The notes under the pieces were generated by a model. The model worked only from the letters and a program-made list of their open reading frames with translations. It was not told the origin of the DNA and did not search any database. Source: Obrimoposthia wandeli (lineage: Eukaryota). Taken from it: DNA of 64,000 nt. Positions 1 to 64,000 of the stretch are shown here, piece by piece (position 1 is the first letter of the stretch; every line of letters begins with the position of its first letter). The DNA is taken from NCBI GenBank assembly GCA_977020255.1, contig CDROCS010000506.1, positions 2,666,001-2,730,000 on the forward strand, written 5' to 3'. The position numbers were made by a program, and so were the translations under genes.

Positions 1-2
1 AT

Positions 3-3000
3 GTGGCGAAAAAAGTCGTGCTCGACGTGATGTTGAAAACACCGGAAGTAAAAACGGGTTTGGAGATATTCAATGTAAATAATACGGTCTTTGAAAAAAT
101 TAAGCTGCTTAAACATGATGGTGGTCGAATTATTTCGGGTATTAGATCTTATGATTCGAGTGATTACACCGCTAATCTAGCAGATTATAAAGACAATGTA
201 AGTCTATTGAGAAGTCAGGTCGACAGAGTCGTGACGTCCGTCGATGCTCGGTCAGCATTGTGTGAAAGTCTTTATGAAGGCTATCGTTATTTATATGGTG
301 AAAACGTATATTTTGGTGATGATCATGGGCTTATTCCTAGTCCAAAACGAGACAAAAAAGTGGAACGTGATGGGACGTATATCACGCCGCTTGATTGGAC
401 TAGAACATGTCAAACGGAAGCCTATATTATTATTGTTACCGCAGGATATAAGGAGACAGATCATGACTCGAACAGATTTATTACTTGTCAAAATCATGAT
501 GGTGAAGCAAATTCAAAAATAGACGCTTTAACGCAAGAGTTAGCTATAGCTCAGCCAAACTTAAAGTTGCTTGCAGATTCGGATTATAGATCATTATCTG
601 ATACCGCACATGCGGCAAGGACGGTTGAAACCGAAATGAAGTCTAAGTTTGGTTTCTTATCGGACTGTACTATCGAGAATAAATTACCGCAATTGGCACA
701 TTATCTCTATAACAATGACATGAATGGTGATGATAGTGACGGCAATCAGCACATTGCTACATATACTGTTGGCGTTAATGTTGAGAATGGCAGTAAAGCC
801 TTGTTAGAAAAAACGGCCACATCGGGTGGCGGTGAGTTTTTCAATGCTGAAACGGCTACGGAGTTAAGAGAAAAACTTAAATTAGCGTTGGGTGATATCG
901 TTGCTAGGCAGAAGACTACTACTGCGACAGTGACGACATCAATAAATTCGAATAATTCGACACAAAGTGATAAGACTGTTTATTTTACAATGTTTGAGCC
1001 CGCTCAAAGTAGTAAATGGAACGGCAATTTAAAAAAATTGGTGATTGAAAATGGTGTGTTAAATGCGTGGAACATGCAAGCAAGTTTAGCGACAAGCACT
1101 AATTTGACTCCTGCACTTTCATCTACAAACGGTGCCTTTTTCGCAGATGGACTGTATTCAGGATGGAGTAATTCACCCGGACTTGATTCAGTGGAGGTTG
1201 GTGGCGTCGTCGAAGCATTCAATAGCCGAGATGTGTCTATACCACGAAAAGTATACGTAAATAACGGTAATGACAGTATTTTATGCGAGGTCACTCTGGA
1301 TAATTTGAAAGTAGTGTTAGGGATAAGTACGGGTGCGTGTATCAATTCAGATAGTGCTTCTCCACCGTCTACATCACCTGATTCTGAAGATGTTATCGAA
1401 GCTCAAAACATCGCTTTAGCAGCGCAGTTAGATGTTGATGTTGAAGCTTTATCTGCAACAGTGAAGTGGCTTAATGGTTTGAATGATACTGGAACTGCAT
1501 TCAGGGATGATATTTTCGGTGATCCTATGCACTCTGCACCACTCGTTGTTAAATATGATGATGTTTCTCGGATCTTCATTGGAACCAACGCTGGATTTTT
1601 CCATGCGTTTAAAGATAATGGCAATACTGTTGAAGAAGAGTGGGCTTTTATTCCCGCAGACTTACTCAAGAGTGCAATATCACTACGTTATGATTCTACA
1701 ATAACAGATCGTGTTTATGGTGTTGATAGTACTGCTGTTGATGCGGAGTATGGTGATTCAAAACATATCATTACCTTTGGTCTTAGGAGGGGCGGCAGTG
1801 CTTATTACTCCTTTAATGTTGATAAGGGGCTTATATCTGGTTCGGCAGAGAAGCCCACGCTTCACTGGATTATGAAGAATACCGGCACTGGTGATTTTGC
1901 AAGTTTAGGTCAAACATGGTCAATACCAATAGTCACTAAAATCTATAGAGGGTTTGAGAATGAATTGAATTCAAACCCGGTTCTGATTTTTGGAGGTGGA
2001 TATGATGTTGGCAAAGACAATTGTGGCATAAATGGTAGTTCAGAATGCGATGATACCCTTGGCCGCAGTATTTATATTATCGATATTAAAGATAAGTCAG
2101 TTATCAGTTCATTTGTTTTCACTGGAGAGTGTGATGATGCCAAGTGGGATTGTATTACTGATAGTATCGCGGGTAAATTATCTGTGCTTGATAGTGATGG
2201 CGATGGATATTCAGACCGTATTTATGCTGCCGATACTGGTGGTAATATTTATCGTATCGACACACCCAATACTTATTCAGATAATGATCAGAGAACAGTC
2301 GATACTGAAGGATGGTCATTAAGGTTAATTGCTCAACTGGGAAGTAAAAAGATTGGAACTTCTGATCGCCGTTTCTTCACTGAGCCGTCGATTGTTAGAG
2401 CTGTAAATCAAAATAGACGAGCTTACGATGGACTGCTAATAGGCAGTGGAGATATTAGCCATCCTAATTCGAATAAAGTTACAGAAGATTATATGTTCAA
2501 TATTAAGGATCTTGATTTAACGCCTGTAGTATGGGTAGCAAGTGATGAGGTCGACTCGTCAACTTATTCTGTTGCTGCAAAAGCGCGTAAACAGCCTATC
2601 CAATTTAATGATCTGACTCTTATTGATGATTCTAAAATCACAGTTACAACTGATTCAAATGATAATGGTTGGGCTTATACACTATCGAAAGACAAAGGTC
2701 AGAAAATTTTAGGTAATGCGGTCGTTATCGATGGGGTTGTTAATTTTAACAGTTATAGTCCATTTAGTAGTACGGTAGTTGTTAATAATGGGTCGGAGTG
2801 TTTACTCGCGCAAACGGGAAATAGTCATTTTTATCAAGTGAATTTAAATACAGGTAAACTTAAAACGTATAAAAAATTAGAAAACGTTATCGCTAAAGAA
2901 CTTTCTATTCATTCCGAAATAAATAATTACAATGACCCCATATTACGATTATTAGGGGCTGGTAAAGGTGATGATTCTGCAAGCGAAGGCGGGGCTCCAT

Positions 3001-3074
3001 CAGGCACTATCGATACAGAAGTAACGCTGAGTCCACGTCCTATCTACCGTTACTTCAATGAGGCTGCCCAATGA
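3..3074 (+). CDS. pilY1: Type IV pilus tip adhesin PilY1/PilC family (probably 5'-truncated by window)
   Basis: PilY1 beta-propeller motifs (FGDPMHSAP, EEEWAFIP, LGQTWSIP, FGGGYD, DSDGDGYSDRIYAAD Ca loop); overlaps pilE. Confidence 0.88.
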   Translation: MAKKVVLDVMLKTPEVKTGLEIFNVNNTVFEKIKLLKHDGGRIISGIRSYDSSDYTANLADYKDNVSLLRSQVDRVVTSVDARSALCESLYEGYRYLYGENVYFGDDHGLIPSPKRDKKVERDGTYITPLDWTRTCQTEAYIIIVTAGYKETDHDSNRFITCQNHDGEANSKIDALTQELAIAQPNLKLLADSDYRSLSDTAHAARTVETEMKSKFGFLSDCTIENKLPQLAHYLYNNDMNGDDSDGNQHIATYTVGVNVENGSKALLEKTATSGGGEFFNAETATELREKLKLALGDIVARQKTTTATVTTSINSNNSTQSDKTVYFTMFEPAQSSKWNGNLKKLVIENGVLNAWNMQASLATSTNLTPALSSTNGAFFADGLYSGWSNSPGLDSVEVGGVVEAFNSRDVSIPRKVYVNNGNDSILCEVTLDNLKVVLGISTGACINSDSASPPSTSPDSEDVIEAQNIALAAQLDVDVEALSATVKWLNGLNDTGTAFRDDIFGDPMHSAPLVVKYDDVSRIFIGTNAGFFHAFKDNGNTVEEEWAFIPADLLKSAISLRYDSTITDRVYGVDSTAVDAEYGDSKHIITFGLRRGGSAYYSFNVDKGLISGSAEKPTLHWIMKNTGTGDFASLGQTWSIPIVTKIYRGFENELNSNPVLIFGGGYDVGKDNCGINGSSECDDTLGRSIYIIDIKDKSVISSFVFTGECDDAKWDCITDSIAGKLSVLDSDGDGYSDRIYAADTGGNIYRIDTPNTYSDNDQRTVDTEGWSLRLIAQLGSKKIGTSDRRFFTEPSIVRAVNQNRRAYDGLLIGSGDISHPNSNKVTEDYMFNIKDLDLTPVVWVASDEVDSSTYSVAAKARKQPIQFNDLTLIDDSKITVTTDSNDNGWAYTLSKDKGQKILGNAVVIDGVVNFNSYSPFSSTVVVNNGSECLLAQTGNSHFYQVNLNTGKLKTYKKLENVIAKELSIHSEINNYNDPILRLLGAGKGDDSASEGGAPSGTIDTEVTLSPRPIYRYFNEAAQ

Positions 3075-3505
3075 TGACAGCTAAACAAACCGGCTTTACC
3101 CTCGTCGAATTAATGATCGTCGTCGCGATTGTCGGTATTTTAGCAGGTATTGGTTATCCATCTTACAGTGCTTATATTATCGATAATAATCGTAATGATG
3201 CGAAAGCAGCCTTATATAAAGCGCAGTTATTACAAGAACAGTATTATTTAGATAATGGTCAATATGCGACGTCATTAGCCAGTGGCGCGACGGGTACATT
3301 ATCAGGTTGGAGTGATAGCAGTGACTATTATACCTTTGCATTAGATCCGAGTAGCAGTACCAGTAGTTACACACTCATTGCGACTGTTGCAGCATCAAGC
3401 TCACAAGCTACAGATTCAGATTGTGCTTCATTCACGATTGATCACTTTGGTGTGACTACCTCGTTGGATAGCACAAATACAGTGACAACTGATTGTTGGA
3501 GATAG
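3071..3505 (+). CDS. pilE: Type IV minor pilin PilE
   Basis: Prepilin motif GFTLVELMIVVAIVGIL, YPSY motif, C-terminal Cys pair; follows pilY1. Confidence 0.88.
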   Translation: MMTAKQTGFTLVELMIVVAIVGILAGIGYPSYSAYIIDNNRNDAKAALYKAQLLQEQYYLDNGQYATSLASGATGTLSGWSDSSDYYTFALDPSSSTSSYTLIATVAASSSQATDSDCASFTIDHFGVTTSLDSTNTVTTDCWR

Positions 3506-3615
3506 CAAGTTTAGTGATTTCATCGATTTAATTGCTTGTCTGATTGGCAATTTGGATTTGCTTCGGTATGCTAGAACTATATTTAGGTATGTAAATAGTT
3601 ATATTTAAGGGCTAA

Positions 3616-3966
<351 letters not shown>

Positions 3967-4010
3967 TCACTATCAGCGAGTTTAATCGCTGATATCGTCA
4001 CTGTTTCTAC

Positions 4011-4046
4011 AAGACACCGAGCATTTATGTTCGGTGTCTTTTTTTT
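4011..4046 (+). terminator. Rho-independent terminator after glnB
   Basis: AAGACACCGA/TCGGTGTCTT stem followed by T run. Confidence 0.85.
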
Positions 4047-4214
4047 AACTGATAACCTTGGATTATCGCGTTATAACCGTACATAAATAGCACTTCAACA
4101 ACTCCTCTACGTTAGCATTTTGACTCAGTTTGGGTATAATCACTTCATTAACAGATCCGTTTATATTACTTAATCTAAACAATCGCTCATAATTCAAGCA
4201 CCCAGGACAATTCC

Positions 4215-6836
4215 ATGACAATGTCTACAGCTGAGATCCGCAACGCGTTTCTTGATTATTTTGCCGAAAAAGGGCACAACAAAGGTACAAGTAGCTCACT
4301 TGTTCCTGCTAATGATCCAACTTTGTTATTTACAAATGCGGGCATGAACCAATTTAAAGATGTATTCCTTGGTGCAGAACAACGTTCATACACACGTGCA
4401 ACGACGTCTCAACGTTGTGTACGTGCTGGTGGCAAACACAATGACTTAGATAACGTAGGTTACACTGCGCGTCACCATACATTCTTTGAAATGTTAGGTA
4501 ACTTCAGCTTTGGTGATTACTTTAAAGAAGATGCGATCTTATTTGCATGGGAATTCTTAACTAAAGAATTGAAACTACCAAAAGAAAAGCTGCTTGTTAC
4601 TGTTTACGAAAGCGATGATGAAGCATTTTCATTCTGGGCTGATAAAATTGGTGTACCAGTAGACAAAATTATTCGCATCGGTGATAAGTCACCAGAGAAG
4701 AAATTTGAATCAGATAACTTCTGGTCAATGGGTGATACCGGTCCATGTGGTCCATGTTCTGAAATATTCTATGATCACGGCGAAGACATTTGGGGCGGCG
4801 TTCCGGGTTCTCCTGAAGAAGATGGCGATCGTTTCATCGAGATTTGGAACTTAGTATTCATGCAGTTCAACCGTCAAGCAGACGGCACGATGGAAGCGTT
4901 GCCAAAACCTTCTGTTGATACAGGTATGGGTCTTGAGCGTATTTCTGCAATTATGCAAAACGTACACTCAAACTATGAAATCGATATCTTCCAAAGCTTA
5001 ATCAAACACGTTGCTGAGCTTATCGGTACGACTGATTTAGAAAACAAATCACTACGCGTAATTGCCGATCACATTCGTGCATGTAGCTTCCTGATCTCTG
5101 ACGGCGTTATGCCATCAAATGAAGGTCGTGGTTATGTACTACGTCGTATTATTCGTCGTGCAGTACGTCACGGTAATAAACTTGGCGCTAAAGGCCCATT
5201 CTTCAACAAACTTGTTGCTAAGATGGTTGAGCTGATGGGCGATATTTCTGACGATTTAGTAAAACAACAAGCGATTGTTGAAAAAATCTTACTTATCGAA
5301 GAAGAACAGTTTGGTAAAACGCTAGAGCGTGGTCTGAACATTCTAGACAACGAACTGTCACAACTAGAAGGGACTGTTGTTCCTGGTGATGTGGTATTCA
5401 AACTGTATGACACTTATGGTTTCCCATCAGATTTAACCGCTGACATCGCGCGTGAACGTGAGTTAACGATTGATGAAGACGGCTTTAAAGTTGCGATGGA
5501 AGAACAGCGTAATCGTGCTCGCCAAGGTTCTAACTTTGGTACTGACTACAACGATATGTTGAAAATCGATGCAAACACTGAATTCTTAGGTTATCAAACG
5601 CTGACATCTGATGCGCAAATTGTGGCATTAATCAGAGACAACGCTGAAGTTGAGATCTTAAATGACGGTCAAGCAGGCGCGATTGTTTTAAATAAAACAC
5701 CATTTTACGCAGAAGCGGGTGGCCAATCTGGTGACCAAGGTGTGATCAAAATTGGTGACGCGGTATTTACTGTTACTGATACCAAGAAAGCGGGCAACGC
5801 AGTTGTTCATTTTGGTACTGTTTCGGGTGTTATCGAAGTTAATAACCAAGTTATTGCAGACGTTGACGTTAGTCGCCGTAAAGCGATTGGCCTTAACCAC
5901 TCTGTAACTCACTTAGCACACGCAGCGTTACGTAAAGTTGTTGGTGAAAATGTACAACAGAAAGGTTCATTAGTATTACCTGAACGTTTACGTTTCGATT
6001 TCTCACACTTTGAAGGTGTAACCCCAGCGCAACTGCTTGAAGTTGAACGTCTGGTTAATGCGCAAATTCGTGCAAACCACGAAGTTGTCACTGAAGTGAT
6101 GGATATTGATGCTGCGCGTGAAGCGGGCGCAATGGCATTATTCGGTGAGAAGTACGATGACGAAGTGCGCGTAGTACGTATGGGTGACTTCTCAATCGAA
6201 TTATGTGGTGGTACGCATGTTAAACGTACCGGTGACATTGGTTTCTTCAAGATCTTATCTGAGAGCGGTATCGCAGCTGGCGTACGTCGTGTTGAAGCGG
6301 TAACTGGTGACTCTGCATTGGCATATGTGCATGACCTTGTAGCTAAAATGCAAGAAACTGCAGGTTTAGTGAAAGCGGATCAAAATACATTAGCAGCGAA
6401 AGTTGGCCAAGTATTAGACCGTAATCGTAGCCTAGAAAAAGAAGTTGAAAAGTTAAACGTACAAGTAGCAAGTGCTGCGAATGCTAACTTGATCGACCAG
6501 GTACAAGTGATTAATGGTGTTAAAGTACTTGTTGCTAACCTTAAGGGTGCAGATCCTAAGTCGCTACGTAGCTCGATGGATGAACTGAAGAATAAACTGC
6601 AAAGCGGTATTATTGTTCTGGGTATTCCAGGCGAAGGTAAAGTTAACTTAATCACTGGTGTGACTAAAGACTTAATCGGTAAAGTGAAAGCGGGCGAGCT
6701 AGTAAGCTTCCTTGCTGTTCAGGTTGGCGGTAAAGGCGGTGGTCGTCCAGATATGGCACAAGCGGGTGGTTCAAACCCTGAAGCGCTTGCAGCGGCTCTT
6801 GAGTCTGTGACGCCTTGGTTAACTGAAAAACTATAA
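4215..6836 (+). CDS. alaS: Alanine--tRNA ligase
   Basis: [54 protein letters not shown]. Confidence 0.99.
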
Positions 6837-7004
6837 ATCAGTACGATTGTAGTAATAATTAGTTAGCAATGATTAACGAGTCGTTAGTTAGTCATGATTG
6901 TTAACTAAGTTTAAATAAACAGTGTAATGGCAACGAGTAGGCAGTCCTACTCGTTGTTGTGAGCACAGGCGGTGATAATTTAAAGGTTATAAAGGAAGTT
7001 TGTT

Positions 7005-8228
7005 GTGGCGTTGTATGTACAAAAATATGGGGGTACTTCAGTTGGTTCTATTGAACGAATTGAAGCTGTTGCCCAGCGAGTGAAAAAATCTCGTGAACAG
7101 GGAAATCAAATAGTTGTGGTTGTATCAGCAATGTCTGGGGAAACAAATCGTTTACTCGGCATGGCGAAAGAGCTCGATGAGCATGCAGACCGCAGAGAAA
7201 TGGATGTATTAATTTCAACGGGAGAACAGGTCACTATCGCATTGTTAACCATCGCCTTGCAAAAAGCAGGTGTCGATGCAATTTCAATGACAGGTGATCA
7301 GGTTCAAATGAAGACTGATAGTAGCCACAGTAAGGCGCGTATCAAAACCGTTGAAACGGACAACTTACAACGTCATCTAGATGCAGGTAAAGTGGTCGTA
7401 GTCGCAGGTTTCCAAGGCCGTGATGAAGATAATAACATCACGACATTGGGCCGTGGCGGCTCGGACACCACTGCAGTCGCGATTGCTGCTGTACTGAAAG
7501 CTGATGAATGTCAGATTTATACTGACGTTAATGGCGTCTATACCACCGACCCTCGGGTTGAACCGCGCGCACGGAAATTAGATTGCATCACTTTTGAAGA
7601 GATGCTTGAAATGGCGAGCTTAGGTGCCAAAGTTTTACAAATTCGTTCAGTCGAGTTTGCAGGGAAATACAATGTGCCTTTACGTGTACTATCTTCATTT
7701 GAAGACGGTGAAGGGACCTTGATTACTTACGAGGACGTAAAAAAAATGGAATCAGCAATCATATCTGGCATTGCGTTTAACCGCGATGAAGCAAGTTTAA
7801 CAATATCAGGTATACCTGATGAACCTTTAGTCGCAGCCAATATCTTAACGCCAATTGGTGATGCGGGTATTGATGTTGACGTTATCGTCCAAAATGCCCA
7901 TGGTAAAGACGGTCTTGTTGATTTTACTTTCACGGTTCATCGCGACGATTACCAAGCTGCGAAAGCACTATTGGAAAAGACCTGCGAAGAATTATCTGGA
8001 AAAAATGTGCAAGGTAACGATCGTATTGCTAAAATTTCTATTGTAGGTGTCGGTATGTGGAATCATCCAGGTGTCGCCAAAACAATGTTTGAAGTGTTAG
8101 GAAGCGAAGGAATCAACATGCAGTTGATTTCGACTTCGGAAATTAAGATCTCAGTAATCGTTGACGAAAAATATTTAGAGCTGGGTGTTCGTGCATTGCA
8201 CGCTGCATTCAACTTGGATGTTGCTTAA
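7005..8228 (+). CDS. lysC: Monofunctional aspartate kinase
   Basis: VQKYGGTSVG, TTLGRGGSDTTA, two ACT domains; alaS-ask-csrA synteny. Confidence 0.93.
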   Translation: MALYVQKYGGTSVGSIERIEAVAQRVKKSREQGNQIVVVVSAMSGETNRLLGMAKELDEHADRREMDVLISTGEQVTIALLTIALQKAGVDAISMTGDQVQMKTDSSHSKARIKTVETDNLQRHLDAGKVVVVAGFQGRDEDNNITTLGRGGSDTTAVAIAAVLKADECQIYTDVNGVYTTDPRVEPRARKLDCITFEEMLEMASLGAKVLQIRSVEFAGKYNVPLRVLSSFEDGEGTLITYEDVKKMESAIISGIAFNRDEASLTISGIPDEPLVAANILTPIGDAGIDVDVIVQNAHGKDGLVDFTFTVHRDDYQAAKALLEKTCEELSGKNVQGNDRIAKISIVGVGMWNHPGVAKTMFEVLGSEGINMQLISTSEIKISVIVDEKYLELGVRALHAAFNLDVA

Positions 8229-8347
8229 ACTGAGTGAATAAACAACAAATTAAGTCTTATTTATTCTTTTCTTGTTTTATATTGAAGCTTTTAATAGAAT
8301 AATAATCGGCTATCAGAAATTTAATGAATTAGTTAAGGAATATATTA

Positions 8348-8539
8348 ATGCTAATATTGACACGCCGAGTTGGCGAAACACTTATGATTGGTGATGAAGT
8401 TACAGTTACCGTTCTAGGTGTTAAAGGGAATCAAGTTCGTATCGGTGTTAATGCGCCTAAAGAAGTATCTGTTCATCGTGAAGAGATCTACATGCGAATT
8501 CAAGCAGAAAAAGGCGAAAGCCCTGAAGGCAACTTCTAA
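8348..8539 (+). CDS. csrA: Carbon storage regulator CsrA
   Basis: [48 protein letters not shown]. Confidence 0.99.
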
Positions 8540-8577
8540 ATTAGAATAATGAACATTATTGCAGATTGGGTTTAGCG

Positions 8578-8597
8578 ACGGCTAAGCCCTTTTTTTT
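8578..8597 (+). terminator. Terminator after csrA
   Basis: GGGTTTAGC/GCTAAGCCC stem plus T run. Confidence 0.8.
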
Positions 8598-8700
8598 ATC
8601 TGTTTTTTGACTGTATTTGAGACATTCATCCCGTTTATGCTGCAATAGTAGGTTTGTTGTTTGAAACTTAAACAGTTATTAATCTGTAGATAATTAACAT

Positions 8701-8737
8701 TTGACTTATTTTTCAGTATCCGTATTATGAGCGCCAA
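8701..8737 (+). promoter_or_regulatory. sigma70 stable-RNA promoter for the tRNA operon
   Basis: TTGACT-16 bp-TATTAT followed by GC-rich discriminator GAGCGCC. Confidence 0.75.
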
Positions 8738-8743
8738 CAACAC

Positions 8744-8806
8744 GGAGAGGTGGCCGAGTGGCCGAAGGCGCTCCCCTGCTAAGGGAGTATGGGCTTTAAA
8801 TCCCAT

Positions 8807-8835
<29 letters not shown>
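8744..8835 (+). tRNA. tRNA-Ser(GCT)
   Basis: Cloverleaf with long variable arm, anticodon loop CT-GCT-AA, encoded CCA. Confidence 0.96.
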
Positions 8836-8837
<2 letters not shown>

Positions 8838-8920
8838 GTTGTCCTGTTCCTATTACATATTGAAAAATGTGTTATAGTGTTTGGGTCGGCTTTTTGGACG
8901 TTGTAAGAAATAATTGTTGT

Positions 8921-8997
8921 GCGGACGTAGCTCAGCTGGATAGAGTACCTGGCTACGAACCAGGCGGTCGGAGGTTCGAATCCTTCCGTCCGCACCA
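8921..8997 (+). tRNA. tRNA-Arg(ACG) copy 1
   Basis: GCGGACG/CGTCCGC acceptor stem, CT-ACG-AA loop, CCA; 77 nt. Confidence 0.96.
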
Positions 8998-9087
8998 TTA
9001 TTTCGATTAGAATTAATTCTAAGTAATTAGTAGAAGTTGAAAACGCTTAATCTAATTATAAAAAATTATAGGTTAGACCAAATATGT

Positions 9088-9164
9088 GCGGACGTAGCTC
9101 AGCTGGATAGAGTACTTGGCTACGAACCAGGCGGTCGAAGGTTCGAATCCTTCCGTCCGCACCA
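9088..9164 (+). tRNA. tRNA-Arg(ACG) copy 2
   Basis: Same cloverleaf, ACG anticodon. Confidence 0.96.
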
Positions 9165-9234
9165 TTGGTTTTAACAACGAATACTTATTAAGTAAACTGT
9201 CATGTTTACTCGATAAAAACAGAATAAATTATGT

Positions 9235-9311
9235 GCGGACGTAGCTCAGCTGGATAGAGTACTTGGCTACGAACCAGGCGGTCGAAGGTTCGAATCCTTC
9301 CGTCCGCACCA
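9235..9311 (+). tRNA. tRNA-Arg(ACG) copy 3
   Basis: Same cloverleaf, ACG anticodon. Confidence 0.96.
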
Positions 9312-9402
9312 TTTATTCAAATCAACTAGAGATTTAAAACTAGACGTTGAAGAACGATAAACTATAAGTTGTAGAACTATAAACTAATAGAATAAATTAT
9401 GT

Positions 9403-9479
9403 GCGGATGTAGCTCAGCTGGATAGAGTACCTGGCTACGAACCAGGCGGTCGGAGGTTCGACTCCTCCCATCCGCACCA
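9403..9479 (+). tRNA. tRNA-Arg(ACG) copy 4
   Basis: Variant with compensated acceptor stem GCGGATG/CATCCGC. Confidence 0.96.
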
Positions 9480-9560
9480 TTTATTCAAACCACAATTTGA
9501 TTTTTATGGTTTAATTCGTTAAACGGTAAAAATAAAACAAGTTCTTAAAATAGAATATGT

Positions 9561-9637
9561 GCGGACGTAGCTCAGCTGGATAGAGTACTTGGCTACGAAC
9601 CAGGCGGTCGAAGGTTCGAATCCTTCCGTCCGCACCA
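9561..9637 (+). tRNA. tRNA-Arg(ACG) copy 5
   Basis: Same cloverleaf, ACG anticodon. Confidence 0.96.
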
Positions 9638-9661
9638 TCTATTTTAAATATAATTTTTTGT

Positions 9662-9738
9662 GCGGACGTAGCTCAGCTGGATAGAGTACCTGGCTACGAA
9701 CCAGGCGGTCGGAGGTTCGACTCCTCCCGTCCGCACCA
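9662..9738 (+). tRNA. tRNA-Arg(ACG) copy 6
   Basis: Same cloverleaf, ACG anticodon. Confidence 0.96.
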
Positions 9739-9812
9739 TTATTATATTATTATGAATTGTCCAATGTAAGTCTTTACATTGTCGAGGTTATTCGTAATAA
9801 TAGGGTTTGTGT

Positions 9813-9904
9813 GGAGAGGTGGCCGAGTGGCCGAAGGCGCTCCCCTGCTAAGGGAGTATGGGCTTTAAATCCCATCGAGAGTTCGAATCTCTCCCTCTCC
9901 GCCA
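9813..9904 (+). tRNA. tRNA-Ser(GCT) second copy
   Basis: As first copy, with compensatory T-stem change (GAGAG/CTCTC vs GAGGG/CCCTC). Confidence 0.96.
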
Positions 9905-9916
9905 TTATTAATAAAG

Positions 9917-9940
9917 AAACCGCTTAATAGCGGTTTTTTT
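9917..9940 (+). terminator. tRNA operon terminator
   Basis: AAACCGC/GCGGTTT plus T run. Confidence 0.85.
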
Positions 9941-10078
9941 ATGCCTGAAATTCAGTGAGCGCTAATCTTCTATCACCTAATTTATCTTCTTTGTTATCTC
10001 ATTTTCTTTTATTCTATCGCATCAGCACTGTGTTACAGCGCCATTGTTATATCAGTTATATCAGTTATATAAATTGCA

Positions 10079-10246
10079 CTAACTCGTCAGATACATCATC
10101 AGGCTTAGAAAAGCGATGGTCACGCTAGTACCACAGATAATGTAGATAAATCCTTTTTTACCTTGCTGTATGCTCCAGTCATTGTATTGCAAAAATGCAA
10201 ACCACAAGATACTTAGTATCAAAGGTAATAGAAAAAATTTAAACAT
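10079..10246 (-). CDS. Small membrane protein (two hydrophobic segments), hypothetical
   Basis: GGGGAG SD before ATG; MFKFFLLPLILSILW...KKGFIYII. Confidence 0.6.
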   Translation of the reverse strand: MFKFFLLPLILSILWFAFLQYNDWSIQQGKKGFIYIICGTSVTIAFLSLMMYLTS

Positions 10247-10484
10247 AAACTCCCCAACACAGCGATTAATCACTGTTTATTGAATTATATAGTGGCTAAA
10301 CTGTCCTACCACTTTTGGTAAGACTGTTAATTTTGGCTGCGTGATCACATGTAAAGTGTATCGATAAGTACATTAAGCCTGATATTAGCATGCCTAACTT
10401 TGATTATACGTCTAACTTCAATATATAGTGTGACTTAATTCGCTTGCTAGACATGCTGTGAGTAAATGAAATTTAGAGGATTAA

Positions 10485-10904
10485 ATGGGTCTTTGGTTAT
10501 TATTTTTAAGTAGTTTTACGTCAGCGACCATTTTACCTGGTAGTTCGGAAATATTATTAACTGCGATGTTAGTGGAAGGCTCGTGGTCTCATTGGCAACT
10601 TTTCATCATGGCCACGAGTGGTAATGTATTAGGATCTATCCTGACTTTTTATATGGGGTATTTTATCTATGCGAAAAAGCCTATCGATTTTTCAGCCAAT
10701 AAACACTATCGCCGTGTGCATGATGTGATCCAGCGTTGGGGGTGGAGTAGCTTGTTATTGAGTTGGTTGCCTATTTTTGGTGATGTATTTTGTTTATTAG
10801 CCGGTTGGTTACGCTTAAACCCAGTGCTTTCTTTTATCGCCATCCTATTTGGTAAAGCAATTCGTTATGCAATTTTGATCTGGTTTATGAGTTCAGTGAG
10901 TTAA
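10485..10904 (+). CDS. yqaA: YqaA/DedA-family membrane protein
   Basis: SFTSATILPGSSE, LLLSWLPIFGD motifs; synteny with gshA. Confidence 0.85.
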   Translation: MGLWLLFLSSFTSATILPGSSEILLTAMLVEGSWSHWQLFIMATSGNVLGSILTFYMGYFIYAKKPIDFSANKHYRRVHDVIQRWGWSSLLLSWLPIFGDVFCLLAGWLRLNPVLSFIAILFGKAIRYAILIWFMSSVS

Positions 10905-10968
10905 TTACTTTTATATTTGAGTTTCATATTTAACTTTCATGTTTAAGAGCATGAACAAGGAATTTTTA

Positions 10969-13866
10969 ATGCGTTTTAATGCTTTTTATAGTGCTGTTGC
11001 ACTGAGATCTTCGATAGTCGTTCTGGGCTCGTCGATAATGCTACTGAGCGGTTGCTCATTGCTGGATAAAGAAAATGATGTAGCAACACTACCTACAGGC
11101 ATGACGCTTGTTGATAAGCAGGTGAAAACGCCAGACAGCTTATTAATACCTTATGAAAAATATAAGCTAAGCAATGGCTTGACTGTGATCTTACATGAAG
11201 ATGATTCAGACCCTTTGACTTATGTCGACATGACCTACCATGTTGGTTCTGCACGTGAAGAGTTGGGGAAATCAGGTTTTGCTCACTTCTTTGAGCATAT
11301 GATGTTTCAAGGCAGTAAAAATGTCGGCGATCAGCAGCATTTTAAAATAGTGAATGAAGCTGGCGGGTCAATGAATGGTAGCACTAATCAAGACCGTACT
11401 AATTACTATCAAACAGTACCAGCCAACCAGCTAGAAAAAATGCTCTGGCTAGAATCTGATCGTATGGGCTTCTTACTCGATGCGGTCGATCAGCGTAAGT
11501 TTGAGATCCAACGTGCAACGGTTAAGAATGAGCGTTCCCAGCGTGTTGATAATCGCCCTTATGGTTTACTCGGTGAGCGTGTTGGTGAAGCGTTATATCC
11601 ACGGGACCATCCTTATGCTTGGCAACCGATTGGTTACGTTGAAGATTTAGATCGTGTTGATGTTAATGATTTAAAACAGTTTTTCTTACGCTGGTATGGG
11701 CCAAATAACGCTACATTAACCATTGCTGGTAAATTTGATAAAGCCGATACCTTAGCTTGGGTGAATAAGTATTTTGCTACTATCCCTGAAGGTCCTGAAG
11801 TAAAAGACGTTGAGCCTGTACCTGTAAGCCTAGATAAAGATCGTTACATTACGTTAGAAGATAACGTGCCTCAGCCAATGCTCTATATAAGTTATCCAAC
11901 GGTATACATGGGCCATAAAGACGAAGCACCATTAGATTTGTTTGCTTATGCCTTGGGCGGTGGTAAAAATTCGGTGTTATATAAAGACCTTGTCGAAACA
12001 GGTTATGCCACTAGTGTAGCGGCTTATCATAGTTGTAGTGAACTGAGTTGTACCTTTGATATTTATACGCAACCTAACCCTGCAAAAGGCATGGAACTAG
12101 CGCCATTACTGGATAAGATCAATACATCGATTAAAAAGTTAGCAGAGCAAGGTATTGCGGATTCTGAAGTAACACGCTTACGTTCAATCATTGAAAGCTC
12201 AACGATATTTGGTATGCAGAGTGTAGCCGGTAAAGCTAAAGAGTTAGCATTAGGCGAAACCTTAATGAATGATCCTAATTATATAACCAAAGGCTTGTCA
12301 GTGTTTAATGATATTCAAGCTGAAGAAGGGATCGCAGGTTATAAAAAATACCTCGAAAACAAACCGAAAGTGATCATGAGTGTGGTGCCAAAGGGACAAT
12401 TACAATACATAGCCCACGAGTCTACATTTAGCCCTGAACCGCGTAATATTGATAAACTTGATACTACGCCAGCTAAAACATTGGCACTACGCACAACGCA
12501 AGACAGCTTTGATCGTTCAATCATGCCTAGTGCGGGTAGTAACCCACAGCAAACATTACCCGAATTGTGGCGTCAAACCTTAGCGAATGATATCCAAGTA
12601 TTGGGAACTGTATATGATGAAACGCCGACTGTCAGCCTACAGATTAATCTGAAAGGCGGTCGACGAGTTGAAAGTTTAGATAATCAAGGCGTTGCTAAGT
12701 TAACAGCCGCGATGATGAATCAATCTACAGCACTGCATTCATCGGCAGAGCTGAATGATCAATTACAATCGTTAGGTAGCAGCATTAATTTCTCTGCGGG
12801 TCTGTATGGTACGGTTATCAGTGTTAATAGTTTGTCTAAGAACTTACCTGCAACACTGGCTATTTTAGAAGAGAAATTATTTAAACCAGGTTTTGTTGAA
12901 GCTGATTTTGTGCGTATCAAAGCACAAACGCGACAAGCATCATTACAGAATCAACAGCGTGTAGGCTGGTTAGGTCAATTAGCGACACAGCGTATCTTAT
13001 ATGGTGAAGAGCGCGTCACAGGTAATCCTTCTTCTGGCTCGCTAGAAAACCAAGCGAACTTAACGGCTGACGATATACTTGATTATTATCAGCAGTATTA
13101 CAATGTAACAGAAGCAAAAGTTGTTGTGGTAGGTGATGTGAGTGAAGCTGATATAACGAAATCGTTGGATTTCTTACAGCAAGGTGCGCGTTTACCCGCT
13201 GTTACTTATCCTACGTTAGTCGATGCACCGTTATGGCAGCCGAATACCTTATATATTGTTGATAAGCCGGATGCAGTACAATCTGTGGTTAAAGTTGTAT
13301 CCCCAGCAATCCCTTATGATGTTACAGGTAATTTCTTTAAAGCTAATTTGATGAACTTTAATTTAGGTGGTAACTTTAATAGCCGTCTAAATCAGAATTT
13401 ACGCGAAGACAAGGGATACACTTATGGGGCGACAACAGGATTTTATGCGGATCGTGAATATGGCTATTTCTCTGCGTCAGCGGATGTTCGCGCTGAAGTA
13501 ACTGGAGATGCCATTAAAGAAACGTTAACAGAATTAGAAGGTTATGTTGATGGTGGCATTACTGATACTGAATTGGCGTACATGAAAAGTGCGGTTTCAC
13601 AGCAAGAAGCATTGTCTTATGAAACTCCGGGGCAAAAGTCTAATTTCTTAATGCAGTTACTGTTATTAGATTTATCTCCTGATTTTGTCGACCAGCAAGC
13701 TAAAATTATCCAAACGATGAATAAGTCTGAAATTCAAGCATTGGCAAAGACTTACTTATCGAGCGATCAATTTTCTGTTATTGTGGTTGGAGATCGTCGG
13801 TTGATTGAAAAGCAGGTGAAAGATTTTGGTTTCGATATTAAAATATTCGACCTGTTAGATAAATAA
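10969..13866 (+). CDS. M16 family zinc peptidase, lipoprotein
   Basis: Inverted HxxEH (HFFEH), NGSTNQDRT, lipobox LSGC; start chosen by AAGGA SD. Confidence 0.9.
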   Translation: MRFNAFYSAVALRSSIVVLGSSIMLLSGCSLLDKENDVATLPTGMTLVDKQVKTPDSLLIPYEKYKLSNGLTVILHEDDSDPLTYVDMTYHVGSAREELGKSGFAHFFEHMMFQGSKNVGDQQHFKIVNEAGGSMNGSTNQDRTNYYQTVPANQLEKMLWLESDRMGFLLDAVDQRKFEIQRATVKNERSQRVDNRPYGLLGERVGEALYPRDHPYAWQPIGYVEDLDRVDVNDLKQFFLRWYGPNNATLTIAGKFDKADTLAWVNKYFATIPEGPEVKDVEPVPVSLDKDRYITLEDNVPQPMLYISYPTVYMGHKDEAPLDLFAYALGGGKNSVLYKDLVETGYATSVAAYHSCSELSCTFDIYTQPNPAKGMELAPLLDKINTSIKKLAEQGIADSEVTRLRSIIESSTIFGMQSVAGKAKELALGETLMNDPNYITKGLSVFNDIQAEEGIAGYKKYLENKPKVIMSVVPKGQLQYIAHESTFSPEPRNIDKLDTTPAKTLALRTTQDSFDRSIMPSAGSNPQQTLPELWRQTLANDIQVLGTVYDETPTVSLQINLKGGRRVESLDNQGVAKLTAAMMNQSTALHSSAELNDQLQSLGSSINFSAGLYGTVISVNSLSKNLPATLAILEEKLFKPGFVEADFVRIKAQTRQASLQNQQRVGWLGQLATQRILYGEERVTGNPSSGSLENQANLTADDILDYYQQYYNVTEAKVVVVGDVSEADITKSLDFLQQGARLPAVTYPTLVDAPLWQPNTLYIVDKPDAVQSVVKVVSPAIPYDVTGNFFKANLMNFNLGGNFNSRLNQNLREDKGYTYGATTGFYADREYGYFSASADVRAEVTGDAIKETLTELEGYVDGGITDTELAYMKSAVSQQEALSYETPGQKSNFLMQLLLLDLSPDFVDQQAKIIQTMNKSEIQALAKTYLSSDQFSVIVVGDRRLIEKQVKDFGFDIKIFDLLDK

Positions 13867-13953
13867 TAGACCTTCAGTTACCCTTAAAGATAGGCTCACA
13901 GATAGCGCTATCTTTAAGGTGCTACTTTTATATAGTTCATTGGTGGATTTAAT

Positions 13954-15546
13954 TTGAACGTTACATTTGAATCTCTGATTTCAAAATTATCAGAGCCAAG
14001 CAATATACAGTCCCTAAACGGCATTACTCGTGGTATTGAACGTGAGTGTTTACGTGTAAATACAGCTGGGGATTTATCTCAAAACGACCATCCTGCAGCG
14101 TTTGGCTCGGCGTTAAGTCATCAGCACATAACCACAGACTATTCTGAAAGCTTATTAGAATTCATTACCCCTGTTAGCGATAGTGCGGCAACAGCGCAGC
14201 AGCAGTTGAGTGATATTCATCGTCATGTAGCAAAAAACATGGACGGCGAATTATTCTGGCCTTCAAGCATGCCTTGTCAGGTTAATGATGAAAACGATAT
14301 ACCGCTGGCGAAATACGGTACATCGAATACTGGTAAAATGAAGCACACCTATCGTATTGGTTTAAAACACCGTTATGGCAGTAGTATGCAGATTATTTCT
14401 GGCTTGCATTATAACGTATCATTGCCGATGGCATTGTGGCAAAAATTGTACGATATAAAAGGTGAAACTGGCGAGTTACAAGATTTTATTTCTCATAGTT
14501 ATATGGGGCTTATTCGTAATTTTTACCGTTTTGGTTGGTTAGTACCTTATCTATTTGGTGCATCACCGGCGTTAAATCGTTCGTTTTTACCCGCTGAAAA
14601 GCAAAAATCGTTTTCATCATTAGGTGAGAATACGATATACATGCCGCATGCAACGTCATTGCGCATGAGTGATATGGGTTATACCAATAATGCGCAAGAC
14701 GATTTAGTTATTTGCCATAATACGTTAGACCAATATACAAATAGTTTGAAAAAAGCAATTAAAACCAAAGCGCCAGAATTTGCGGATATTGGTATTAAGG
14801 TTAATGGCGAATACCGTCAGCTCAATGACAACGTGCTACAAATCGAAAATGAATTGTATGCACCTATTCGACCTAAACGTGTTGCCAAATCAAGTGAAAA
14901 ACCGTCTGAAGCACTTGCTGCTCGTGGTATTGAATATATTGAAATCCGCTCTTTGGATGTCAATCCGTTCACAGCAACGGGTATCACTACTGCGCAAATG
15001 TCAGTATTAGATAGCTTATTAGTTTGGATGGCATTGCAACCGTCTGCACCTATGACGGCTGATGAAATGGCAGTATGCCGTGACAACAGTACGAAAGTAG
15101 TGATGGAAGGACGTAAGCCTGGTTTAACATTAATGTTAGATGATAAACCTCAAGCACTAACTGATGTTGCTAGTCATATTCTTACTGAAGTTCAACAAGT
15201 TGCACAGTTATTAGATGGTGCCCAGTTAGCAACTAATACAGCAGCGAGTAACTTCTCTGACGCTGTTAGTGCTCAACAAGTATTAATTAATAACCCTGAT
15301 GCATTATTGTCAGGTCAGGTACTTGCTGCAATGAAAGAGCAAAGTTTAGAACATAATGATTTCATTTTAAATTTAGCGAATAAATATAAAAAGGAATTGA
15401 TTGCGACAGATTATGAGCATTGGGATGAAGCTTACTTCAACCAAATGCAGCGTGACTCCGTTGCACAGCAACAACAAATTGAAGCCGATGATACAGTCGA
15501 TTTTGATACGTTTTTAGCTGACTATTTTTCTAATACTAAAAAATAG
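13954..15546 (+). CDS. gshA: Glutamate--cysteine ligase
   Basis: RGIERECLRV, ITTDYSESLLEFITP, QIENELYAPIRPK. Confidence 0.97.
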   Translation: MNVTFESLISKLSEPSNIQSLNGITRGIERECLRVNTAGDLSQNDHPAAFGSALSHQHITTDYSESLLEFITPVSDSAATAQQQLSDIHRHVAKNMDGELFWPSSMPCQVNDENDIPLAKYGTSNTGKMKHTYRIGLKHRYGSSMQIISGLHYNVSLPMALWQKLYDIKGETGELQDFISHSYMGLIRNFYRFGWLVPYLFGASPALNRSFLPAEKQKSFSSLGENTIYMPHATSLRMSDMGYTNNAQDDLVICHNTLDQYTNSLKKAIKTKAPEFADIGIKVNGEYRQLNDNVLQIENELYAPIRPKRVAKSSEKPSEALAARGIEYIEIRSLDVNPFTATGITTAQMSVLDSLLVWMALQPSAPMTADEMAVCRDNSTKVVMEGRKPGLTLMLDDKPQALTDVASHILTEVQQVAQLLDGAQLATNTAASNFSDAVSAQQVLINNPDALLSGQVLAAMKEQSLEHNDFILNLANKYKKELIATDYEHWDEAYFNQMQRDSVAQQQQIEADDTVDFDTFLADYFSNTKK

Positions 15547-15548
15547 AC

Positions 15549-15600
15549 AAAAAAAAGAGCCTAAATAAGGCTCCAAAAAATGAAAAAACAACTCTTGCAC
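15549..15600 (-). ncRNA. Candidate sigmaE-dependent sRNA, copy 1 (MicA genomic position)
   Basis: Minus strand GAACCA-16 bp-TCTGA promoter (15631-15605), ~50-nt body ending in GAGCCT/AGGCTC hairpin plus U run. Confidence 0.7.
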
Positions 15601-15661
15601 TTAATCAGACTACAGGATGTAGTTATGGTTCATAAATAATTGTAAAAGTTGAAAAATAGAT

Positions 15662-15714
15662 AAAAAAAAGGAGCCTTAATAGGGCTCCAAAAAATGAAAA
15701 AACAACTCTTGCAC
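15662..15714 (-). ncRNA. Candidate sigmaE-dependent sRNA, copy 2
   Basis: Minus strand GAACCA-16 bp-TCAGA promoter (15745-15719), same 5' body as copy 1, GGAGCC/GGCTCC terminator plus U run. Confidence 0.7.
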
Positions 15715-15791
15715 CTAATCTGACTACAGCATTAAGCAATGGTTCATAAAATTATTATTGTTTTTTAAATTATTTCAACGGAGTGTTAATA

Positions 15792-16301
15792 ATGCCATTA
15801 CTGGATAGTTTTACGGTCGACCATACCATCATGAATGCACCCGCAGTGCGTATAGCTAAGACAATGGCAACACCAAGCAAAGATACCATTACTGTCTTTG
15901 ATTTGCGTTTCTGTGTACCAAATAAAGAGATTTTAAGTGAAAAGGGTATTCATACCTTAGAGCATCTTTATGCTGGTTTTATGCGTGATCACCTTAATTC
16001 AGCAACGGTCGAGATTATTGACCTGTCGCCAATGGGTTGTCGTACTGGTTTTTACATGAGTTTGATTGGAGCCCCGACTGAGCAACAAGTTGCAGATGCT
16101 TGGTTAGCAGCAATGAAAGATGTATTAACGGTTAAAGATCAAAATGCCATTCCAGAATTAAACGAATATCAATGTGGTACTTACCAGATGCATTCGTTAG
16201 ATGAAGCAAAGCAAATTGCCCAGGCGATTGTGACAGCGGGTATTGGCGTTAATCAAAATGATGATTTGTTGTTAGCAGATGAAATTCTAAATAAATTATA
16301 A
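15792..16301 (+). CDS. luxS: S-ribosylhomocysteine lyase (AI-2 synthase)
   Basis: [27 protein letters not shown]. Confidence 0.98.
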
Positions 16302-16337
16302 TATTTACATCTTTTTAATGTGAAAATCATACTATGG

Positions 16338-16363
16338 AAGGCGACGATTGAGTCGTCTTTTTT
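16338..16363 (+). terminator. Terminator after luxS
   Basis: AAGGCGAC/GTCGTCTT plus T run. Confidence 0.75.
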
Positions 16364-16417
16364 ATTTATATTGTTAAAGCATTATTTTAATCAATAAATA
16401 GTAAAATAGGAGTGTTT

Positions 16418-17017
16418 ATGAAAACACGATATTTGATGAATAAAAAAGGTTACTTGGTGGCTTTGTTTAGTTTGGCGCTAACAGCATGTTCAAGCGTTAG
16501 TGTGAGTACTGATTATGATCAAGACGCTGACTTTAGCGAATTAAAAGGCTTTAATTGGTTGCCTAAGTCGGCAGTGGTTGAGAAAGAAAGTGCTTATCTG
16601 AATAACCGCATCATGGATGTACGTATAACGAAAGCGATTGATAAACAATTAGTCGCGCAAGGTTTTAAGTTTGCTAGTACGGCTGATTTTTATATCAACT
16701 ACAGTATTACGTCAGAAAAGAAAACCGACATCCGTAGTTATGATAACTATTCTGGTTATGGACCAAGTTGGGGATGGGGCGTAGGTTATGGCCATCGCGG
16801 TATGTCACTGAGCGCGAGCACCGAGACGCGTATTGATGAATATCAACAAGGCAGTCTTATTATTGATGTTATCGATCCGAAGAGCTTAGAATTAATTTGG
16901 CGTGGTGTTGGTAGTAAGCGTCTACCAGAATCGACGGATGCGGCTGAGATGGATAAGTTAGTTGCTCACATTGTGAAGAATATCTTAGATAAATTCCCGC
17001 CTAAAGCTGGTAAATAA
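16418..17017 (+). CDS. DUF4136-type lipoprotein
   Basis: Lipobox LTAC, DYDQDADFS, YQQGSLIIDVID...LIWRG. Confidence 0.8.
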   Translation: MKTRYLMNKKGYLVALFSLALTACSSVSVSTDYDQDADFSELKGFNWLPKSAVVEKESAYLNNRIMDVRITKAIDKQLVAQGFKFASTADFYINYSITSEKKTDIRSYDNYSGYGPSWGWGVGYGHRGMSLSASTETRIDEYQQGSLIIDVIDPKSLELIWRGVGSKRLPESTDAAEMDKLVAHIVKNILDKFPPKAGK

Positions 17018-17061
17018 TACCGTAATGCTAAGTGGGCTTTATTGCTCATTGTGTATGAGGC

Positions 17062-17094
17062 AAAAAAATGAGCAACCTAGGTTGCTCATTTTTT
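17062..17094. terminator. Bidirectional terminator
   Basis: A7-TGAGCAAC/GTTGCTCA-T run between convergent genes. Confidence 0.85.
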
Positions 17095-17150
17095 ATAACA
17101 TCAATTTATAACATCAACATAGCGATTAGCTACAGGTGTTATTTTCTATG

Positions 17151-18440
17151 CTACTTTTGGTTTTCACGTGCGATAGCGCGGTAAGCAATATCGGTACGGT
17201 AGAAGGCACCTTGCCATTTGATTTGTGCCGCTAGCTTGTAAGCGTTTTCTTGCGCTTCAGTCACTGTATTTCCTAGTGCTGTAGCACAAAGTACACGGCC
17301 ACCGTTTGTCACGATGTTATCGCCTTGCAATGCTGTACCAGCATGGAAAACTTTACTTTCTGTTGAGTCTGCTGTTGGTAGACCGGTAATGATGTCGCCT
17401 TTTGCGTAGTCAGCAGGATAACCGCCAGCCGCAATAACAACACCAACCGCTGCACGTTCGTCATAATCAGCGGTTACTGTATCTAATTTACCTGCAACAG
17501 CAGCAAGACAAAGTTCAACAAGGTCTGATTTTAAACGCATCATGATAGGTTGTGTTTCTGGATCACCAAAACGACAGTTATATTCTAATACTTTTGCTGT
17601 GCCATCTGGTGCAACCATCAGACCAGCGTAAAGGAAACCTGTGTAGGTATTACCTTCTGCTTTCATGCCATCAACGGTTGGACGAATAACTTCGTTCATA
17701 GCAAAGTCATGTACAGCTTGAGTTACCACTGGTGCTGGTGAGTAAGCACCCATACCACCTGTGTTTGGACCTTTATCGCCATTATCACGGGCTTTATGGT
17801 CTTGGCTTGTTGCTAGCGCTAGAATATTCTCGCCATCAACCATCACAATGAAACTTGCTTCTTCACCTGTTAGGAATTCTTCAACCACAACACGCGCGCC
17901 AGCATCACCAAACTTATTGCCTTCAAGCATGTCGTCAATCGCGTCAAATGCTTGTGCTTCGGTTTCAGCGATGATCACGCCTTTACCTGCAGCTAGGCCG
18001 TCTGCTTTAATCACGATAGGGCAACCCATTTTACTTACATACGCTTTTGCTGGTGCGATTTCAGTAAAGTTTTGGTATGCCGCTGTTGGGATGTTGTGAC
18101 GAGCAAAGAAGTCTTTTGAGAATGCTTTTGAGCCTTCTAGTTGCGCAGCGCCTTGTGTTGGACCAAAGATAGCTAAACCTTCAGCTTGGAATGCATCAAC
18201 AACACCAAGTACAAGCGGAACTTCAGGACCTACAATTGTTAATTCAATGCTGTTTTCTTTAGCAAATGCAACCAATGCTGGAATATCTTCAACTTGGATG
18301 GGTACATTCTTACATTTGTTTTCGAGTGAAGAACCAATATTACCCGGTGCGATAAATACTGTTTCAACTTGTTTAGACTGAGCCGCTTTCCAACCTAGGG
18401 CGTGTTCACGACCACCGCCACCAATAATTAATACGTTCAT
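17151..18440 (-). CDS. purD: Phosphoribosylamine--glycine ligase
   Basis: IGGGGREHAL, KADGLAAGKGV, GPNTGGMGAYSP. Confidence 0.98.
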   Translation of the reverse strand: MNVLIIGGGGREHALGWKAAQSKQVETVFIAPGNIGSSLENKCKNVPIQVEDIPALVAFAKENSIELTIVGPEVPLVLGVVDAFQAEGLAIFGPTQGAAQLEGSKAFSKDFFARHNIPTAAYQNFTEIAPAKAYVSKMGCPIVIKADGLAAGKGVIIAETEAQAFDAIDDMLEGNKFGDAGARVVVEEFLTGEEASFIVMVDGENILALATSQDHKARDNGDKGPNTGGMGAYSPAPVVTQAVHDFAMNEVIRPTVDGMKAEGNTYTGFLYAGLMVAPDGTAKVLEYNCRFGDPETQPIMMRLKSDLVELCLAAVAGKLDTVTADYDERAAVGVVIAAGGYPADYAKGDIITGLPTADSTESKVFHAGTALQGDNIVTNGGRVLCATALGNTVTEAQENAYKLAAQIKWQGAFYRTDIAYRAIARENQK

Positions 18441-18590
18441 AATGCTGTTATTCCTTTTACTTTATGCGCTAATCTTGGCGGTACTCTACGAGACTTAACA
18501 AGATTTATAATTGAGTGAGAGCAGTACAGTAAGAGTGATGTGTGTCAAAACTCTTACTGTATTTTAACTTATGTGCACTTGCCTAAAGGC

Positions 18591-20183
18591 TTAGTGACGG
18601 AAGTGACGCATGCCTGTGAAGATCATCGTCATACCGTGTTCGTTAGCCGCATCGATAATTTCATTATCACGGATTGAACCACCAGGTTGGATAACACATT
18701 TAATACCCGCAGCCGCTGCAGCATCAATGCCGTCACGGAATGGGAAGAATGCATCAGATGCCATTACTGAACCTTCAACAACTAGACCTTCGTCAGACGC
18801 TTTGATTCCAGCAATTTTAGCACTGTAAACACGGCTCATTTGGCCAGCACCAACACCCACTGTTACGCCATCTTTTGCGTAAACAATCGCGTTTGATTTA
18901 ACAAACTTAGCTACTTTCCAGCAGAATAGTAGGTCAGTCAGTTCTTGCTCTGAAGGTTGACGTTCAGATACAACTGTTAAATCATCTAGGCTGATCATGC
19001 CACGGTCACGGTCTTGTACTAATACACCGCCGTTAACACGTTTAATGTCGAATTCGCCGTTTTTGCTAGTCCATTCACCGCACTCAAGTAAACGTACGTT
19101 TTTCTTGGTTGCAACAATCGCACTTGCTTCAGCGCTTACTGATGGGGCAATGATTACTTCAGTGAATTGACGGTCAACGATTGCTTGTGCAGTTACTGCG
19201 TCAAGTTCACGGTTGAAAGCAATGATGCCACCAAATGCTGACGTAGGGTCTGTTTTAAATGCGCTGTCGTAAGCACTTAAGATATCGTCGCCAATCGCAA
19301 CACCACATGGGTTTGCGTGCTTAACGATAACACAAGCTGGCTTATCAAATTCTTTAACACACTCTAATGCAGAATCTGTGTCAGCGATGTTGTTATAAGA
19401 TAATGCTTTACCTTGTAACTGTTTAGCTGTTGCTACAGACGCTTCAGTGGTGTTTTTCTCAACATAGAATGCGGCTTCTTGGTGGCTGTTTTCACCGTAA
19501 CGCATGTCTTGTTTTTTGATAAACTGAGAGTTAAATGTACGTGGGAATTTTGATTCTTCATCGCCATCAGTGTTGTCACCGTAGCTCGGAACCATAGTAC
19601 CGAAGTAGTTTGCGATCATACCGTCATAAGCAGCTGTGTGCTCAAATGCAGCAATAGCAAGATCGAAACGGGTTTTATGTGTTAGAGAAGTATCGTTTGC
19701 AGACATTTCACTTAATACGCGGTCATAATCGCTAGCGTTAACGACAATAGTCACGTCTTTGTGGTTTTTAGCTGCAGAGCGAACCATTGTTGGACCACCG
19801 ATGTCGATATTCTCAACGGCGTCAGCAAGGCTGCAATCTGGATTGGCAACAGTGTTGGCAAATGGGTAAAGGTTAACAACTACAATATCAATTGGCTTGA
19901 TACCGTGCTCTGACATAACATCAACATCAATATCACGACGGCCAAGAATGCCACCATGTACTTTTGGATGCAGCGTTTTAACACGACCATCCATCATTTC
20001 TGGATGACCTGTATAGTCAGAAACTTCTATTACTGGGATGTCATTTTCAGCTAATAACTTAGCTGTCCCGCCAGTAGATAATAATTCGACACCTTGTGCT
20101 ACTAGGCCTCGAGAAAATTCTACAATACCAGTTTTATCAGACACACTGATAAGTGCACGGCGAATAGGTCGAGCGTTGTCCAT
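18591..20183 (-). CDS. purH: Bifunctional AICAR formyltransferase/IMP cyclohydrolase
   Basis: [34 protein letters not shown]. Confidence 0.98.
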
Positions 20184-20557
20184 TTTACGATTACCTCAAA
20201 GTACATTTTTATAGAAGGATGTTTTCGGAAAAGGTCACTTTGGCCTCTTACGGAAACATCCTGCACTATATCCCTTCTATACCTACTGACTTTATGCCGC
20301 AATGTGCTTGCTAAAGTGTTCTAGATATATAACGTACCGCAGATGGGGGGCATTCTAACTGAAAATTAATTCATTGTGTCGATTTTTTCATAAAAAATTC
20401 ATCAACAGACTGTTTATATTTTTAATTGAATTAACTAAATACAATCAAGCGACAAGTTGAGTACAATATTACAGACTAGGTAAGTACAATTAGATTTAGT
20501 TGACCCGTTAGTCAGATATTACAAGCGCTTGCATCAATTTTCAGTAAATTGTCACTG

Positions 20558-21157
20558 TTACTTTTTTTTCTTTTTATGCCAAATTTTACTTTCTTCCCCA
20601 CGAAACAAACGCATGATGTTGTCGTAGTGACGTAAGATAATAAGGCAAGATAGCATCGCCACTGGCAAAGTGTATTGGGCTTTGAATATTAAGGTATAGA
20701 TAGGGGCGAAGAGCGCGGTAAAAATAGCCGCTGCAGAAGAGTAACCTGTTACTGCTAAAGATAATAACCAGCTCGCGACAATCGATGCGCCTAAATCAAA
20801 ACCGATCGTTAACAGCGCGCCAAATGCGGTAGCGACGCCTTTACCACCTTGAAAGTGGAAGAAAATGGGATAAATATGACCAAGACAAGCCGCGATGGCT
20901 GTGAGCCCAAGAAAAAATGGTGTGAGATTTAAGTACCATGCTAACCAAACGGGTAGTGCGCCTTTGAGCATATCAAAAAACAAGACTAAACCGGCAGCAA
21001 ATTTATTGCCTGAACGTAATACGTTGGTTGCACCTGGATTGAGTGAACCGTATTTCCGTGGATCAGGTAAGCGAAATAGTCGGCAAATGAGGATTGCTGA
21101 AGAAATAGAACCTAGCAGATAGGCGAAAATGATAAAGATTAAGCTCAATAGGGTCAT
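20558..21157 (-). CDS. plsY: Glycerol-3-phosphate acyltransferase
   Basis: [21 protein letters not shown]. Confidence 0.96.
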
Positions 21158-21345
21158 TACTGATTAATTCTTCTCTAGGTTTGCTGTATTATTGCATGAT
21201 TATAGCGATTAATAAATTGCGTGCTGCCACAAGGCTGACAATTACGTAGTTTATTATCAATATAAATAACATTGAGAAACCTATCATACGCGTTTTCTAT
21301 TCGCGAGGGTATCCGACCTCTATCAAGTTTATTACGGACGAGCTC

Positions 21346-21714
21346 ATGGACATTGTATTTATTGAAAAATTGGAAGTTTTTACCACAATCGGTGTATACG
21401 ATTGGGAGAAAGAGATAATTCAGCGCTTAGTCTTTGATTTGCAGATGGCACATGATAATCGCCCGTCAGCATTGACGGATGATATCACCAAAGCATTGGA
21501 TTATTCAGCAGTCGCGAAAGTGGTTACTGATTTTGCACAAGGCAATATTTTTGAATTGGTTGAGACAATGGCCGAGCAAGTGGCTGAACTATTAATGACA
21601 ACCTTTGGTATTCCTTGGATCAGCTTAAAATTGAGCAAGCCGGGTGCCGTTGCGAATGCCGCAACGGTTGGTGTCTACATTGAACGTGGTCAACGTGATG
21701 GATCGTTAGCGTAA
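21346..21714 (+). CDS. folB: Dihydroneopterin aldolase
   Basis: MDIVFIEKL..IGVYDWE..ALDYS..ELVE. Confidence 0.95.
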   Translation: MDIVFIEKLEVFTTIGVYDWEKEIIQRLVFDLQMAHDNRPSALTDDITKALDYSAVAKVVTDFAQGNIFELVETMAEQVAELLMTTFGIPWISLKLSKPGAVANAATVGVYIERGQRDGSLA

Positions 21715-22220
21715 TGGCTTTAGTGCATATCGGCATCGGCAGTAACATTAATAAAGAAGTTAATGTTGCGAACGCCCTGCAAGATCTGGATAACATGTTT
21801 GATAATTGTCGTGTTTCACCTATTTTCGAAAGTGCAGCGGTTAATTGCACGGGTGATAACTATTACAATTTAGTGGTGGAATTCACCACATCGTTATCGA
21901 TTACTGCATTAATGCAGAGTCTAAAAGATCTGGAAATGACACATGGACGTAAAGCGACTGACCGTCGTTATGCACCGCGAACTTTAGATTTGGATTTATT
22001 GTTATTTGATAACGTGATCCAATCTGAATCTCCAGTTTTACCTCGCCCTGAAATTGTTTATCACGCGTTTGTGTTATGGCCGCTTGCGGAGTTAGCGCCG
22101 GACCTATGTCACCCTGAATCGGGTATGACGATGGCGGCGTTATGGCGTGACTTTGATAAATCAACTCAGGTGTTGGCGTTAGCACAGTGGCAATGGCCGA
22201 AAATAGCTGAGCTAGTTTAA
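21714..22220 (+). CDS. folK: 2-amino-4-hydroxy-6-hydroxymethyldihydropteridine diphosphokinase
   Basis: IGIGSNI, PRTLDLDLL, LPRPE. Confidence 0.93.
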   Translation: MALVHIGIGSNINKEVNVANALQDLDNMFDNCRVSPIFESAAVNCTGDNYYNLVVEFTTSLSITALMQSLKDLEMTHGRKATDRRYAPRTLDLDLLLFDNVIQSESPVLPRPEIVYHAFVLWPLAELAPDLCHPESGMTMAALWRDFDKSTQVLALAQWQWPKIAELV

Positions 22221-22334
22221 ACGATAAAATACCAATCTTAGTAAGGCTAATCGGATTTGGTCTTAGCTTTGCAGTCATTGGTATTATTTATTTTAACGAT
22301 GATCATCATTTTATAACAATAAAAGGAAACATGA

Positions 22335-23189
22335 ATGAGTACTTTGGAAGTGATCGTACTGGCGTTGATTCAGGGACTAACTGAATTCTTACCAGTATCA
22401 AGTTCTGCCCACCTTATCTTACCGTCACAATTATTAGGCTGGGATGACCAAGGTCTAGCTTTTGATGTTGCTGTACATATCGGCACATTATTAGCAGTGC
22501 TTATTTATTTCCGTGAAGAAGTCGGCACTATGGCTGTTGCTTGGGTGCGTTCTATGTTTAAAAAGGAGCACAGTAAAGACAGTCAGCTTGCATGGTGTAT
22601 TTTATTAGCAACGATACCTGCTGCGCTGTTTGGTTTCTTTGGTAAAGACTTAATTGAGTTATACCTACGTAGTACCACTGTTATCGCCACCACAACGATC
22701 ATTTTTGGTTTGTTATTATGGTGGGCGGATGCCAATGCCACACAAATTAAAGACGAATACAAAACGGGTTGGAAAGGTGCTCTAATCATTGGTTTTGCGC
22801 AAATGCTCGCGCTAATCCCTGGTACATCGCGTTCGGGCGTGACTATTACAGCAGGCTTAATGCTTGGTTTGAGCCGAAGTGCTGCTGCACGTTTCTCGTT
22901 CTTAATGTCAATTCCGATCATTGCGATGGCGGGTGGTTATTTAACGCTAAAACTCGTGTTACATGGCGATGTGGTTGAAGTCCTACAAGCGGGTGAAATC
23001 ATCACCTCTGTACGTCCGGTTGATTGGTTTGCGATGGGCCTTGGCGTGATTGTGTCTTTCTTCAGTGCGGTTGCTTGTATCCATGTATTCTTGCAAGTAC
23101 TAGAAAAATTAGGCATGTTCCCGTTTGTTATTTACCGTCTATTGTTAGGCGCGGGTCTGTTCTATTTAATTTATACTCAATCGATTTAG
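22335..23189 (+). CDS. uppP: Undecaprenyl-diphosphate phosphatase
   Basis: [23 protein letters not shown]. Confidence 0.97.
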
Positions 23190-23298
23190 TTTTTCGCTCT
23201 GAGATAAGGCTGTTACCTGTGGTAGCAGCCTTTTTTGATCTTAACTGTTTTTGATCTTAACTATTAGCTAGAGCGAATATTTTAGTTAATAGAGACAT

Positions 23299-24480
23299 TT
23301 ATTCAGGACGTAATGCGGTTAATGCGCTTATACGCTGCAAGGTTAATTGTTGTTTTATCTCTGGCCCACGAAAACCAGCTGCGATAATCGGCTGTACGGC
23401 GATGTCGCATGCCGCGCTGAGCATTTTGGTTAGATACTGGGTTGGTCGATAATCACCAGCTAATTGTTTGGCTTTACTGCTTGAGCAAGTCAGTAATATC
23501 TGCTGGAAACGTTCGGGTTTACGCCATGCATCGGTATTATCGAATAGAGTAATAATCGCCGTTGGCGTTAATGATAGCGCGCTGTGGATATGAGCCTGTT
23601 GGGCACTGACGAGTATCGCCAGATCGCGATGTTCATTAGGTACCTTGCAGCGTTTAGCTAAGGCTTTAATATTGGCTTGCTGTTCCCCGAGGTTTTGCAT
23701 TACAGCGGCAAAGCGGATCGCTAAATTTGGCGATAATAACGCCGTGTTCTTTAACTGGCTTAGTGCTTGTAGACCAAGGTTAGTGTTGTTATTTTCGTCG
23801 TTATCTTTGTCGCCATCGTTGTTCATAACTGCGAGGTCAAAAAGGTTATCGAGCTCTGGCAGAATAACGGCTAATGCACCAATCTCTTTTAGTACGTTAA
23901 AGAACACTTCAGGATTTACAGCAGATAAGGTTTTCTCTACTTCTTGCCATACGCGTTCAGGAGTTAATTCGGCAAGATCACCCGCTTGGGTCATTGTCTG
24001 CATCAATATCAGGGTTTCATCAGCGATGGTAAAACCCTGGCTATGGAAACGAGCAGCAAAACGTGCGACACGTAATACCCGTAGTGGATCTTCACTGAAG
24101 CTTGTAGATATATGGCGTAATACACGGTTATCTAGATCAGCGCGGGCGTTGAGTGGATCTATTACTTGCCCATTTTCATCTTCAACCATGGCATTGATGG
24201 TTAAGTCTCGACGTACTAGGTCTTGTTCTAGCGTGACATCGGGCGCGGCATAACAGGTAAACCCGGTATAACCAGAGCCACTTTTACGCTCAGTCCGCGC
24301 AAGGGCATATTCTTGTTTAGTGCTTGGGTGTAAGAATACTGGAAAATCTTTACCGACTTGTTGATAACCTTGATCAAGCATTTCTGCAGGCGTTGCGCCA
24401 ACAACCACAAAATCTTTATCTTTTACTGGTAGAGATAATAGCTTGTCGCGCACTGCGCCGCCGACTAAATATATTTGCAC
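23299..24480 (-). CDS. cca: CCA tRNA nucleotidyltransferase (HD domain appears degenerate)
   Basis: YLVGGAVRD, DKDFVV, DLVRRDLTINA, EDPLRVLRVARF. Confidence 0.93.
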   Translation of the reverse strand: MQIYLVGGAVRDKLLSLPVKDKDFVVVGATPAEMLDQGYQQVGKDFPVFLHPSTKQEYALARTERKSGSGYTGFTCYAAPDVTLEQDLVRRDLTINAMVEDENGQVIDPLNARADLDNRVLRHISTSFSEDPLRVLRVARFAARFHSQGFTIADETLILMQTMTQAGDLAELTPERVWQEVEKTLSAVNPEVFFNVLKEIGALAVILPELDNLFDLAVMNNDGDKDNDENNNTNLGLQALSQLKNTALLSPNLAIRFAAVMQNLGEQQANIKALAKRCKVPNEHRDLAILVSAQQAHIHSALSLTPTAIITLFDNTDAWRKPERFQQILLTCSSSKAKQLAGDYRPTQYLTKMLSAACDIAVQPIIAAGFRGPEIKQQLTLQRISALTALRPE

Positions 24481-24747
24481 TAAACAACCCCTGTTACTTT
24501 ACTTTAATAATGGCTTGAAGATATTTATCGATTATACCTTAACGGTTTAGAAACTCGATCTTTGCTATCTTGAATTTAAATATTAAGTGTAATCGTGACT
24601 ATTACGCTACTTTAGCTGTCATAATTATAGCTGTGCTGATGATTCAGCGACTAAATGCATGAATAAAGTTGGTTTTTATCGGCTATTTTTGACATTTCGT
24701 TGTCTAGCTATTAACGTGAAGGTTCAATCATAGGATGATAATCATAG

Positions 24748-26433
24748 ATGTATACTGAGTTTTTTCATTTAAAAGAAATGCCGTTTTCTATTGCCCCAGA
24801 TCCCCGTTTCTTTTTTATGAGTGACAGGCATAAAGAAGCGCTGACACACCTGACCTATGGGTTACAAGGTGCTGGTGGTTTTATCATGTTAACGGGGGAA
24901 GTCGGTACCGGTAAAACTACGGTGTCACGCGCCTTAATACAAGAACTCACGACAACGACTGTAGTGGGGTATATTCATAATCCAGCGGTCAGTGAATTAG
25001 AATTATTAGCGACCTTATGTGATGAATTTAAGCTTGATTATGATAAGCATAATTTGAGCTTAAAAATGCTGTTTGATCTGTTGCATCATTATTTATTAGC
25101 TAATTGCCAGCAAGATAGATCGTGCGTAGTGATCATCGATGAGGCGCAGCTATTATCTACAGCAGCTTTAGAGCAGTTACGCTTACTAACGAACCTCGAT
25201 GTTAACCATAAAAAACTACTCCATATCGTCCTGATTGGTCAGCCTGAATTACAGCAAAAACTAAAACAACCAGAGTTACGTCAGTTGGCTCAGCGTATTA
25301 CCGCCCGTTATCATTTACTGCCGCTAACAGAATTAGAATTGGCGAGTTATGTCGCTTATCGGTTAAGTATTGCCTCGGGTAATCCGGGCTTGTTTAGTAG
25401 CAAGATATTAAAACGTATTCATCAGCATACCGAAGGGGTGCCGCGGTTAGTGAACTTGGTTTGTGATAAAGCCCTGTATTATGCGTTTAAGACACGGGAA
25501 GACAAAATCACCCCGCAACATGTTTTAGCTGCAGTGAAAGCAGTCGCGATTTCAACGCCAGTGAAAGCTAAAAAAACAGCGCCAGCTATGGCGGTACTTG
25601 CGGTCATATTATGCCTAGGTGGGGCTATAACGGCCTTTCAATTAGGCTTGTTAGATCAGACTAAAGATAATATAGCAGCTGTTCAGCATGGTGAAGCAAC
25701 GTCTATTATCTCCCCTGTTGTCATCTCGACGGAAGCCGTAAGTAGCAGTACTGGGGAAGTCGCTAGTGATACATTGGATCCGTTAGCGGCTAGTAATGAA
25801 GTGATGACGGACAAAGCGCTCTCTACAGACATCAAATCTGCTCGACAGGATAATGCCGCTACACAATTCTTATTTAAGGAATGGGGTTACGATATTACGT
25901 TGGAAGATGCGAGTTGTCGTAATGCCCAATATGCTAAGTTACGTTGTTTACAGCGTCAGGGAAATTATGCGCAGTTGGTGCAATACAACTTACCAGGTGT
26001 TGTTCGCCTGTTAGATAATTTAGGCGAAGCCTATTACGCGACATTACTGAGTATTACGCCATTAGGTGTGGAACTGCAACTCAGCAATAGCCATTTACTG
26101 GTAAGCCAAGCTTGGTTTGAAAAAAATTGGACTGGCGATTTCACTTTGTTTTGGACTGCACCAAGCAGGTTTAAAAAGAGTTTAAAACAAAATGATAAAG
26201 GTGAGTTAATTCGTTGGTTAGATATAAACATTAGTGCTGTACTTGGTGATGATGCGATATCAGGAACGCAATTTGACTGGCCATTAATGCAAAAAGTAAT
26301 GCGCTTTCAACAGCAGTCTGGCCTAACTGCAGATGGCATTGTTGGCCCACAAACGATGATGACGATAGTGCATTATGCTGATAGCACAGTGCCTAAATTG
26401 AATGTGGCGACACATATAGCGGAGGCAAAATGA
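24748..26433 (+). CDS. exeA: T2SS accessory ATPase ExeA/GspA with peptidoglycan-binding C-terminus
   Basis: GEVGTGKT, IIDEAQ, GQPEL, C-terminal DGIVGPQT. Confidence 0.9.
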   Translation: MYTEFFHLKEMPFSIAPDPRFFFMSDRHKEALTHLTYGLQGAGGFIMLTGEVGTGKTTVSRALIQELTTTTVVGYIHNPAVSELELLATLCDEFKLDYDKHNLSLKMLFDLLHHYLLANCQQDRSCVVIIDEAQLLSTAALEQLRLLTNLDVNHKKLLHIVLIGQPELQQKLKQPELRQLAQRITARYHLLPLTELELASYVAYRLSIASGNPGLFSSKILKRIHQHTEGVPRLVNLVCDKALYYAFKTREDKITPQHVLAAVKAVAISTPVKAKKTAPAMAVLAVILCLGGAITAFQLGLLDQTKDNIAAVQHGEATSIISPVVISTEAVSSSTGEVASDTLDPLAASNEVMTDKALSTDIKSARQDNAATQFLFKEWGYDITLEDASCRNAQYAKLRCLQRQGNYAQLVQYNLPGVVRLLDNLGEAYYATLLSITPLGVELQLSNSHLLVSQAWFEKNWTGDFTLFWTAPSRFKKSLKQNDKGELIRWLDINISAVLGDDAISGTQFDWPLMQKVMRFQQQSGLTADGIVGPQTMMTIVHYADSTVPKLNVATHIAEAK

Positions 26434-27113
26434 AATTTATAAACGCTAAAGCATCATGCTTATTTAGAACTGGTTTAGTTGTTAGTACATTATGCAGCCC
26501 TGTTTTATTTGTCAGCAGCGTATTTGCTAATACCGCTATTTCAGCAGGCGTGCAACAAACGGACCCGCTGACTATTTTAAAGTTAGCAGATATTGAATTT
26601 AAGCATCCATTATCAGTGGTAGCGGTACCGACACAGCAGCTAGTCCCGATATATACGGCTAAGCAACCTGAGATGAAAGTGATATCGAGTAGCAAGGCTA
26701 AGCCTGATTATAGCTCTGAGCAATTGGATATGAATGAGCAATTGACCATGAATGATGAATTAGCGCATGAGCAAGTGTCTGCAGAGTTACTGGCTAAGTT
26801 TAATCGTGCGCTAACAGCGACAAGTGATGAGGATAATGTGCCTGCTAATGAGGTGCCAGAGAGTTATAATGCTGTGCCTATTGCAGACTTACCGACGCAT
26901 TTACGTATGCAAATTCCAGATATCAGTTATAGCTCACATGTGTATTCCTCGAAAGCGAACAATCGCAGCGTGCGTTTAAATAATCGAGATTTACGCGAAG
27001 GCAGTTGGTTAAGTGATGATGTAGAGATCTTGGAAATATTACAAAATGAGGTGATTATGCGTGTCGGCGCGCAAAGCTTCAGTCTCAAAGCGCTCTCTGA
27101 TTGGTCTGCATAA
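26430..27113 (+). CDS. exeB: T2SS accessory protein ExeB/GspB
   Basis: Overlaps exeA; C-terminal SSHVYSS...LNNRDLREG. Confidence 0.8.
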   Translation: MKFINAKASCLFRTGLVVSTLCSPVLFVSSVFANTAISAGVQQTDPLTILKLADIEFKHPLSVVAVPTQQLVPIYTAKQPEMKVISSSKAKPDYSSEQLDMNEQLTMNDELAHEQVSAELLAKFNRALTATSDEDNVPANEVPESYNAVPIADLPTHLRMQIPDISYSSHVYSSKANNRSVRLNNRDLREGSWLSDDVEILEILQNEVIMRVGAQSFSLKALSDWSA

Positions 27114-27181
27114 TTTATTCTGTTGACGACAAGGACGCGTGATGTGTCCTTGTCGCTTGTTTATTATGTTAGTTGGCCCTA

Positions 27182-28213
27182 CTACTGCTTCGCTAATTTA
27201 TTAATCACATCATTTGCTTCAGACATTATACGTTCGACGATCACGGCTACGCTGGGTACATCGTTGATCAACCCCTGCGATTGACCAATAAACTGTACAC
27301 CTGTTGTCAGGTCACCCTTGATCGTAGCAGCTTCTAATTTCTCTGTAGCAGCACCAAAATAAGACAGTTGCTTGATCTTGTCGAACTGGACAAACACACC
27401 AGCAACCAATTTCCAAAATGGTAAATCAACCATTTTAGCGGCCTTTACCGATTTGAATAATGCCAGTGCAAAATTCATTGGTTTTTTAGTCGCTTTAATA
27501 GAAGCGGGCGTTTTTAGGACGCGAGCATAAAGACCATCAAAGTTCTTAGAGTAGATAGTATCGTTTTCTGATTTACCGGTAATGACTTGCTTAACATCAT
27601 TATGTAGTGCGCTTTCTTGGCTGGTGGCAAAACGAGAACCCATTGCGACACCTTCAGCGCCAAGTGCTAACGCTGCGGCAAGACCACGACCATCAGCAAA
27701 ACCACCAGTTGCGATCACGGGAATATCAACTGCGCTGGCAATCGCAGGTACAAGCACTAATGAGGTTACATCACCACCGTGTGCTGCAGCCTCATGGCCT
27801 GTTACCATCAATGCATCAGCACCTATCGATTGCGCTGACTTAGCGTGTTTTTCATTGACGACAGTGGCGATGACTTTACCGCCATAAGCGTGAACCTGTT
27901 CGACAATCCAGTCACCTTTACCTAATGAAAAGTTAATCACAGGTACTTGTTCTTCTATACCTACTTTGGCATTTTCTTTTGCACCTGGCATCAGCAGTGT
28001 TGCGCCAATACCAAAGGGTTTATCGGTGAGTTCACGGATCTTTCTAATTGAAGCGCGGGTTTCTTCTTGGCTTAACGGCCCTGTTGCTAGAATGCCTAGT
28101 CCGCCAGCATTGGAAACTGCGGCAACAAGCTCTGGTTTTGATATCCAGCTCATTCCAGGCAAGACGATAGGGTGCTCAATGCCTAATAATTCTGTAATCC
28201 GTGTTTTCATCAC
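27182..28213 (-). CDS. Nitronate monooxygenase/FabK-like flavin oxidoreductase
   Basis: AVSNAGGLG, GHEAAAHG, ATGGFADGRGLAAALALGAEGVAMGSRF. Confidence 0.85.
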   Translation of the reverse strand: MMKTRITELLGIEHPIVLPGMSWISKPELVAAVSNAGGLGILATGPLSQEETRASIRKIRELTDKPFGIGATLLMPGAKENAKVGIEEQVPVINFSLGKGDWIVEQVHAYGGKVIATVVNEKHAKSAQSIGADALMVTGHEAAAHGGDVTSLVLVPAIASAVDIPVIATGGFADGRGLAAALALGAEGVAMGSRFATSQESALHNDVKQVITGKSENDTIYSKNFDGLYARVLKTPASIKATKKPMNFALALFKSVKAAKMVDLPFWKLVAGVFVQFDKIKQLSYFGAATEKLEAATIKGDLTTGVQFIGQSQGLINDVPSVAVIVERIMSEANDVINKLAKQ

Positions 28214-28401
28214 TTTATTCCAAATGCAAAAAGATTAGAAAATAAATTAGCACAAATACACTAGAACGCATAGATGTTAATAGTATGTTTGTTTTTAACA
28301 AAATTATTTACTGTAAAATTTTAACCATTACAACTTTAGTTTGGGTATATTCTGTGTATTTTCAATGCACAATATAATCGACTGGGTAGGCCATTTTTAG
28401 C

Positions 28402-28522
28402 GTGTAAGACATCGACTATTGAGGTGTCGGGATATTGTCATTACGTGAGTGTGTTTATATCGGTGTTATGTCTAGTCTTACACTCGTAAAAAGAAGTTAA
28501 GTATTTATTTATCAATGGCTTA
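28402..28522 (+). promoter_or_regulatory. GacA/UvrY-type half-sites and IHF site upstream of the CsrB-like RNA
   Basis: GTGTAAGAC (28402-28410) and its inverse GTCTTACAC (28475-28483); TATCAATGGCTTA (28510-28522) matches IHF WATCAANNNNTTR. Confidence 0.55.
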
Positions 28523-28652
28523 GTGTTTTGTGGCGTTTATCTCTTGTAAATAAATGTAATTTAATCGTTTTTAGTCGCTTGTTGCTTAGCGTTAATCACG
28601 TATATTTATAAGCACAAGGACGAGGCGGGAACATCTTCAGGAAGAAGATTAA

Positions 28653-29460
28653 AGGATTAAGTTGCAGGATGCGACAAAAGGACATCTTCAGGAAGAAGAC
28701 AAAGGATTAAGTTGCAGGATGCGACACAAGGAACATCTTCAGGAAGAAGACAAAGGATTAAGTTGCAGGATGCAGCACAGGACATCTTCAGGAAGAAGAC
28801 AAAGGATTAAGTTGCAGGATGCAGCACAGGACATCTTCAGGAAGAAGACAAAGGATTAAGTTGCAGGATGCAGCACAGGACATCTTCAGGAAGAAGACCA
28901 AAGGATTAAGTTGCAGGATGCAGCACAGGACATCTTCAGGAAGAAGACAAAGGATTAAGTTGCAGGATGCAGCACAGGACATCTTCAGGACGAAGAGTAA
29001 AGGATTAAGTTGCAGGATGCAGCACAGGACATCTTCAGGACGAAGAACAAAGGATTAAGTTGCAGGATGCAGCACAGGACATCTTCAGGACGAAGAACAA
29101 AGGATTAAGTTGCAGGATGCAGCACAGGACATCTTCAGGACGAAGAACAAAGGATTAAGTTGCAGGATGCAGCACAGGACATCTTCAGGACGAAGAACAA
29201 AGGATTAAGTTGCAGGATGCAGCACAGGACATCTTCAGGACGAAGAACAAAGGATTAAGTTGCAGGATGCAGCACAGGACATCTTCAGGACGAAGAACAA
29301 AGGATTAAGTTGCAGGATGCAGCACAGGACATCTTCAGGACGAAGAACAAAGGATTAAGTTGCAGGACGCGACAAAAGGACATCTTCAGGAAGAAGACAA
29401 AGGATTAAGTTGCAGGACGCGACACAAGGACAGCTTCAGGAAGAAGACCAAAGGATTGCG
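28653..29460 (+). repeat. Tandem array of 16 full ~50-bp units plus a partial 17th
   Basis: Consensus AGGATTAAGTTGCAGGATGCAGCACAGGACATCTTCAGGACGAAGAACAA; period 49-51 bp, no unique spacers. Confidence 0.97.
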
Positions 29461-29619
29461 TTACAGGATGTAACATAGAAATAAATCAGGATCGATTTAT
29501 TGTGCTAGGAAGGCAAAAGGACACTCCGACGGATTGGGAAGTGGAAATTTAACGGAATAAATAGAGTCAGGATTTAGCAGGGTTGCTACGCGTTTCATGG
29601 ATTGAGATATATAGACTTT

Positions 29620-29646
29620 AGGGCGGCACATTGTGCCGCCTTTTCT
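29620..29646 (+). terminator. Terminator of the CsrB-like RNA
   Basis: GGCGGCAC/GTGCCGCC followed by TTTT. Confidence 0.85.
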
Positions 29647-29775
29647 ATATCTGCGATTTAATAAATCACATTTGGCTTTCCACCTGCACACTCTTCTATT
29701 ACACCTTTCTACTACATGCCTTCATTTCATATGTTTTATATTTAAAAATCATTAGGCGCTTCAACATAATTATTG

Positions 29776-29940
29776 TTATACCAATTCCGAAAACTAAGTG
29801 ATCAAAATAATATTACTCCTGCAAACCGCTCAAGACATCCCTGTTAGCTTAGACAAGGCCATCCATGGCATGTCTATTTGCGATAGGTTTGCGATAGCAA
29901 TAGCATTTTTCTGTACAGTTATTTATAGGAATTGGTATTA
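29776..29940. mobile_element. Possible MITE-like or structured element (159 bp)
   Basis: 10-bp terminal inverted repeat TACCAATTCC/GGAATTGGTA flanked by TTA on both sides; nested internal pairings. Confidence 0.3.
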
Positions 29941-29984
29941 TCCCAGCTTGCTTCATCACTATTTAGATGTAAAAAAGTAGATGC

Positions 29985-30015
29985 AAAAAAAGGCGCTAAA
30001 TAAATTTAGCGCCTT
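29985..30015 (-). terminator. srmB terminator
   Basis: AAGGCGCTAAA/TTTAGCGCCTT with T run on minus strand. Confidence 0.85.
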
Positions 30016-30057
30016 GATGATTAATCATAATTTAAGTTATTACTTGATAACGATTAA

Positions 30058-31317
30058 TTATTTCTTCTTATTCTTCTTAGTACGTTTTTTAGCTTTCAGT
30101 TTCGCTTTTGCAGATACTTTATTCTTACCTGTTGCTGCTACTTTCGCTTTTTTCTTCGTTTTCGATACCGCAATTTTATTCTTTGGTTTCAATTCTTGAA
30201 TTACACGACGTTTAATCGTTTCTTCAGTGTAACGTTCAATTTTACCAAAGATACGTAGATCATGCGCTTCAACCAATGAAATCGCTGTACCTTTCTTACC
30301 GGCACGTGCAGTACGGCCAATACGGTGAACATAAATTTCAGCACTACGTGGTAAATCAAAGTTAAATACATGGCTTACATCTTGTACATCAATACCGCGA
30401 GCGGCGACGTCAGTAGCGACAAGTACTTTTACTTTATCATTTTTAAATTGATTCAGTGAGCGAGTACGTTTTGCTTGGTCCATTTCACCACGTAAATAAG
30501 CACACGGGATCTCTTGAGACTGTAAATAGCTTACTAGTTCAGCTAGACGTTCACGGGTTTTTACAAACACGATAGAACGAGTAGTGCTTTCGTCACGTAA
30601 CCAATGTACTAACAAAGCTTGTTTGTGTGCGTGATTATCAACATAGTGCATGAATTGATGAATCTTAGCTTTTTCTCTACGTGAAGGATTAGCTGTAAAT
30701 TCAGCAGGCTCTTTCAATAGTTCTTCAGCAAAACGCTCAATACCACGGCCTTCTAGGGTCGCAGAAAATAGCATTGTTTGTTGACGACGTGTCATTTCTT
30801 CAGTGATTTTTTTCACGTCATCATAGAAACCCATATCTAACATACGGTCAGCTTCATCTAAAATAAGTACTTCAACAGCAGCACATTCAAATGCATCACG
30901 ACGGATATATTCTAATAAACGACCTGGTGTTGCGATAACAATATCAAGGCTGTTTTTTAAAACTTCAGCGTGTAATGCATAATCCACACCACCCGTTATC
31001 ATTGATACTTTATGGTCAGTATAGGCTGCTAGCATTTTAGCTTGCTGGAATACCTGACTTGCGAGTTCTCGCGTTGGCGTCAAGATAAGTACGCGTCCAG
31101 GGCCTAATTCACGACGTGGAAAGTCAATCAGATGCTGAAAAGCTGGTAATAAAAACGCCAGCGTTTTACCTGTACCTGTCGGTGCAGATGCAAGGATATC
31201 TCTACCATCCATGGCAGTTGGCAATACTTGTTGTTGAATCATTGTTGGTTGAACAAGATTATTGTCAGTAAGTGCGACTATTAATTGATGGTCTAGATCG
31301 AGACTTTCGAAGTCCAT
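30058..31317 (-). CDS. srmB: DEAD-box RNA helicase SrmB
   Basis: APTGTGKT, PTRELA, DEADRMLDMGF, SAT, HRIGRTARAG, basic tail; near trmN6. Confidence 0.95.
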   Translation of the reverse strand: MDFESLDLDHQLIVALTDNNLVQPTMIQQQVLPTAMDGRDILASAPTGTGKTLAFLLPAFQHLIDFPRRELGPGRVLILTPTRELASQVFQQAKMLAAYTDHKVSMITGGVDYALHAEVLKNSLDIVIATPGRLLEYIRRDAFECAAVEVLILDEADRMLDMGFYDDVKKITEEMTRRQQTMLFSATLEGRGIERFAEELLKEPAEFTANPSRREKAKIHQFMHYVDNHAHKQALLVHWLRDESTTRSIVFVKTRERLAELVSYLQSQEIPCAYLRGEMDQAKRTRSLNQFKNDKVKVLVATDVAARGIDVQDVSHVFNFDLPRSAEIYVHRIGRTARAGKKGTAISLVEAHDLRIFGKIERYTEETIKRRVIQELKPKNKIAVSKTKKKAKVAATGKNKVSAKAKLKAKKRTKKNKKK

Positions 31318-31691
31318 AAAACTACCGTATACAAGAGGTTAAAAAGGAAAATGAGGCTATCAATTGCCGTATTTAAACAATGATACGTCAAATTTTTGAT
31401 CGTTAGTCAGCCATTATGGCAGATATGAAGCTCTGAGGGTATTTGTTTTCTACTCAAGTGTTGAAAAAATCATTATTATAGTTCTTAGTATAGCTCTTAC
31501 TATAGTAGTGGGGCATTGTCAGTTTACTGTTGTATATAGGCTATCGTTAAGTGGCCTAGATGACTATTTTACAATACGAGTTACTGATTATATAGATTCG
31601 CGCGGATGCTATATTTTTGGTATCTTAGCGACATATTATTGGTTAACAATTCGAATTAACTTGTCATTATTTAAATTAAGGTTATTAATTC

Positions 31692-32654
31692 ATGAGCTTA
31701 CGTGCTTTATTGCCCACTGCAAGATGGTCTTTCGTGATATTACTACTGTCTTTCGCTACATCGATTTATGCCGAAGATAAGTATTATTCCGATAACGAGG
31801 GTAAGATATCTAATGACGGTTACTGGGGATCAAAGCGCGGTCATGTTGGTGGTGAAGAAAAACGTAAACCAACACCGCCAGCGTCAGTTCCAGAAGAACC
31901 TGAATTTGAAGCACTTGAATTTACAAGACCGATCTATTCTAAACTCAGTTTTGGATTGCAGCTAAACAGTAATTATGATGATTACTCGCGTCACGGCAGT
32001 TCACTGGCGAATAATCCCGGCTTGGACTATGTAGTAGATAATGTTTTTACCGAAGATTTAGTATGGCAAGCAAATATTGATTACAAAAATGACGATATTC
32101 TTATATCTAATGGCATAGGTATTTTGCCTGAAGATAGTCTTATTGGTATTGGCGTTAATGCTTTTTGGGACATGGAAGTTGATTCTGGTGAGCAACGTTT
32201 ATCTGTCGGTACTAAGTATGATGACCCAGATTATATCTTTAATCTTTCATCGAATATCTATTTTCCAGTGTCGGGTAAAGATGAAGCAGATGATCTGGTA
32301 AATAGCATGGATATTCGGGCTGAGGGAGCTATTACGCCGACGTTACAATTCCATAGTTCGTTTGAGTACTTTTTTGGGGATAATATCCAAATTAATGATG
32401 ATTACGACCCCTCCGATAATAGCCATAAATTTACTGCAGGTTTGGATTATACCCCGATACCGTTATTGCAATTTGGTGTTGAAGCAACAAAAGTAAAAGA
32501 GCATGACGTAGGTTATGGGGTGTACCTCTATTTCAATTACGATCCATGGCGTCCACTAAATGAACAGTTAGAACTGATTTTGGATAATGATTTTTCTATG
32601 CACGAAATGATCCCATTCTCACGTTCAACCGTGCTATCTCGTACAGCCGAGTAA
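31692..32654 (+). CDS. Inverse autotransporter (invasin/intimin-type) beta-barrel domain protein without passenger
   Basis: Signal peptide; GVNAFWD, SSNIYFP, GLDYTPIPLL, PWRPLNEQL resemble invasin beta-domain motifs. Confidence 0.75.
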   Translation: MSLRALLPTARWSFVILLLSFATSIYAEDKYYSDNEGKISNDGYWGSKRGHVGGEEKRKPTPPASVPEEPEFEALEFTRPIYSKLSFGLQLNSNYDDYSRHGSSLANNPGLDYVVDNVFTEDLVWQANIDYKNDDILISNGIGILPEDSLIGIGVNAFWDMEVDSGEQRLSVGTKYDDPDYIFNLSSNIYFPVSGKDEADDLVNSMDIRAEGAITPTLQFHSSFEYFFGDNIQINDDYDPSDNSHKFTAGLDYTPIPLLQFGVEATKVKEHDVGYGVYLYFNYDPWRPLNEQLELILDNDFSMHEMIPFSRSTVLSRTAE

Positions 32655-32703
32655 TAGTGAAATTATATACTGTGTTGTTATATTTAAGATGGTCGGATAG
32701 TCA

Positions 32704-33447
32704 GTGACAAATAAAAATGATGGTTTTAGTTTTAAGCAGTTTCATGTTTCACACGCAGATTGTGCGATGAAAGTGGGGACGGACGGTATTTTGCTTGGTG
32801 GTTGGGCTAATGTGAATACAGTCTCTCCTGAGCCGTTAAAAGTATTGGATATTGGTACTGGTTCGGGGCTGATTAGCCTGATGCTTGCGCAACGTTGCCA
32901 GGGTAATCTGCAGGCTATAGCGATTGATATTGATACGTCAGCGTGCCAACAAGCCAAGCGTAATGTTGATAACTCACCATGGTCATCTTCGATAGCAGTG
33001 GAACATGTTGCTCTTCAGGTATTAACTCAAACCTATAAAGCACAACCTGCTATGTTCGATCTTATCGTCTCTAATCCGCCTTATTTTGTACATGGCCAAG
33101 AATTTAGTGATGATGCCCGTCAAACCGCAAGGCATACTGGCAGTCTTACTCATCAAGAACTGGTCGATTGTGCCTTGCAACTGTTATCCCCTCATGGCCG
33201 AATTGCGTTAGTACTGCCTTATGAGTCGGGTTGTGAACTAGCCACTTACTGCCAACAATTAGGTAATTTGAGTCTTACTTGCTTAAACATAAAAACTACC
33301 CCTAAAAAACCTTACAAACGCATGCTCATGAATATTCAACGTGGTGAGACGGCTTTGAAAAAACAAGTGCTTACTATTCATGATCCTGACGGCAGTTATT
33401 CCAATGATTACCAACTAATCACTAAAGAATTTTATTTAAAGATGTAA
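32704..33447 (+). CDS. trmN6: tRNA1(Val) A37 N6-methyltransferase
   Basis: FSFKQF, MKVGTDG, LDIGTGSG, IVSNPPYF. Confidence 0.92.
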   Translation: MTNKNDGFSFKQFHVSHADCAMKVGTDGILLGGWANVNTVSPEPLKVLDIGTGSGLISLMLAQRCQGNLQAIAIDIDTSACQQAKRNVDNSPWSSSIAVEHVALQVLTQTYKAQPAMFDLIVSNPPYFVHGQEFSDDARQTARHTGSLTHQELVDCALQLLSPHGRIALVLPYESGCELATYCQQLGNLSLTCLNIKTTPKKPYKRMLMNIQRGETALKKQVLTIHDPDGSYSNDYQLITKEFYLKM

Positions 33448-33671
33448 TACCACTAAGCTGTTCTCGGATTTACGCTTGCACTTAATGACCAGATTGTTAG
33501 TATCGGTCTTTAATGGGTGAGTGGCTAATACAAAATTCTTTTCAAGAACATAATTATAATACTTTGTGCTACACCGGCTGGGGAACTATTTCTCATGCTT
33601 ACTTCATGGAAGAAGTGAACAAATGAAAACACAACATTTTCTTAGCAGAGATTATTTAAGTAGAGAGTATA

Positions 33672-34997
33672 ATGACTATAAAATTAAAAACAGCTGATGT
33701 TTTAGCCATCGGTTTTATGACGTTTGCGTTCTTTTTAGGCGCAGGTAATATCATCTTTCCACCACTAGCGGGTAACCTTGCTGGTCAATCCTTTATGCCT
33801 GCGATGTTTGGTTTCCTTGCTACTGCAGTTGGCTTACCCCTTATTACCATAATCGCAGTTGCAAAAGCCGGTGGTGGTTTAATTACCATGACACGTTTCT
33901 TACCTGCAATGGCCGCAACGGCAATCGCGGTGGCGATTTACATCATCATAGGTCCTGCGTTTGCAGCGCCAAGAACAAGTCTAGTTGCTTATGAAATGGG
34001 CATTAAACCTTTCCTAGGCGATGCTGCAAATGACACGACACTGGCAGTGTACTCTGTGGTGTTTTTCATTATCACTGCTTATTTTGCGCTAAGCCAAGGT
34101 AAATTAATTGATAATATAGGTAAAATTTTAACGCCTGCATTAATCGCGCTATTAACAGTGCTAGCGATCGCGGTATTTGTTATGCCACAAGGTGACATCG
34201 GCATCGCGCGTGAAGCGTACGTTGATAGCCCATTTACGAAAGGTTTCCTTGAAGGTTATAACACCATGGATACGTTTGCGTCATTGATGTTTGGTATGTT
34301 GATTATCAACGTACTAAAAAGCAAAGGCGTAACAGATAAAGCAGGCCAATTTAAGTACTTGGTGATGGCGGGTTCTATTGCTGCAGCAGGTCTGGCGTTT
34401 GTTTATATTTCACTATTCTACTTAGGCGCAACGAGCCAATCGTTGATTGCTGCTGGTGCTGATGTAAACGGTGGCATGATCTTAGCTATTTATGTGCAAG
34501 CACTATTCGGCATGCCTGGTCAGTATATTCTAGCGGCAGTGGTTAGCTTAGCTTGTTTAACAACGGCTGTAGGCCTAGCAAGTGCGGTTGCTGAGTTCTT
34601 CCATGAATTGAAACCACAATGGTCATACAAAATGCTTGTTGTGATTAACTGTGTTGCCTGTGCGATTGTTGCTAATGTTGGCTTATCACAGCTTATCAGC
34701 ATTTCTGTGCCAGTATTATTTGCGGTATATCCGATTGCGATTGCGATTGTTGCACTTATCTTATTACAAGAGCGTTTTCCTAACCCACAGTTTGCATTCC
34801 GTCTAGTGATGGTTGTTGCATTCATGTTTGGTGTGTTAGACGGTCTGAAAGTGGCTGGTTTGGCGATGAGTGGTTTTGAATTTCTACCATTGTTTGATCA
34901 AGGTTTAGCTTGGGTATTACCAACAGCACTTGCTATAATCGTATCGATTGTTGCAATGCGTCCGCAAGCGAATATTAATGCGGCAGCTGCTAAATAG
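33672..34997 (+). CDS. brnQ: Branched-chain amino acid transporter
   Basis: FAFFLGAGNIIFPP, EGYNTMD, ACLTTAVGL. Confidence 0.95.
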   Translation: MTIKLKTADVLAIGFMTFAFFLGAGNIIFPPLAGNLAGQSFMPAMFGFLATAVGLPLITIIAVAKAGGGLITMTRFLPAMAATAIAVAIYIIIGPAFAAPRTSLVAYEMGIKPFLGDAANDTTLAVYSVVFFIITAYFALSQGKLIDNIGKILTPALIALLTVLAIAVFVMPQGDIGIAREAYVDSPFTKGFLEGYNTMDTFASLMFGMLIINVLKSKGVTDKAGQFKYLVMAGSIAAAGLAFVYISLFYLGATSQSLIAAGADVNGGMILAIYVQALFGMPGQYILAAVVSLACLTTAVGLASAVAEFFHELKPQWSYKMLVVINCVACAIVANVGLSQLISISVPVLFAVYPIAIAIVALILLQERFPNPQFAFRLVMVVAFMFGVLDGLKVAGLAMSGFEFLPLFDQGLAWVLPTALAIIVSIVAMRPQANINAAAAK

Positions 34998-35038
34998 TTT
35001 TAATTAGTGCTCTAAATGAGATCTGATTAAACTAATTT

Positions 35039-35068
35039 AAAATCCGTTCCTCAGAGAACGGATTTTTT
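35039..35068 (+). terminator. Terminator after brnQ
   Basis: AAAATCCGTTC/GAACGGATTTT stem plus T run. Confidence 0.8.
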
Positions 35069-35117
35069 ATGCGATTTTTTTTGGTGCTTACAATATGTGG
35101 CGCTATAATAAGGTGGT

Positions 35118-35303
35118 TTGATGGATAATGAACTGTGGTTAGCGTTAGCGATTGTATTTATCATCGAAGGTATAATGCCGATGTTGATGCCTAAACAATG
35201 GCAAAAAATGCTCGCGTTTATTAGTCAGCAACCTACTGACAAAGTACGTAAATATGCTGGTTGCTTAGTTGTAACTGGTTTTGTATTATTGTTTACGTTG
35301 TAA
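35118..35303 (+). CDS. yjeT: DUF2065/YjeT small membrane protein
   Basis: ALAIVFIIEGIMPML.PKQWQK; upstream of purA. Confidence 0.85.
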   Translation: MMDNELWLALAIVFIIEGIMPMLMPKQWQKMLAFISQQPTDKVRKYAGCLVVTGFVLLFTL

Positions 35304-35420
35304 TTTTTTTGTACAACAGAACAATTTTTTGTACAGTAGAACAATAAGTAAAGTTATATTTTCCGATTTTAATGAGATAGAACTCAAATTTTTTAAACAT
35401 TTTGATTTAAATTTTGCTAG

Positions 35421-36752
<1,332 letters not shown>

Positions 36753-36950
36753 GTCTGTTTGGTTAAGCTAATAAATAAAAAGGTCGCTAACGCGACCTTT
36801 TTTGTATATAAAATTCAGAGATCAAGCGTAGACTTTTAAGTCCGTTTTAAACGTCACGAACATGATATTGCAGATATAAAAAAACCGCATCATAGTCGCT
36901 GCGGTTTTTGTTTAATTGGGCTTAGGTTTACATCCCAAATTAAGACTTTA

Positions 36951-37922
36951 TTAGTTACTGCGATTTGCTGCAATATAAGCTAACGAAATAAGCGCTTGCT
37001 TGTATTCAGACTCTGGTAATACTGCAATTGCTGCAACCGCTAAATCAGCTTCTTGTTGTGCTTTATCGAAACAGTAATTCAGTGAGCCTGTACGTTCAAG
37101 AATTGCCAGAATAGCATCAAGATTGTCCATGCCAGTCATTTTCTCGATTGCTTCGCGCACCATCAATGCTTCAGCTTCAGTACCGTTCGCCATCGCATGA
37201 ATTAATGGCAGTGTTGGTTTACCTTCAGCAAGATCGTCACCGACGTTTTTACCCATTTCTTGAGCATCCGCGGTGTAATCCATCACATCATCGATAAGTT
37301 GGAATGCTGCACCTAAATGTACACCATAATCAATCATCGCTTGTTCGATGTCTGCAGGCTGCTCTGAGATAACCGCGGCAAGTTGTGTCGCTGCTTCAAA
37401 CAGTTTCGCTGTCTTATAATAGATAACGTCCATATAACGCTTTTCGTCAGTGTCGGCATCATTACAGTTCATCAATTGTAATACTTCACCTTCAGCAATC
37501 ACATTGGTTGCATCGGACAAAATATCGATGATTTTACTGTTATGCAGTTTTGCCATCATTTGAAAAGAACGTGAATAAAGGAAATCACCGACTAATACGC
37601 TTGCGGCATTACCAAACATTGCGTTTGCGGTATCGCGACCGCGACGCATGTCTGATTCATCAACTACATCATCATGTAATAGTGTTGAAGTATGAATGAA
37701 CTCGATGATAGCGGCTACATCAACATGTTGTTGGCCCTGGTAACCCAGTGCACGTGCACTTAACGTTGCGATTAGTGGACGAATGCGTTTACCGCCACCA
37801 TTTACAATGTAATAACCCACTTGATTAACGAGGGCAACATCAGATTGCAGTCGCTCTAGAATGAGTTCATTGACAGCGTCCATATCTTGTTTAGATAACG
37901 CTTGAATGGCTTTTATGTCCAT
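36951..37922 (-). CDS. ispB: Octaprenyl diphosphate synthase
   Basis: GGKRIRP, LLHDDVVD, FQLIDD; divergent from rplU. Confidence 0.95.
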   Translation of the reverse strand: MDIKAIQALSKQDMDAVNELILERLQSDVALVNQVGYYIVNGGGKRIRPLIATLSARALGYQGQQHVDVAAIIEFIHTSTLLHDDVVDESDMRRGRDTANAMFGNAASVLVGDFLYSRSFQMMAKLHNSKIIDILSDATNVIAEGEVLQLMNCNDADTDEKRYMDVIYYKTAKLFEAATQLAAVISEQPADIEQAMIDYGVHLGAAFQLIDDVMDYTADAQEMGKNVGDDLAEGKPTLPLIHAMANGTEAEALMVREAIEKMTGMDNLDAILAILERTGSLNYCFDKAQQEADLAVAAIAVLPESEYKQALISLAYIAANRSN

Positions 37923-38242
37923 GTGTAAAGATTCCGTGCTGCTTTATATAGTGGTATGACGATTTTTTAAGACTATTAATAGCTATATTCATCGCTAGCC
38001 CTATCTTGATAGTACGCTATAAGATAAAATACCCGTCAAATTTATGTCGTAATTGTACACTAAATTGGAATTGCCGAAAGGCTTAAGCGGTCGCGATTTA
38101 CTACTTTCCTGCTTATTTATATTTATTTTAAAAATCAGCTTGCCTAACTGCAAAGTTTTGAGTAGAATTCGCGCCATTGTTATAAATTATTATGACGTGT
38201 CGCTACCTAAGGTACGCTAGACACGAATCGGAGTCAGAAAAC

Positions 38243-38551
38243 ATGTATGCTGTTTTCCTTAGCGGTGGCAAACAACACCGCGTTGTTGAAGGTCAAACTC
38301 TTCGTCTAGAACTTCTAGACGTTGAAGCTGGTTCAAACATCGAATTTAATGAAGTACTAATGGTAGCTAACGGCGAGAATATCGAAGTTGGCGCACCTTA
38401 CCTTGATGGTAAAAAAATCACTGCTGAAGTGGTATCTCATGGTCGTGCGGATAAAATTAAAATCGTTTATTTCCGTCGTCGTAAGCACTCTCGTAAACAG
38501 ATGGGTCACCGTCAATGGTTTACAGAAGTTAAGATTACTAAAATCGCTTAA
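38243..38551 (+). CDS. rplU: 50S ribosomal protein L21
   Basis: [14 protein letters not shown]...GHRQWFT. Confidence 0.98.
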
Positions 38552-38567
38552 TCAGGAGTACTAAAAG

Positions 38568-38825
38568 ATGGCACATAAGAAAGCTGGTGGTAGTACCAAT
38601 AACGGACGTGATTCAGAAAGTAAACGCTTAGGCGTTAAACGCTTTGGTGGCGAATCAGTTCTTGCGGGTAACATTCTAGTTCGTCAACGTGGTACTAAAT
38701 TCCACGCTGGTACAAACGTAGGTTGTGGTCGTGACCACACTCTATTCGCTAAAGCTAGCGGTAAAGTGCAGTTCGAAATTAAAGGACCACAAAACCGTAA
38801 GTTCATTAGCATTGTAGCTGAATAA
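38568..38825 (+). CDS. rpmA: 50S ribosomal protein L27
   Basis: [16 protein letters not shown]. Confidence 0.99.
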
Positions 38826-39047
38826 TTTCAGCGCAAACTAAGAATTTTTAAACCCCGCCTATATGGCGGGGTTTTTTTATTGTAAAAATAAACTTTAACA
38901 ATAAAATAGAATAAAATGTTGAGAGAGAATATTGACCCATACAAGCAGGTTAAGCTTGGTTAGTCATGAAACTCCATAGAAGTTGATAGTTGCACGGATT
39001 AATTAATTTATTCACCGCGTTAACGTGGTTACTATGTGATTCGTTAA

Positions 39048-40274
<1,227 letters not shown>

Positions 40275-40691
40275 GAATCATAAAAAAATGACTTAATAAT
40301 CATTTTTATTGAAAAATACCAGCGTAATGCTGGTATTTTTTTATCTGAAAAATAGTACTTTCAGGGACTTGAGAGCTTTTTCATCAATAGATTATTATTT
40401 TCACTAATTAAAGTGCGCATTTTAGACAAAAAACTTTCAATTTAACGCGAATTAACAGATAATCCCGCCCGTTCACAAAGTGAATATAGCAGGTAATAAT
40501 TACCTATATTTTAAATCCGGTTAGTTAATAATTGTCAGCTTAGAACTTTCCACTTTTCCGCTAAGCGACAGCCATTTATTAAACAACCAGTCATCTTCGT
40601 CTGTATCTATCAGTTGCTGAAAGAGCAATAAATACAGGCAAGCACTGCCATATAGTGCGTAAGATGAACGAAATAAAAAGTGAGTACCTAA

Positions 40692-42041
40692 ATGAATACC
40701 GCAAGTAAGTCTACCTCTGAATCAAAAAACACTTCTGCTTTTGCCACTTTGATGGAAAAGTTGTTTAAGCTTAAAGCACATAACACCACGATTAAAACAG
40801 AAGTAATGGCTGGTTTAACGACTTTCGTTACCATGGCTTACATCCTATTTGTTAACCCTGACATCATGTCTATTGCTGGTATGGATTATCAAGCAGTATT
40901 CGTTGCAACGGCACTGAGTGCGGCAATTGGTTGTATCTTCATGGGTCTTTACGCTAACTGGCCGGTAGGTTTAGCACCAGGCATGGGTCTGAATGCATTC
41001 TTTACTTTCGCAGTAGTGAAAGGCATGGAATATTCTTGGCAGGTAGCATTAGGCGCAGTATTCATTTCAAGTATCATATTCGTGATCATGAGTGTGACTA
41101 AATTACGCGGTTGGATCATCGATAGCATCCCGCATAGCTTACGTTATGCAATGACAGCGGGTGTTGGTCTGTTCTTAGGTATTATCGGCTTAAAAGCAGC
41201 GGGTATCATTACAGCTAGCCCTGCAACGTTAGTAACACTAGGTAACTTCCACGACCCTAAAGTAATTTTAGGTGCATTAAGCTTCCTTATCATTGCCATT
41301 TTAGCAACGCGTAAAGTATTCGGCGCAGTACTTATTGGTATTATCGTAGTGACAGTTATCAGCGCAGTGATGGGTCTAGTTACCTTACCTGAGCAAGCTG
41401 TATCATTACCGACTGGCTTATCAAAAACATTCATGCAAATGGACGTTATGGGTGCGTTAGACGTATCTATGGTGAGTGTAATCCTCGCATTCCTATTTGT
41501 TAACATGTTTGATACCGCTGGTACTATGATCGGCGTGGCTGATAAAGCAGGCATGTACAATAAAGACGGCAAAATTGAAAATCTAAACAAAGCCTTAACA
41601 GCAGATAGTGTTGCAAGTGTTGCTGGCGCGATGATTGGTTGCCCACCAGTAACAACATACGTTGAAAGTAATGCCGGTATTGCTGAAGGTGGCCGTACAG
41701 GTTTAACTGCGGTTGTTGTTGGTCTGCTGTTCTTAGCGGCGATGTTCTTTGCTCCGATAGCACAGATTGTACCAAGCTATGCAACTGCGGGCGCATTAAT
41801 CTATGTTGCTTTCTTAATGGTTGGTAGCTTGAATAAAGTTAACTGGGATGAATTCACTGATTACGTTCCAGCTGCAATTACTGCAATCATGATGCCGTTA
41901 ACGTATTCAATTGCTGATGGTATTATCTTAGGCTTCCTATCATTTGCTATTATCAAGCATGCGACTGGTCGTTCTGCAGATGTATCATTAGGTATGAACG
42001 TACTTGCAGTGGTATTCATTGCGAAACTTGCATTCATCTAG
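40692..42041 (+). CDS. NCS2 family (AdeP/PurP-type) purine permease
   Basis: TEVMAGLTTFVTMAYI, APGMGLNAFF, ESNAGIAEGGRTG. Confidence 0.9.
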   Translation: MNTASKSTSESKNTSAFATLMEKLFKLKAHNTTIKTEVMAGLTTFVTMAYILFVNPDIMSIAGMDYQAVFVATALSAAIGCIFMGLYANWPVGLAPGMGLNAFFTFAVVKGMEYSWQVALGAVFISSIIFVIMSVTKLRGWIIDSIPHSLRYAMTAGVGLFLGIIGLKAAGIITASPATLVTLGNFHDPKVILGALSFLIIAILATRKVFGAVLIGIIVVTVISAVMGLVTLPEQAVSLPTGLSKTFMQMDVMGALDVSMVSVILAFLFVNMFDTAGTMIGVADKAGMYNKDGKIENLNKALTADSVASVAGAMIGCPPVTTYVESNAGIAEGGRTGLTAVVVGLLFLAAMFFAPIAQIVPSYATAGALIYVAFLMVGSLNKVNWDEFTDYVPAAITAIMMPLTYSIADGIILGFLSFAIIKHATGRSADVSLGMNVLAVVFIAKLAFI

Positions 42042-42214
42042 TTTGAATATAATACTGCCAAGGTGATGCTGCTAAGATAAGCGTCACCTTGATGTTAAAA
42101 AATGCCAGCTGATTACGTGCCATTAGGTCGTATGATGCTGGCATTTTTGATCTTGCCCCTATCATCTCAAGTGTTACACTTTCAATTACTTCAAATAATT
42201 ATAAGCGAGGCATA

Positions 42215-42559
42215 ATGCCAAAATTAGAATCTCAATGTTGCCCAGAACCGCAATGTAGTGCAGAACTGCCAGCGTTGGATGATAAGCATATTGCCTCACT
42301 AGCGCATTTGTTTCACTTATTGGGTGATGAAGGGCGTATTCGTTTAGTGCTTGCATGCATGGCTGGGCCTGTTGCTGTGTCTGAATTATCAGCTGTGTCA
42401 GGTATGTCACAATCATTAACCAGTCATCATTTACGTCACTTACGTGAAGCGCGTATTTTACGTTCTGAACGTCAAGGTAAACAAATACTCTATCGACTTG
42501 ATGATCACCATATCCGTCACGTAGTTCATGATCTTGCGTGCCACGTTACTGAGCACTAA
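42215..42559 (+). CDS. ArsR/SmtB family metal-sensing repressor
   Basis: LGDEGRIRL, SQSLTSHHLRHLR, RQGKQILY, DDHH. Confidence 0.9.
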   Translation: MPKLESQCCPEPQCSAELPALDDKHIASLAHLFHLLGDEGRIRLVLACMAGPVAVSELSAVSGMSQSLTSHHLRHLREARILRSERQGKQILYRLDDHHIRHVVHDLACHVTEH

Positions 42560-42595
42560 TTACCTGTTTAATTATTAAATTTTGAAGAGTTTGTT

Positions 42596-43216
42596 ATGCG
42601 AAACCTGTTTATTGAATTTCTAACACAGTTGGGGAGCGATGACCGCGCCCATGATATTGATCATATTGAACGTGTTGTTGCTACAGCGAGGCAACTTGCT
42701 AATAGCGAAGGTGCAGATCTTGCGATCTTAGAGCCAGCTGCCTGGCTGCATGATTGTGTTGCAGTTGCCAAGGATCACCCGCAGCGCAAGCAAGCCTCAT
42801 TATTAGCAGCTGATCGCGCTGTTGAATTTTTACAGCAAATAGATTATCCAACGCAATATCACAAAGCTATTCACCACGCGATTGTTGCTCACAGTTTTAG
42901 CGCTAATATTCCGCCTGAAACTTTAGAAGCGAAAATATTGCAAGACGCAGATCGTATGGATGCGTTAGGCGCGATAGGTATTGCCCGTTGTATTTTAGTT
43001 GGCGGCAAACTGAACCGTCAGCTTTATAGTGCTATTGATCCGCTATGTGAAACACGTGAACCTGATGACAATGTGTATACGTTAGATCACTTCTTTACCA
43101 AGTTATTAACGCTCGGTGACAGCATGCAAACACAAGCAGCTAAGGCTGAAGCTCAGCGTCGTAGTGTGTATATGCGTGATTTCTTAGTACAGCTGCAGTC
43201 GGAATTACTGACATAG
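42596..43216 (+). CDS. HD-domain phosphohydrolase (YedJ-like)
   Basis: AHDIDHIERV, WLHD, HSFS, QDADRMDALGAIG. Confidence 0.9.
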   Translation: MRNLFIEFLTQLGSDDRAHDIDHIERVVATARQLANSEGADLAILEPAAWLHDCVAVAKDHPQRKQASLLAADRAVEFLQQIDYPTQYHKAIHHAIVAHSFSANIPPETLEAKILQDADRMDALGAIGIARCILVGGKLNRQLYSAIDPLCETREPDDNVYTLDHFFTKLLTLGDSMQTQAAKAEAQRRSVYMRDFLVQLQSELLT

Positions 43217-43328
43217 CAGAGTACGATTAACGTCGTCACATCATGATCCTGTACAACTAAGCTAATTTATTCGTTAATAATAACGACTGAATTAGCTTTT
43301 TTTTGTAAATACACTTGAATGAAAGTTA

Positions 43329-43348
43329 ATATGAATATATATTTATAT
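43329..43348. promoter_or_regulatory. Candidate ArsR/SmtB-type operator overlapping the zntA promoter
   Basis: Imperfect palindrome ATATGAATAT|ATATTTATAT overlapping TTGAAT-17-TATATT/TATTTA promoter. Confidence 0.45.
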
Positions 43349-43422
43349 GTAAGTTAACTAGCTTGAACGCATTAACTGTTACTCATATTGCTAACATTAA
43401 TTCTATTTACGAGGATAAACTT

Positions 43423-45795
43423 ATGTCATGTAAAGGCAGCACTATATCTAAAGACAGATCATCTAAAGCAACAGTCTCTAAAGACGCAGCTATAACAGCA
43501 CCAAAATCAAATCAGGGATGTTGTGGTAACGATCACAGTAAAACCCACGTCCATGAACATCAACATACAGATGAGCATCAAGTCAGTACTAGTAGTAGCG
43601 ACTCTTGCTGCGCACACAAAGAATCAAATGATATTATTGCTGATGACGAGGAACCCGAGTCCAGTAGTTTAACTACCCGTTTATCCTGGTTAGTAACAGG
43701 CATGGACTGTCCTAGTTGTGCCCGTAAAGTAGAAAAAGCCGTTCAAGCATTACCACAAGTACAGCAATGTCGTGTTGCATTCGCCACCGAAAAGCTACTT
43801 GTTGATATCAAAAAAGAATCCAATACAGATGCCGTTGAAAGCACCAAGCAACAAGTTACTGATGCGGTGGTTAAAGCGGGATTTAAGTTACAAGAAGTCG
43901 GTAAAAAATCAACTGGCGTTGAAGAAGATAATTCATTATCACAAAACCTACGTGAGCATTGGCATGCGATCACGTTAGTCAGTGCGATTGTTATCGCTGC
44001 GATCTTAACGCAATTTAACAGTGAAGCTAGTCAGTGGCTATTTACCTTCGCCAGTGTATTTGGTGTTATCCCTGTTATTAATCGTTCGATTAAATTAGCC
44101 CGTTCAGGTACGCCGTTTGCCATTGAAACCTTGATGTCAGTTGCGACTGTCGGTGCCCTTATCTTAGGGGAAACTGCTGAATCGGCAATGGTTCTTTTGT
44201 TATTCATGATCGGTGAAAAACTGGAATCATATGCAGCAGGAAAGGCGCGTAAAGGTGTTAAATCTTTAATGTCGTTAGTGCCTGAAGATGCCACAACTAT
44301 CGTTGGTGATAAGCGTGTGGTCGTTTCTGCAAGTGATTTACAACCTGGTGATATTATTGAAATAAAACCTGGTGACCGTTTACCTGCTGATGGCGCGCTA
44401 TTAGCGTCTGGTATTAGCTTTGATGAAAGTGCATTAACGGGTGAGTCAGTCCCTGTAGAGCATCAAGCTGAAGATATAGTGATGGCGGGTAGCTTAGCTG
44501 TTAACCGTGTTGCTCAGTTACGTGTTGTATCTGAGTCAGGTAATAATGCGATTGACCGTATTTTACACTTGATTGAAGAAGCTGAAGAAAATAAAGCGCC
44601 AATCGAACGATTCCTTGATGGTTTCAGCCGTTGGTACACGCCGGCAATGATGTTGTTAGCGTTGGCTGTTGTGGTTGTGCCGCCGTTATTATTTGGCGGT
44701 GATTGGACTGAGTGGGTTTATAAAGGCTTAACATTACTCTTGATTGCATGTCCTTGTGCTTTGGTTATTTCAACTCCAGCAGCAGTGACATCGGCATTAT
44801 CCGCTTCAAGTAAGCGTGGTGTATTAGTTAAAGGTGGCGCAGCACTAGAGCAGATTGGTCGTATTCAACAAATTGCCTTTGATAAAACCGGTACTCTAAC
44901 GCAAGGTGTACCAGAGGTAACCAGTGTTGTTAGCTTCATTGATGATGAAAGCAAAGTATTACAGCTTGCGGCTAGTATTGAGCAAACCTCAAACCATCCG
45001 CTTGCGACGGCAATTTTGACTCATGCAGAGCAACAATCAATTTCGTTATTAACGGTAACGAACGATGAAACCTTAGCGGGGCTAGGGGTGCAAGGTGAAG
45101 TGCAATATGAGGGTGAAGCACAGTTAATTAAATTGTTGGCACCACATCATATGACCGCGCAACTTGCTGAACTAGCGCATGTAAAAAAAGCTATCGAAGA
45201 TCTTGAAAATAAAGGTAATACCACAGTTGTTGTACTGCAGAATGAGCAAGTGATCGGGTTAGTCGCATTGGCCGACAGTATCCGTGAAGATGCTAAACAA
45301 GCGATTGAAGAGTTGCAGCGATTAGGTATTAATACTGTGATGTTAACGGGTGATAATCGCCGAACTGCGAAAGTAATTGCCGATTCATTAGGCATGGAAT
45401 ATCGTGCAGAGTTATTACCTGAAGATAAGTCGCGTATTGTTGCTGAACTAAGCCAAGACAAAGCTACAGCCATGGTTGGTGATGGTATTAATGATGCGCC
45501 GGCAATGAAAAGTGCCAGTTTAGGTATTGCGATGGGCGGTGGTACAGATGTGGCGTTAGAAGCTGCAGATGTTGCCTTAATGCATAATCGCTTGGTGGAA
45601 TTACCACAAATGGTGGAACTGGGTCAGGCGACGCTTACCAATATTAAGCAAAATATAGGCTTGGCTGTTGGTCTTAAAGCGGTGTTTTTGGTGACGACAT
45701 TACTGGGGATGACGGGACTGTGGGTGGCTATTTTAGCTGATTCAGGTGCGACAGCTTTGGTAACAGCAAATGCATTAAGACTATTACGAAAATAA
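43423..45795 (+). CDS. zntA: Zn/Cd/Pb-exporting P1B ATPase
   Basis: His/Cys-rich N-tail, GMDCPSC, CPC, DKTGTLT, GDGINDAP. Confidence 0.92.
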   Translation: MSCKGSTISKDRSSKATVSKDAAITAPKSNQGCCGNDHSKTHVHEHQHTDEHQVSTSSSDSCCAHKESNDIIADDEEPESSSLTTRLSWLVTGMDCPSCARKVEKAVQALPQVQQCRVAFATEKLLVDIKKESNTDAVESTKQQVTDAVVKAGFKLQEVGKKSTGVEEDNSLSQNLREHWHAITLVSAIVIAAILTQFNSEASQWLFTFASVFGVIPVINRSIKLARSGTPFAIETLMSVATVGALILGETAESAMVLLLFMIGEKLESYAAGKARKGVKSLMSLVPEDATTIVGDKRVVVSASDLQPGDIIEIKPGDRLPADGALLASGISFDESALTGESVPVEHQAEDIVMAGSLAVNRVAQLRVVSESGNNAIDRILHLIEEAEENKAPIERFLDGFSRWYTPAMMLLALAVVVVPPLLFGGDWTEWVYKGLTLLLIACPCALVISTPAAVTSALSASSKRGVLVKGGAALEQIGRIQQIAFDKTGTLTQGVPEVTSVVSFIDDESKVLQLAASIEQTSNHPLATAILTHAEQQSISLLTVTNDETLAGLGVQGEVQYEGEAQLIKLLAPHHMTAQLAELAHVKKAIEDLENKGNTTVVVLQNEQVIGLVALADSIREDAKQAIEELQRLGINTVMLTGDNRRTAKVIADSLGMEYRAELLPEDKSRIVAELSQDKATAMVGDGINDAPAMKSASLGIAMGGGTDVALEAADVALMHNRLVELPQMVELGQATLTNIKQNIGLAVGLKAVFLVTTLLGMTGLWVAILADSGATALVTANALRLLRK

Positions 45796-45896
45796 GTACG
45801 TAAATAATAGTTGCGAAAGTAGCTACGTAAATAACAGGCAACGCTAAGCTGTTCTATACTTAATGAAGCTCATCAAATTTGATTTGATGAGCTTTT

Positions 45897-46772
45897 TTAT
45901 TTGATATTCAATTTACTGTTATACAGATCTTCATCAGCAATGTTGAATAAACTCTCAATCGTTTCACCAGCTCGCCACATTGCAGAACCAATTGCTGAGG
46001 TAATATTAAATTCACTTAGTAGTGGGTCACATTTAATCTCGCTGTAAATACGTTCAATGACCAAATTAGTTGATTGCGATGATGCCGGTTGTAAGATAAT
46101 GGCAAATTCATCACCGCCTAATCGAAAGGCCATATCACTATTACGAATACTGCGTTGTAATATGTGCGCATAATGTTTCAATATACGATCACCAAACTGA
46201 TGGCCATAAGTATCATTAACACGTTTGAAGTTATCTAAATCAGTAATTAACAAAGCCATATTCGACTTATGGCGTTGGCATAAACTGTAAGATCGTAAAA
46301 TATTTTCATCAAAACTAGCGCGATTATCTAAACCAGTTAAGTGATCTTTCATGATCCTGATTTGCATCTCTTGTAACATCAAGGCGTGCATTAGGTTAGT
46401 TTCGAGTAATTGATGTAGCTCTCTTAGCAAGCTAAGTTCATTTAGCTTTAAAGGGTTTACCGAGCTATATAACAAAGACCCAAGGTCTTTTCCCATTGCG
46501 GATAAATGGTAGTTTTGTTGAAAAACAGCCGTGCAATCGGATTTTAATTGAATGTTATTTTTCGCGTCGGTAAAGCTTAAACCGGTAAAGCGGACATGTT
46601 GTGCCGCTATTGCGGCAAAGTTAGATAACAAAGAATCGACATCTAGAGTTGTTTGTAACTTTTTCAACGTAGCAATGGTTTGCGCAGGTGTCAATTTCTG
46701 CTGCCTTTTTGGCGCAGTAAACCCATAATTTGTATGTATTTTAGGGGTATTGATGATGCTTAAATTATCCAT
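45897..46772 (-). CDS. Diguanylate cyclase (GGDEF)
   Basis: DHLTGL, DLDNFKRVNDTYGHQFGD, RNSD I-site, GGDEF. Confidence 0.92.
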   Translation of the reverse strand: MDNLSIINTPKIHTNYGFTAPKRQQKLTPAQTIATLKKLQTTLDVDSLLSNFAAIAAQHVRFTGLSFTDAKNNIQLKSDCTAVFQQNYHLSAMGKDLGSLLYSSVNPLKLNELSLLRELHQLLETNLMHALMLQEMQIRIMKDHLTGLDNRASFDENILRSYSLCQRHKSNMALLITDLDNFKRVNDTYGHQFGDRILKHYAHILQRSIRNSDMAFRLGGDEFAIILQPASSQSTNLVIERIYSEIKCDPLLSEFNITSAIGSAMWRAGETIESLFNIADEDLYNSKLNIK

Positions 46773-47009
46773 TTTTACCTCTGTCAAAAAAATTACGCTA
46801 TTTAGTATAGTTGTAAAATATGCATTTACCGTACCATTATTAAACAAATGGGAAGTTAAATGAAAAATGAAATATATCGCGATCCTTTTATTGATCCTTA
46901 CACTAACTTGTTAAATCGAGTGCTTGTACATATTCTTTATTGAAATAGGTTTGGCACTATCTGCAAGGCCTATTTTGATGTTCACAGGGCCCACTTTGGA
47001 GGTAATATT

Positions 47010-48974
47010 TTGTTTATTGATATCATCTTATTACTTTCTATCGCAGTCGCTCTAGTGGCGTTATTTCAGCGCGTTCAATTGCCACCGATCCTCGCTTATC
47101 TGGCGACTGGTATTATTGCAGGACCTTATGGATTCCAATTAATTGTCGAACAAGCAGATATAGAACTGTTTGCAGAGCTGGGTGTGGTATTTCTCATGTT
47201 CTCATTGGGGTTGGAGTTTTCTTTACCTCGATTATTATCGATGCGGCATTTGGTATTAGGGCTTGGTGGCGGCCAGGTCATGTCTGTTGGACTGATTTTC
47301 ACTACGCTAGGCATATTTGCTTCACTCTACTGGTCGCAAGCATTTGTTGTTGCCTCGGCGATGTTAATGTCATCGACGGCGATTGTGATCAAGCAATTGG
47401 CCGAATCAAAGTTACTTAATACGCGCATGTCGAAGTTGTCGATCAGTGTGTTGTTATTTCAAGATATCGCCGTCGTGCCTTTCCTTATTATGATCCCGTT
47501 ATTGGCGCAGCAAAGTGGCGACATGATGTTGATAGCTGAGCAAATGGGCTGGGCATTGGTTAAAGGTTTGTTTGCCGTATCACTGATCCTGTCTGTGGGG
47601 CGTTGGATCTTACCGACTGTATTTAAAGAGATTGCGTTAACTCGTTCCGATGAATTATTTGTGATGTCGACTTTGTTGGTGGCATTGATTGCCGGACTCA
47701 TCACCCACTGGTTAGGGTTATCGATGGCGCTAGGTGCATTTTTAGCGGGTATGATGTTAGGCGAGGGACCTTATCGGCACCAACTAGAAGCGGATATTCG
47801 TCCGTTTCGTGATGTCTTAATGGGGCTGTTTTTTATTACTATCGGGATGTTACTAAACGTACCGAGTTTACTGGCTGACTGGCCTCGTTTGATCATCGTG
47901 TTGGCTGTAATGATGTTCACTAAAATAGTCTTGGTATTCGTGTTAGCGAAAAGTTTAGGTGAAAGTAATCGAAATGCCCTGAGTACTGGACTGGTTTTAG
48001 CACAAATGGGTGAATTCGGTTTTGTGCTGTTAGCATTAGCCGGTAAGTTAGAATTATTGCCTCTACCGCTAATCTCTACCTTGGTCGGTGTCGGGGTAGT
48101 GAGTATGGCGATGACACCTTGGCTAATCAATTGTCATCAAGATATCGTTAGGCGGTTACTGTTTCAGTCTAAGGTGATACCTAAAAGCGGATTGTCACCG
48201 CCATTACCTGGACAATATATCGATCATGTCATCGTGTGCGGTTATGGCCGAAGTGGTCAAACGATTGCGCGTTTCTTAAAAATTGAATGCATTCCTTATA
48301 CGGTGATCGACCGCGATCCAGTACGTGTGCAAGAAGCATTAAATGGTGGTGAAAAAATTGAGTTCGGGGATGCAAGCCGCCGTGAAATTCAGATGATGCT
48401 GGGTGTGGATAAAGCCAAGTCGATTATTATTACTTTCAAAGATACTGAAAAGGCTATCGAGTTATTAAAAATTGTGAAACCTTTGACTGAAGCGAAAGTG
48501 TTAGTGCGAACTACAGATGATTCGACGATGCAGAAATTACAGGATGCTGGTGCAACAGACGTAGTGCCGGAATCGTTAGAGGGTAGTTTGATGATGGTAT
48601 CCCATGTATTAGCGATATCAGGGGTGCCAATAAAGCGTATTTTGAAACGTTTACAACACGAACGTCAGGGCCATTATAATCATTTACATGGTTTTTATTT
48701 TGGTGGTGAAAGTAATATACCCTTTGAAGAAAGTGAAGTGTTAGAACGGCTACATGCGATCCGTCTTGAGCAGGGGGCTTATGCTATTGGTAAAACCGTT
48801 GCTGCAGTTAAACTTAAAGAGGTGAGTTATCGCGCCGTGCGTCGACAAGGTGTCGAATTGACTAAAGTACATCCGGATTTTATGTTTGAAGCGGGTGATG
48901 TGATATTGCTTTGTGGTCCTTCTCGTTATGTTAAACGTGCGGAACATCGTTTATTGGGTGATTGGGCTGATTAG
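47010..48974 (+). CDS. CPA2 (Kef-type) cation:proton antiporter with TrkA-N/TrkA-C
   Basis: LGAFLAGMML, GLFFITIG, CGYGRSGQ Rossmann motif; TTG start after GGAGG. Confidence 0.9.
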   Translation: MFIDIILLLSIAVALVALFQRVQLPPILAYLATGIIAGPYGFQLIVEQADIELFAELGVVFLMFSLGLEFSLPRLLSMRHLVLGLGGGQVMSVGLIFTTLGIFASLYWSQAFVVASAMLMSSTAIVIKQLAESKLLNTRMSKLSISVLLFQDIAVVPFLIMIPLLAQQSGDMMLIAEQMGWALVKGLFAVSLILSVGRWILPTVFKEIALTRSDELFVMSTLLVALIAGLITHWLGLSMALGAFLAGMMLGEGPYRHQLEADIRPFRDVLMGLFFITIGMLLNVPSLLADWPRLIIVLAVMMFTKIVLVFVLAKSLGESNRNALSTGLVLAQMGEFGFVLLALAGKLELLPLPLISTLVGVGVVSMAMTPWLINCHQDIVRRLLFQSKVIPKSGLSPPLPGQYIDHVIVCGYGRSGQTIARFLKIECIPYTVIDRDPVRVQEALNGGEKIEFGDASRREIQMMLGVDKAKSIIITFKDTEKAIELLKIVKPLTEAKVLVRTTDDSTMQKLQDAGATDVVPESLEGSLMMVSHVLAISGVPIKRILKRLQHERQGHYNHLHGFYFGGESNIPFEESEVLERLHAIRLEQGAYAIGKTVAAVKLKEVSYRAVRRQGVELTKVHPDFMFEAGDVILLCGPSRYVKRAEHRLLGDWAD

Positions 48975-48975
48975 C

Positions 48976-50115
48976 TTATATTGCTAAAAATTTTCTTAAT
49001 TCCTTTTCCTGTTTTAATACATCTTGATAGCCTAAATTCATTAACTCTCGGGTATAGTTTTGTTCAAACATCAGATAAGAGGTGATGGATGAATGGCTGT
49101 GCTGATTGACGCCGATAGTACGTAGCAAGGTACGAATAGTGATGGGTAAATCGTGAAAGTATTTATCAGCGATGGCATTGATATCATGCTCGTTGGCGAG
49201 CCTGAATAAGCCGATCTGTTTCATGTTTAATGATGATTGTAGTGTTGCTTGTTGAGACTCAGGTGTTAATGCAAGCGTATCATTAACGCGGGTTAAGCGT
49301 TCGATGTCGGAGTTTAGGGTATCGGTAAAAATGGTATCAAGCAGGTGGCCAGCAATATCAGCGCCCGATGGGGTTTGACGCACTTCTCCGGGTTTAAGCT
49401 GTTGTGGTGGTTGCTCTGCACCGATCACTAATAGTTTATCTGCTCCAAGGTGAATAGCGGGGCTCAATGGTGATAGTTGATGTACAGAACCATCACCATA
49501 AAAATCACGGCCTATCTGGGTACAAGGAAAGACTAATGGGATCGCAGACGATGCTATTAAATGATTAGTGTGTAAGCGGGTGCGTAAACCACTACGGCGA
49601 GCGCGTTGCCATTCTTGTAGTTGCTGATTACCCTGAAAAAAGCTGATGGAATCGCCGTTGTTATAGTCAGATGCGGTGATCGAAATAGCATCTAGGTGCT
49701 GGCGTTGAATGTTGATATCGATACGACGCATATCCAAATACCGATCGAGCAATTGATATAAAGGTTTGTTGTTAAACAGTGATACTGGCTGACGTGTAAC
49801 ATGTGGAGACTGAAACTTGGATAAAAACGTTAATAATAAGTGTCGTGATATCTCATTAAAGCTGCATTGAAAGACTTGATTAGCGTGGAAGTTATTCCAG
49901 ATATACTCGAGCTTTTTTACCCCTAAGCGAAAGCAACTGGCGTAGCAGGCTATTGCGCAACTGTTGATTGCGCCTGCAGATGTACCGGTAATGACTTTAA
50001 AGGGCGTACCATGATTACGCGGGTAGAATTCCGCAATGGCTTTTAACGCACCGACTTGATATGCCGCTCTCGCGCCACCGCCAGTTAATAACAATCCTTG
50101 TTTAGTCCCAGTCAT
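48976..50115 (-). CDS. Patatin-like phospholipase
   Basis: GGGARAAYQVG, GTSAG, DGS motif. Confidence 0.9.
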   Translation of the reverse strand: MTGTKQGLLLTGGGARAAYQVGALKAIAEFYPRNHGTPFKVITGTSAGAINSCAIACYASCFRLGVKKLEYIWNNFHANQVFQCSFNEISRHLLLTFLSKFQSPHVTRQPVSLFNNKPLYQLLDRYLDMRRIDINIQRQHLDAISITASDYNNGDSISFFQGNQQLQEWQRARRSGLRTRLHTNHLIASSAIPLVFPCTQIGRDFYGDGSVHQLSPLSPAIHLGADKLLVIGAEQPPQQLKPGEVRQTPSGADIAGHLLDTIFTDTLNSDIERLTRVNDTLALTPESQQATLQSSLNMKQIGLFRLANEHDINAIADKYFHDLPITIRTLLRTIGVNQHSHSSITSYLMFEQNYTRELMNLGYQDVLKQEKELRKFLAI

Positions 50116-50247
50116 AAACCCCCAAACGCATAGTAAAGCGCGGTTTCATTACTAATACGGCGCTACCTTTTAATTATTGTTAAAGAGTAGCGGCTTCGCC
50201 AAATTAATACTGTGGAGTGAGGGGGAGTTTGGAGTATTGGTTATAAA

Positions 50248-50643
50248 TCAGTTATAAACCCGACCGCGATGTTTCAACCAACCGTGCTTATGATTATTAC
50301 GCGGATCTTTATGCGTCCAGTGGATAACGCCACCTTTACTGTTCCACTCGTATTCACCGTAAAACTGTACGGTATCACCGACTTTCAAGCTATTAATACG
50401 TGGCGCTAAATCAATATTGTGCGCGATTAAGATCGTTTGACTGCTTTTCAGCTGTAACAAGAATTTCTGATGGCGAGAGCCTTTATTATCATCGGCAAGT
50501 ATACGGGTGACTTTACCTGAACCTTTAACTTGGACATCACTTTGCTGGTTATTATAAGCGCGCTTTAAGACGCCATCATTTGCCCAAGCGTTGAAAGACA
50601 ATAGACTTAAAAGTATGAATAAGTGAGTAAAAATCCGTTTCAT
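50248..50643 (-). CDS. DUF3465 family secreted protein
   Basis: DDNKGSRHQKF, AHNIDLAPR, GVIHWTHKDP. Confidence 0.85.
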   Translation of the reverse strand: MKRIFTHLFILLSLLSFNAWANDGVLKRAYNNQQSDVQVKGSGKVTRILADDNKGSRHQKFLLQLKSSQTILIAHNIDLAPRINSLKVGDTVQFYGEYEWNSKGGVIHWTHKDPRNNHKHGWLKHRGRVYN

Positions 50644-50719
50644 GGTGGTGGCCTTTGACTGTAAATTAAAAGCGTGATTTTAAACTATTTACAACATCAA
50701 TGTATTGATACTTATTGAA

Positions 50720-51259
50720 TTATTTACAATCTTCAGTTTCTAGGCCTATTTCCGGCTTAGATCCATCGTGATGATTAATATAATAAACCCCGCATTGGTT
50801 GTCCCAGCTATATCCTCTTGGAAAGACTTTTGCGATATAGCCTTTGCCTGTGGATATACCGCTCGGTAACTCTTTTTGTTCGCCCAGACCACACCAATCG
50901 GCTGTGCATATATCTTCGGCTTGCTTAGAAAACTCTACGTCGTCTAAACTAATGGCATAGCGCACTCCATTCATCCAATTACCATCCGGGTAACCACTGT
51001 GTAATGTCATGGTGATGCCATCGATATCGGCAACGAATTTCTTATTTTTTTCAGGGACGCCGTCTTGATTCGTAATAACGGCTTTAGCATAAATAAGGTC
51101 TATACCGCTGCGCAGTGCTCCTTCCATACCTTTAAGTACAGCAAGGCGAGCGCTGGATGATAGGTTAGTGAATTTAGGGATAGCAGACGCGACAAGTATA
51201 CCGAGTATGATAATCACTATAGTTAGTTCGATTAATGTAAACCCTTGCTGCTTGTTCAT
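50720..51259 (-). CDS. Orphan MSHA-like type IV pilin
   Basis: QQGFTLIELTIVIIILGIL..AIPKFTNLSSSAR. Confidence 0.8.
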   Translation of the reverse strand: MNKQQGFTLIELTIVIIILGILVASAIPKFTNLSSSARLAVLKGMEGALRSGIDLIYAKAVITNQDGVPEKNKKFVADIDGITMTLHSGYPDGNWMNGVRYAISLDDVEFSKQAEDICTADWCGLGEQKELPSGISTGKGYIAKVFPRGYSWDNQCGVYYINHHDGSKPEIGLETEDCK

Positions 51260-51549
51260 CGCATTCGCCTTGTTATCGAATGGGCGATGTTAGCAACCTA
51301 AGTTATTACGGTACATTAATGCGATAAGTAAACGACTGGTTTAGTCCAATAACGGCTCTGTTGACGATAAAATCTTGACGATTAGACTTTCAAGACTGTT
51401 AGTTAGCTCTGTATATTTAGCCTTGTATCGTGTACTGCTATATGTCGAAATTCAGAGACGAAAAAGCCAAGCAGATGCTTGGCTTTGAATCGTTTTTAAC
51501 TAAAGTTATTTAGCCAAAATCACTTAACCGAAGTTAATTACCTATTAGC

Positions 51550-53271
51550 TTAAGCTAGTAAGCTTTTAATGTGTTCAACGATGTCTGTTAGTGCGATTTC
51601 AGTCTTGTCACCAGTAGTACGTAGTTTGTGGTCAACTAGACCATTCTTCAGACTACGATCACCGATGATGATGTTGTGTGGGATACCGATAAGTTCAGAA
51701 TCTGCAAACATTACACCTGGACGCTCTTTACGATCATCGAACAATACTTCAATGCCAGCAGCTTGAAGGTCAGCGTAGATTTTCTCTGCTGCTTCTTTTA
51801 CTTCTGCTGATTTGTGCATGTTCATTGGGATGATAGATACTTTGTATGGTGCGATTGACTCGTTCCAGATAATACCGTTTTCATCATGGTTCTGTTCGAT
51901 TGCAGATGCAACGATACGAGAAACACCAACACCGTAACAACCCATAGTCATGGTTTGCTGTTTACCTTGCATGTTCAGTACGCCAGCGCCCATTGATTCT
52001 GCGTATTGCGTACCAAGTTGGAAGATATGACCAACTTCGATACCACGTTTAATAGAAAGTGTACCTTTACCACATGGGCTAGCTTCACCTTCAACAACGT
52101 TACGTAAATCTGCAACTGTGTAATCGCTAATGTCGCGATCCCAGTTAGCGCCAGTGATGTGCTGACCATTAACGTTAGCACCACAAACAAAGTCTGCTAA
52201 ATGTGCAGCTGAGCGGTCAACAACAACAGGGCAATTCAGACCTTTAGGACCGATAGAGCCAGCATCGCAGTTTGCAGCAGCTTGGATTTGTTCTTCGTTA
52301 GCAAATGTTAACGGAGCAGCAACGCCAGCAATTTTTTCTGCTTTCACTTCGTTTAGTTCGTGATCGCCACGTAGTACAAGTGCGATAACGCCTTGTGCTT
52401 TGCCTTCTTCAGCTTCAGCAGCAACAAGCAGTGTTTTAACTGTTTGTGTTGCGTTAACTTCTAAGAATTTGCAAACGTCTTCGATGCTGTGTGCATCTGG
52501 TGTAGCAACAACAGTTAGTGCTTGAGTTGCTGCAGGACGTTCGCCAGCAGGTGCTAATGCTTCTGCTTTTTCAATGTTTGCTGCGTAATCGCTGCCGTCA
52601 GAGAATACGATATCGTCTTCGCCGCTTTCTGCAAGTACGTGGAATTCGTGAGATACAGCACCACCAATTGAACCAGTATCAGCTAGTACCGGACGGTATT
52701 CTAGGCCAATGCGTTCGAAGATGTTGCAATATGCTGTGTGCATTTTGTTGTACGTTTCGTTTAGACATTCATCTGATAAATGGAAAGAGTAAGCATCTTT
52801 CATCAGGAATTCACGCGAACGCATTACACCGAAACGAGGACGAACTTCATCACGGAATTTAGTTTGGATCTGGTAAAGAGTCAACGGCAGTTGTTTGTAG
52901 CTGTTGATTTCTTTACGCGCGATATCAGTGATCACTTCTTCGTGCGTTGGACCTAAAACAAAAGGACGGTTGTGGCGGTCGTTAATGCGTAACAACTCTG
53001 GACCGAATTTATCGATACGGCCTGTTTCTTGCCATAAATCAGCGGGCTGAACCATAGGCATTAGAGTTTCAACAGCACCTGCTTTATCCATCTCTTCACG
53101 TACGATGTTTTCTACTTTACGTAAAACTCGTAAGCCTGTCGGTAACCAAGTGTATAGACCTGATGCAAGACGACGAACCATACCTGCACGAAGCATTAGC
53201 TGGTGGCTAATGACTTCTGCGTCATTTGGAGTTTCTTTCAAAGTTGAAAGCAAGTAGTTGCTGGTGCGCAT
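51550..53271 (-). CDS. proS: Proline--tRNA ligase
   Basis: [34 protein letters not shown] editing domain. Confidence 0.99.
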
Positions 53272-53432
53272 AACGTTCCTTTATTTACTAATAAAATCGA
53301 TTTAAGAGCGTGATTTTAACAGGGCGCAGCCAGAGTAAACAGCAAAAGTTAGTGAATAGTTTTATTTATTTTTGACCGCTGTCCTTTTATTCGTTTATCG
53401 GAGGTCTTATACTGGCGGCCAACTTTGGATTT

Positions 53433-54059
53433 GTGCTATTAAAAATGAATAAAATACTGAGATTAGCTGCACTTATAATGGTCAGCAGTTTATTATTTGG
53501 TTGTTCTTCACAACCTCGTAATCCGGAAAATATTTGCGATATCTTTATTGAAAAATACGATTGGTATGAAGCGGCCATCGACAGCCAAGAGAAATGGGGT
53601 GTGCCTGTGCATGTTCCTATGGCGATGATGTATCAAGAAAGCTCATTTAAACATAATGCCCAGCCACCGATGCAGTACTGGTGGATTATTCCGACAGGAC
53701 GTGCGAGTTCTGCTTATGGTTTTGCCCAAGCAAAAACGATGACCTGGGGTGATTACGTTAAAGAAACTGGTAACAGCTGGTCAAGTCGAGCTGATTTCCA
53801 TGATGCGATGGATTTTATGGGCTGGTTTATGAATAAAACCCAAAAAATCAATGGTGTATCTAAGTGGAGTGCAGAGCAGCAATACTTGAATTACCATGAA
53901 GGCTGGGGCGGTTATAAGAATAAAAGCTATAACAAGAAACCCTGGTTGAAGAAAGTGGCGAAGACGGTAGAGCAACGCTCATTACGTTATGCGGGTCAGT
54001 ATCGTACCTGTAAAGACGATTTAGATTCTAACTGGGTATGGCGTTTGTTCTTCTTATAA
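53433..54059 (+). CDS. Lysozyme/transglycosylase-like lipoprotein
   Basis: Lipobox LFGC, QESSF, SAYGFAQA, YLNYHEG. Confidence 0.7.
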   Translation: MLLKMNKILRLAALIMVSSLLFGCSSQPRNPENICDIFIEKYDWYEAAIDSQEKWGVPVHVPMAMMYQESSFKHNAQPPMQYWWIIPTGRASSAYGFAQAKTMTWGDYVKETGNSWSSRADFHDAMDFMGWFMNKTQKINGVSKWSAEQQYLNYHEGWGGYKNKSYNKKPWLKKVAKTVEQRSLRYAGQYRTCKDDLDSNWVWRLFFL

Positions 54060-54183
54060 TATCGAGATAGCATCGATTATAACTGCGGTTATAGCATTGT
54101 TGTAAACCTGATAATGCTGGAATAAAAAAGCCGATTGACTGCTAAACAGTTAATCGGCTTTTTCGTATCTAATTACATCTTCG

Positions 54184-54933
54184 CTAATCAGTCGACAGCT
54201 CCGATGCTGCAATTAGTGCTGGTGGCGTATCATCTTTAATGACCGAAACAACGGTGGTGATATCACTTTCAACTACCCAACGTACATTAAAATCATATAA
54301 CTTCACCCCATACTCCTGACGCGTGGTTTTATTCTTTTTGTAAGCAGGGCGTGGATCTTGCGCTAATACCTGCGCAATAAAGTCGCGTAATTCTGGGTGT
54401 TTTTTATGCTGGGCATCTATTTGGTTTACCGCTTCATCAGTAAACAAGACCGGCATATCTGCAATTGGTGCGTCACTGGCATAACCGGCTTGGGCATCCG
54501 CTAAACTATCGGCGTAAGGCACATAGGGTTTGATATCTAAAATCGGTGTACCGTCGACTAGGTCAATACCAGATAGATTCAAAATACACTGATTGTTCTT
54601 AATGCTAATACCATCTAATTTCGCTACCGATAATCCTAATGGATTGGGGCGAAATGTAGAGCGAGTAGCAAACACACCTAAGCGTTCGTTGCCGCCTAAG
54701 CGTGGTGGGCGCACCGTCGGGTTCCAGCCTTTATCCATGGTTTCATGAAACGCAAAAATCAGCCAAACATGGCTAAACTGTTCAATGCCACGTAATGCAT
54801 CGGCTTCATCATACGGCGGGCTTAAGATAAGTTGTGCTTTAGCTGCCGACACTAAACCTGGTTGGCGGGGCACGGCAAATTTTTCTTTATATGGGGTATG
54901 GATGATCCCAACAGTATCGAATTCAAATTTCAT
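54184..54933 (-). CDS. tsaA: tRNA-Thr t6A N6-methyltransferase TrmO
   Basis: EKFAVPRQPG, VRPPRLGGN, FATRSTFRPNP, DGTPILDIKPY. Confidence 0.95.
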   Translation of the reverse strand: MKFEFDTVGIIHTPYKEKFAVPRQPGLVSAAKAQLILSPPYDEADALRGIEQFSHVWLIFAFHETMDKGWNPTVRPPRLGGNERLGVFATRSTFRPNPLGLSVAKLDGISIKNNQCILNLSGIDLVDGTPILDIKPYVPYADSLADAQAGYASDAPIADMPVLFTDEAVNQIDAQHKKHPELRDFIAQVLAQDPRPAYKKNKTTRQEYGVKLYDFNVRWVVESDITTVVSVIKDDTPPALIAASELSTD

Positions 54934-55322
54934 TATTGGCTATCGTCACTGCTGCTTGCCAAAGGTGTTACCTTGATCGCATCACCATAACAGAGGTAAC
55001 TACTCAAGCAGGCTTTTGAAGCGGGTGGGGCAATGCACGAGCGAATAATAATCCCATTGGCATTGAGTGCTGCGGCTTTGCGTTTCGCGGCTATTTTCGC
55101 TTGTTGTTCTTCTGCTGGTGGTAGGTTGTCAGCTGTTTGGCAGCTTTCGCCTTCGACTAGGCCTAATTGTTCAACGTGGCTACGTTGTAGTGAACTAGTG
55201 GTGTAATAATCGACATCCGAAACGGCAAAATAATCGGTGAAGTTGTCTTTATCTAAATTGGTCTGTAGTGGGTAAGTGCTGCAGCCGCTTAAGAGTATGG
55301 TCAGTAATAATAAATATTTCAT
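54933..55322 (-). CDS. rcsF: RcsF-like lipoprotein
   Basis: Lipobox LSGC, four Cys, LGLVEGESCQ; rcsF-tsaA-proS synteny. Confidence 0.75.
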   Translation of the reverse strand: MKYLLLLTILLSGCSTYPLQTNLDKDNFTDYFAVSDVDYYTTSSLQRSHVEQLGLVEGESCQTADNLPPAEEQQAKIAAKRKAAALNANGIIIRSCIAPPASKACLSSYLCYGDAIKVTPLASSSDDSQ

Positions 55323-55528
55323 GGCATGTTATCGAGTGAAATTATGTTTTAATTATAATTCTATCACTGACTTAAAGACATTTATTTTTAGCCTGATTAG
55401 CTGTCTATATTGTTTTATTGAGTCGTGTTATTGGCATTACAGATGAATAATTATGGTTTTTACTAGATAGCTCGGGATTTATAGTCTTAACTTATATTGG
55501 ATAAACGCAATATGAGGGAAGCAATACG

Positions 55529-56332
55529 ATGAGAAACACACGCTGTATTATCACGCTATTATGTTCACTAAGTTTAGTCAGTATTAGTTTATCTGCCCAT
55601 GCGGGGATCGATAAAATACGCCTCACAACCGAAGAACGTAGCTACCTTACCAGTCGCGCGCCGATCAAACTTTGCATCGACCCGAACTGGATGCCTTATG
55701 AAGCGTGGGATCCTAAGCTTGGTTATGTTGGTATTGCAGCGGATTATGTCGCGGTATTTTCGCAGATGTTAGATGTCGAGTTTGAAGTCAGAGAGACTGA
55801 TACTTGGCAGCAAAGTTTAGATGTCACCCGCAGTGGTGGCTGTGATGTATTGTCCTTTCTTAATCAAACCCCGAGACGCTCACAATGGCTGCTCTTTACG
55901 ACACCCTATGTTGAAGCCGAGGCTGCATTAGCGACGTTGAAAAACGTGCATGGGATCCGTAATTTAAAATCATTACGTGGTAAAACCGTCGCTGTTGTTG
56001 AGGGTTATGTTTATGAAGAATACCTGCGTAGTAACTATCCGAGAGTCATTGTGAGTCGAGTCGATAACACGGATGAAGCACTGCAAAAAACCGCTGACGG
56101 TGAAATTGTCGCGACCATCGAATCGTTATTTGTACTGCGTTACAAAATTGCCAAACTCGGATTGAAGAATTTAACGGTATCGGGGCGTACTAAATACGTG
56201 AATCGCTATCGTTTTGGGGTTCGCAAAGACCAAGCTATGCTACGCAAGATATTAGATAAAGCGATAATGCAAATTGAACCTAAAGTGGAAAACAAAATTT
56301 TACGAAAATGGAGTTTAGAGCATAACTATTGA
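55529..56332 (+). CDS. Stand-alone periplasmic solute-binding (family 3) domain protein
   Basis: Signal peptide, IDPNWMPYE, TPRRSQWLLFTTPY. Confidence 0.8.
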   Translation: MRNTRCIITLLCSLSLVSISLSAHAGIDKIRLTTEERSYLTSRAPIKLCIDPNWMPYEAWDPKLGYVGIAADYVAVFSQMLDVEFEVRETDTWQQSLDVTRSGGCDVLSFLNQTPRRSQWLLFTTPYVEAEAALATLKNVHGIRNLKSLRGKTVAVVEGYVYEEYLRSNYPRVIVSRVDNTDEALQKTADGEIVATIESLFVLRYKIAKLGLKNLTVSGRTKYVNRYRFGVRKDQAMLRKILDKAIMQIEPKVENKILRKWSLEHNY

Positions 56333-56427
56333 TTTTTTAGCTAAAATTTATCCGTTATCCAAGGTAAACTAGTCGATTAACCCACAAGCTGGGTATTCAT
56401 CTTGATATTTAACGAAGAGAATTTAGC

Positions 56428-56778
56428 ATGATAGAACGTATGGAAACTAAACCAAGAATGAGCCGTATTGTAAAGCACAATGGCACTATCTACTTATGTG
56501 GCCAAGTATGCGCAGATGCAACGTATGGTATTAAAGAACAAACTGAAACCATGCTAGCAAAAGTAACTGAACTATTAGAACAAGCTGGTAGTGATAAAAA
56601 ACATATGTTGTCAGCAACGATTTATATTAAAGAGATGACAGATTTTGCTGAAATGAATGCAGTGTGGGATGCTTGGGTTCCTGCTGGTTATGCTCCTGCA
56701 CGCGCATGTGTGCAAGCAAGTATGGCGCGTGAAGCGTTATTAGTTGAGATTTCAGTAGTAGCTGCAGAGATCGTATAA
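56428..56778 (+). CDS. RidA/YoaB family protein
   Basis: [16 protein letters not shown]...[13 protein letters not shown]. Confidence 0.92.
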
Positions 56779-57132
56779 GCGATACACGTTATATTCAGCT
56801 TATAAAGCTGTGCAATAGCATAAAGAACAAGGGCAAAGGATATGGGTTAAGTTAACAAATAGCTTAGCTTCGATTCATTGCTCTTACGTTCCTCTACTCT
56901 TTACACTTCTATTACTCCCCCTCTTTATTTTATTCACATTCTATTTTGTTTGTTACATTTACTTAAATATCATTTTTTTTAGCATTATTTTATTAATATC
57001 TCACTTCACAGTTTATTGTTTTAACGTAACTGAAATTGAAATCCGGAAGATCTTTAGATTCAGATCAAATGTAGCTTGTTTAAATCGCGCTAGCATAACT
57101 CTAAATGAGTATTTATTTGAGGCGAACTCTTT

Positions 57133-58023
57133 ATGTTAACGTTTAGATTTAAAACAGTATTACGATCGATAAATTTATCCTATTTTTTGCTTACACTTGT
57201 CTGTGTGTTTCTTGGTTTTAGCGCTGTGGTTGCAAACCATGATGATGTGAATGGTTATGTATTAATTGCAGCTTGTATCGCAGCATTTGTCGGTCATGTC
57301 AGTATTTGCACATTCCATGAGTATTCTGATCTAAAGCATTGCTGGGCATTTAAAGCCAACAGTAAGCAACATCGAGGTTATCCGCGCGCACGCGATCAAG
57401 TGAACTCGGCATTCTTAGTCGGTGTTATTGCATTGGTTGTGAGCTTGTTATGTGGTTTATTTTTGGTCATGCAATTTGGTTTAGGCATCTTGCCTGTGGG
57501 CATTGTCGGTTTGATGCTCTTGCTTAGTTACAGCAGCATTATTAAAAAGCACCCGATTTATTCGTTATTGGCACCTGGTTTTGGTTTTGCATTATTAATT
57601 ATATTAGGCACCGAATTTGTGTTGGTCGGTCAGTATACGCAGCTGGTTTGGGTGATTGCTTTGATCCCATTTTTCTTGGTGAACAACTTATGGTTACTGA
57701 ATAACTATGGCGATATTAAAGCGTCAGCAGACGAAGATAAAGCGCAAGACTTCCCAATGGCGTATGGCATCAAAGTTAGTAACTATGTCTATGCTGTGTT
57801 TGCGACATTGGCGATAGCACTGATTATTAGTTATGTCGTGATTGGTTATTTACCGGTATTGAGTTTGATTGCATTAGTGCCTATGCCGTTAGCATTTTAT
57901 GCGCTGTATGGTGGTATTAAATTTGGTCAGGATATTGGCCAGAAACCTCAGTTTTTACGTTCAAACTTGATCGCGGCTGTTGCAACACCGGCGTTATTGG
58001 GGTTAACACTGATTTTAGATTAG
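57133..58023 (+). CDS. UbiA/MenA-family prenyltransferase-like membrane protein
   Basis: Multi-TM, LVNNLWLLNNYGDI motif; first Asp-rich motif atypical. Confidence 0.65.
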   Translation: MLTFRFKTVLRSINLSYFLLTLVCVFLGFSAVVANHDDVNGYVLIAACIAAFVGHVSICTFHEYSDLKHCWAFKANSKQHRGYPRARDQVNSAFLVGVIALVVSLLCGLFLVMQFGLGILPVGIVGLMLLLSYSSIIKKHPIYSLLAPGFGFALLIILGTEFVLVGQYTQLVWVIALIPFFLVNNLWLLNNYGDIKASADEDKAQDFPMAYGIKVSNYVYAVFATLAIALIISYVVIGYLPVLSLIALVPMPLAFYALYGGIKFGQDIGQKPQFLRSNLIAAVATPALLGLTLILD

Positions 58024-58153
58024 ATTTAGATGAGGCTGGATTTGCTCTGGTCGATCGTACTTATCGTATTAAGTCGATAATGACCACCCACACGTATATT
58101 AATGTGGGTGGTTTGTTAGCTATTAATCAATTCATCTATTTATGAATAATTGA

Positions 58154-58582
58154 CTACGCAGTTTGTGCGAATGCTAAGTATTTAGCATCGTCGTCACCGA
58201 AGATCTCTGCGCCTTCAGCTTCAAATGCTTTTGCTAATTGTTCTTTAGCTGGTTCCATATTGCCTAGTTCAAAGTGTGCTTGACCTAAACGCAGGTGTAA
58301 ATAAGGATTTACTGCACCTTCAGGGCATAACATCGCAAAACCAGTCGCTTCTTCTAATGAAGCCCAGTCACCTAGCATGAAGTGAGCGTCACCTAACGCA
58401 GTTAGGATCCAAGTTGAAACATTCCAATGGATCTTAGGTTCAGGAACAAGATCATAAGCTTGCATAAAGGTCTCGATTGCTGTTTCGTATTGCTCAGATT
58501 CGAGTTGCTCTTCACCTTTCTCACAAATGATTTCAATTTTTTTAAATAGCGTAGGGTCAAGTGCTGTCTTGGTTGCTGTCAT
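58154..58582 (-). CDS. TPR-repeat protein
   Basis: AYDLVPEPK..W..STWILTALGDAHF, YLHLRLGQAHFELG. Confidence 0.8.
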   Translation of the reverse strand: MTATKTALDPTLFKKIEIICEKGEEQLESEQYETAIETFMQAYDLVPEPKIHWNVSTWILTALGDAHFMLGDWASLEEATGFAMLCPEGAVNPYLHLRLGQAHFELGNMEPAKEQLAKAFEAEGAEIFGDDDAKYLAFAQTA

Positions 58583-58741
58583 CTTATTTCCGTAATAAAA
58601 GCCTGATAGGGTCATCAGAGATATGTATTGTCTAAGTATATCGTATTGCAGCACAGATATTGTAAAAAAATGGCTAAAAGTGAAATCAACGAGCTCAACG
58701 ACTAAACTTAAAGAGTTAGTCGAACTTAATGAGGTGTTTCT

Positions 58742-60136
58742 ATGGAAAGTACCAACAGTAAAGTTTTCATTCTCGATACCAATGTGTTGTTGCACGCCCC
58801 CTTGTCTATCTTCACCTTTCAAGAACATGATGTCATGATCCCGATGACAGTGTTAGAAGAGCTCGATAATATCAAAGATCGAGGAAGAGACGTTAGTCGT
58901 GATGCGCGCGTGGCGATCCGAGCGTTAGAAGATATTTTTTCAAATGCGACCCCCGAAGAAATTAGTGAGGGTGTGCCACTGCAAAAAGTCGAAAGTAAAA
59001 ATAAGCTGGGTAAGATCTCTATTTTTGCCGATCACAGTGTCATGAAGCAAGATGCTTTTTTTACTGATAACGAACCTGATAATCGTATTATTAACGCGGC
59101 GTTGTTCTTACAAAGTCAGTCTGAACGCGAAATCGTGTTGGTAACCAAAGATATTAATATGCGCTTGAAAGCCAAAGGCGCAGGATTAAGGTTTGTTGAA
59201 GATTACCGTTCTGATCAATTGATCGAAGATATTAAGTTTTTGGCCACTGGGTTTCATAAATTTACTGGCGACTTCTGGCAAGAGATCAACGAATGCCACA
59301 GTGAAAGCATGAAAAGTGAAACCATGGGGTCAAAGACCATTCATACGGTGGAAACGGAACAGCTGCAAGATACTTTTATTAACCAGTACTTGATTGATGA
59401 AACCGATCATTTTGCGGCGCGTGTGGTGGGTAAAGATAAGGGCGAGATCAGCTTTGTTGATTTAGGTCGTGAACGTCTGATGTCGCAAAAAGCTTGGGGT
59501 ATTCACCCGAAGAATATTTATCAAGGTATGGCGATGGAAGCGCTGCTTAATCCGCACATTGATTTGGTTATTTTAACTGGGCCTGCGGGTAGTGGTAAAA
59601 CCATATTAGCGATGGCTGCTGCGCTGGAACAAGTGATTGAACGCAAGATGTTTGATAAGATCATTGTGACGCGTAACACCCCTGAAATAGCCGAGAGTAT
59701 TGGTTTCTTACCGGGTACCGAGGAAGAGAAAATGTTGCCTTGGTTAGCGGCGATCACCGATACCTTGGAAGTATTACATAAACACGATGAGTGCAAAGAT
59801 GGCTCGGTGGAATATATTAAAGAAAAAGCTAATTTGCAGTTTAAGTCGGTTAACTTTATGCGTGGTCGTTCGATCCAAAATGCCTTTGTGTTGTTGGATG
59901 AGTGTCAGAATCTTACCGCAGCGCAATTGAAAACCATTATTACCCGTTGTGGTGAAGGTACTAAGATTGTCTGTTCAGGTAATCTATCGCAAATTGATAG
60001 CAGTTATTTAACCGCAGTGACTTCGGGCTTGACCTATGTGGTGGAGCGTTTTAAAAACTTTGATGGTAGTGCTAACGTGTTCTTAAAAGGTGTGCAGCGT
60101 AGTCGCCTTGCGTCTTTTGCAGAACATAATATGTAG
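58742..60136 (+). CDS. PhoH family protein with N-terminal PIN domain
   Basis: LDTNVLLH, DNRII, GPAGSGKT, MRGRS, DECQN. Confidence 0.93.
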   Translation: MESTNSKVFILDTNVLLHAPLSIFTFQEHDVMIPMTVLEELDNIKDRGRDVSRDARVAIRALEDIFSNATPEEISEGVPLQKVESKNKLGKISIFADHSVMKQDAFFTDNEPDNRIINAALFLQSQSEREIVLVTKDINMRLKAKGAGLRFVEDYRSDQLIEDIKFLATGFHKFTGDFWQEINECHSESMKSETMGSKTIHTVETEQLQDTFINQYLIDETDHFAARVVGKDKGEISFVDLGRERLMSQKAWGIHPKNIYQGMAMEALLNPHIDLVILTGPAGSGKTILAMAAALEQVIERKMFDKIIVTRNTPEIAESIGFLPGTEEEKMLPWLAAITDTLEVLHKHDECKDGSVEYIKEKANLQFKSVNFMRGRSIQNAFVLLDECQNLTAAQLKTIITRCGEGTKIVCSGNLSQIDSSYLTAVTSGLTYVVERFKNFDGSANVFLKGVQRSRLASFAEHNM

Positions 60137-60228
60137 TACGTCGGCTTATGTTTACGTGCAAATATTGACGTAAACATATAGATTTACACTAACATAGTAT
60201 TCATATATGTTATTTATATACATTATTC

Positions 60229-60501
60229 ATGGAAGCTATTATGCCAATTAAAATACTCACACCTTTGTTATTACTTAGTATTACAGCTTGTAGTTCGACA
60301 CCGCAAGAACCTATCGGTGGAGAGCTTGATGCTCATGGTTGCTTACCTGCCGCAGGTTATTTGTGGTGTGAACGTACACAAAGCTGCGAACGTTCATGGG
60401 AACTTGCTGATGCTGCCAAAATTACACACAGTGAAGCTGAAGTGAAGGCTTATTGTGAGATTATAGATAGTGATTTACTCAGTGATGATGACGAAGATTA
60501 A
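60229..60501 (+). CDS. Small Cys-rich lipoprotein
   Basis: Lipobox ITAC, GGELDAHGCLPAAGYLWCERTQSCERSWE. Confidence 0.7.
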   Translation: MEAIMPIKILTPLLLLSITACSSTPQEPIGGELDAHGCLPAAGYLWCERTQSCERSWELADAAKITHSEAEVKAYCEIIDSDLLSDDDED

Positions 60502-60571
60502 GGAGTTCAAATCGAGTCACTGACTATACCCGCGAATTGGCAGGCGTTAACGTAAATAATGTAAATTAAAT

Positions 60572-60590
60572 GCCAATGAAAACGATTATC
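60572..60590 (+). promoter_or_regulatory. Fur box
   Basis: GCCAATGAAAACGATTATC, 14/19 match to GATAATGATAATCATTATC. Confidence 0.65.
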
Positions 60591-60642
60591 AATTACATTG
60601 CTTGTACTTTAATCCCATAAACCAAGCAGTGTTATTACGATC

Positions 60643-61383
60643 ATGTCTTCTTTCAGTCAAACGCTTCCCCAGACACCTGATCAGGCACCCAATCAGACCA
60701 CTAATCAAAAACAGACAAGATCGAAAAACCAAGCTGCGACGGCAAAAAACAAAACCTTTCTAAAGAATAAACAAGTGCAAGTATGGGCACGTCGTCTGCA
60801 TATCTACATTTCGATGGCGCTATTACTGGTGGTATTGTTTTTCTCTATCACGGGTATCACCCTGAACCGCCCAAGCCTGTTTGTTGCTAGCCAAGCTGAT
60901 ATTGAAGAAACCATTCTGAGCTTACCGCAAGCCTTATTCAGCGATGCCAATGGCGCCGTTGCCGTCAATAAAGCCGGTATCGTTAGTTACCTTACCGATC
61001 ACGCGAACCTTTCTGGTCAACCTTCTGCATTAGATGTTTTTACTGAAATTGAAGATGGTGAATTAATCGAAGGCGAGATCGCCATGGACTACAAAGGCCC
61101 TGGTTATAACGTTGCTGTATTTATTGATATGACGACCACTGAAGCTGTGATTGAAAAGACTCACTATGGTGTGATTGCAGTATTAAACGATTTGCATAAA
61201 GGCCGTAATAGCGGCGATGTATGGAAATTATTTATCGATATTACCGCGCTGTTGATGGTGTTTTTTGTATTAACTGGCGTGTGTTTATTAGTACCCAAAA
61301 AGAAAACCTTCGCAACCTCATTAAAATGGACCTTGTTTGGTTCGCTCGTTACTTTGGCTATTTTTGTCGTGGCCGTTCCTTAA
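60643..61383 (+). CDS. PepSY-associated TM helix protein
   Basis: RRLHIYISM, SITGITLN, LNDLHKGRNSG. Confidence 0.85.
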   Translation: MSSFSQTLPQTPDQAPNQTTNQKQTRSKNQAATAKNKTFLKNKQVQVWARRLHIYISMALLLVVLFFSITGITLNRPSLFVASQADIEETILSLPQALFSDANGAVAVNKAGIVSYLTDHANLSGQPSALDVFTEIEDGELIEGEIAMDYKGPGYNVAVFIDMTTTEAVIEKTHYGVIAVLNDLHKGRNSGDVWKLFIDITALLMVFFVLTGVCLLVPKKKTFATSLKWTLFGSLVTLAIFVVAVP

Positions 61384-61392
61384 GGATCTTGT

Positions 61393-61938
61393 ATGACTTT
61401 GTTATTTAAACGTCTTGGTCAGTGCATAGCACTATCTATTGCATTATTAAGCAGCCTGTTCATTCCGACTTTTTCGGCAAGTGCTGCGCCAATCCCTGCT
61501 ACTGCTGAGCTAGCGGTTGAATTTAGCTTACCTAAGATTGATTCATCTATGTATGCACGCCCTTATGTGGCGGTATGGATCGAGAACTCGAAACGCAAAT
61601 CAGTGCGTACTGTCGAGCTATGGGTTGGTAAAGATGAATGGCTAAAGGATTTACGTAGCTGGTGGCGCAAAGTCGGTCGTTATGATCGTGCATTGGTTGA
61701 CGGCGTTACATCTGCAACACGTCCTGCCGGTGATTACCGTTTCACTTGGGATGGTTTAGATAATGATGGTAACCGCGTAGAAGCGGGCAAGTATACATTT
61801 TATGTTGAAGTAGTACGTGAACACGGCGGCCGTAATTTCATCCGCCAAAAAATGACGTTAGGTGACAAGCCATTTAGTCACACCATTGCACCGACCGAAG
61901 AAACGGGCGATATCCGTATCAACTACCTAATTAAATAA
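61393..61938 (+). CDS. DUF2271 family periplasmic protein
   Basis: RPYVAVWIE, WLKDLRSWWR, VDGVTSATR, VVREHGG. Confidence 0.85.
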   Translation: MTLLFKRLGQCIALSIALLSSLFIPTFSASAAPIPATAELAVEFSLPKIDSSMYARPYVAVWIENSKRKSVRTVELWVGKDEWLKDLRSWWRKVGRYDRALVDGVTSATRPAGDYRFTWDGLDNDGNRVEAGKYTFYVEVVREHGGRNFIRQKMTLGDKPFSHTIAPTEETGDIRINYLIK

Positions 61939-61953
61939 TATAGCGAGAAGATA

Positions 61954-62790
61954 ATGTCTAAAATCAATAAGTTTAAAGTATTAGGTTTAGCCTGTACGGT
62001 TATCGCAGGACTAGCTGCTACAACAACGGCTAACGCACACCCACGTTGGGTATTACCATCGCATTTTACTGTATCAAAAGAAGGTGGTGATTGGTTAACG
62101 TTTGACGTAACTGCATCACACGGTACGTTCGTATTTGATAAGCCTGCTGGCAGTGAATTTGCACAAGTGGTTATGCCTGATGGCCGTAAAGAACGTCCTA
62201 ACTTTGTGATCCGCGGTAAACGTCGTTCTATCTTTGACTTCTACTTTGAAGAAGAAGGTACGCATAAAGTCGCGATTAACAATGTACCGTCTTATTACAC
62301 GGCTTATAAAGCAGGCCGTCGCGACACGGTTAAACGCCTTCAAGCCAACAAAGCAGAACGTGCAAACTTACTGCCAGAAAAAGCACGCGATGTGAGCACG
62401 CAATTGAGCTACACACGTGCAGAAAGCTATGTAACGGTTGGTATGCCAACAGAAAAAGCATTAGAAATCGAAGGTAAATACCTTGAAATGCGTCCACTGA
62501 CTCACCCATCAGACATTGTTGAAGGTGAAGAGGTTAGCTTCCAATTCTTCTTTAATGGCGAACCACAATCAGGTGTTACTGCGGATATTACCCGTGAAGG
62601 TACGTTATACCGTAATCACCAAGAGCAGATTGACGTAGTGAGTGACAAAGACGGTAAAGTAACTTTCACACCGAATGTTGCAGGTCGTTACTTGATGAAA
62701 GCCAATTATAAAGGTGAGTTGAAAAATGATCCTATGGCTGACAAAGCAAGTGTGAACGTACACTTTACCTTTGAAGCGTTACTACAGTAA
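61954..62790 (+). CDS. DUF4198 family periplasmic protein
   Basis: Signal peptide then AHPRWVLP; LEMRPLTHP; FFFNGEP. Confidence 0.8.
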   Translation: MSKINKFKVLGLACTVIAGLAATTTANAHPRWVLPSHFTVSKEGGDWLTFDVTASHGTFVFDKPAGSEFAQVVMPDGRKERPNFVIRGKRRSIFDFYFEEEGTHKVAINNVPSYYTAYKAGRRDTVKRLQANKAERANLLPEKARDVSTQLSYTRAESYVTVGMPTEKALEIEGKYLEMRPLTHPSDIVEGEEVSFQFFFNGEPQSGVTADITREGTLYRNHQEQIDVVSDKDGKVTFTPNVAGRYLMKANYKGELKNDPMADKASVNVHFTFEALLQ

Positions 62791-62915
62791 TTTTCACTAC
62801 TGTGAGTTAGTTACCTTTAGCCTGTAATTAGATGAGATCTGATTACAGGCTTTTTCGCTCTATTTATTTATCGACTTATCTATTTTGTATGAGTCTATTT
62901 CGTATTGAGGTTTTC

Positions 62916-63245
62916 ATGACAAAAATGGCAATCAAACCGACGCTGCTAGCGCTTTCATTAATGACGGGTTTATTTTCAGGTACCGCAAGTGCGCATTTCC
63001 CATTAATGAATTGCTGGTTCGAATCTGACAAAGTCGCTTGCGAAGCGGGCTACAGTGATGCCAGTACGGCAGTGGATTACGCTGTAAATATGTATGACTA
63101 CGATGACAACTTAATTGCCAAAGGCATGACGGATAAGCGCTCAATTGCTGAGTTTAGCAAGCCTGATACTGACTTCTATTTAGTATTCGATGCTGGTCAT
63201 GAAAACCCTGTTGAAGTTGACGTTGTTGAGATTAGCGAAAAATGA
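62916..63245 (+). CDS. Small periplasmic protein resembling Pseudomonas FpvJ
   Basis: AHFPLMNC...CEAGYSD...FYLVFDAGH; resemblance recalled, not searched. Confidence 0.6.
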   Translation: MTKMAIKPTLLALSLMTGLFSGTASAHFPLMNCWFESDKVACEAGYSDASTAVDYAVNMYDYDDNLIAKGMTDKRSIAEFSKPDTDFYLVFDAGHENPVEVDVVEISEK

Positions 63246-63880
63246 TCAGTCAATCAGTTCATCCAGATGATGGCGGTCGTGAAGGTAAATGGGTGGCGTT
63301 AATCATCATTGCCATTCTTGCAACGGCTGCACTGTTGTTACCTTATCACCAAAATGCATCAAGCGAAAAACAGCTCGCGCGTCATCAAATATCGATTAAA
63401 GATCTACCCACTGTAGAACTGGCGATGATCGGCGAATTACGCTTAGCGCATGAAGAAATCCGTAATATTCATCAAGACAATCTTGAGTTAGACAGCCCTG
63501 AGCTAGAAAGTGCTGAACTTAAAAGTAGAGATACTTGGCCGGATATGGCTGAACTAGATGAGCTGTGGTTAGCGCCCTTTATCATCGATAAAAGCTGGGA
63601 ACGTAAAGGTAAGCATGCGTGGCGTAAAGTTGCTCCGGCGTTATATCAAGGTATTCCAGCACTCACAACGGGTAGCGTTGCGGTGATATTGAATAGCCAA
63701 GCTGCAAGACCAGATGTGTGGTTAGCATTAGATATGCCAAATCCTGCGCCAATGATGGGCAGCACGCTTAATACCGCCGAGCTTATCAGTGCAGGTTGGA
63801 AGCAAGTTGTATTTACGGGTGATGAGACTGCTAATGTAGATCATGCCGATACAGCGCATACCGATAAAGACAGTCACTAA
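63242..63880 (+). CDS. DUF6162/FpvK-like membrane-anchored protein
   Basis: VHPDDGGRE + TM, ELRLAHEEI, WLAPF, GKHAW; resemblance recalled. Confidence 0.6.
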   Translation: MISQSVHPDDGGREGKWVALIIIAILATAALLLPYHQNASSEKQLARHQISIKDLPTVELAMIGELRLAHEEIRNIHQDNLELDSPELESAELKSRDTWPDMAELDELWLAPFIIDKSWERKGKHAWRKVAPALYQGIPALTTGSVAVILNSQAARPDVWLALDMPNPAPMMGSTLNTAELISAGWKQVVFTGDETANVDHADTAHTDKDSH

Positions 63881-63912
63881 AGCGTAACGTCAGTTAATAA
63901 TGGAACGTAGCT

Positions 63913-64000
63913 ATGTTAATTACAAAAATGTTAATTACAAAAATGCCAATTACAAGAATGAAAAATAAAACCATGAAAAATCTAATCGTCGCAATCACTA
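63913..64000 (+). CDS. Start of next operon gene (truncated), probably a metal ABC solute-binding protein
   Basis: In-frame ATG ladder leading into MKNLIVAIT signal-peptide-like start; identity inferred from operon context. Confidence 0.4.
   Translation, partial: MLITKMLITKMPITRMKNKTMKNLIVAIT

What the first reader, a model, noticed from the sequence alone, without database searches (positions are those of the whole stretch)
15549..15745. Twin sigmaE-promoter sRNAs duplicated at the MicA locus between gshA and luxS
Seen: two 114-bp-period copies on the minus strand. Each has GAACCA-N16-TC(T/A)GA, then GTGCAAGAGTTGTTTTTTCATTTTTTGGAGCC, a hairpin and a U tract. The promoter spacers and hairpin loops diverge while the -35, -10, spacing, 5' body and stems are kept, which is the pattern expected from selection on sRNA function. 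Known: sigmaE promoters are GAACTT-N16-TCTGA/TCAAA, and enterobacterial MicA is a sigmaE sRNA divergent from luxS next to gshA. The sequence does not resemble MicA, VrrA or MicV as I recall them. Inference: a new ~50-nt envelope-stress sRNA family occupying the MicA slot, present in two copies.
Basis: partly seen in the sequence, partly recalled or inferred. Interest (0 to 1): 0.75.

Follow-up and report, generated by a model that had tools for sequence, protein, structure and literature searches.

The report
Twin envelope-stress small RNAs in Moritella
Between the gshA and luxS genes of the marine bacterium Moritella lie two (three in one species) near-identical genes for a regulatory RNA of about 50 bases, each with a stress-sigma-factor-type promoter; the family is undescribed but of an ordinary kind, and it sits exactly where E. 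coli keeps MicA.

Summary
On the minus strand, between gshA (ends 15546) and luxS (starts 15792), two units lie 114 nt apart. Each has GAACCA-N16-TC(A/T)GA, six bases, an invariant 5' block starting GCAAGAGUUG, one G+C hairpin and a U8 tail.

The window is from Moritella. The same units occur in every Moritella gshA locus I could fetch: 4 species genomes, 3 further assemblies and 7 metagenome contigs. One species has three copies. They are absent from 76 luxS loci of other genera.

Across 22 copies the -35 box (0.99 pairwise identity), -10 box (0.90), RNA 5' part (0.94) and U tract (0.97) are kept. The spacer, discriminator, hairpin loop and flanks drift (0.5-0.76). This is the conservation profile of a promoter plus a small RNA.

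Rfam 15 has no match, and the MicA model and my own model fail reciprocally. The RybB/MicV/VrrA seed is absent.

Position, strand and promoter geometry equal those of E. coli micA. The non-consensus promoter bases also resemble micA's more than chance (p about 0.002).

The 5' part is antisense to an "AAAAAAUGAAAAAA.." start region. It pairs with E. coli ompA across the AUG at -19.3 kcal/mol.

Expression, RpoE dependence and the real targets remain untested. Verdict: a new member of a known kind.

The parts
15740..15745 (-). Copy A, -35 box GAACCA, preceded by an invariant TTTAT and an A/T-rich stretch up to about 15763
   Evidence: The -35 segment has 0.99 pairwise identity over 22 copies.
15719..15723 (-). 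Copy A, -10 box TCAGA, 16 nt after the -35 box
   Evidence: The 6+16+5 geometry is the same as in E. coli micA, rybB, degP and rpoH P3.
15662..15712 (-). Copy A, predicted RNA of 51 nt. Predicted +1 is G15712, the single-stranded 5' part is 15712-15689, the hairpin is 15688-15670 and the U8 tail is 15669-15662.
   Evidence: +1 is placed by analogy with micA and rybB, six bases after the -10 box. The invariant block starts at exactly that G. Terminator scan. Fold. Model R1 scores 82.0 bits.
15626..15631 (-). Copy B, -35 box GAACCA
15605..15609 (-). Copy B, -10 box TCTGA
15549..15598 (-). Copy B, predicted RNA of 50 nt. Predicted +1 is G15598, the single-stranded 5' part is 15598-15575, the hairpin is 15574-15557 and the U8 tail is 15556-15549. 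It ends 3 nt from the gshA stop codon.
   Evidence: fold z-score -3.35. Model R1 scores 82.8 bits.
13954..15546 (+). gshA (glutamate-cysteine ligase), convergent with the RNA genes. No T-tract follows the hairpins on this strand, so read-through towards luxS is likely.
   Evidence: and the sequence read.
15792..16301 (+). luxS (S-ribosylhomocysteine lyase), divergent from copy A. Its ATG lies 46 nt from copy A's -35 box.

Best explanation
These are two independently transcribed sibling genes for one trans-acting small RNA of about 50 nt, found only in the genus Moritella. Each gene has its own promoter of the RpoE (sigma-E, ECF02) type and its own intrinsic terminator. When envelope stress frees sigma-E, both genes would fire. 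The product has a 24-nt unstructured 5' part (GCAAGAGUUGUUUUUUCAUUUUUU), then one G+C hairpin and a U8 tail. A U-rich stretch, a hairpin and a poly-U tail together form the layout of an Hfq-binding module. The 5' part is the antisense of a translation start region of the form A-rich spacer, AUG, AAA AAA, then ACU/CAA CUC UUG. That is the start of a signal peptide beginning Met-Lys-Lys. I propose that the RNA covers the start codon of one or more mRNAs for outer-membrane or other exported proteins, with ompA the first candidate. It would block translation and so lower the load of new envelope proteins, as MicA, RybB, MicV and VrrA do. The two copies have identical 5' parts, so duplication gives dosage or differently tuned promoters, not new targets. 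Shown here: the anatomy, its conservation, its restriction to Moritella and the lack of a match to any known family. Inferred: transcription, RpoE dependence, Hfq binding and the targets.
For: Anatomy. Conservation: both copies are present in 4 Moritella species genomes (L001-L004, with three copies in L004). They are also in 3 further assemblies and 3 read-set contigs that share the window's LuxS, and in 7 metagenome contigs. Covariance model R1 separates 24 copies at 70-87 bits from everything else at 34 bits or less. Pairwise identity by segment is -35 0.99, spacer 0.76, -10 0.90, discriminator 0.73, RNA 5' part 0.94, hairpin 0.76, U tract 0.97 and flanks about 0.5. Meanwhile gshA is only 74-92% identical at the DNA level among these genomes. 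The hairpin stays paired in 93% of cells, with G-C/A-U/G-U exchanges at the closing pair and at an extra inner pair. The invariant block begins exactly at the +1 predicted from micA and rybB. The A and B copies form separate orthologous groups: upstream-flank identity is A-A 0.84, B-B 0.76 and A-B 0.21. The duplication is therefore old and both copies were kept. Two metagenome lineages (L084, L088) lost luxS at this site but kept both RNA genes. The Moritella 5' part pairs with the E. coli ompA start region over 19 bp at -19.3 kcal/mol. That is better than any of 992 candidate start sites in the window (best -18.8, mean -10.2, sd 2.4). Selection experiments in V. cholerae showed that OmpA repression is the key output of sigma-E sRNAs (PMC6694218).
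Against: I have no expression data. The -35 box reads TGAACCA rather than the GGAACTT of the four E. coli sigma-E promoters I fetched, so only the GAAC core matches. No other sigma-E-type promoter could be found in the window to calibrate a Moritella consensus. One copy (L001 B) has GAAGCA at -35. Covariation in the stem is slight; most pairs simply never vary. No target was found in the 64 kb window. The ompA pairing was computed on the E. coli gene, because no Moritella ompA could be fetched. Much of that pairing is A-U in low-complexity sequence. A sigma-70-like TTGAAA-16-AATAAT lies just upstream of copy A.
Confidence: 0.6

Rival explanations
1. It is MicA itself in the evolutionary sense. 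The gene at this site would descend from the same ancestor as enterobacterial micA. It would have kept its place, strand and promoter while the RNA body lost the first stem-loop and changed its pairing region, and it would then have been duplicated. This rivals only the 'new family' label, not the mechanism.
For: The gene order, strand and convergence on the gshA stop codon are the same, and the -35 box lies 35 nt (E. coli) or 46 nt (Moritella) from the luxS ATG. The 6+16+5 geometry and the 6-nt discriminator before a +1 G are identical. At the 47 non-consensus positions from -50 to +8, Moritella A matches micA at 25 (block-shuffle p 0.0015) and B at 23 (p 0.02). The degP and rpoH P3 promoters give no signal, and rybB gives p 0.03-0.04.
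Against: The similarity of the RNA bodies is at chance level. The MicA covariance model finds nothing in Moritella, and the Moritella model finds nothing in E. coli micA. No sigma-E-type unit lies upstream of luxS in any of the 76 loci from Psychromonas, Vibrio, Photobacterium, Aliivibrio, Shewanella, Aeromonadaceae and others. Common descent would therefore need many losses. The promoter test rests on 47 short, A/T-rich positions and 8 comparisons.
Confidence: 0.35
2. The promoters are real but are served by another sigma factor: another ECF sigma, or sigma-70 for copy A. The RNAs would then answer to a signal other than envelope stress.
For: Only the GAAC and TC..A cores match the sigma-E consensus. 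Many ECF sigmas use an AAC-type -35 box (general knowledge). A sigma-70-like site scoring 10 of 12 lies at 15778-15751.
Against: The spacing, the TCTGA/TCAGA -10 box and the distance to +1 equal those of four proven E. coli sigma-E promoters. The sigma-70-like site exists only for copy A. It overlaps the luxS ribosome-binding region on the other strand, and its -35 is not kept in L088, where luxS is gone.
Confidence: 0.2
3. The main role is cis-antisense. gshA transcripts or long luxS transcripts read through the region and are fully complementary to both RNAs. Duplexes would then be cut by RNase III, which would tune luxS, as reported for MicA and luxS in E. coli.
For: On the + strand the hairpins are followed by A-rich, not T-rich, sequence, so nothing resembling an intrinsic terminator separates gshA from luxS. 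E. coli luxS mRNAs start more than 300 nt upstream and overlap micA, with MicA- and RNase III-dependent processing (PMC2956633).
Against: L084 and L088 lack luxS at this site but keep both RNA genes intact. A purely cis function would not hold 24 nt invariant while the rest of the spacer drifts. In E. coli the cis effect did not change LuxS protein levels. A cis effect may exist as a side effect.
Confidence: 0.12
4. It is not an RNA gene: either a duplicated intergenic repeat that merely supplies terminators, or a pair of tiny protein-coding genes.
For: The hairpins lie right after the gshA stop codon. Short ORFs can be read on both strands.
Against: The T-tracts are on the minus strand only. 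The element occurs at no other place in the 680 kb searched. The promoter boxes are better conserved than the hairpin loop. ORFs on either strand vary from 3 to 25 codons, shift frame through T-run length changes and have no ribosome-binding site.
Confidence: 0.05

Closest known systems
MicA (SraD; Rfam RF00078) of Enterobacteriaceae
   Same: Both lie between gshA and luxS on the opposite strand, diverging from luxS and ending at the gshA stop codon. Both have a sigma-E-type promoter GAAC-N18-TCTGA with +1 six bases after the -10 box. Both are short RNAs with an unstructured 5' pairing region, a U-rich stretch, a terminator and a U tail. The likely logic, repression of outer-membrane protein mRNAs, is also shared.
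   Different: The Moritella RNA is 50-51 nt with one hairpin, against 72 nt with two. Sequence similarity of the RNA bodies is at chance level. The MicA covariance model does not detect it. It is predicted to pair over the start codon rather than at -21..-6 of ompA. It is present in 2-3 tandem copies. Published surveys limit MicA to Enterobacteriaceae (PMC4618604).
RybB (E. coli, Salmonella) and MicV / VrrA (Vibrio cholerae)
   Same: All are sigma-E-dependent small RNAs whose extreme 5' end is the seed and which shut down omp mRNAs. V. cholerae also keeps two RNAs with one shared seed.
   Different: Their shared seed CRCUGCUUUU is absent here. They lie at other loci (micV lies between vc2640 and vc2641). 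VrrA is 140 nt. MicV and VrrA are not tandem duplicates.
Sibling small RNAs such as OmrA/OmrB (adjacent genes) and Qrr1-5
   Same: Several gene copies have the same pairing region, each with its own copy of the same specialised promoter, and are kept over long periods.
   Different: They use different regulators (OmpR; LuxO with sigma-54) and have no sequence relation to the Moritella RNA. The Moritella copies are almost identical over the whole RNA, not just the seed.

Membership tests
MicA (Rfam RF00078) | Match to the family covariance model at or above the gathering score (41 bits) | tested here: not met
   No MicA hit at gathering score in the window or in four Moritella loci. None at E<=10 in 15450-15850 with lax filters. 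Positive control: E. coli micA scores 83.9 bits.
MicA (Rfam RF00078) | Gene between gshA and luxS, on the opposite strand, divergent from luxS | tested here: met
   for Moritella; for E. coli.
MicA (Rfam RF00078) | About 72 nt, with an internal stem-loop plus a terminator stem-loop | tested here: not met
   The RNA is 50-51 nt, and the terminator hairpin is the only hairpin common to the seven copies folded.
MicA (Rfam RF00078) | 5' pairing region recognisably similar to MicA nt 1-30 | tested here: not met
   Local alignment score 12, against a shuffle mean of 11.5; more than half of the shuffles score as well.
Sigma-E (RpoE, ECF02) dependent promoters | -35 GGAACTT, a spacer that places TCTGA/TCAAA 16 nt after the hexamer, and +1 about 6 nt further on | tested here: inconclusive
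   The GAAC core, the 16-nt spacer, the TC(A/T)GA box and the 6-nt discriminator are met in 23 of 24 copies. They match the geometry of E. coli micA, rybB, degP and rpoH P3. The bases flanking the core differ (TGAACCA).
Sigma-E (RpoE, ECF02) dependent promoters | Transcription requires RpoE and rises under envelope stress | not testable with these tools
   This needs RNA data from Moritella or a reporter assay.
RybB / MicV / VrrA seed class | Seed CRCUGCUUUU at the pairing region (PMC6694218) | tested here: not met
   The motif is absent from all 22 aligned copies.
Hfq-dependent trans-acting sRNAs | Hfq-binding module: a U-rich stretch, then a terminator hairpin, then a 3' tail of at least 6-7 U | tested here: met
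   UUUUUUCAUUUUUU lies directly before the hairpin. The U8 tail is 0.97 identical across copies. Actual Hfq binding was not tested.
Hfq-dependent trans-acting sRNAs | Base-pairs with target mRNAs encoded elsewhere | not testable with these tools
   No full Moritella genome was available. There is no target in the 64 kb window. Only a proxy could be computed: the E. coli ompA start region at -19.3 kcal/mol.
Sibling (multicopy) sRNAs | Two or more separately promoted copies with the same pairing region, kept in related species | tested here: met
   There are 2 copies in 13 loci and 3 in L004. The A and B lineages are distinguishable across species.

The most novel reading that the evidence does not exclude
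The gshA-luxS gap is an ancient, fixed 'slot' for a sigma-E small RNA, older than the split between Moritellaceae and Enterobacteriaceae. The promoter, the strand and the job (silencing ompA-type mRNAs) stayed. The RNA body was rebuilt, from a two-hairpin 72-nt MicA that pairs upstream of the ompA ribosome-binding site to a one-hairpin 50-nt RNA that covers the start codon. It was then amplified to 2-3 copies. That would be a clear natural case of a small RNA being replaced in place under a conserved promoter. It would also mean MicA is not confined to Enterobacteriaceae.
Probability: 0.3. Interest if true: 0.65.

Novelty: new member of a known kind. Interest (0 to 1): 0.5.

Why it matters
Sigma-E small RNAs are the standard example of RNA-based envelope-stress control, but they are known almost only from enterics and Vibrio cholerae. 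This finding adds a compact, cleanly delimited example from a cold- and deep-sea genus. It has a very short RNA, a seed that looks like an anti-start-codon for Met-Lys-Lys signal peptides, and 2-3 tandem copies kept for a long time. Because it occupies the MicA position with a micA-like promoter but an unrelated RNA body, it offers a concrete test. The question is whether small RNAs evolve by turnover of the transcribed part under a stable promoter, or whether the same slot was invented twice. Moritella viscosa is a fish pathogen, so a regulator of its surface proteins may also interest vaccine work. None of this changes the general picture of how such RNAs work.

Tried and rejected
1. Rfam 15 was searched on the window at gathering scores and on the 401-nt region at E<=10. 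The only hit was TarB at 25 bits (threshold 80), and it spans the promoter, so I rejected it as chance.
2. MicA membership was rejected by covariance models in both directions and by a shuffle test.
3. MicV/VrrA/RybB membership was rejected: they have another seed and lie at another locus.
4. I looked for homologues upstream of luxS in 76 loci from other genera by motif scan and by covariance model. None were found. Most of those genera have an extra + strand ORF or no gshA there.
5. A metagenome scan with a 21-nt core returned 7 Moritella loci and 9 unrelated contigs. In the unrelated contigs the match is the start of some gene reading MKK.LL., which I rejected as chance.
6. A target search over 992 candidate start sites in the window found no convincing real gene start.
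7. Coding potential on both strands was rejected.
8. I looked for other sigma-E-type promoters in the window to calibrate a Moritella consensus. None was convincing.
9. I could not obtain a Moritella ompA or rpoE locus. A word search starting from E. coli OmpA would be swamped by enteric hits and carries no organism labels. I did not run the large protein searches.

Full report
WHAT IS THERE

The window comes from a Moritella species. Its LuxS is 98% identical to that of a Moritella MAG and 90-96% identical to three other Moritella genomes. The next genera (Psychromonas, Agarivorans, Vibrio, Shewanella) are at 76-83%. The exact LuxS protein occurs in three NCBI Moritella-type assemblies.

gshA (13954-15546, +) and luxS (15792-16301, +) were confirmed by NCBIfam equivalog models.

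The 245-nt gap between them holds two direct copies, 114 nt apart, with 89% identity over 88 nt. Read on the minus strand, each copy has these parts:
- an A/T-rich stretch ending in TTTAT;
- GAACCA;
- 16 nt of spacer;
- TCAGA (copy A) or TCTGA (copy B);
- six bases of discriminator;
- a 24-nt block beginning GCAAGAGUUG and continuing with U6-CA-U6;
- a hairpin with a 6-7 bp G+C stem;
- eight U.

Folding seven copies from four genomes gives the terminator hairpin as the only shared structure. The 5' part is left open.

IS IT MORE THAN CHANCE?

Within the window the two promoter-like motifs are not independent, because they are duplicates. The test is therefore comparative.

All four Moritella species genomes carry the units, and the most divergent one (L004) has three. 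Six further contigs encoding the same LuxS have two each. A metagenome scan with a 21-nt core returned seven more Moritella-type loci. A covariance model built from 22 copies scores 24 copies at 70-87 bits. Nothing else in the 680 kb held scores above 34 bits, and the hits between 26 and 34 bits are contigs that had been fetched for matching the core pattern.

Mean pairwise identity over 22 copies, by segment:

| Segment | Identity |
|---|---|
| -35 box | 0.99 |
| Spacer | 0.76 |
| -10 box | 0.90 |
| Discriminator | 0.73 |
| RNA 5' part | 0.94 |
| Hairpin | 0.76 |
| U tract | 0.97 |
| Flanks | about 0.5 |

In the same genomes gshA is only 74-92% identical at the DNA level. The stem is paired in 93% of cells. 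G-C, G-U and A-U alternate at the closing pair, and some copies have an extra inner pair. Most pairs never vary, so covariation adds little.

The invariant block starts at exactly the G that would be +1 if the promoter works like E. coli micA and rybB. In both of those the RNA starts six bases after the -10 box. That coincidence between a conservation boundary and a predicted start is, to me, the strongest single argument for a transcribed RNA.

Neither strand holds a conserved reading frame. The T-tracts follow the hairpins on the minus strand only.

THE TWO COPIES

The luxS-proximal copy (A) and the gshA-proximal copy (B) form separate orthologous groups across species. Their upstream flanks are 0.84 (A-A) and 0.76 (B-B) identical within a group but 0.21 between groups. 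The duplication is therefore older than the sampled species, and both copies have been kept.

Their 5' parts are identical. They differ in promoter spacer, in -10 box (TCAGA against mostly TCTGA), in the bases just before +1 and in the hairpin loop. This points to dosage or differential promoter tuning rather than to new targets.

WHAT IT IS NOT

No Rfam 15 family reaches threshold. At E<=10 the only notable hit is TarB at 25 bits (threshold 80), which spans the promoter and is meaningless.

MicA does not match, although the same model scores E. coli micA at 83.9 bits. The Moritella model does not hit E. coli micA either. Similarity of the RNA bodies equals the shuffle expectation.

The seed shared by RybB, MicV and VrrA (CRCUGCUUUU) is absent, and micV sits at vc2640/vc2641.

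The searchable literature holds no description of Moritella small RNAs beyond a count in a genome table. A 2015 review confines MicA to Enterobacteriaceae.

RELATION TO MICA

Gene order, strand and ends are the same as in E. coli. There, micA lies between gshA and luxS on the opposite strand, with its -35 box 35 nt from the luxS ATG and its 3' end 10 nt from the gshA stop. In Moritella the corresponding distances are 46 nt and 3 nt.

I fetched four E. coli sigma-E promoters: micA, rybB, degP and rpoH P3. All have GAAC plus two bases, 16 nt, then TCTGA or TCTTA. The Moritella units have the same geometry.

At the 47 positions outside the consensus cores, from 14 nt upstream of -35 to +8:
- copy A matches micA at 25 positions (block-wise shuffle mean 15.2, p 0.0015);
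- copy B matches micA at 23 positions (p 0.02);
- rybB gives p 0.03-0.04;
- degP and rpoH P3 give nothing.

This is suggestive, not proof, of common descent of the locus. Against it, none of 76 luxS loci from other genera has such a unit. Many of those loci have another ORF between gshA and luxS, or no gshA nearby. I put common descent at roughly one in three.

HOW IT PROBABLY WORKS

Inferred steps:
1. Envelope stress releases RpoE.
2. Both promoters fire.
3. The RNA binds Hfq through its U-rich stretch, hairpin and U tail.
4. The open 5' part pairs with mRNA start regions.

The complement of the 5' part reads as an A-rich spacer, AUG, AAA AAA, then CAA CUC UUG. That is the start of a Met-Lys-Lys signal peptide.

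I chose E. coli ompA a priori as a proxy, because ompA is the common key target of sigma-E RNAs. Its start region pairs with the Moritella 5' part over 19 bp across the AUG at -19.3 kcal/mol. That beats all 992 candidate start sites in the window (best -18.8, mean -10.2, sd 2.4). MicA on the same region gives -23.1 kcal/mol at its own site upstream.

I could not fetch a Moritella ompA, so the target remains a prediction.

A cis-antisense effect on gshA-luxS read-through transcripts is likely as a by-product. No + strand terminator lies between the genes, and E. coli shows such an effect (PMC2956633). It cannot be the reason for conservation, however. Two metagenome lineages have replaced luxS with a five-gene catabolic cassette and still keep both RNA genes intact.

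CAVEATS

- There is no expression evidence.
- The -35 box is TGAACCA, not GGAACTT.
- One copy has GAAGCA at -35.
- No second sigma-E-type promoter in the window could serve as an internal standard.
- A sigma-70-like site lies just upstream of copy A only. It overlaps the luxS ribosome-binding region, and its -35 is not kept where luxS is missing.

VERDICT

This is an undescribed, genus-restricted sibling pair of small RNAs of the sigma-E/Hfq kind, in the MicA position. It is a new member of a known kind and of moderate interest. The interesting open question is whether it is a remodelled micA.

Noticed in passing
window 28666-28940, 28963-29239, 29313-29650 (+): Three head-to-tail CsrB/RsmB-family RNAs (85.9, 81.3 and 76.8 bits; gathering score 71). 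Tandem triplication of this RNA at one locus looks unusual and echoes the tandem sRNA duplication of the finding. A simple search for a GacA/UvrY box (TGTAAG-N6-CTTACA, up to 2 mismatches) found none nearby.
   Followed up: partly
window 8744-9901 (+): Eight tRNA genes lie in a row, downstream of what look like alaS and csrA-region genes.
   Followed up: no
L004:2424-2971 (-): The most divergent Moritella genome has three copies of the unit instead of two, spread over about 550 nt with unrelated spacers of 160-260 nt. Its seeds carry small changes (GUUA, GUUU, and GGCAAGAG at the start), which would be useful for compensatory-change tests on targets.
   Followed up: partly
L088:6200-11070 and L084 (same arrangement): In these metagenome Moritella contigs luxS is missing at this site. 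It is replaced by five genes (SDR, amidohydrolase_2, MR/MLE enolase, class II aldolase, LysE exporter), while both RNA genes are kept next to gshA. A paper states that M. viscosa has no complete quorum-sensing system.
   Followed up: partly
window 15751-15778 (-): A sigma-70-like promoter (TTGAAA, 16 nt, AATAAT; 10 of 12) lies directly upstream of copy A's -35 box. It could give a longer transcript of copy A. It overlaps the luxS ribosome-binding region on the other strand.
   Followed up: partly
L001:2833-2838 (-): Copy B of this Moritella MAG has GAAGCA instead of GAACCA at -35. This is a change in the most conserved core base, so the promoter is possibly weakened or the base is a sequencing error.
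   Followed up: no
window 16412-17017 (+): The gene after luxS encodes a DUF4136 protein of about 199 aa, conserved at this position in all Moritella loci. Its start region is not complementary to the RNA.
   Followed up: no
L005-L015, L017, L020 and others (Psychromonas, Vibrio, Photobacterium): about 640-1050 nt between gshA and luxS: In these genera the gshA-luxS gap is 640-1050 nt and appears, from the sequence read of a few loci, to be filled by an extra ORF. No minus-strand sigma-E-type unit is there. A few Vibrio and Aliivibrio loci have gaps of only 16-137 nt.
   Followed up: partly
window 35339-35366 (+): This is another GAAC-N19-TCCGA match (17-nt spacer), about 90 nt upstream of ORF 35454-36752. 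The gene was not identified, and the match is probably chance.
   Followed up: no

Follow-up and report, generated by a model that had tools for sequence, protein, structure and literature searches.

Csr/Rsm sponge RNAs are textbook global regulators, and their capacity is viewed as being set by gene number and by transcription rate. The window analysed here, which is the whole stretch of DNA at its full length of 64 kb, contains between two protein-coding genes a region of about 1 kb that is crowded with GGA motifs. This raises the question of whether the region is a single sponge RNA gene, to which family it belongs, and whether its unusual size can be trusted. As set out below, the locus is very probably the csrB gene of a Moritella strain, a decoy RNA of the CsrB/RsmB family encoded on the plus strand from about 28613 to about 29646, in which the core module has been amplified to 17 copies. 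The parts of the locus are as follows.

27182-28213, minus strand: fabK-like FMN oxidoreductase gene, flanking gene
28613-28630, plus strand: 5' leader (CACAAGGACG..GG.GGA) with 2 GGA, conserved in all relatives; predicted start at about 28613
28631-29479, plus strand: unit array, 17 units with 67 GGA (from TRF, unit anchoring and RF00018 alignment)
29480-29619, plus strand: unique 3' tail with 9 GGA, aligning with the 3' part of RF00018 and kept in relatives
29620-29646, plus strand: Rho-independent terminator found by scanning, with a 10-bp GC-rich stem and 3-nt loop (29620-29642) and a T run
30058-31317, minus strand: srmB, flanking gene

GGA content and anatomy of the array

Between 28613 and 29646 the plus strand carries 78 GGA motifs, against a single TCC (a GGA on the minus strand). 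The background across the window is a mean of 7.3 GGA per 1034 nt, the highest value outside the locus is 19, and a GGA scan found no second GGA-dense region in the 64 kb. Almost all of the motifs (72 of the 78) stand in an AGGA context, and in the RNA they are spaced 11-14 nt apart.

TRF reports a repeat at 28631-29470 with a period of 50, 16.8 copies and 94% matches. With unit borders set by anchoring on CTTCAGGA, the array resolves into 17 units of 49-51 nt, each with four GGA apart from the last, which has three. There are nine sequence variants among the units, and six identical units stand consecutively (~300 bp). The subtypes are ordered, with A-loop units (AGGAA, seven units) followed by C-loop units (AGGAC, eight units, including the six identical ones) and more diverged units at both edges of the array.

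An earlier reading of this DNA, made from the sequence only, had also counted 78 GGA motifs, a total that our recount over the same interval bears out. It had divided them as 3 in a leader, 64 in 16 exact tandem units and 11 in a tail; the tandem array stands, but in the register used here there are 17 units and the division is 2, 67 and 9. Since the units range from 49 to 51 nt and fall into nine variants, calling the module exact was an overstatement. The GGA hairpins that it named are present, as are the TATATT -10 at 28601-28606 and the GC hairpin with T run at 29620-29646. Its description of the region as free of ORFs does not hold literally, as mechanical ORFs of 42-79 aa occur on both strands of the array; a Pfam search with these ORFs gave no significant match.

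Such ORFs, together with those of 58-135 aa called in relatives, could suggest that the array is a coding repeat, or else a repeat that acts as DNA (a protein-binding or CRISPR-like array), and not an RNA gene. The probability of this is close to negligible. The mixture of 49-, 50- and 51-nt units breaks every reading frame, variable spacers are absent, and GGA is distributed over the two strands with extreme asymmetry (78 to 1). Moreover, the region shows compensatory changes at the RNA level, a match to RF00018, and RNA abundance far above that of the neighbouring genes, all of which argue for an RNA gene.

Relationship to the CsrB/RsmB family

The RF00018 (CsrB/RsmB) covariance model matches the locus in three places with 85.9, 81.3 and 76.8 bits, in each case above the gathering score of 71; an Infernal-type search with a CsrB model was the check that the sequence-only reading had put forward. 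That reading had also placed csrA some 20 kb from the array, and the gene was indeed found upstream at that distance.

28666-28940, 28963-29239 and 29313-29650, plus strand: non-overlapping matches to the RF00018 covariance model
8348-8539, plus strand: csrA, 63 aa (Pfam CsrA PF02599, 90.4 bits, 6.8e-26)

Of these matches, the first two cover the array side by side and pass over the terminator segment of the model (52 model positions against 6-7 bases); in the third, the 3' end of the model is aligned with the unique tail, the UGGAUUG hairpin and the terminator. A unit corresponds to approximately positions 70-118 of the RF00018 consensus, which comprise the CUUCAGGAUGAAG hairpin, aaaGGAU, the CAGGAUG hairpin and AAGGACA. 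Since the unit matches the core of the family consensus, the array consists of amplified copies of the family core rather than of a GGA repeat unrelated to it. The model likewise detects the orthologous loci in six relatives, with 72.9-91.4 bits.

Annotation would list the three non-overlapping matches separately, and they might be understood as three tandem csrB genes in place of one long RNA, an arrangement for which there are genuine two-gene precedents in the Moritella genomes CP056120 and CP056121. However, the genes of those pairs each carry a promoter, leader, tail and terminator, whereas the intergenic region of the window has a single conserved promoter (ACGTATATTT) and a single terminator. 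The first two matches bypass the terminator segment of the model, and a site scan found no promoter-like or terminator-like sites inside the array. Three genes are therefore very improbable, and we treat the locus as one gene.

The csrA gene stands in its usual cluster context, preceded by alaS and an aspartokinase gene and followed by a cluster of tRNA genes. Eight tRNA genes are predicted by Rfam at 8744-9901, directly downstream of csrA, two of them long-arm tRNAs of 89 nt.

Structure and covariation of the repeat unit

A single unit folds into two hairpins with GGA in their loops (-10.2 kcal/mol, z = -2.9). From 5' to 3', hairpin 1 (CUUC-AGGAN-GAAG) is followed by an unpaired AAAGGAUUA, then by hairpin 2 (GUUGC-AGGAY-GCRRC) and finally by an unpaired ACA(A)GGACA. 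The tail adds the hairpin AUAAAUC-AGGAUC-GAUUUAU, and the UGGAUUG hairpin immediately before the terminator. Across the RNA, 42 of the 78 GGA are flanked by complementary arms of at least 4 bp, and in partition-function folds the mean unpaired probability is 0.86-0.89 for GGA, compared with 0.40-0.43 elsewhere.

An alignment of 38 different units, drawn from seven sources, was used to look for support for this structure. Pairing at hairpin 2 is preserved in 98.9% of its cells, with 15 doubly changed cells (GC to AU in 10 and CG to UA in 5), and none of 500 shuffles attained the observed covariation score. Slid registers of hairpin 2 all scored far lower. In the unit of GCA_052426985.1, three of the five pairs of hairpin 2 have been rebuilt, giving GUCAU/AUGAC in place of GUUGC/GCAGC. 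Covariation is silent on hairpin 1 because its four core pairs never vary.

When several units are folded together, pairing can also form between the hairpin 2 arms of adjacent units, in competition with the local hairpins; this inter-unit pairing is predicted to leave the GGA in a 3x3 internal loop. The structure described here is read from unit-level folds and covariation. A minimum free energy fold of the whole RNA was dropped as a model because its long-range pairings between units are interchangeable when the units are identical.

Promoter, terminator and upstream elements

Comparison of the region upstream of the array with the orthologous loci described below identified the following features.

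28579-28584 and 28601-28606, plus strand: promoter, from conservation, with a -35-like TTGTTG, a 16-nt spacer and the -10 TATATT
28543-28565, plus strand: AT-rich block CTTGTAAAT..ATGTAATTTAAT (about -70 to -48), kept in the promoters of core Moritella
28473-28482, plus strand: TAGTCTTACA, inverted partner of TGTAAGAC 64 nt downstream of it, in seven of nine promoters (core Moritella only)
28403-28419, plus strand: upstream element TGTAAGA-N-ATCGAC-N-AT, at about -210 to -194, from an alignment of nine promoters

Conservation at the orthologous loci extends to the promoter, leader, tail and terminator, and GCTTGTTG of the -35 region and ACGTATATTT of the -10 are kept in all relatives compared. 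The promoter was not called by a consensus scanner because its -35 matches at just 3/6 positions. In M. marina the terminator stem carries a compensatory change from G-C to A-U.

GacA/UvrY regulons are recognised by an upstream activating sequence, an 18-bp palindrome of the type TGTAAG-N6-CTTACA. The upstream element of the window is invariant in nine Moritella-type csrB promoters save for two variable positions, and within it TGTAAGACATCGAC represents the left half plus the centre of such a palindrome at about -200; the right half is non-palindromic. The TGTAAGAC half-site (28403-28410) is present in all nine promoters, and its partner half-site GTCTTACA, at 28475-28482, is 64 nt away rather than adjoining. 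This arrangement could be a split box, two half-sites or the result of an insertion. The element shares AGACATC and a TGTAAG-type half with the putative GacA box of Pf1 of Pseudoalteromonas fuliginea, CGTGAGACATCTCTTACA (PMC9927453). Control of csrB by GacA/UvrY from this candidate site is plausible.

RNA abundance at the locus

For two DNA runs and two metatranscriptomes (X15 and X16), Logan contigs were aligned over 27200-31300. These are strandless k-mer contigs in which the array is collapsed, and the RNA may stem from related strains. Word depth within the array is inflated by repetition, from which the unique tail is free.

Coverage of the upstream spacer is normal in the DNA runs, with a depth of 25-68, and both RNA runs have a depth of 0 over 28296-28569. 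RNA depth is 1650-3940 in the bin 28570-28706, where the predicted start lies, and hundreds to thousands through the array. In the unique tail it is 590 (X15) and 260 (X16), compared with 5-61 in the fabK-like gene and srmB, so that the tail stands at 10-55 times the neighbouring genes in the two metatranscriptomes. Beyond 29665 the depth in X16 is 0, and X15 has one contig that continues to 29834. An adapter-joined contig end falls at 28624, 11 nt from the predicted start. These strandless contigs, in which the array is collapsed, are consistent with an RNA of high abundance whose limits are the predicted promoter and terminator. A single RNA molecule would span the whole ~1 kb.

A primary transcript of 1 kb might instead be cut quickly, for example by RNase E, with fragments of one or a few units serving as the working CsrA decoys. 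In Pectobacterium, processing shortens RsmB from 479 nt to ~259 nt; CsrB is turned over by RNase E, and each unit has AU-rich single-stranded linkers that are possible cleavage sites. The data show no sign of processing, at a resolution of contigs that is too coarse to resolve cleavage, and we consider such fragments improbable as the working form.

The original proposal that the locus is a CsrA sponge is supported by the RF00018 matches, by GGA motifs placed in covarying loops and in predicted linkers, by the presence of csrA, by the conserved promoter and terminator, and by the bounded RNA depth.

Orthologous loci and copy number in Moritella

Judged by the genes beside csrB, the window belongs to Moritella: the fabK-like protein shares 97% identity with its homologue in Moritella sp. 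JT01, and the protein cluster of SrmB consists of Moritella species. Relatives were found through protein searches and the members of protein clusters. A scan of genome contigs with an SrmB peptide pattern returned generic DEAD-box helicases with no close relative among the matches listed, the best of which (L001, 54%) has no csrB beside srmB, and an exact-protein look-up of the SrmB of the window gave no record. A 75% match to the fabK-like protein (P0008) was rejected as an orthologous locus, as it is not syntenic.

Five complete Moritella genomes have the same order of fabK-like gene, csrB and srmB. With gene borders taken as the conserved promoter and terminator, csrB in these genomes spans 387-850 nt with 4-13 units and 27-62 GGA, and two of the five have tandem pairs. 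The loci are listed here beside that of the window and a further tandem pair from a metagenome.

This window: one csrB gene, 17 units, 1034 nt, 78 GGA
M. viscosa LN554852: one csrB gene, 11 units, 749 nt, 55 GGA
M. marina CP044399: one csrB gene, 10 units, ~690 nt, 53 GGA (counted over the whole spacer)
Moritella sp. 24 CP056123: one csrB gene, 13 units, 850 nt, 62 GGA
Moritella sp. CP056120: two tandem csrB genes, 4 + 8 units, 387 + 593 nt, 27 + 43 GGA
Moritella sp. CP056121: two tandem csrB genes, 9 + 8 units, 643 + 593 nt, 47 + 43 GGA
JGI metagenome contig L096: two tandem csrB genes, 9 + 5 units, 643 + 439 nt, 47 + 31 GGA

It can be seen that the csrB of the window is the largest single csrB gene among the loci compared. 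The tandem genes (CP056120, locus L094 5767-7817; CP056121, locus L095 5767-8073; L096) each have their own promoter, leader, array, tail and terminator. The flanks of CP056120 and CP056121 are 99.7-99.9% identical, and their first csrB genes differ by an indel of 256 nt that amounts to exactly five units. Because these strains are nearly identical, the indel indicates that unit number shifts on the time scale of strain divergence. The loci compared thus bear out variation in copy number, but they lend no support to a regulated adjustment of it.

Two further lineages were compared. In the first, a deeper branch (SrmB 89%; ENA metagenome scaffolds L100-L102, ~5870-6180), the orthologue is only 313 nt long with 18 GGA and ~1.5 units, yet it keeps the Moritella-type promoter, leader, tail and terminator; it scores below the gathering score of RF00018 though it is clearly homologous. 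The second, GCA_052426985.1 (contig JBNOXG011045135.1, L099 5770-6287; SrmB 84%), has at least six copies of its own 50-nt unit, with 36 GGA in the 518 nt up to the end of the contig, which falls inside the array. Here a separate version of the unit, with the hairpin 2 stem GUCAU/AUGAC, has been amplified. Taken across these sequences, an expanded csrB of variable copy number is a trait of the genus Moritella and not a one-off.

How far the count of 17 can be relied upon is a separate matter, as the array could be real and its size (17 units, 1034 nt, 78 GGA) an assembly error, whether over- or under-expanded, with the truth nearer to 4-13 units. The block of six identical units (~300 bp) is beyond the resolution of short reads. 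Short-read contigs of JT01, of M. viscosa and M. marina drafts, and of Logan assemblies end within the first or last units, and the contigs of the DNA runs at the locus of the window itself break at 28641, none of them spanning the array. Logan depth was rejected as an estimate of copy number: at the array the contigs are collapsed or interrupted, every run has a depth of 0 over the block of six identical units, and depth does not equal copy number. On the other hand, the sequence of the window is continuous through the array, which has ordered unit subtypes and is not a featureless stack, and 17 units lie within the range of the relatives, whose complete genomes reach 13 in one gene and 17 across two. 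We consider a wrong count unlikely and retain 17 units.

One M. viscosa draft (GCA_900120035.1, L086) has a 4-unit csrB adjoining srmB, whose upstream 300 nt are 87% identical to the promoter region of the second gene of CP056120 and 75% to the fabK-proximal one. Some M. viscosa strains may thus have two csrB genes; alternatively, the 11-unit gene of LN554852 may have arisen by fusion or represent a collapse.

In csrB arrays with a 51-nt period, 51 being a multiple of 3, public annotation includes hypothetical ORFs of 58-135 aa (L094 7188-7364, L095 7264-7620, L096 7060-7467 and L086 6122-6298). These ORFs are almost certainly spurious. Annotation based on Rfam gives one CsrB of ~340 nt at the 3' end, or several adjacent ones. 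Through the combination of short-read breaks, Rfam fragments and spurious ORFs, the true csrB gene is misdescribed in public records.

Comparison with known Csr sponges

The RNA had been proposed to have about three times the usual length and capacity, and this holds against published counts: E. coli CsrB has 22 GGA and CsrC 14, and the P. fuliginea sponges Pf1, Pf2 and Pf3 have 25, 21 and 9 (PMC11882849), while V. fischeri CsrB1 and CsrB2, of 416 and 420 nt, have 21 motifs each (PMC1488887).

Like E. coli CsrB, the RNA of the window has the RF00018 core, a 3' tail hairpin and terminator that align to the model, its own promoter and terminator, and csrA in the same genome. In contrast to the 22 GGA of the E. 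coli RNA (PMC11882849), it has 78 in ~1034 nt. The repeats of E. coli CsrB are diverged and imperfect, whereas the RNA of the window is mostly a near-perfect tandem array; its gene also differs in being flanked by the fabK-like gene and srmB, and in that its GacA/UvrY-type palindrome is not intact.

The V. fischeri RNAs and their Vibrionaceae paralogues are likewise marine and gammaproteobacterial, with AGGA/ARGGA in loops. In both groups extra copies raise capacity, as paralogues in Vibrionaceae and as tandem gene pairs in some Moritella; however, the Vibrionaceae gain capacity through gene number, and Moritella mainly through amplification of the module within the gene. Pf1-3 are also highly expressed intergenic Csr sponges of a cold-marine gammaproteobacterium, but they lack a tandem array and, by their authors' account, are confined to Pseudoalteromonas. 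RsmB of Pectobacterium/Erwinia belongs to the same Rfam family and is, to our knowledge, its longest characterised member at 479 nt; the RNA of the window is more than twice as long, and RsmB is not built of an exact tandem module.

By analogy only, the circular RNA ciRS-7/CDR1as, with more than 70 miR-7 sites, is also one RNA with dozens of repeated sites for one regulator. It is an unrelated molecule with a different partner and biogenesis, and there is no family relationship.

A model for sponge capacity

From its sequence and conservation, the locus is a genuine tandem-expanded CsrB-family gene that is polymorphic in copy number, for which we infer CsrA binding and its stoichiometry. In the model that we propose, plus-strand transcription of csrB would begin at a sigma-70-type promoter (~28613) and stop at an intrinsic terminator (~29646). 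Its ~50-nt core module, the most conserved in the family and consisting of a GGA hairpin, a single-stranded GGA, a second GGA hairpin and a second single-stranded GGA, would have been amplified to 17 copies, to give an RNA of ~1034 nt with 78 GGA, nearly all of them predicted to be exposed.

The CsrA dimer has two RNA-binding surfaces and bridges GGA sites some 10-60 nt apart. Each dimer could bridge two nearby GGA of the array, so that one to two dimers would be accommodated per 50-nt unit. One RNA molecule would then hold roughly 20-35 CsrA dimers, compared with ~9 for E. coli CsrB, and would titrate CsrA off its mRNA targets. The array would grow and shrink by unit-register recombination or by slippage, and sponge capacity per transcript would thereby differ between strains. 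Capacity per transcript would scale with the number of units, and whole-gene duplication would add more in some strains.

A more far-reaching idea, which we offer tentatively and consider rather unlikely, is that the csrB array mutates fast, as a contingency-type locus. Recombination in unit register, covering a range of 4 to 17 units together with gene duplication, would act on the time scale of strain divergence and generate heritable variants of the Csr regulon set-point within populations, and very high capacity would have been selected in the cold, deep-sea and fish-associated Moritella.

In a literature search that took in part of the journals, neither a paper connecting CsrB or CsrA with Moritella nor a description of a tandem-expanded Csr sponge came up. 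The CsrB sponge as such is known; its tandem amplification within a gene, the size reached and the copy-number polymorphism between strains appear to be undescribed. Amplification of the core binding module inside the gene would be a third route to sponge capacity. The RNA of the window is the largest CsrB-family RNA for which we found any record, with ~3.5 times as many GGA as E. coli CsrB. Together the loci form a natural allelic series of 4, 5, 8, 9, 10, 11, 13 and 17 units, plus the unexpanded 313-nt relative, which could be used to probe the effects of valency on CsrA buffering, cooperativity and RNA turnover.

Neighbouring genes

Genes for a GspA/ExeA-like ATPase with a peptidoglycan-binding domain and for a GspB/ExeB-like protein (24748-27113) adjoin the fabK-like gene. 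Both are type II secretion assembly factors, and the arrangement is kept in Moritella; the L100-L102 loci are without the fabK-like gene, and there gspB directly adjoins csrB. On the other side, 31692-32654 encodes a protein of 320 aa that consists of an inverse-autotransporter beta-barrel domain alone (intimin/invasin type), with no passenger domain. This assignment is based on weak NCBIfam matches and on Pfam IAT_beta in relatives, and the gene lies upstream of srmB in all Moritella loci.

What the first reader, a model, noticed from the sequence alone, without database searches (positions are those of the whole stretch)
28653..29460. Polarised tandem expansion inside the RNA: a possible copy-number dial for CsrA sequestration
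Seen: seven identical central 50-bp units (29001-29350), flanked by ...AAGAAGACAA variants. The first and last units share GCGACAAAAGG/GCGACACAAGG variants. Substitutions keep every GGA and keep the stems paired (GTTGC/GCGAC vs TGC/GCA; GGAAGAAGA vs GGACGAAGA). Inference: recent slippage or unequal crossing-over in the core under selection on RNA structure. Unit number could vary between strains or within populations, adding or removing 4 CsrA sites per step, which would make this a VNTR-tuned global regulator.
Basis: partly seen in the sequence, partly recalled or inferred. Interest (0 to 1): 0.7.

Follow-up and report, generated by a model that had tools for sequence, protein, structure and literature searches.

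The report
Giant repeat-built CsrA sponge RNA gene
A marine Moritella carries a roughly 1-kb CsrB-type regulatory RNA gene built from 16-17 tandem 50-base modules; module number differs between Moritella species (3 to 17), so the number of binding sites for the global regulator CsrA on this RNA changes easily over evolution.

Summary
Window 28652-29450 is 16 head-to-tail units of 49-51 bp plus a degenerate 17th. Seven units are identical (perfect period-50 run 28999-29367), and every unit has four GGA motifs.

The array is the body of one gene of about 1,040 nt on the + strand, from a conserved promoter (TSS near 28613) to a terminator at 29620-29650. It scores over the Rfam CsrB gathering cut-off three times. 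csrA lies in the same window and a UvrY/GacA orthologue lies on the same contig.

The gene exists across Moritella with 3 to 17 units and as 1 to at least 5 tandem gene copies. On Mb-scale contigs the counts are 17, 13, 11, 10, 9 and 6+7. Two metagenome contigs with 98-100% identical flanks to reference genomes carry different unit or gene numbers. One species' 11-unit gene is a fusion of two neighbouring paralogues.

So "recent expansion, variable number" is supported between species and suggested within species. "Polarised" is not clearly borne out: old units sit at both edges and young ones inside.

This is a new variant of a known kind. Another first-stage note of this scan (s1-224198) describes the same stretch.

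The parts
28403..28419 (+). Conserved upstream box TGTAAGACATCGACTAT, about -210 from the start; likely left half of a UvrY/GacA site
   Evidence: Almost invariant in 14 Moritella genes. A 31-nt stretch around it also matches upstream of the two ordinary CsrB paralogues in another Moritella genome (G008 hits to query positions 11-41).
28472..28485 (+). Conserved box CTAGTCTTACACTC, about -135; holds the inverted complement (TCTTACA) of the left box, 66 bp away
   Evidence: Conserved in the alignment of 14 genes. The classical site is an 18-bp palindrome (PMC1488887); here the halves are split.
28579..28606 (+). Promoter: weak -35 TTGTTG (28579-28584), 16-bp spacer, -10 TATATT (28601-28606)
   Evidence: The block CGTATATTTATAAGCACAAGGAC is invariant in all 14 genes. 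The promoter scan missed it because the -35 is poor. The start near 28613 is inferred, not mapped.
28613..28651 (+). 5' leader, a degenerate partial unit with one GGA-loop hairpin (3 GGA)
28652..29450 (+). 16 full tandem units of 49-51 nt. Each has hairpin A (GUUGC-AGGAY-GCRRC), hairpin B (CUUC-AGGAM-GAAG) and two single-stranded GGA; 64 GGA in all
29000..29349 (+). Seven identical 50-nt units, the youngest block (perfect period-50 run 28999-29367)
   Evidence: It is the longest identical run among all Moritella arrays compared; the others have 3 or fewer.
29451..29619 (+). Degenerate 17th unit and unique 3' tail (11 GGA), 86-92% identical across Moritella species
   Evidence: It is aligned to the 3' part of the Rfam CsrB model.
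29620..29650 (+). Rho-independent terminator (10-bp stem, 7 G-C pairs, then a T-rich tail)
8348..8539 (+). csrA (63 aa), the presumed binding partner, 20 kb upstream
   Evidence: NCBIfam NF002469, 118.6 bits against a cut-off of 73; Pfam CsrA hit

Best explanation
Window 28613-29650 (+) is one gene for a giant CsrB/RsmB-family RNA that sequesters the translational regulator CsrA.

Its body is a minisatellite-like array of 50-nt modules. Each module offers two GGA-loop hairpins and two single-stranded GGA, so the transcript carries 78 GGA against 22 in E. coli CsrB. Transcription probably depends on BarA/UvrY acting at the conserved upstream boxes.

The array grows and shrinks by replication slippage or unequal recombination between units. 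It also changes by duplication of the whole gene and by fusion of neighbouring gene copies through their arrays. In this genome a derived unit type was amplified recently inside an older array, which left ancestral-type units at both edges.

Shown here: family assignment by covariance model, gene anatomy, presence of CsrA and UvrY, module variation between species, one fusion event, and concerted evolution of units.

Inferred: expression, CsrA binding, and that capacity per transcript scales with unit number. Whether the number is adaptively tuned is open.
For: - Rfam CsrB RF00018 matches three times over the gathering score (85.9, 81.3 and 76.8 bits against 71). The last match includes the terminator.
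- The locus is intergenic, between an NMO-family gene and a DEAD-box helicase gene, and has a terminator.
- There are 78 GGA against 1 TCC, far above shuffles and above the rest of the window.
- Single units fold into two GGA-loop hairpins (z -2.3 to -3.8). Hairpin B persists in the centroid of the full-length fold.
- CsrA and UvrY orthologues pass NCBIfam equivalog cut-offs.
- The same gene, with invariant leader, tail and terminator, is present in 12 of 13 genomes of the family. Counts on Mb-scale contigs are 17 (own), 13, 11, 10, 9 and 6+7 units. Sizes of 3+3 in a MAG and 8, 3, 4 and 10 in PE36 come from draft assemblies. Several other drafts break inside the array.
- The two other CsrB paralogues keep a constant length of about 285-316 nt across species.
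- Units are more alike within a genome than between genomes (3.35 against 4.59 differences; 0 of 2000 permutations reach this). The 12 interior units are private to this genome; own unit 16 is identical to the commonest unit, found in five other genomes.
- The single gene in G012 has a gene-1-type promoter (99% to L100 gene 1, 78% to gene-2 promoters) and a gene-2-type tail (96.7% against 93.3-93.8%). It is therefore a fusion.
- L099 has 98-100% identical flanks to G009 but carries 9+5 units against 6+7.
Against: - There is no expression or binding data.
- The classical 18-bp UvrY/GacA palindrome is absent as such. Only conserved half-sites 66 bp apart are seen.
- Covariation support for the hairpins is thin: one double compensatory change.
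- The full-length minimum-energy fold pairs hairpin-A arms between units rather than locally. GGA stays unpaired either way.
- The unit count in this assembly could not be checked against reads.
- Metagenome contigs may be collapsed by short-read assembly.
- The sequencing technology of the reference genomes is unknown to me.
Confidence: 0.8

Rival explanations
1. One reading: the array is a contingency-type VNTR. It changes unit number at high frequency within populations, and each step measurably retunes free CsrA, so the array acts as a heritable but reversible dial on a global regulator.
For: - 369 bp of perfect 50-bp periodicity is an ideal substrate for slippage.
- PE36 paralogues with identical 260-nt upstream regions have 3, 4 and 10 units, so unit number changes faster than point substitution.
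- Near-conspecific contigs differ in unit number.
Against: - No within-population data could be obtained.
- Two constant-length paralogues and the known negative feedback in Csr circuits (general knowledge) would buffer single-unit steps.
- Unit totals on Mb-scale contigs lie in a narrow band of 9-17, which fits stabilising selection or drift as well as tuning.
Confidence: 0.2
2. The unit-number variation is a selectively near-neutral by-product of repeat instability. Selection acts only on motif integrity and on having 'enough' sites, and the exact number has no regulatory meaning.
For: - GGA motifs and the hairpin-B core are invariant, while unit number and gene number vary freely.
- Redundant paralogues exist.
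- Published work reports redundancy among multiple Csr sRNAs (PMC11882849).
Against: Arrays are kept long in every lineage on Mb-scale contigs: none has fewer than 9 units in total, although deletions should be easy. This hints at selection for high capacity. The hypothesis cannot be separated from the dial model without experiments.
Confidence: 0.45
3. The count of 17 units, especially the seven identical ones, is an assembly artefact (over- or under-extension of a repeat), and the true gene is shorter or longer.
For: - The source is a metagenome-like assembly of 1.35 Gb with many bacteria.
- Short-read drafts of other Moritella break exactly here.
Against: - The contig is 3.78 Mb, which suggests long reads that easily span 0.85 kb.
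- The locus is single-copy in the assembly.
- Arrays of 9-13 units occur on Mb-scale contigs of five other species.
Confidence: 0.07
4. It is not a CsrA sponge. It could be a repeat RNA for another binding protein, a DNA-level repeat (protein-binding iterons), or a dispersed mobile module that merely resembles CsrB.
For: CsrA binding is untested.
Against: - The covariance-model hits are over the curated threshold.
- GGA is strongly strand-biased, 78 against 1.
- A promoter, leader and terminator are conserved across the genus.
- The unit occurs nowhere else in the 1.35-Gb assembly; other hits are at control level.
- The array is not coding: period 50 is not a multiple of 3, and there are 5-6 stops in each frame.
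Confidence: 0.04

Closest known systems
CsrB/RsmB family (Rfam RF00018): E. coli CsrB, Erwinia RsmB, Vibrio CsrB/C/D
   Same: - GGA-loop hairpins of the CAGGAUG type.
- Intergenic gene with a Rho-independent terminator.
- Co-occurrence with CsrA and UvrY/GacA.
- Several paralogues per genome.
- Score over the family's gathering cut-off.
   Different: - About 1,040 nt and 78 GGA, against about 360 nt and 22 GGA for E. coli CsrB, 21 motif occurrences in V. fischeri CsrB1/2 (PMC1488887), and 25 in Pseudoalteromonas Pf1 (PMC11882849).
- The body is a near-perfect tandem array of one 50-nt module whose number varies between species.
- The UvrY-type palindrome is split into halves 66 bp apart.
Tandem clusters of Csr/Rsm sRNA genes (for example four csrB homologues in Photobacterium profundum, PMC1488887; CsrB1-4 in Vibrio tasmaniensis, cited in PMC11882849)
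   Same: Capacity is raised by duplication. Moritella PE36, G003 and G009 also carry 2 to at least 5 tandem copies. In the order-wide sample, clusters of up to five genes about 700 nt apart occur.
   Different: Here duplication acts inside the transcript, on modules, as well as on whole genes, and neighbouring genes can fuse into one longer RNA. In 121 sampled genomes of the order, long runs of overlapping CsrB hits were seen only in Moritella.
Bacterial VNTR / contingency loci, and eukaryotic repeat-built sponge RNAs such as NORAD (from my own knowledge, not tested here)
   Same: A tandem repeat sets the dose of a functional element. The sponge is built of repeated protein-binding modules. 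Edge units are old and interior units are homogenised.
   Different: Classical contingency loci switch genes on or off through short repeats in coding or promoter DNA. Here a 50-nt unit would grade the capacity of a regulatory RNA, and high-frequency switching has not been shown.

Membership tests
CsrB/RsmB family (RF00018) | Match to the Rfam covariance model over its gathering score | tested here: met
   85.9, 81.3 and 76.8 bits against 71; three overlapping full-model matches along the gene
CsrB/RsmB family (criteria of PMC1488887) | Located in an intergenic region and not coding | tested here: met
   It lies between the NMO-family gene (27182-28213, -) and the DEAD-box helicase gene (30058-31317, -). 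There are 5-6 stops in each frame of the array, and period 50 is not a multiple of 3.
CsrB/RsmB family (criteria of PMC1488887) | High density of the AGGA/ARGGA (GGA) motif on the transcribed strand | tested here: met
   78 GGA, 72 AGGA and 1 TCC in 1,038 nt. Shuffle mean is 30.7 (sd 4.3); the maximum elsewhere in the window is 26.
CsrB/RsmB family (criteria of PMC1488887) | Rho-independent terminator | tested here: met
   29620-29642 stem of 10 pairs followed by a T-rich tail; conserved in all Moritella copies
CsrB/RsmB family (criteria of PMC1488887) | Predicted structure shows GGA in loops and free regions | tested here: met
   Each unit folds into two hairpins with GGA in the loop, plus two GGA in linkers. 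This holds in the full-length fold too, although hairpin-A arms can pair between units. It is a prediction only.
CsrB/RsmB family (criteria of PMC1488887) | Conserved 18-bp UvrY/GacA-type palindrome upstream | tested here: inconclusive
   There is no contiguous 18-bp palindrome. TGTAAGA (28403-28409) and TCTTACA (28476-28482) are conserved across 14 genes but lie 66 bp apart. The left box is shared with the other paralogues.
CsrB/RsmB family | CsrA and BarA/UvrY present in the same genome | tested here: met
   CsrA: NF002469, 118.6 bits against 73. UvrY: NF007018, 414.8 bits against 280, next to uvrC on the same contig. BarA was not looked for.
CsrB/RsmB family | The RNA is expressed, binds many CsrA dimers and antagonises CsrA | not testable with these tools
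VNTR / contingency locus | Head-to-tail repeats of high identity | tested here: met
   16.8 copies at 94%; 369 bp of perfect periodicity
VNTR / contingency locus | Unit number differs between related genomes | tested here: met
   3 to 17 units per gene across 12 Moritella genomes. L099 against G009 (flanks 98-100% identical): 9+5 against 6+7. L100 against G012 (flank 99.7%): two genes against one fused gene. The within-species cases rest on metagenome contigs.
VNTR / contingency locus | High-frequency length change within a clonal population, with a phenotypic effect | not testable with these tools

The most novel reading that the evidence does not exclude
A global post-transcriptional regulator is titrated by a sponge RNA whose capacity is set by a hypermutable minisatellite. 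Moritella populations would then carry standing variation in unit number, through slippage and through duplication or fusion of tandem genes. This variation would shift free CsrA in graded, heritable and reversible steps, making a contingency locus that acts through an RNA sponge.
Probability: 0.2. Interest if true: 0.8.

Novelty: new variant of a known kind. Interest (0 to 1): 0.6.

Why it matters
Csr/Rsm sponges are textbook regulators, but how the number of binding sites on the sponge matters has mostly been addressed with engineered deletions.

Moritella offers a natural series, from 3 to 17 identical modules in one otherwise constant RNA, plus gene duplications and a gene fusion. This series makes the dose question directly testable.

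With 78 GGA, this is the largest member I could find against the published figures of 22-25 (PMC11882849). No paper in the searched library links CsrB with Moritella or with variable-number repeats.

There is also a practical point. Short-read Moritella assemblies break at this gene, so it is systematically missing or truncated in drafts.

Tried and rejected
Readings rejected:
- Coding repeat: period 50 is not a multiple of 3, and there are 5-6 stops in each frame.
- Dispersed or mobile module: the unit pattern occurs only at this locus in the 1.35-Gb assembly, and other hits are at control level.
- Second copy or strain variant in the same assembly: none found.
- Strong covariation proof of the hairpins: only one double compensatory change, so I do not claim it.
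- 'Polarity': unit types run A A C C C' C D' D x7 A' A'', which is nested rather than one-ended.

Steps that failed or led nowhere:
- The first genome search failed and was repeated.
- Two calls were slips that I corrected.
- Literature: no paper holds both Moritella and CsrB. Searches for tandem-repeat or variable-number CsrB found nothing relevant.
- Assembly gaps (N) inside the G007 array were left as they are, and that unit was excluded.

Full report
**What is in the sequence**

Tandem Repeats Finder reports one array at 28631-29470, with period 50, 16.8 copies and 94% matches. Cutting at the recurring AAGGATT gives 16 full units (28652-29450, 49-51 bp) and a degenerate 17th.
- Units 8-14 (29000-29349) are identical. 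The perfectly periodic stretch is 28999-29367.
- Units 3, 4 and 6 are identical 49-mers.
- Units 1-2 and 15-16 share the GCGACAAAAGG / GCGACACAAGG variants.
- Each unit has four GGA.

**What it is**

The array is the body of a single gene. Upstream lies a promoter block that is invariant in all Moritella copies. It has a weak -35 TTGTTG (28579-28584) and a -10 TATATT (28601-28606), which puts the start near 28613 by inference. Downstream lie a unique tail of about 170 nt and a strong intrinsic terminator at 29620-29650.
- Rfam's CsrB model matches three times over its gathering score, and the last match includes the terminator.
- The RNA has 78 GGA against 1 TCC. Shuffles give 30.7 +/- 4.3, and no other stretch of the window exceeds 26.
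- It is not coding.
- Single units fold into two hairpins, GUUGC-AGGAY-GCRRC and CUUC-AGGAM-GAAG, with two further GGA in the linkers.
- In the full-length minimum-energy fold the self-complementary arms of hairpin A can also pair between units. GGA stays unpaired either way.
- csrA lies at 8348-8539 in the same window, and a UvrY/GacA orthologue sits next to uvrC on the same contig. Both are over NCBIfam equivalog cut-offs.

**Organism and paralogues**

The neighbouring NMO-family protein is 96-97% identical to those of Moritella sp. PE36, JT01 and M. dasanensis. The assembly holding the window is metagenome-like, at 1.35 Gb with 23 uvrC hits.

The same contig has two ordinary CsrB paralogues of about 311-315 nt, 525 kb away. 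Their length is constant across Moritella species. The genus therefore has two stable Csr RNAs and one modular one.

**Variation between genomes**

A DNA search of the 13 genomes of the family found the promoter and leader in 12. I counted units between the invariant leader and the terminator.

| Source | Units per gene |
|---|---|
| Own genome (Mb-scale contig) | 17 |
| G008 (Mb-scale contig) | 13 |
| G012 (Mb-scale contig) | 11 |
| G005 (Mb-scale contig) | 10 |
| G013 (Mb-scale contig) | 9 |
| G009 (Mb-scale contig) | two tandem genes, 6 and 7 |
| PE36 (draft) | at least five tandem genes: 8, 3, 4, 10 and one cut by a contig end |
| MAG G003 | 3+3 |

Several other drafts (G002, G004, G006, G007, G010) have a contig end at or inside the array, and G007 also has an assembly gap inside it.

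**How recent, and how**

Among 110 units (46 distinct), all four GGA are invariant. Variation sits in linkers and in the loop base after GGA.
- Units are more alike within a genome than between genomes: 3.35 against 4.59 differences, and 0 of 2000 permutations reach this. This is concerted evolution.
- In this window the 12 interior units (GCAGC type) occur in no other genome.
- Unit 16 is identical to the commonest unit, which is found in five other genomes. Unit 2 is identical to a unit of G006.
- The run of seven identical units is the longest seen; the others have 3 or fewer.

The pattern is nested (old, young, youngest, old) rather than polar.

In PE36, three paralogues with identical 260-nt upstream regions have 3, 4 and 10 units. 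Unit number therefore changes faster than point substitution, with the caveat that PE36 is a draft assembly.

**Near-conspecific comparisons**

A metagenome scan with the invariant leader gave eight contigs. Five of them end inside the array.
- L099 has tails 99-100% identical and a gene-2 promoter 98% identical to G009, but carries 9+5 units instead of 6+7.
- L100 shares a 2,037-nt flank at 99.7% with G012, yet has two genes (6 and at least 4 units) where G012 has one gene of 11.
- The G012 gene has a gene-1-type promoter (99.0% to L100 gene 1, about 78% to gene-2 promoters). Its tail is gene-2-type (96.7% to G009 and L099 gene 2, against 93.3-93.8% to gene-1 tails). It is a fusion of two tandem paralogues through their arrays.

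These cases rest on metagenome contigs of unknown technology. Counts within runs of identical units may be collapsed, but the presence or absence of a whole terminator-promoter segment cannot be a collapse artefact.

**Beyond Moritella**

In 121 sampled genomes of the order, runs of overlapping CsrB hits along one locus occur only in Moritella. Elsewhere there are clusters of separate genes, up to five about 700 nt apart. The unit pattern occurs nowhere else in the 1.35-Gb assembly.

**Selection on structure**

Hairpin A is paired in 99.6% of cells, with five alternative 3' arms. Most changes are A/G transitions opposite U, and there is one double compensatory change (G-C to A-U, in G013). The hairpin B core never varies. 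This is consistent with structural constraint but is weak as proof. The invariance of GGA is the stronger signal.

**Mechanism and limits**

The most likely reading (0.8) is a CsrA sponge whose capacity per transcript scales with unit number, at four GGA and perhaps two CsrA dimers per unit.

The array evolves by slippage or unequal recombination, by gene duplication and by gene fusion.

Whether the number is tuned (about 0.2 for a true high-frequency dial) or drifts above a sufficiency threshold (about 0.45) cannot be decided here.

**Literature**

No paper in the library holds both Moritella and CsrB. Searches for tandem or variable-number CsrB repeats found nothing relevant. Published GGA counts are 22 and 14 for E. 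coli CsrB and CsrC, and 25, 21 and 9 for Pseudoalteromonas Pf1-3 (PMC11882849). V. fischeri CsrB1/2 have 21 motif occurrences. The defining criteria I used for membership are from PMC1488887.

**Verdict**

This is a new variant of a known kind: a giant, modular, copy-number-variable CsrB. Interest is 0.6.

Noticed in passing
window 28403-28485; L060 about 1915-1990 and 3510-3615: All three Csr sRNA genes of this Moritella have TGTAAGA...TCTTACA-type half-sites far apart instead of the classical contiguous 18-bp UvrY/GacA palindrome. The spacing is 66 bp here and about 30-100 bp in the paralogues. Between the halves of the giant gene lies a second conserved inverted repeat (CGACTAT / ATAGTCG in most species). 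This may be a split or looped activator site.
   Followed up: partly
G000:C506:2170146-2170456 and 2171723-2172037 (L060 2147-2457 and 3724-4038): Two ordinary CsrB paralogues of about 311-315 nt (97.9 and 95.3 bits) lie 1.3 kb apart and flank one ORF (L060 about 2770-3430). By eye the ORF looks like a pentapeptide-repeat protein; I did not test this. The pair is conserved in every Moritella genome searched.
   Followed up: partly
L009 1-2400, L067, L085 (Moritella sp. PE36, contigs C93 and C43): PE36 carries at least five tandem copies of the modular gene (8, 3, 4 and 10 units, plus one cut by a contig end). Together they hold over 140 GGA, the largest total seen.
   Followed up: partly
L068/L084 (G012) against L100 and L069/L078 (G009): The single 11-unit gene in G012 is a chimera of the promoter and 5' units of gene 1 with the 3' units and tail of gene 2. 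Tandem sponge genes can therefore fuse into one longer RNA.
   Followed up: yes
G021:C1:4533806-4536939 and similar loci: Other genera of the same order carry clusters of three to five separate CsrB genes spaced about 700 nt apart. G074 and G114 show adjacent partial hits that may be moderately elongated genes.
   Followed up: no
G000:C1209:42498-44362 (L001-L003) and C2105:391285-391644 (L004): Another bacterium in the same assembly has three tandem CsrB genes scoring about 130-140 bits. The assembly holds many bacterial genomes (23 uvrC hits, 6 csrA hits).
   Followed up: no
L010, L014, L063-L065, L071, L075, L077 (draft Moritella genomes): Short-read Moritella assemblies end contigs at or inside this array, so the gene is truncated or missing in most public drafts.
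   Followed up: partly
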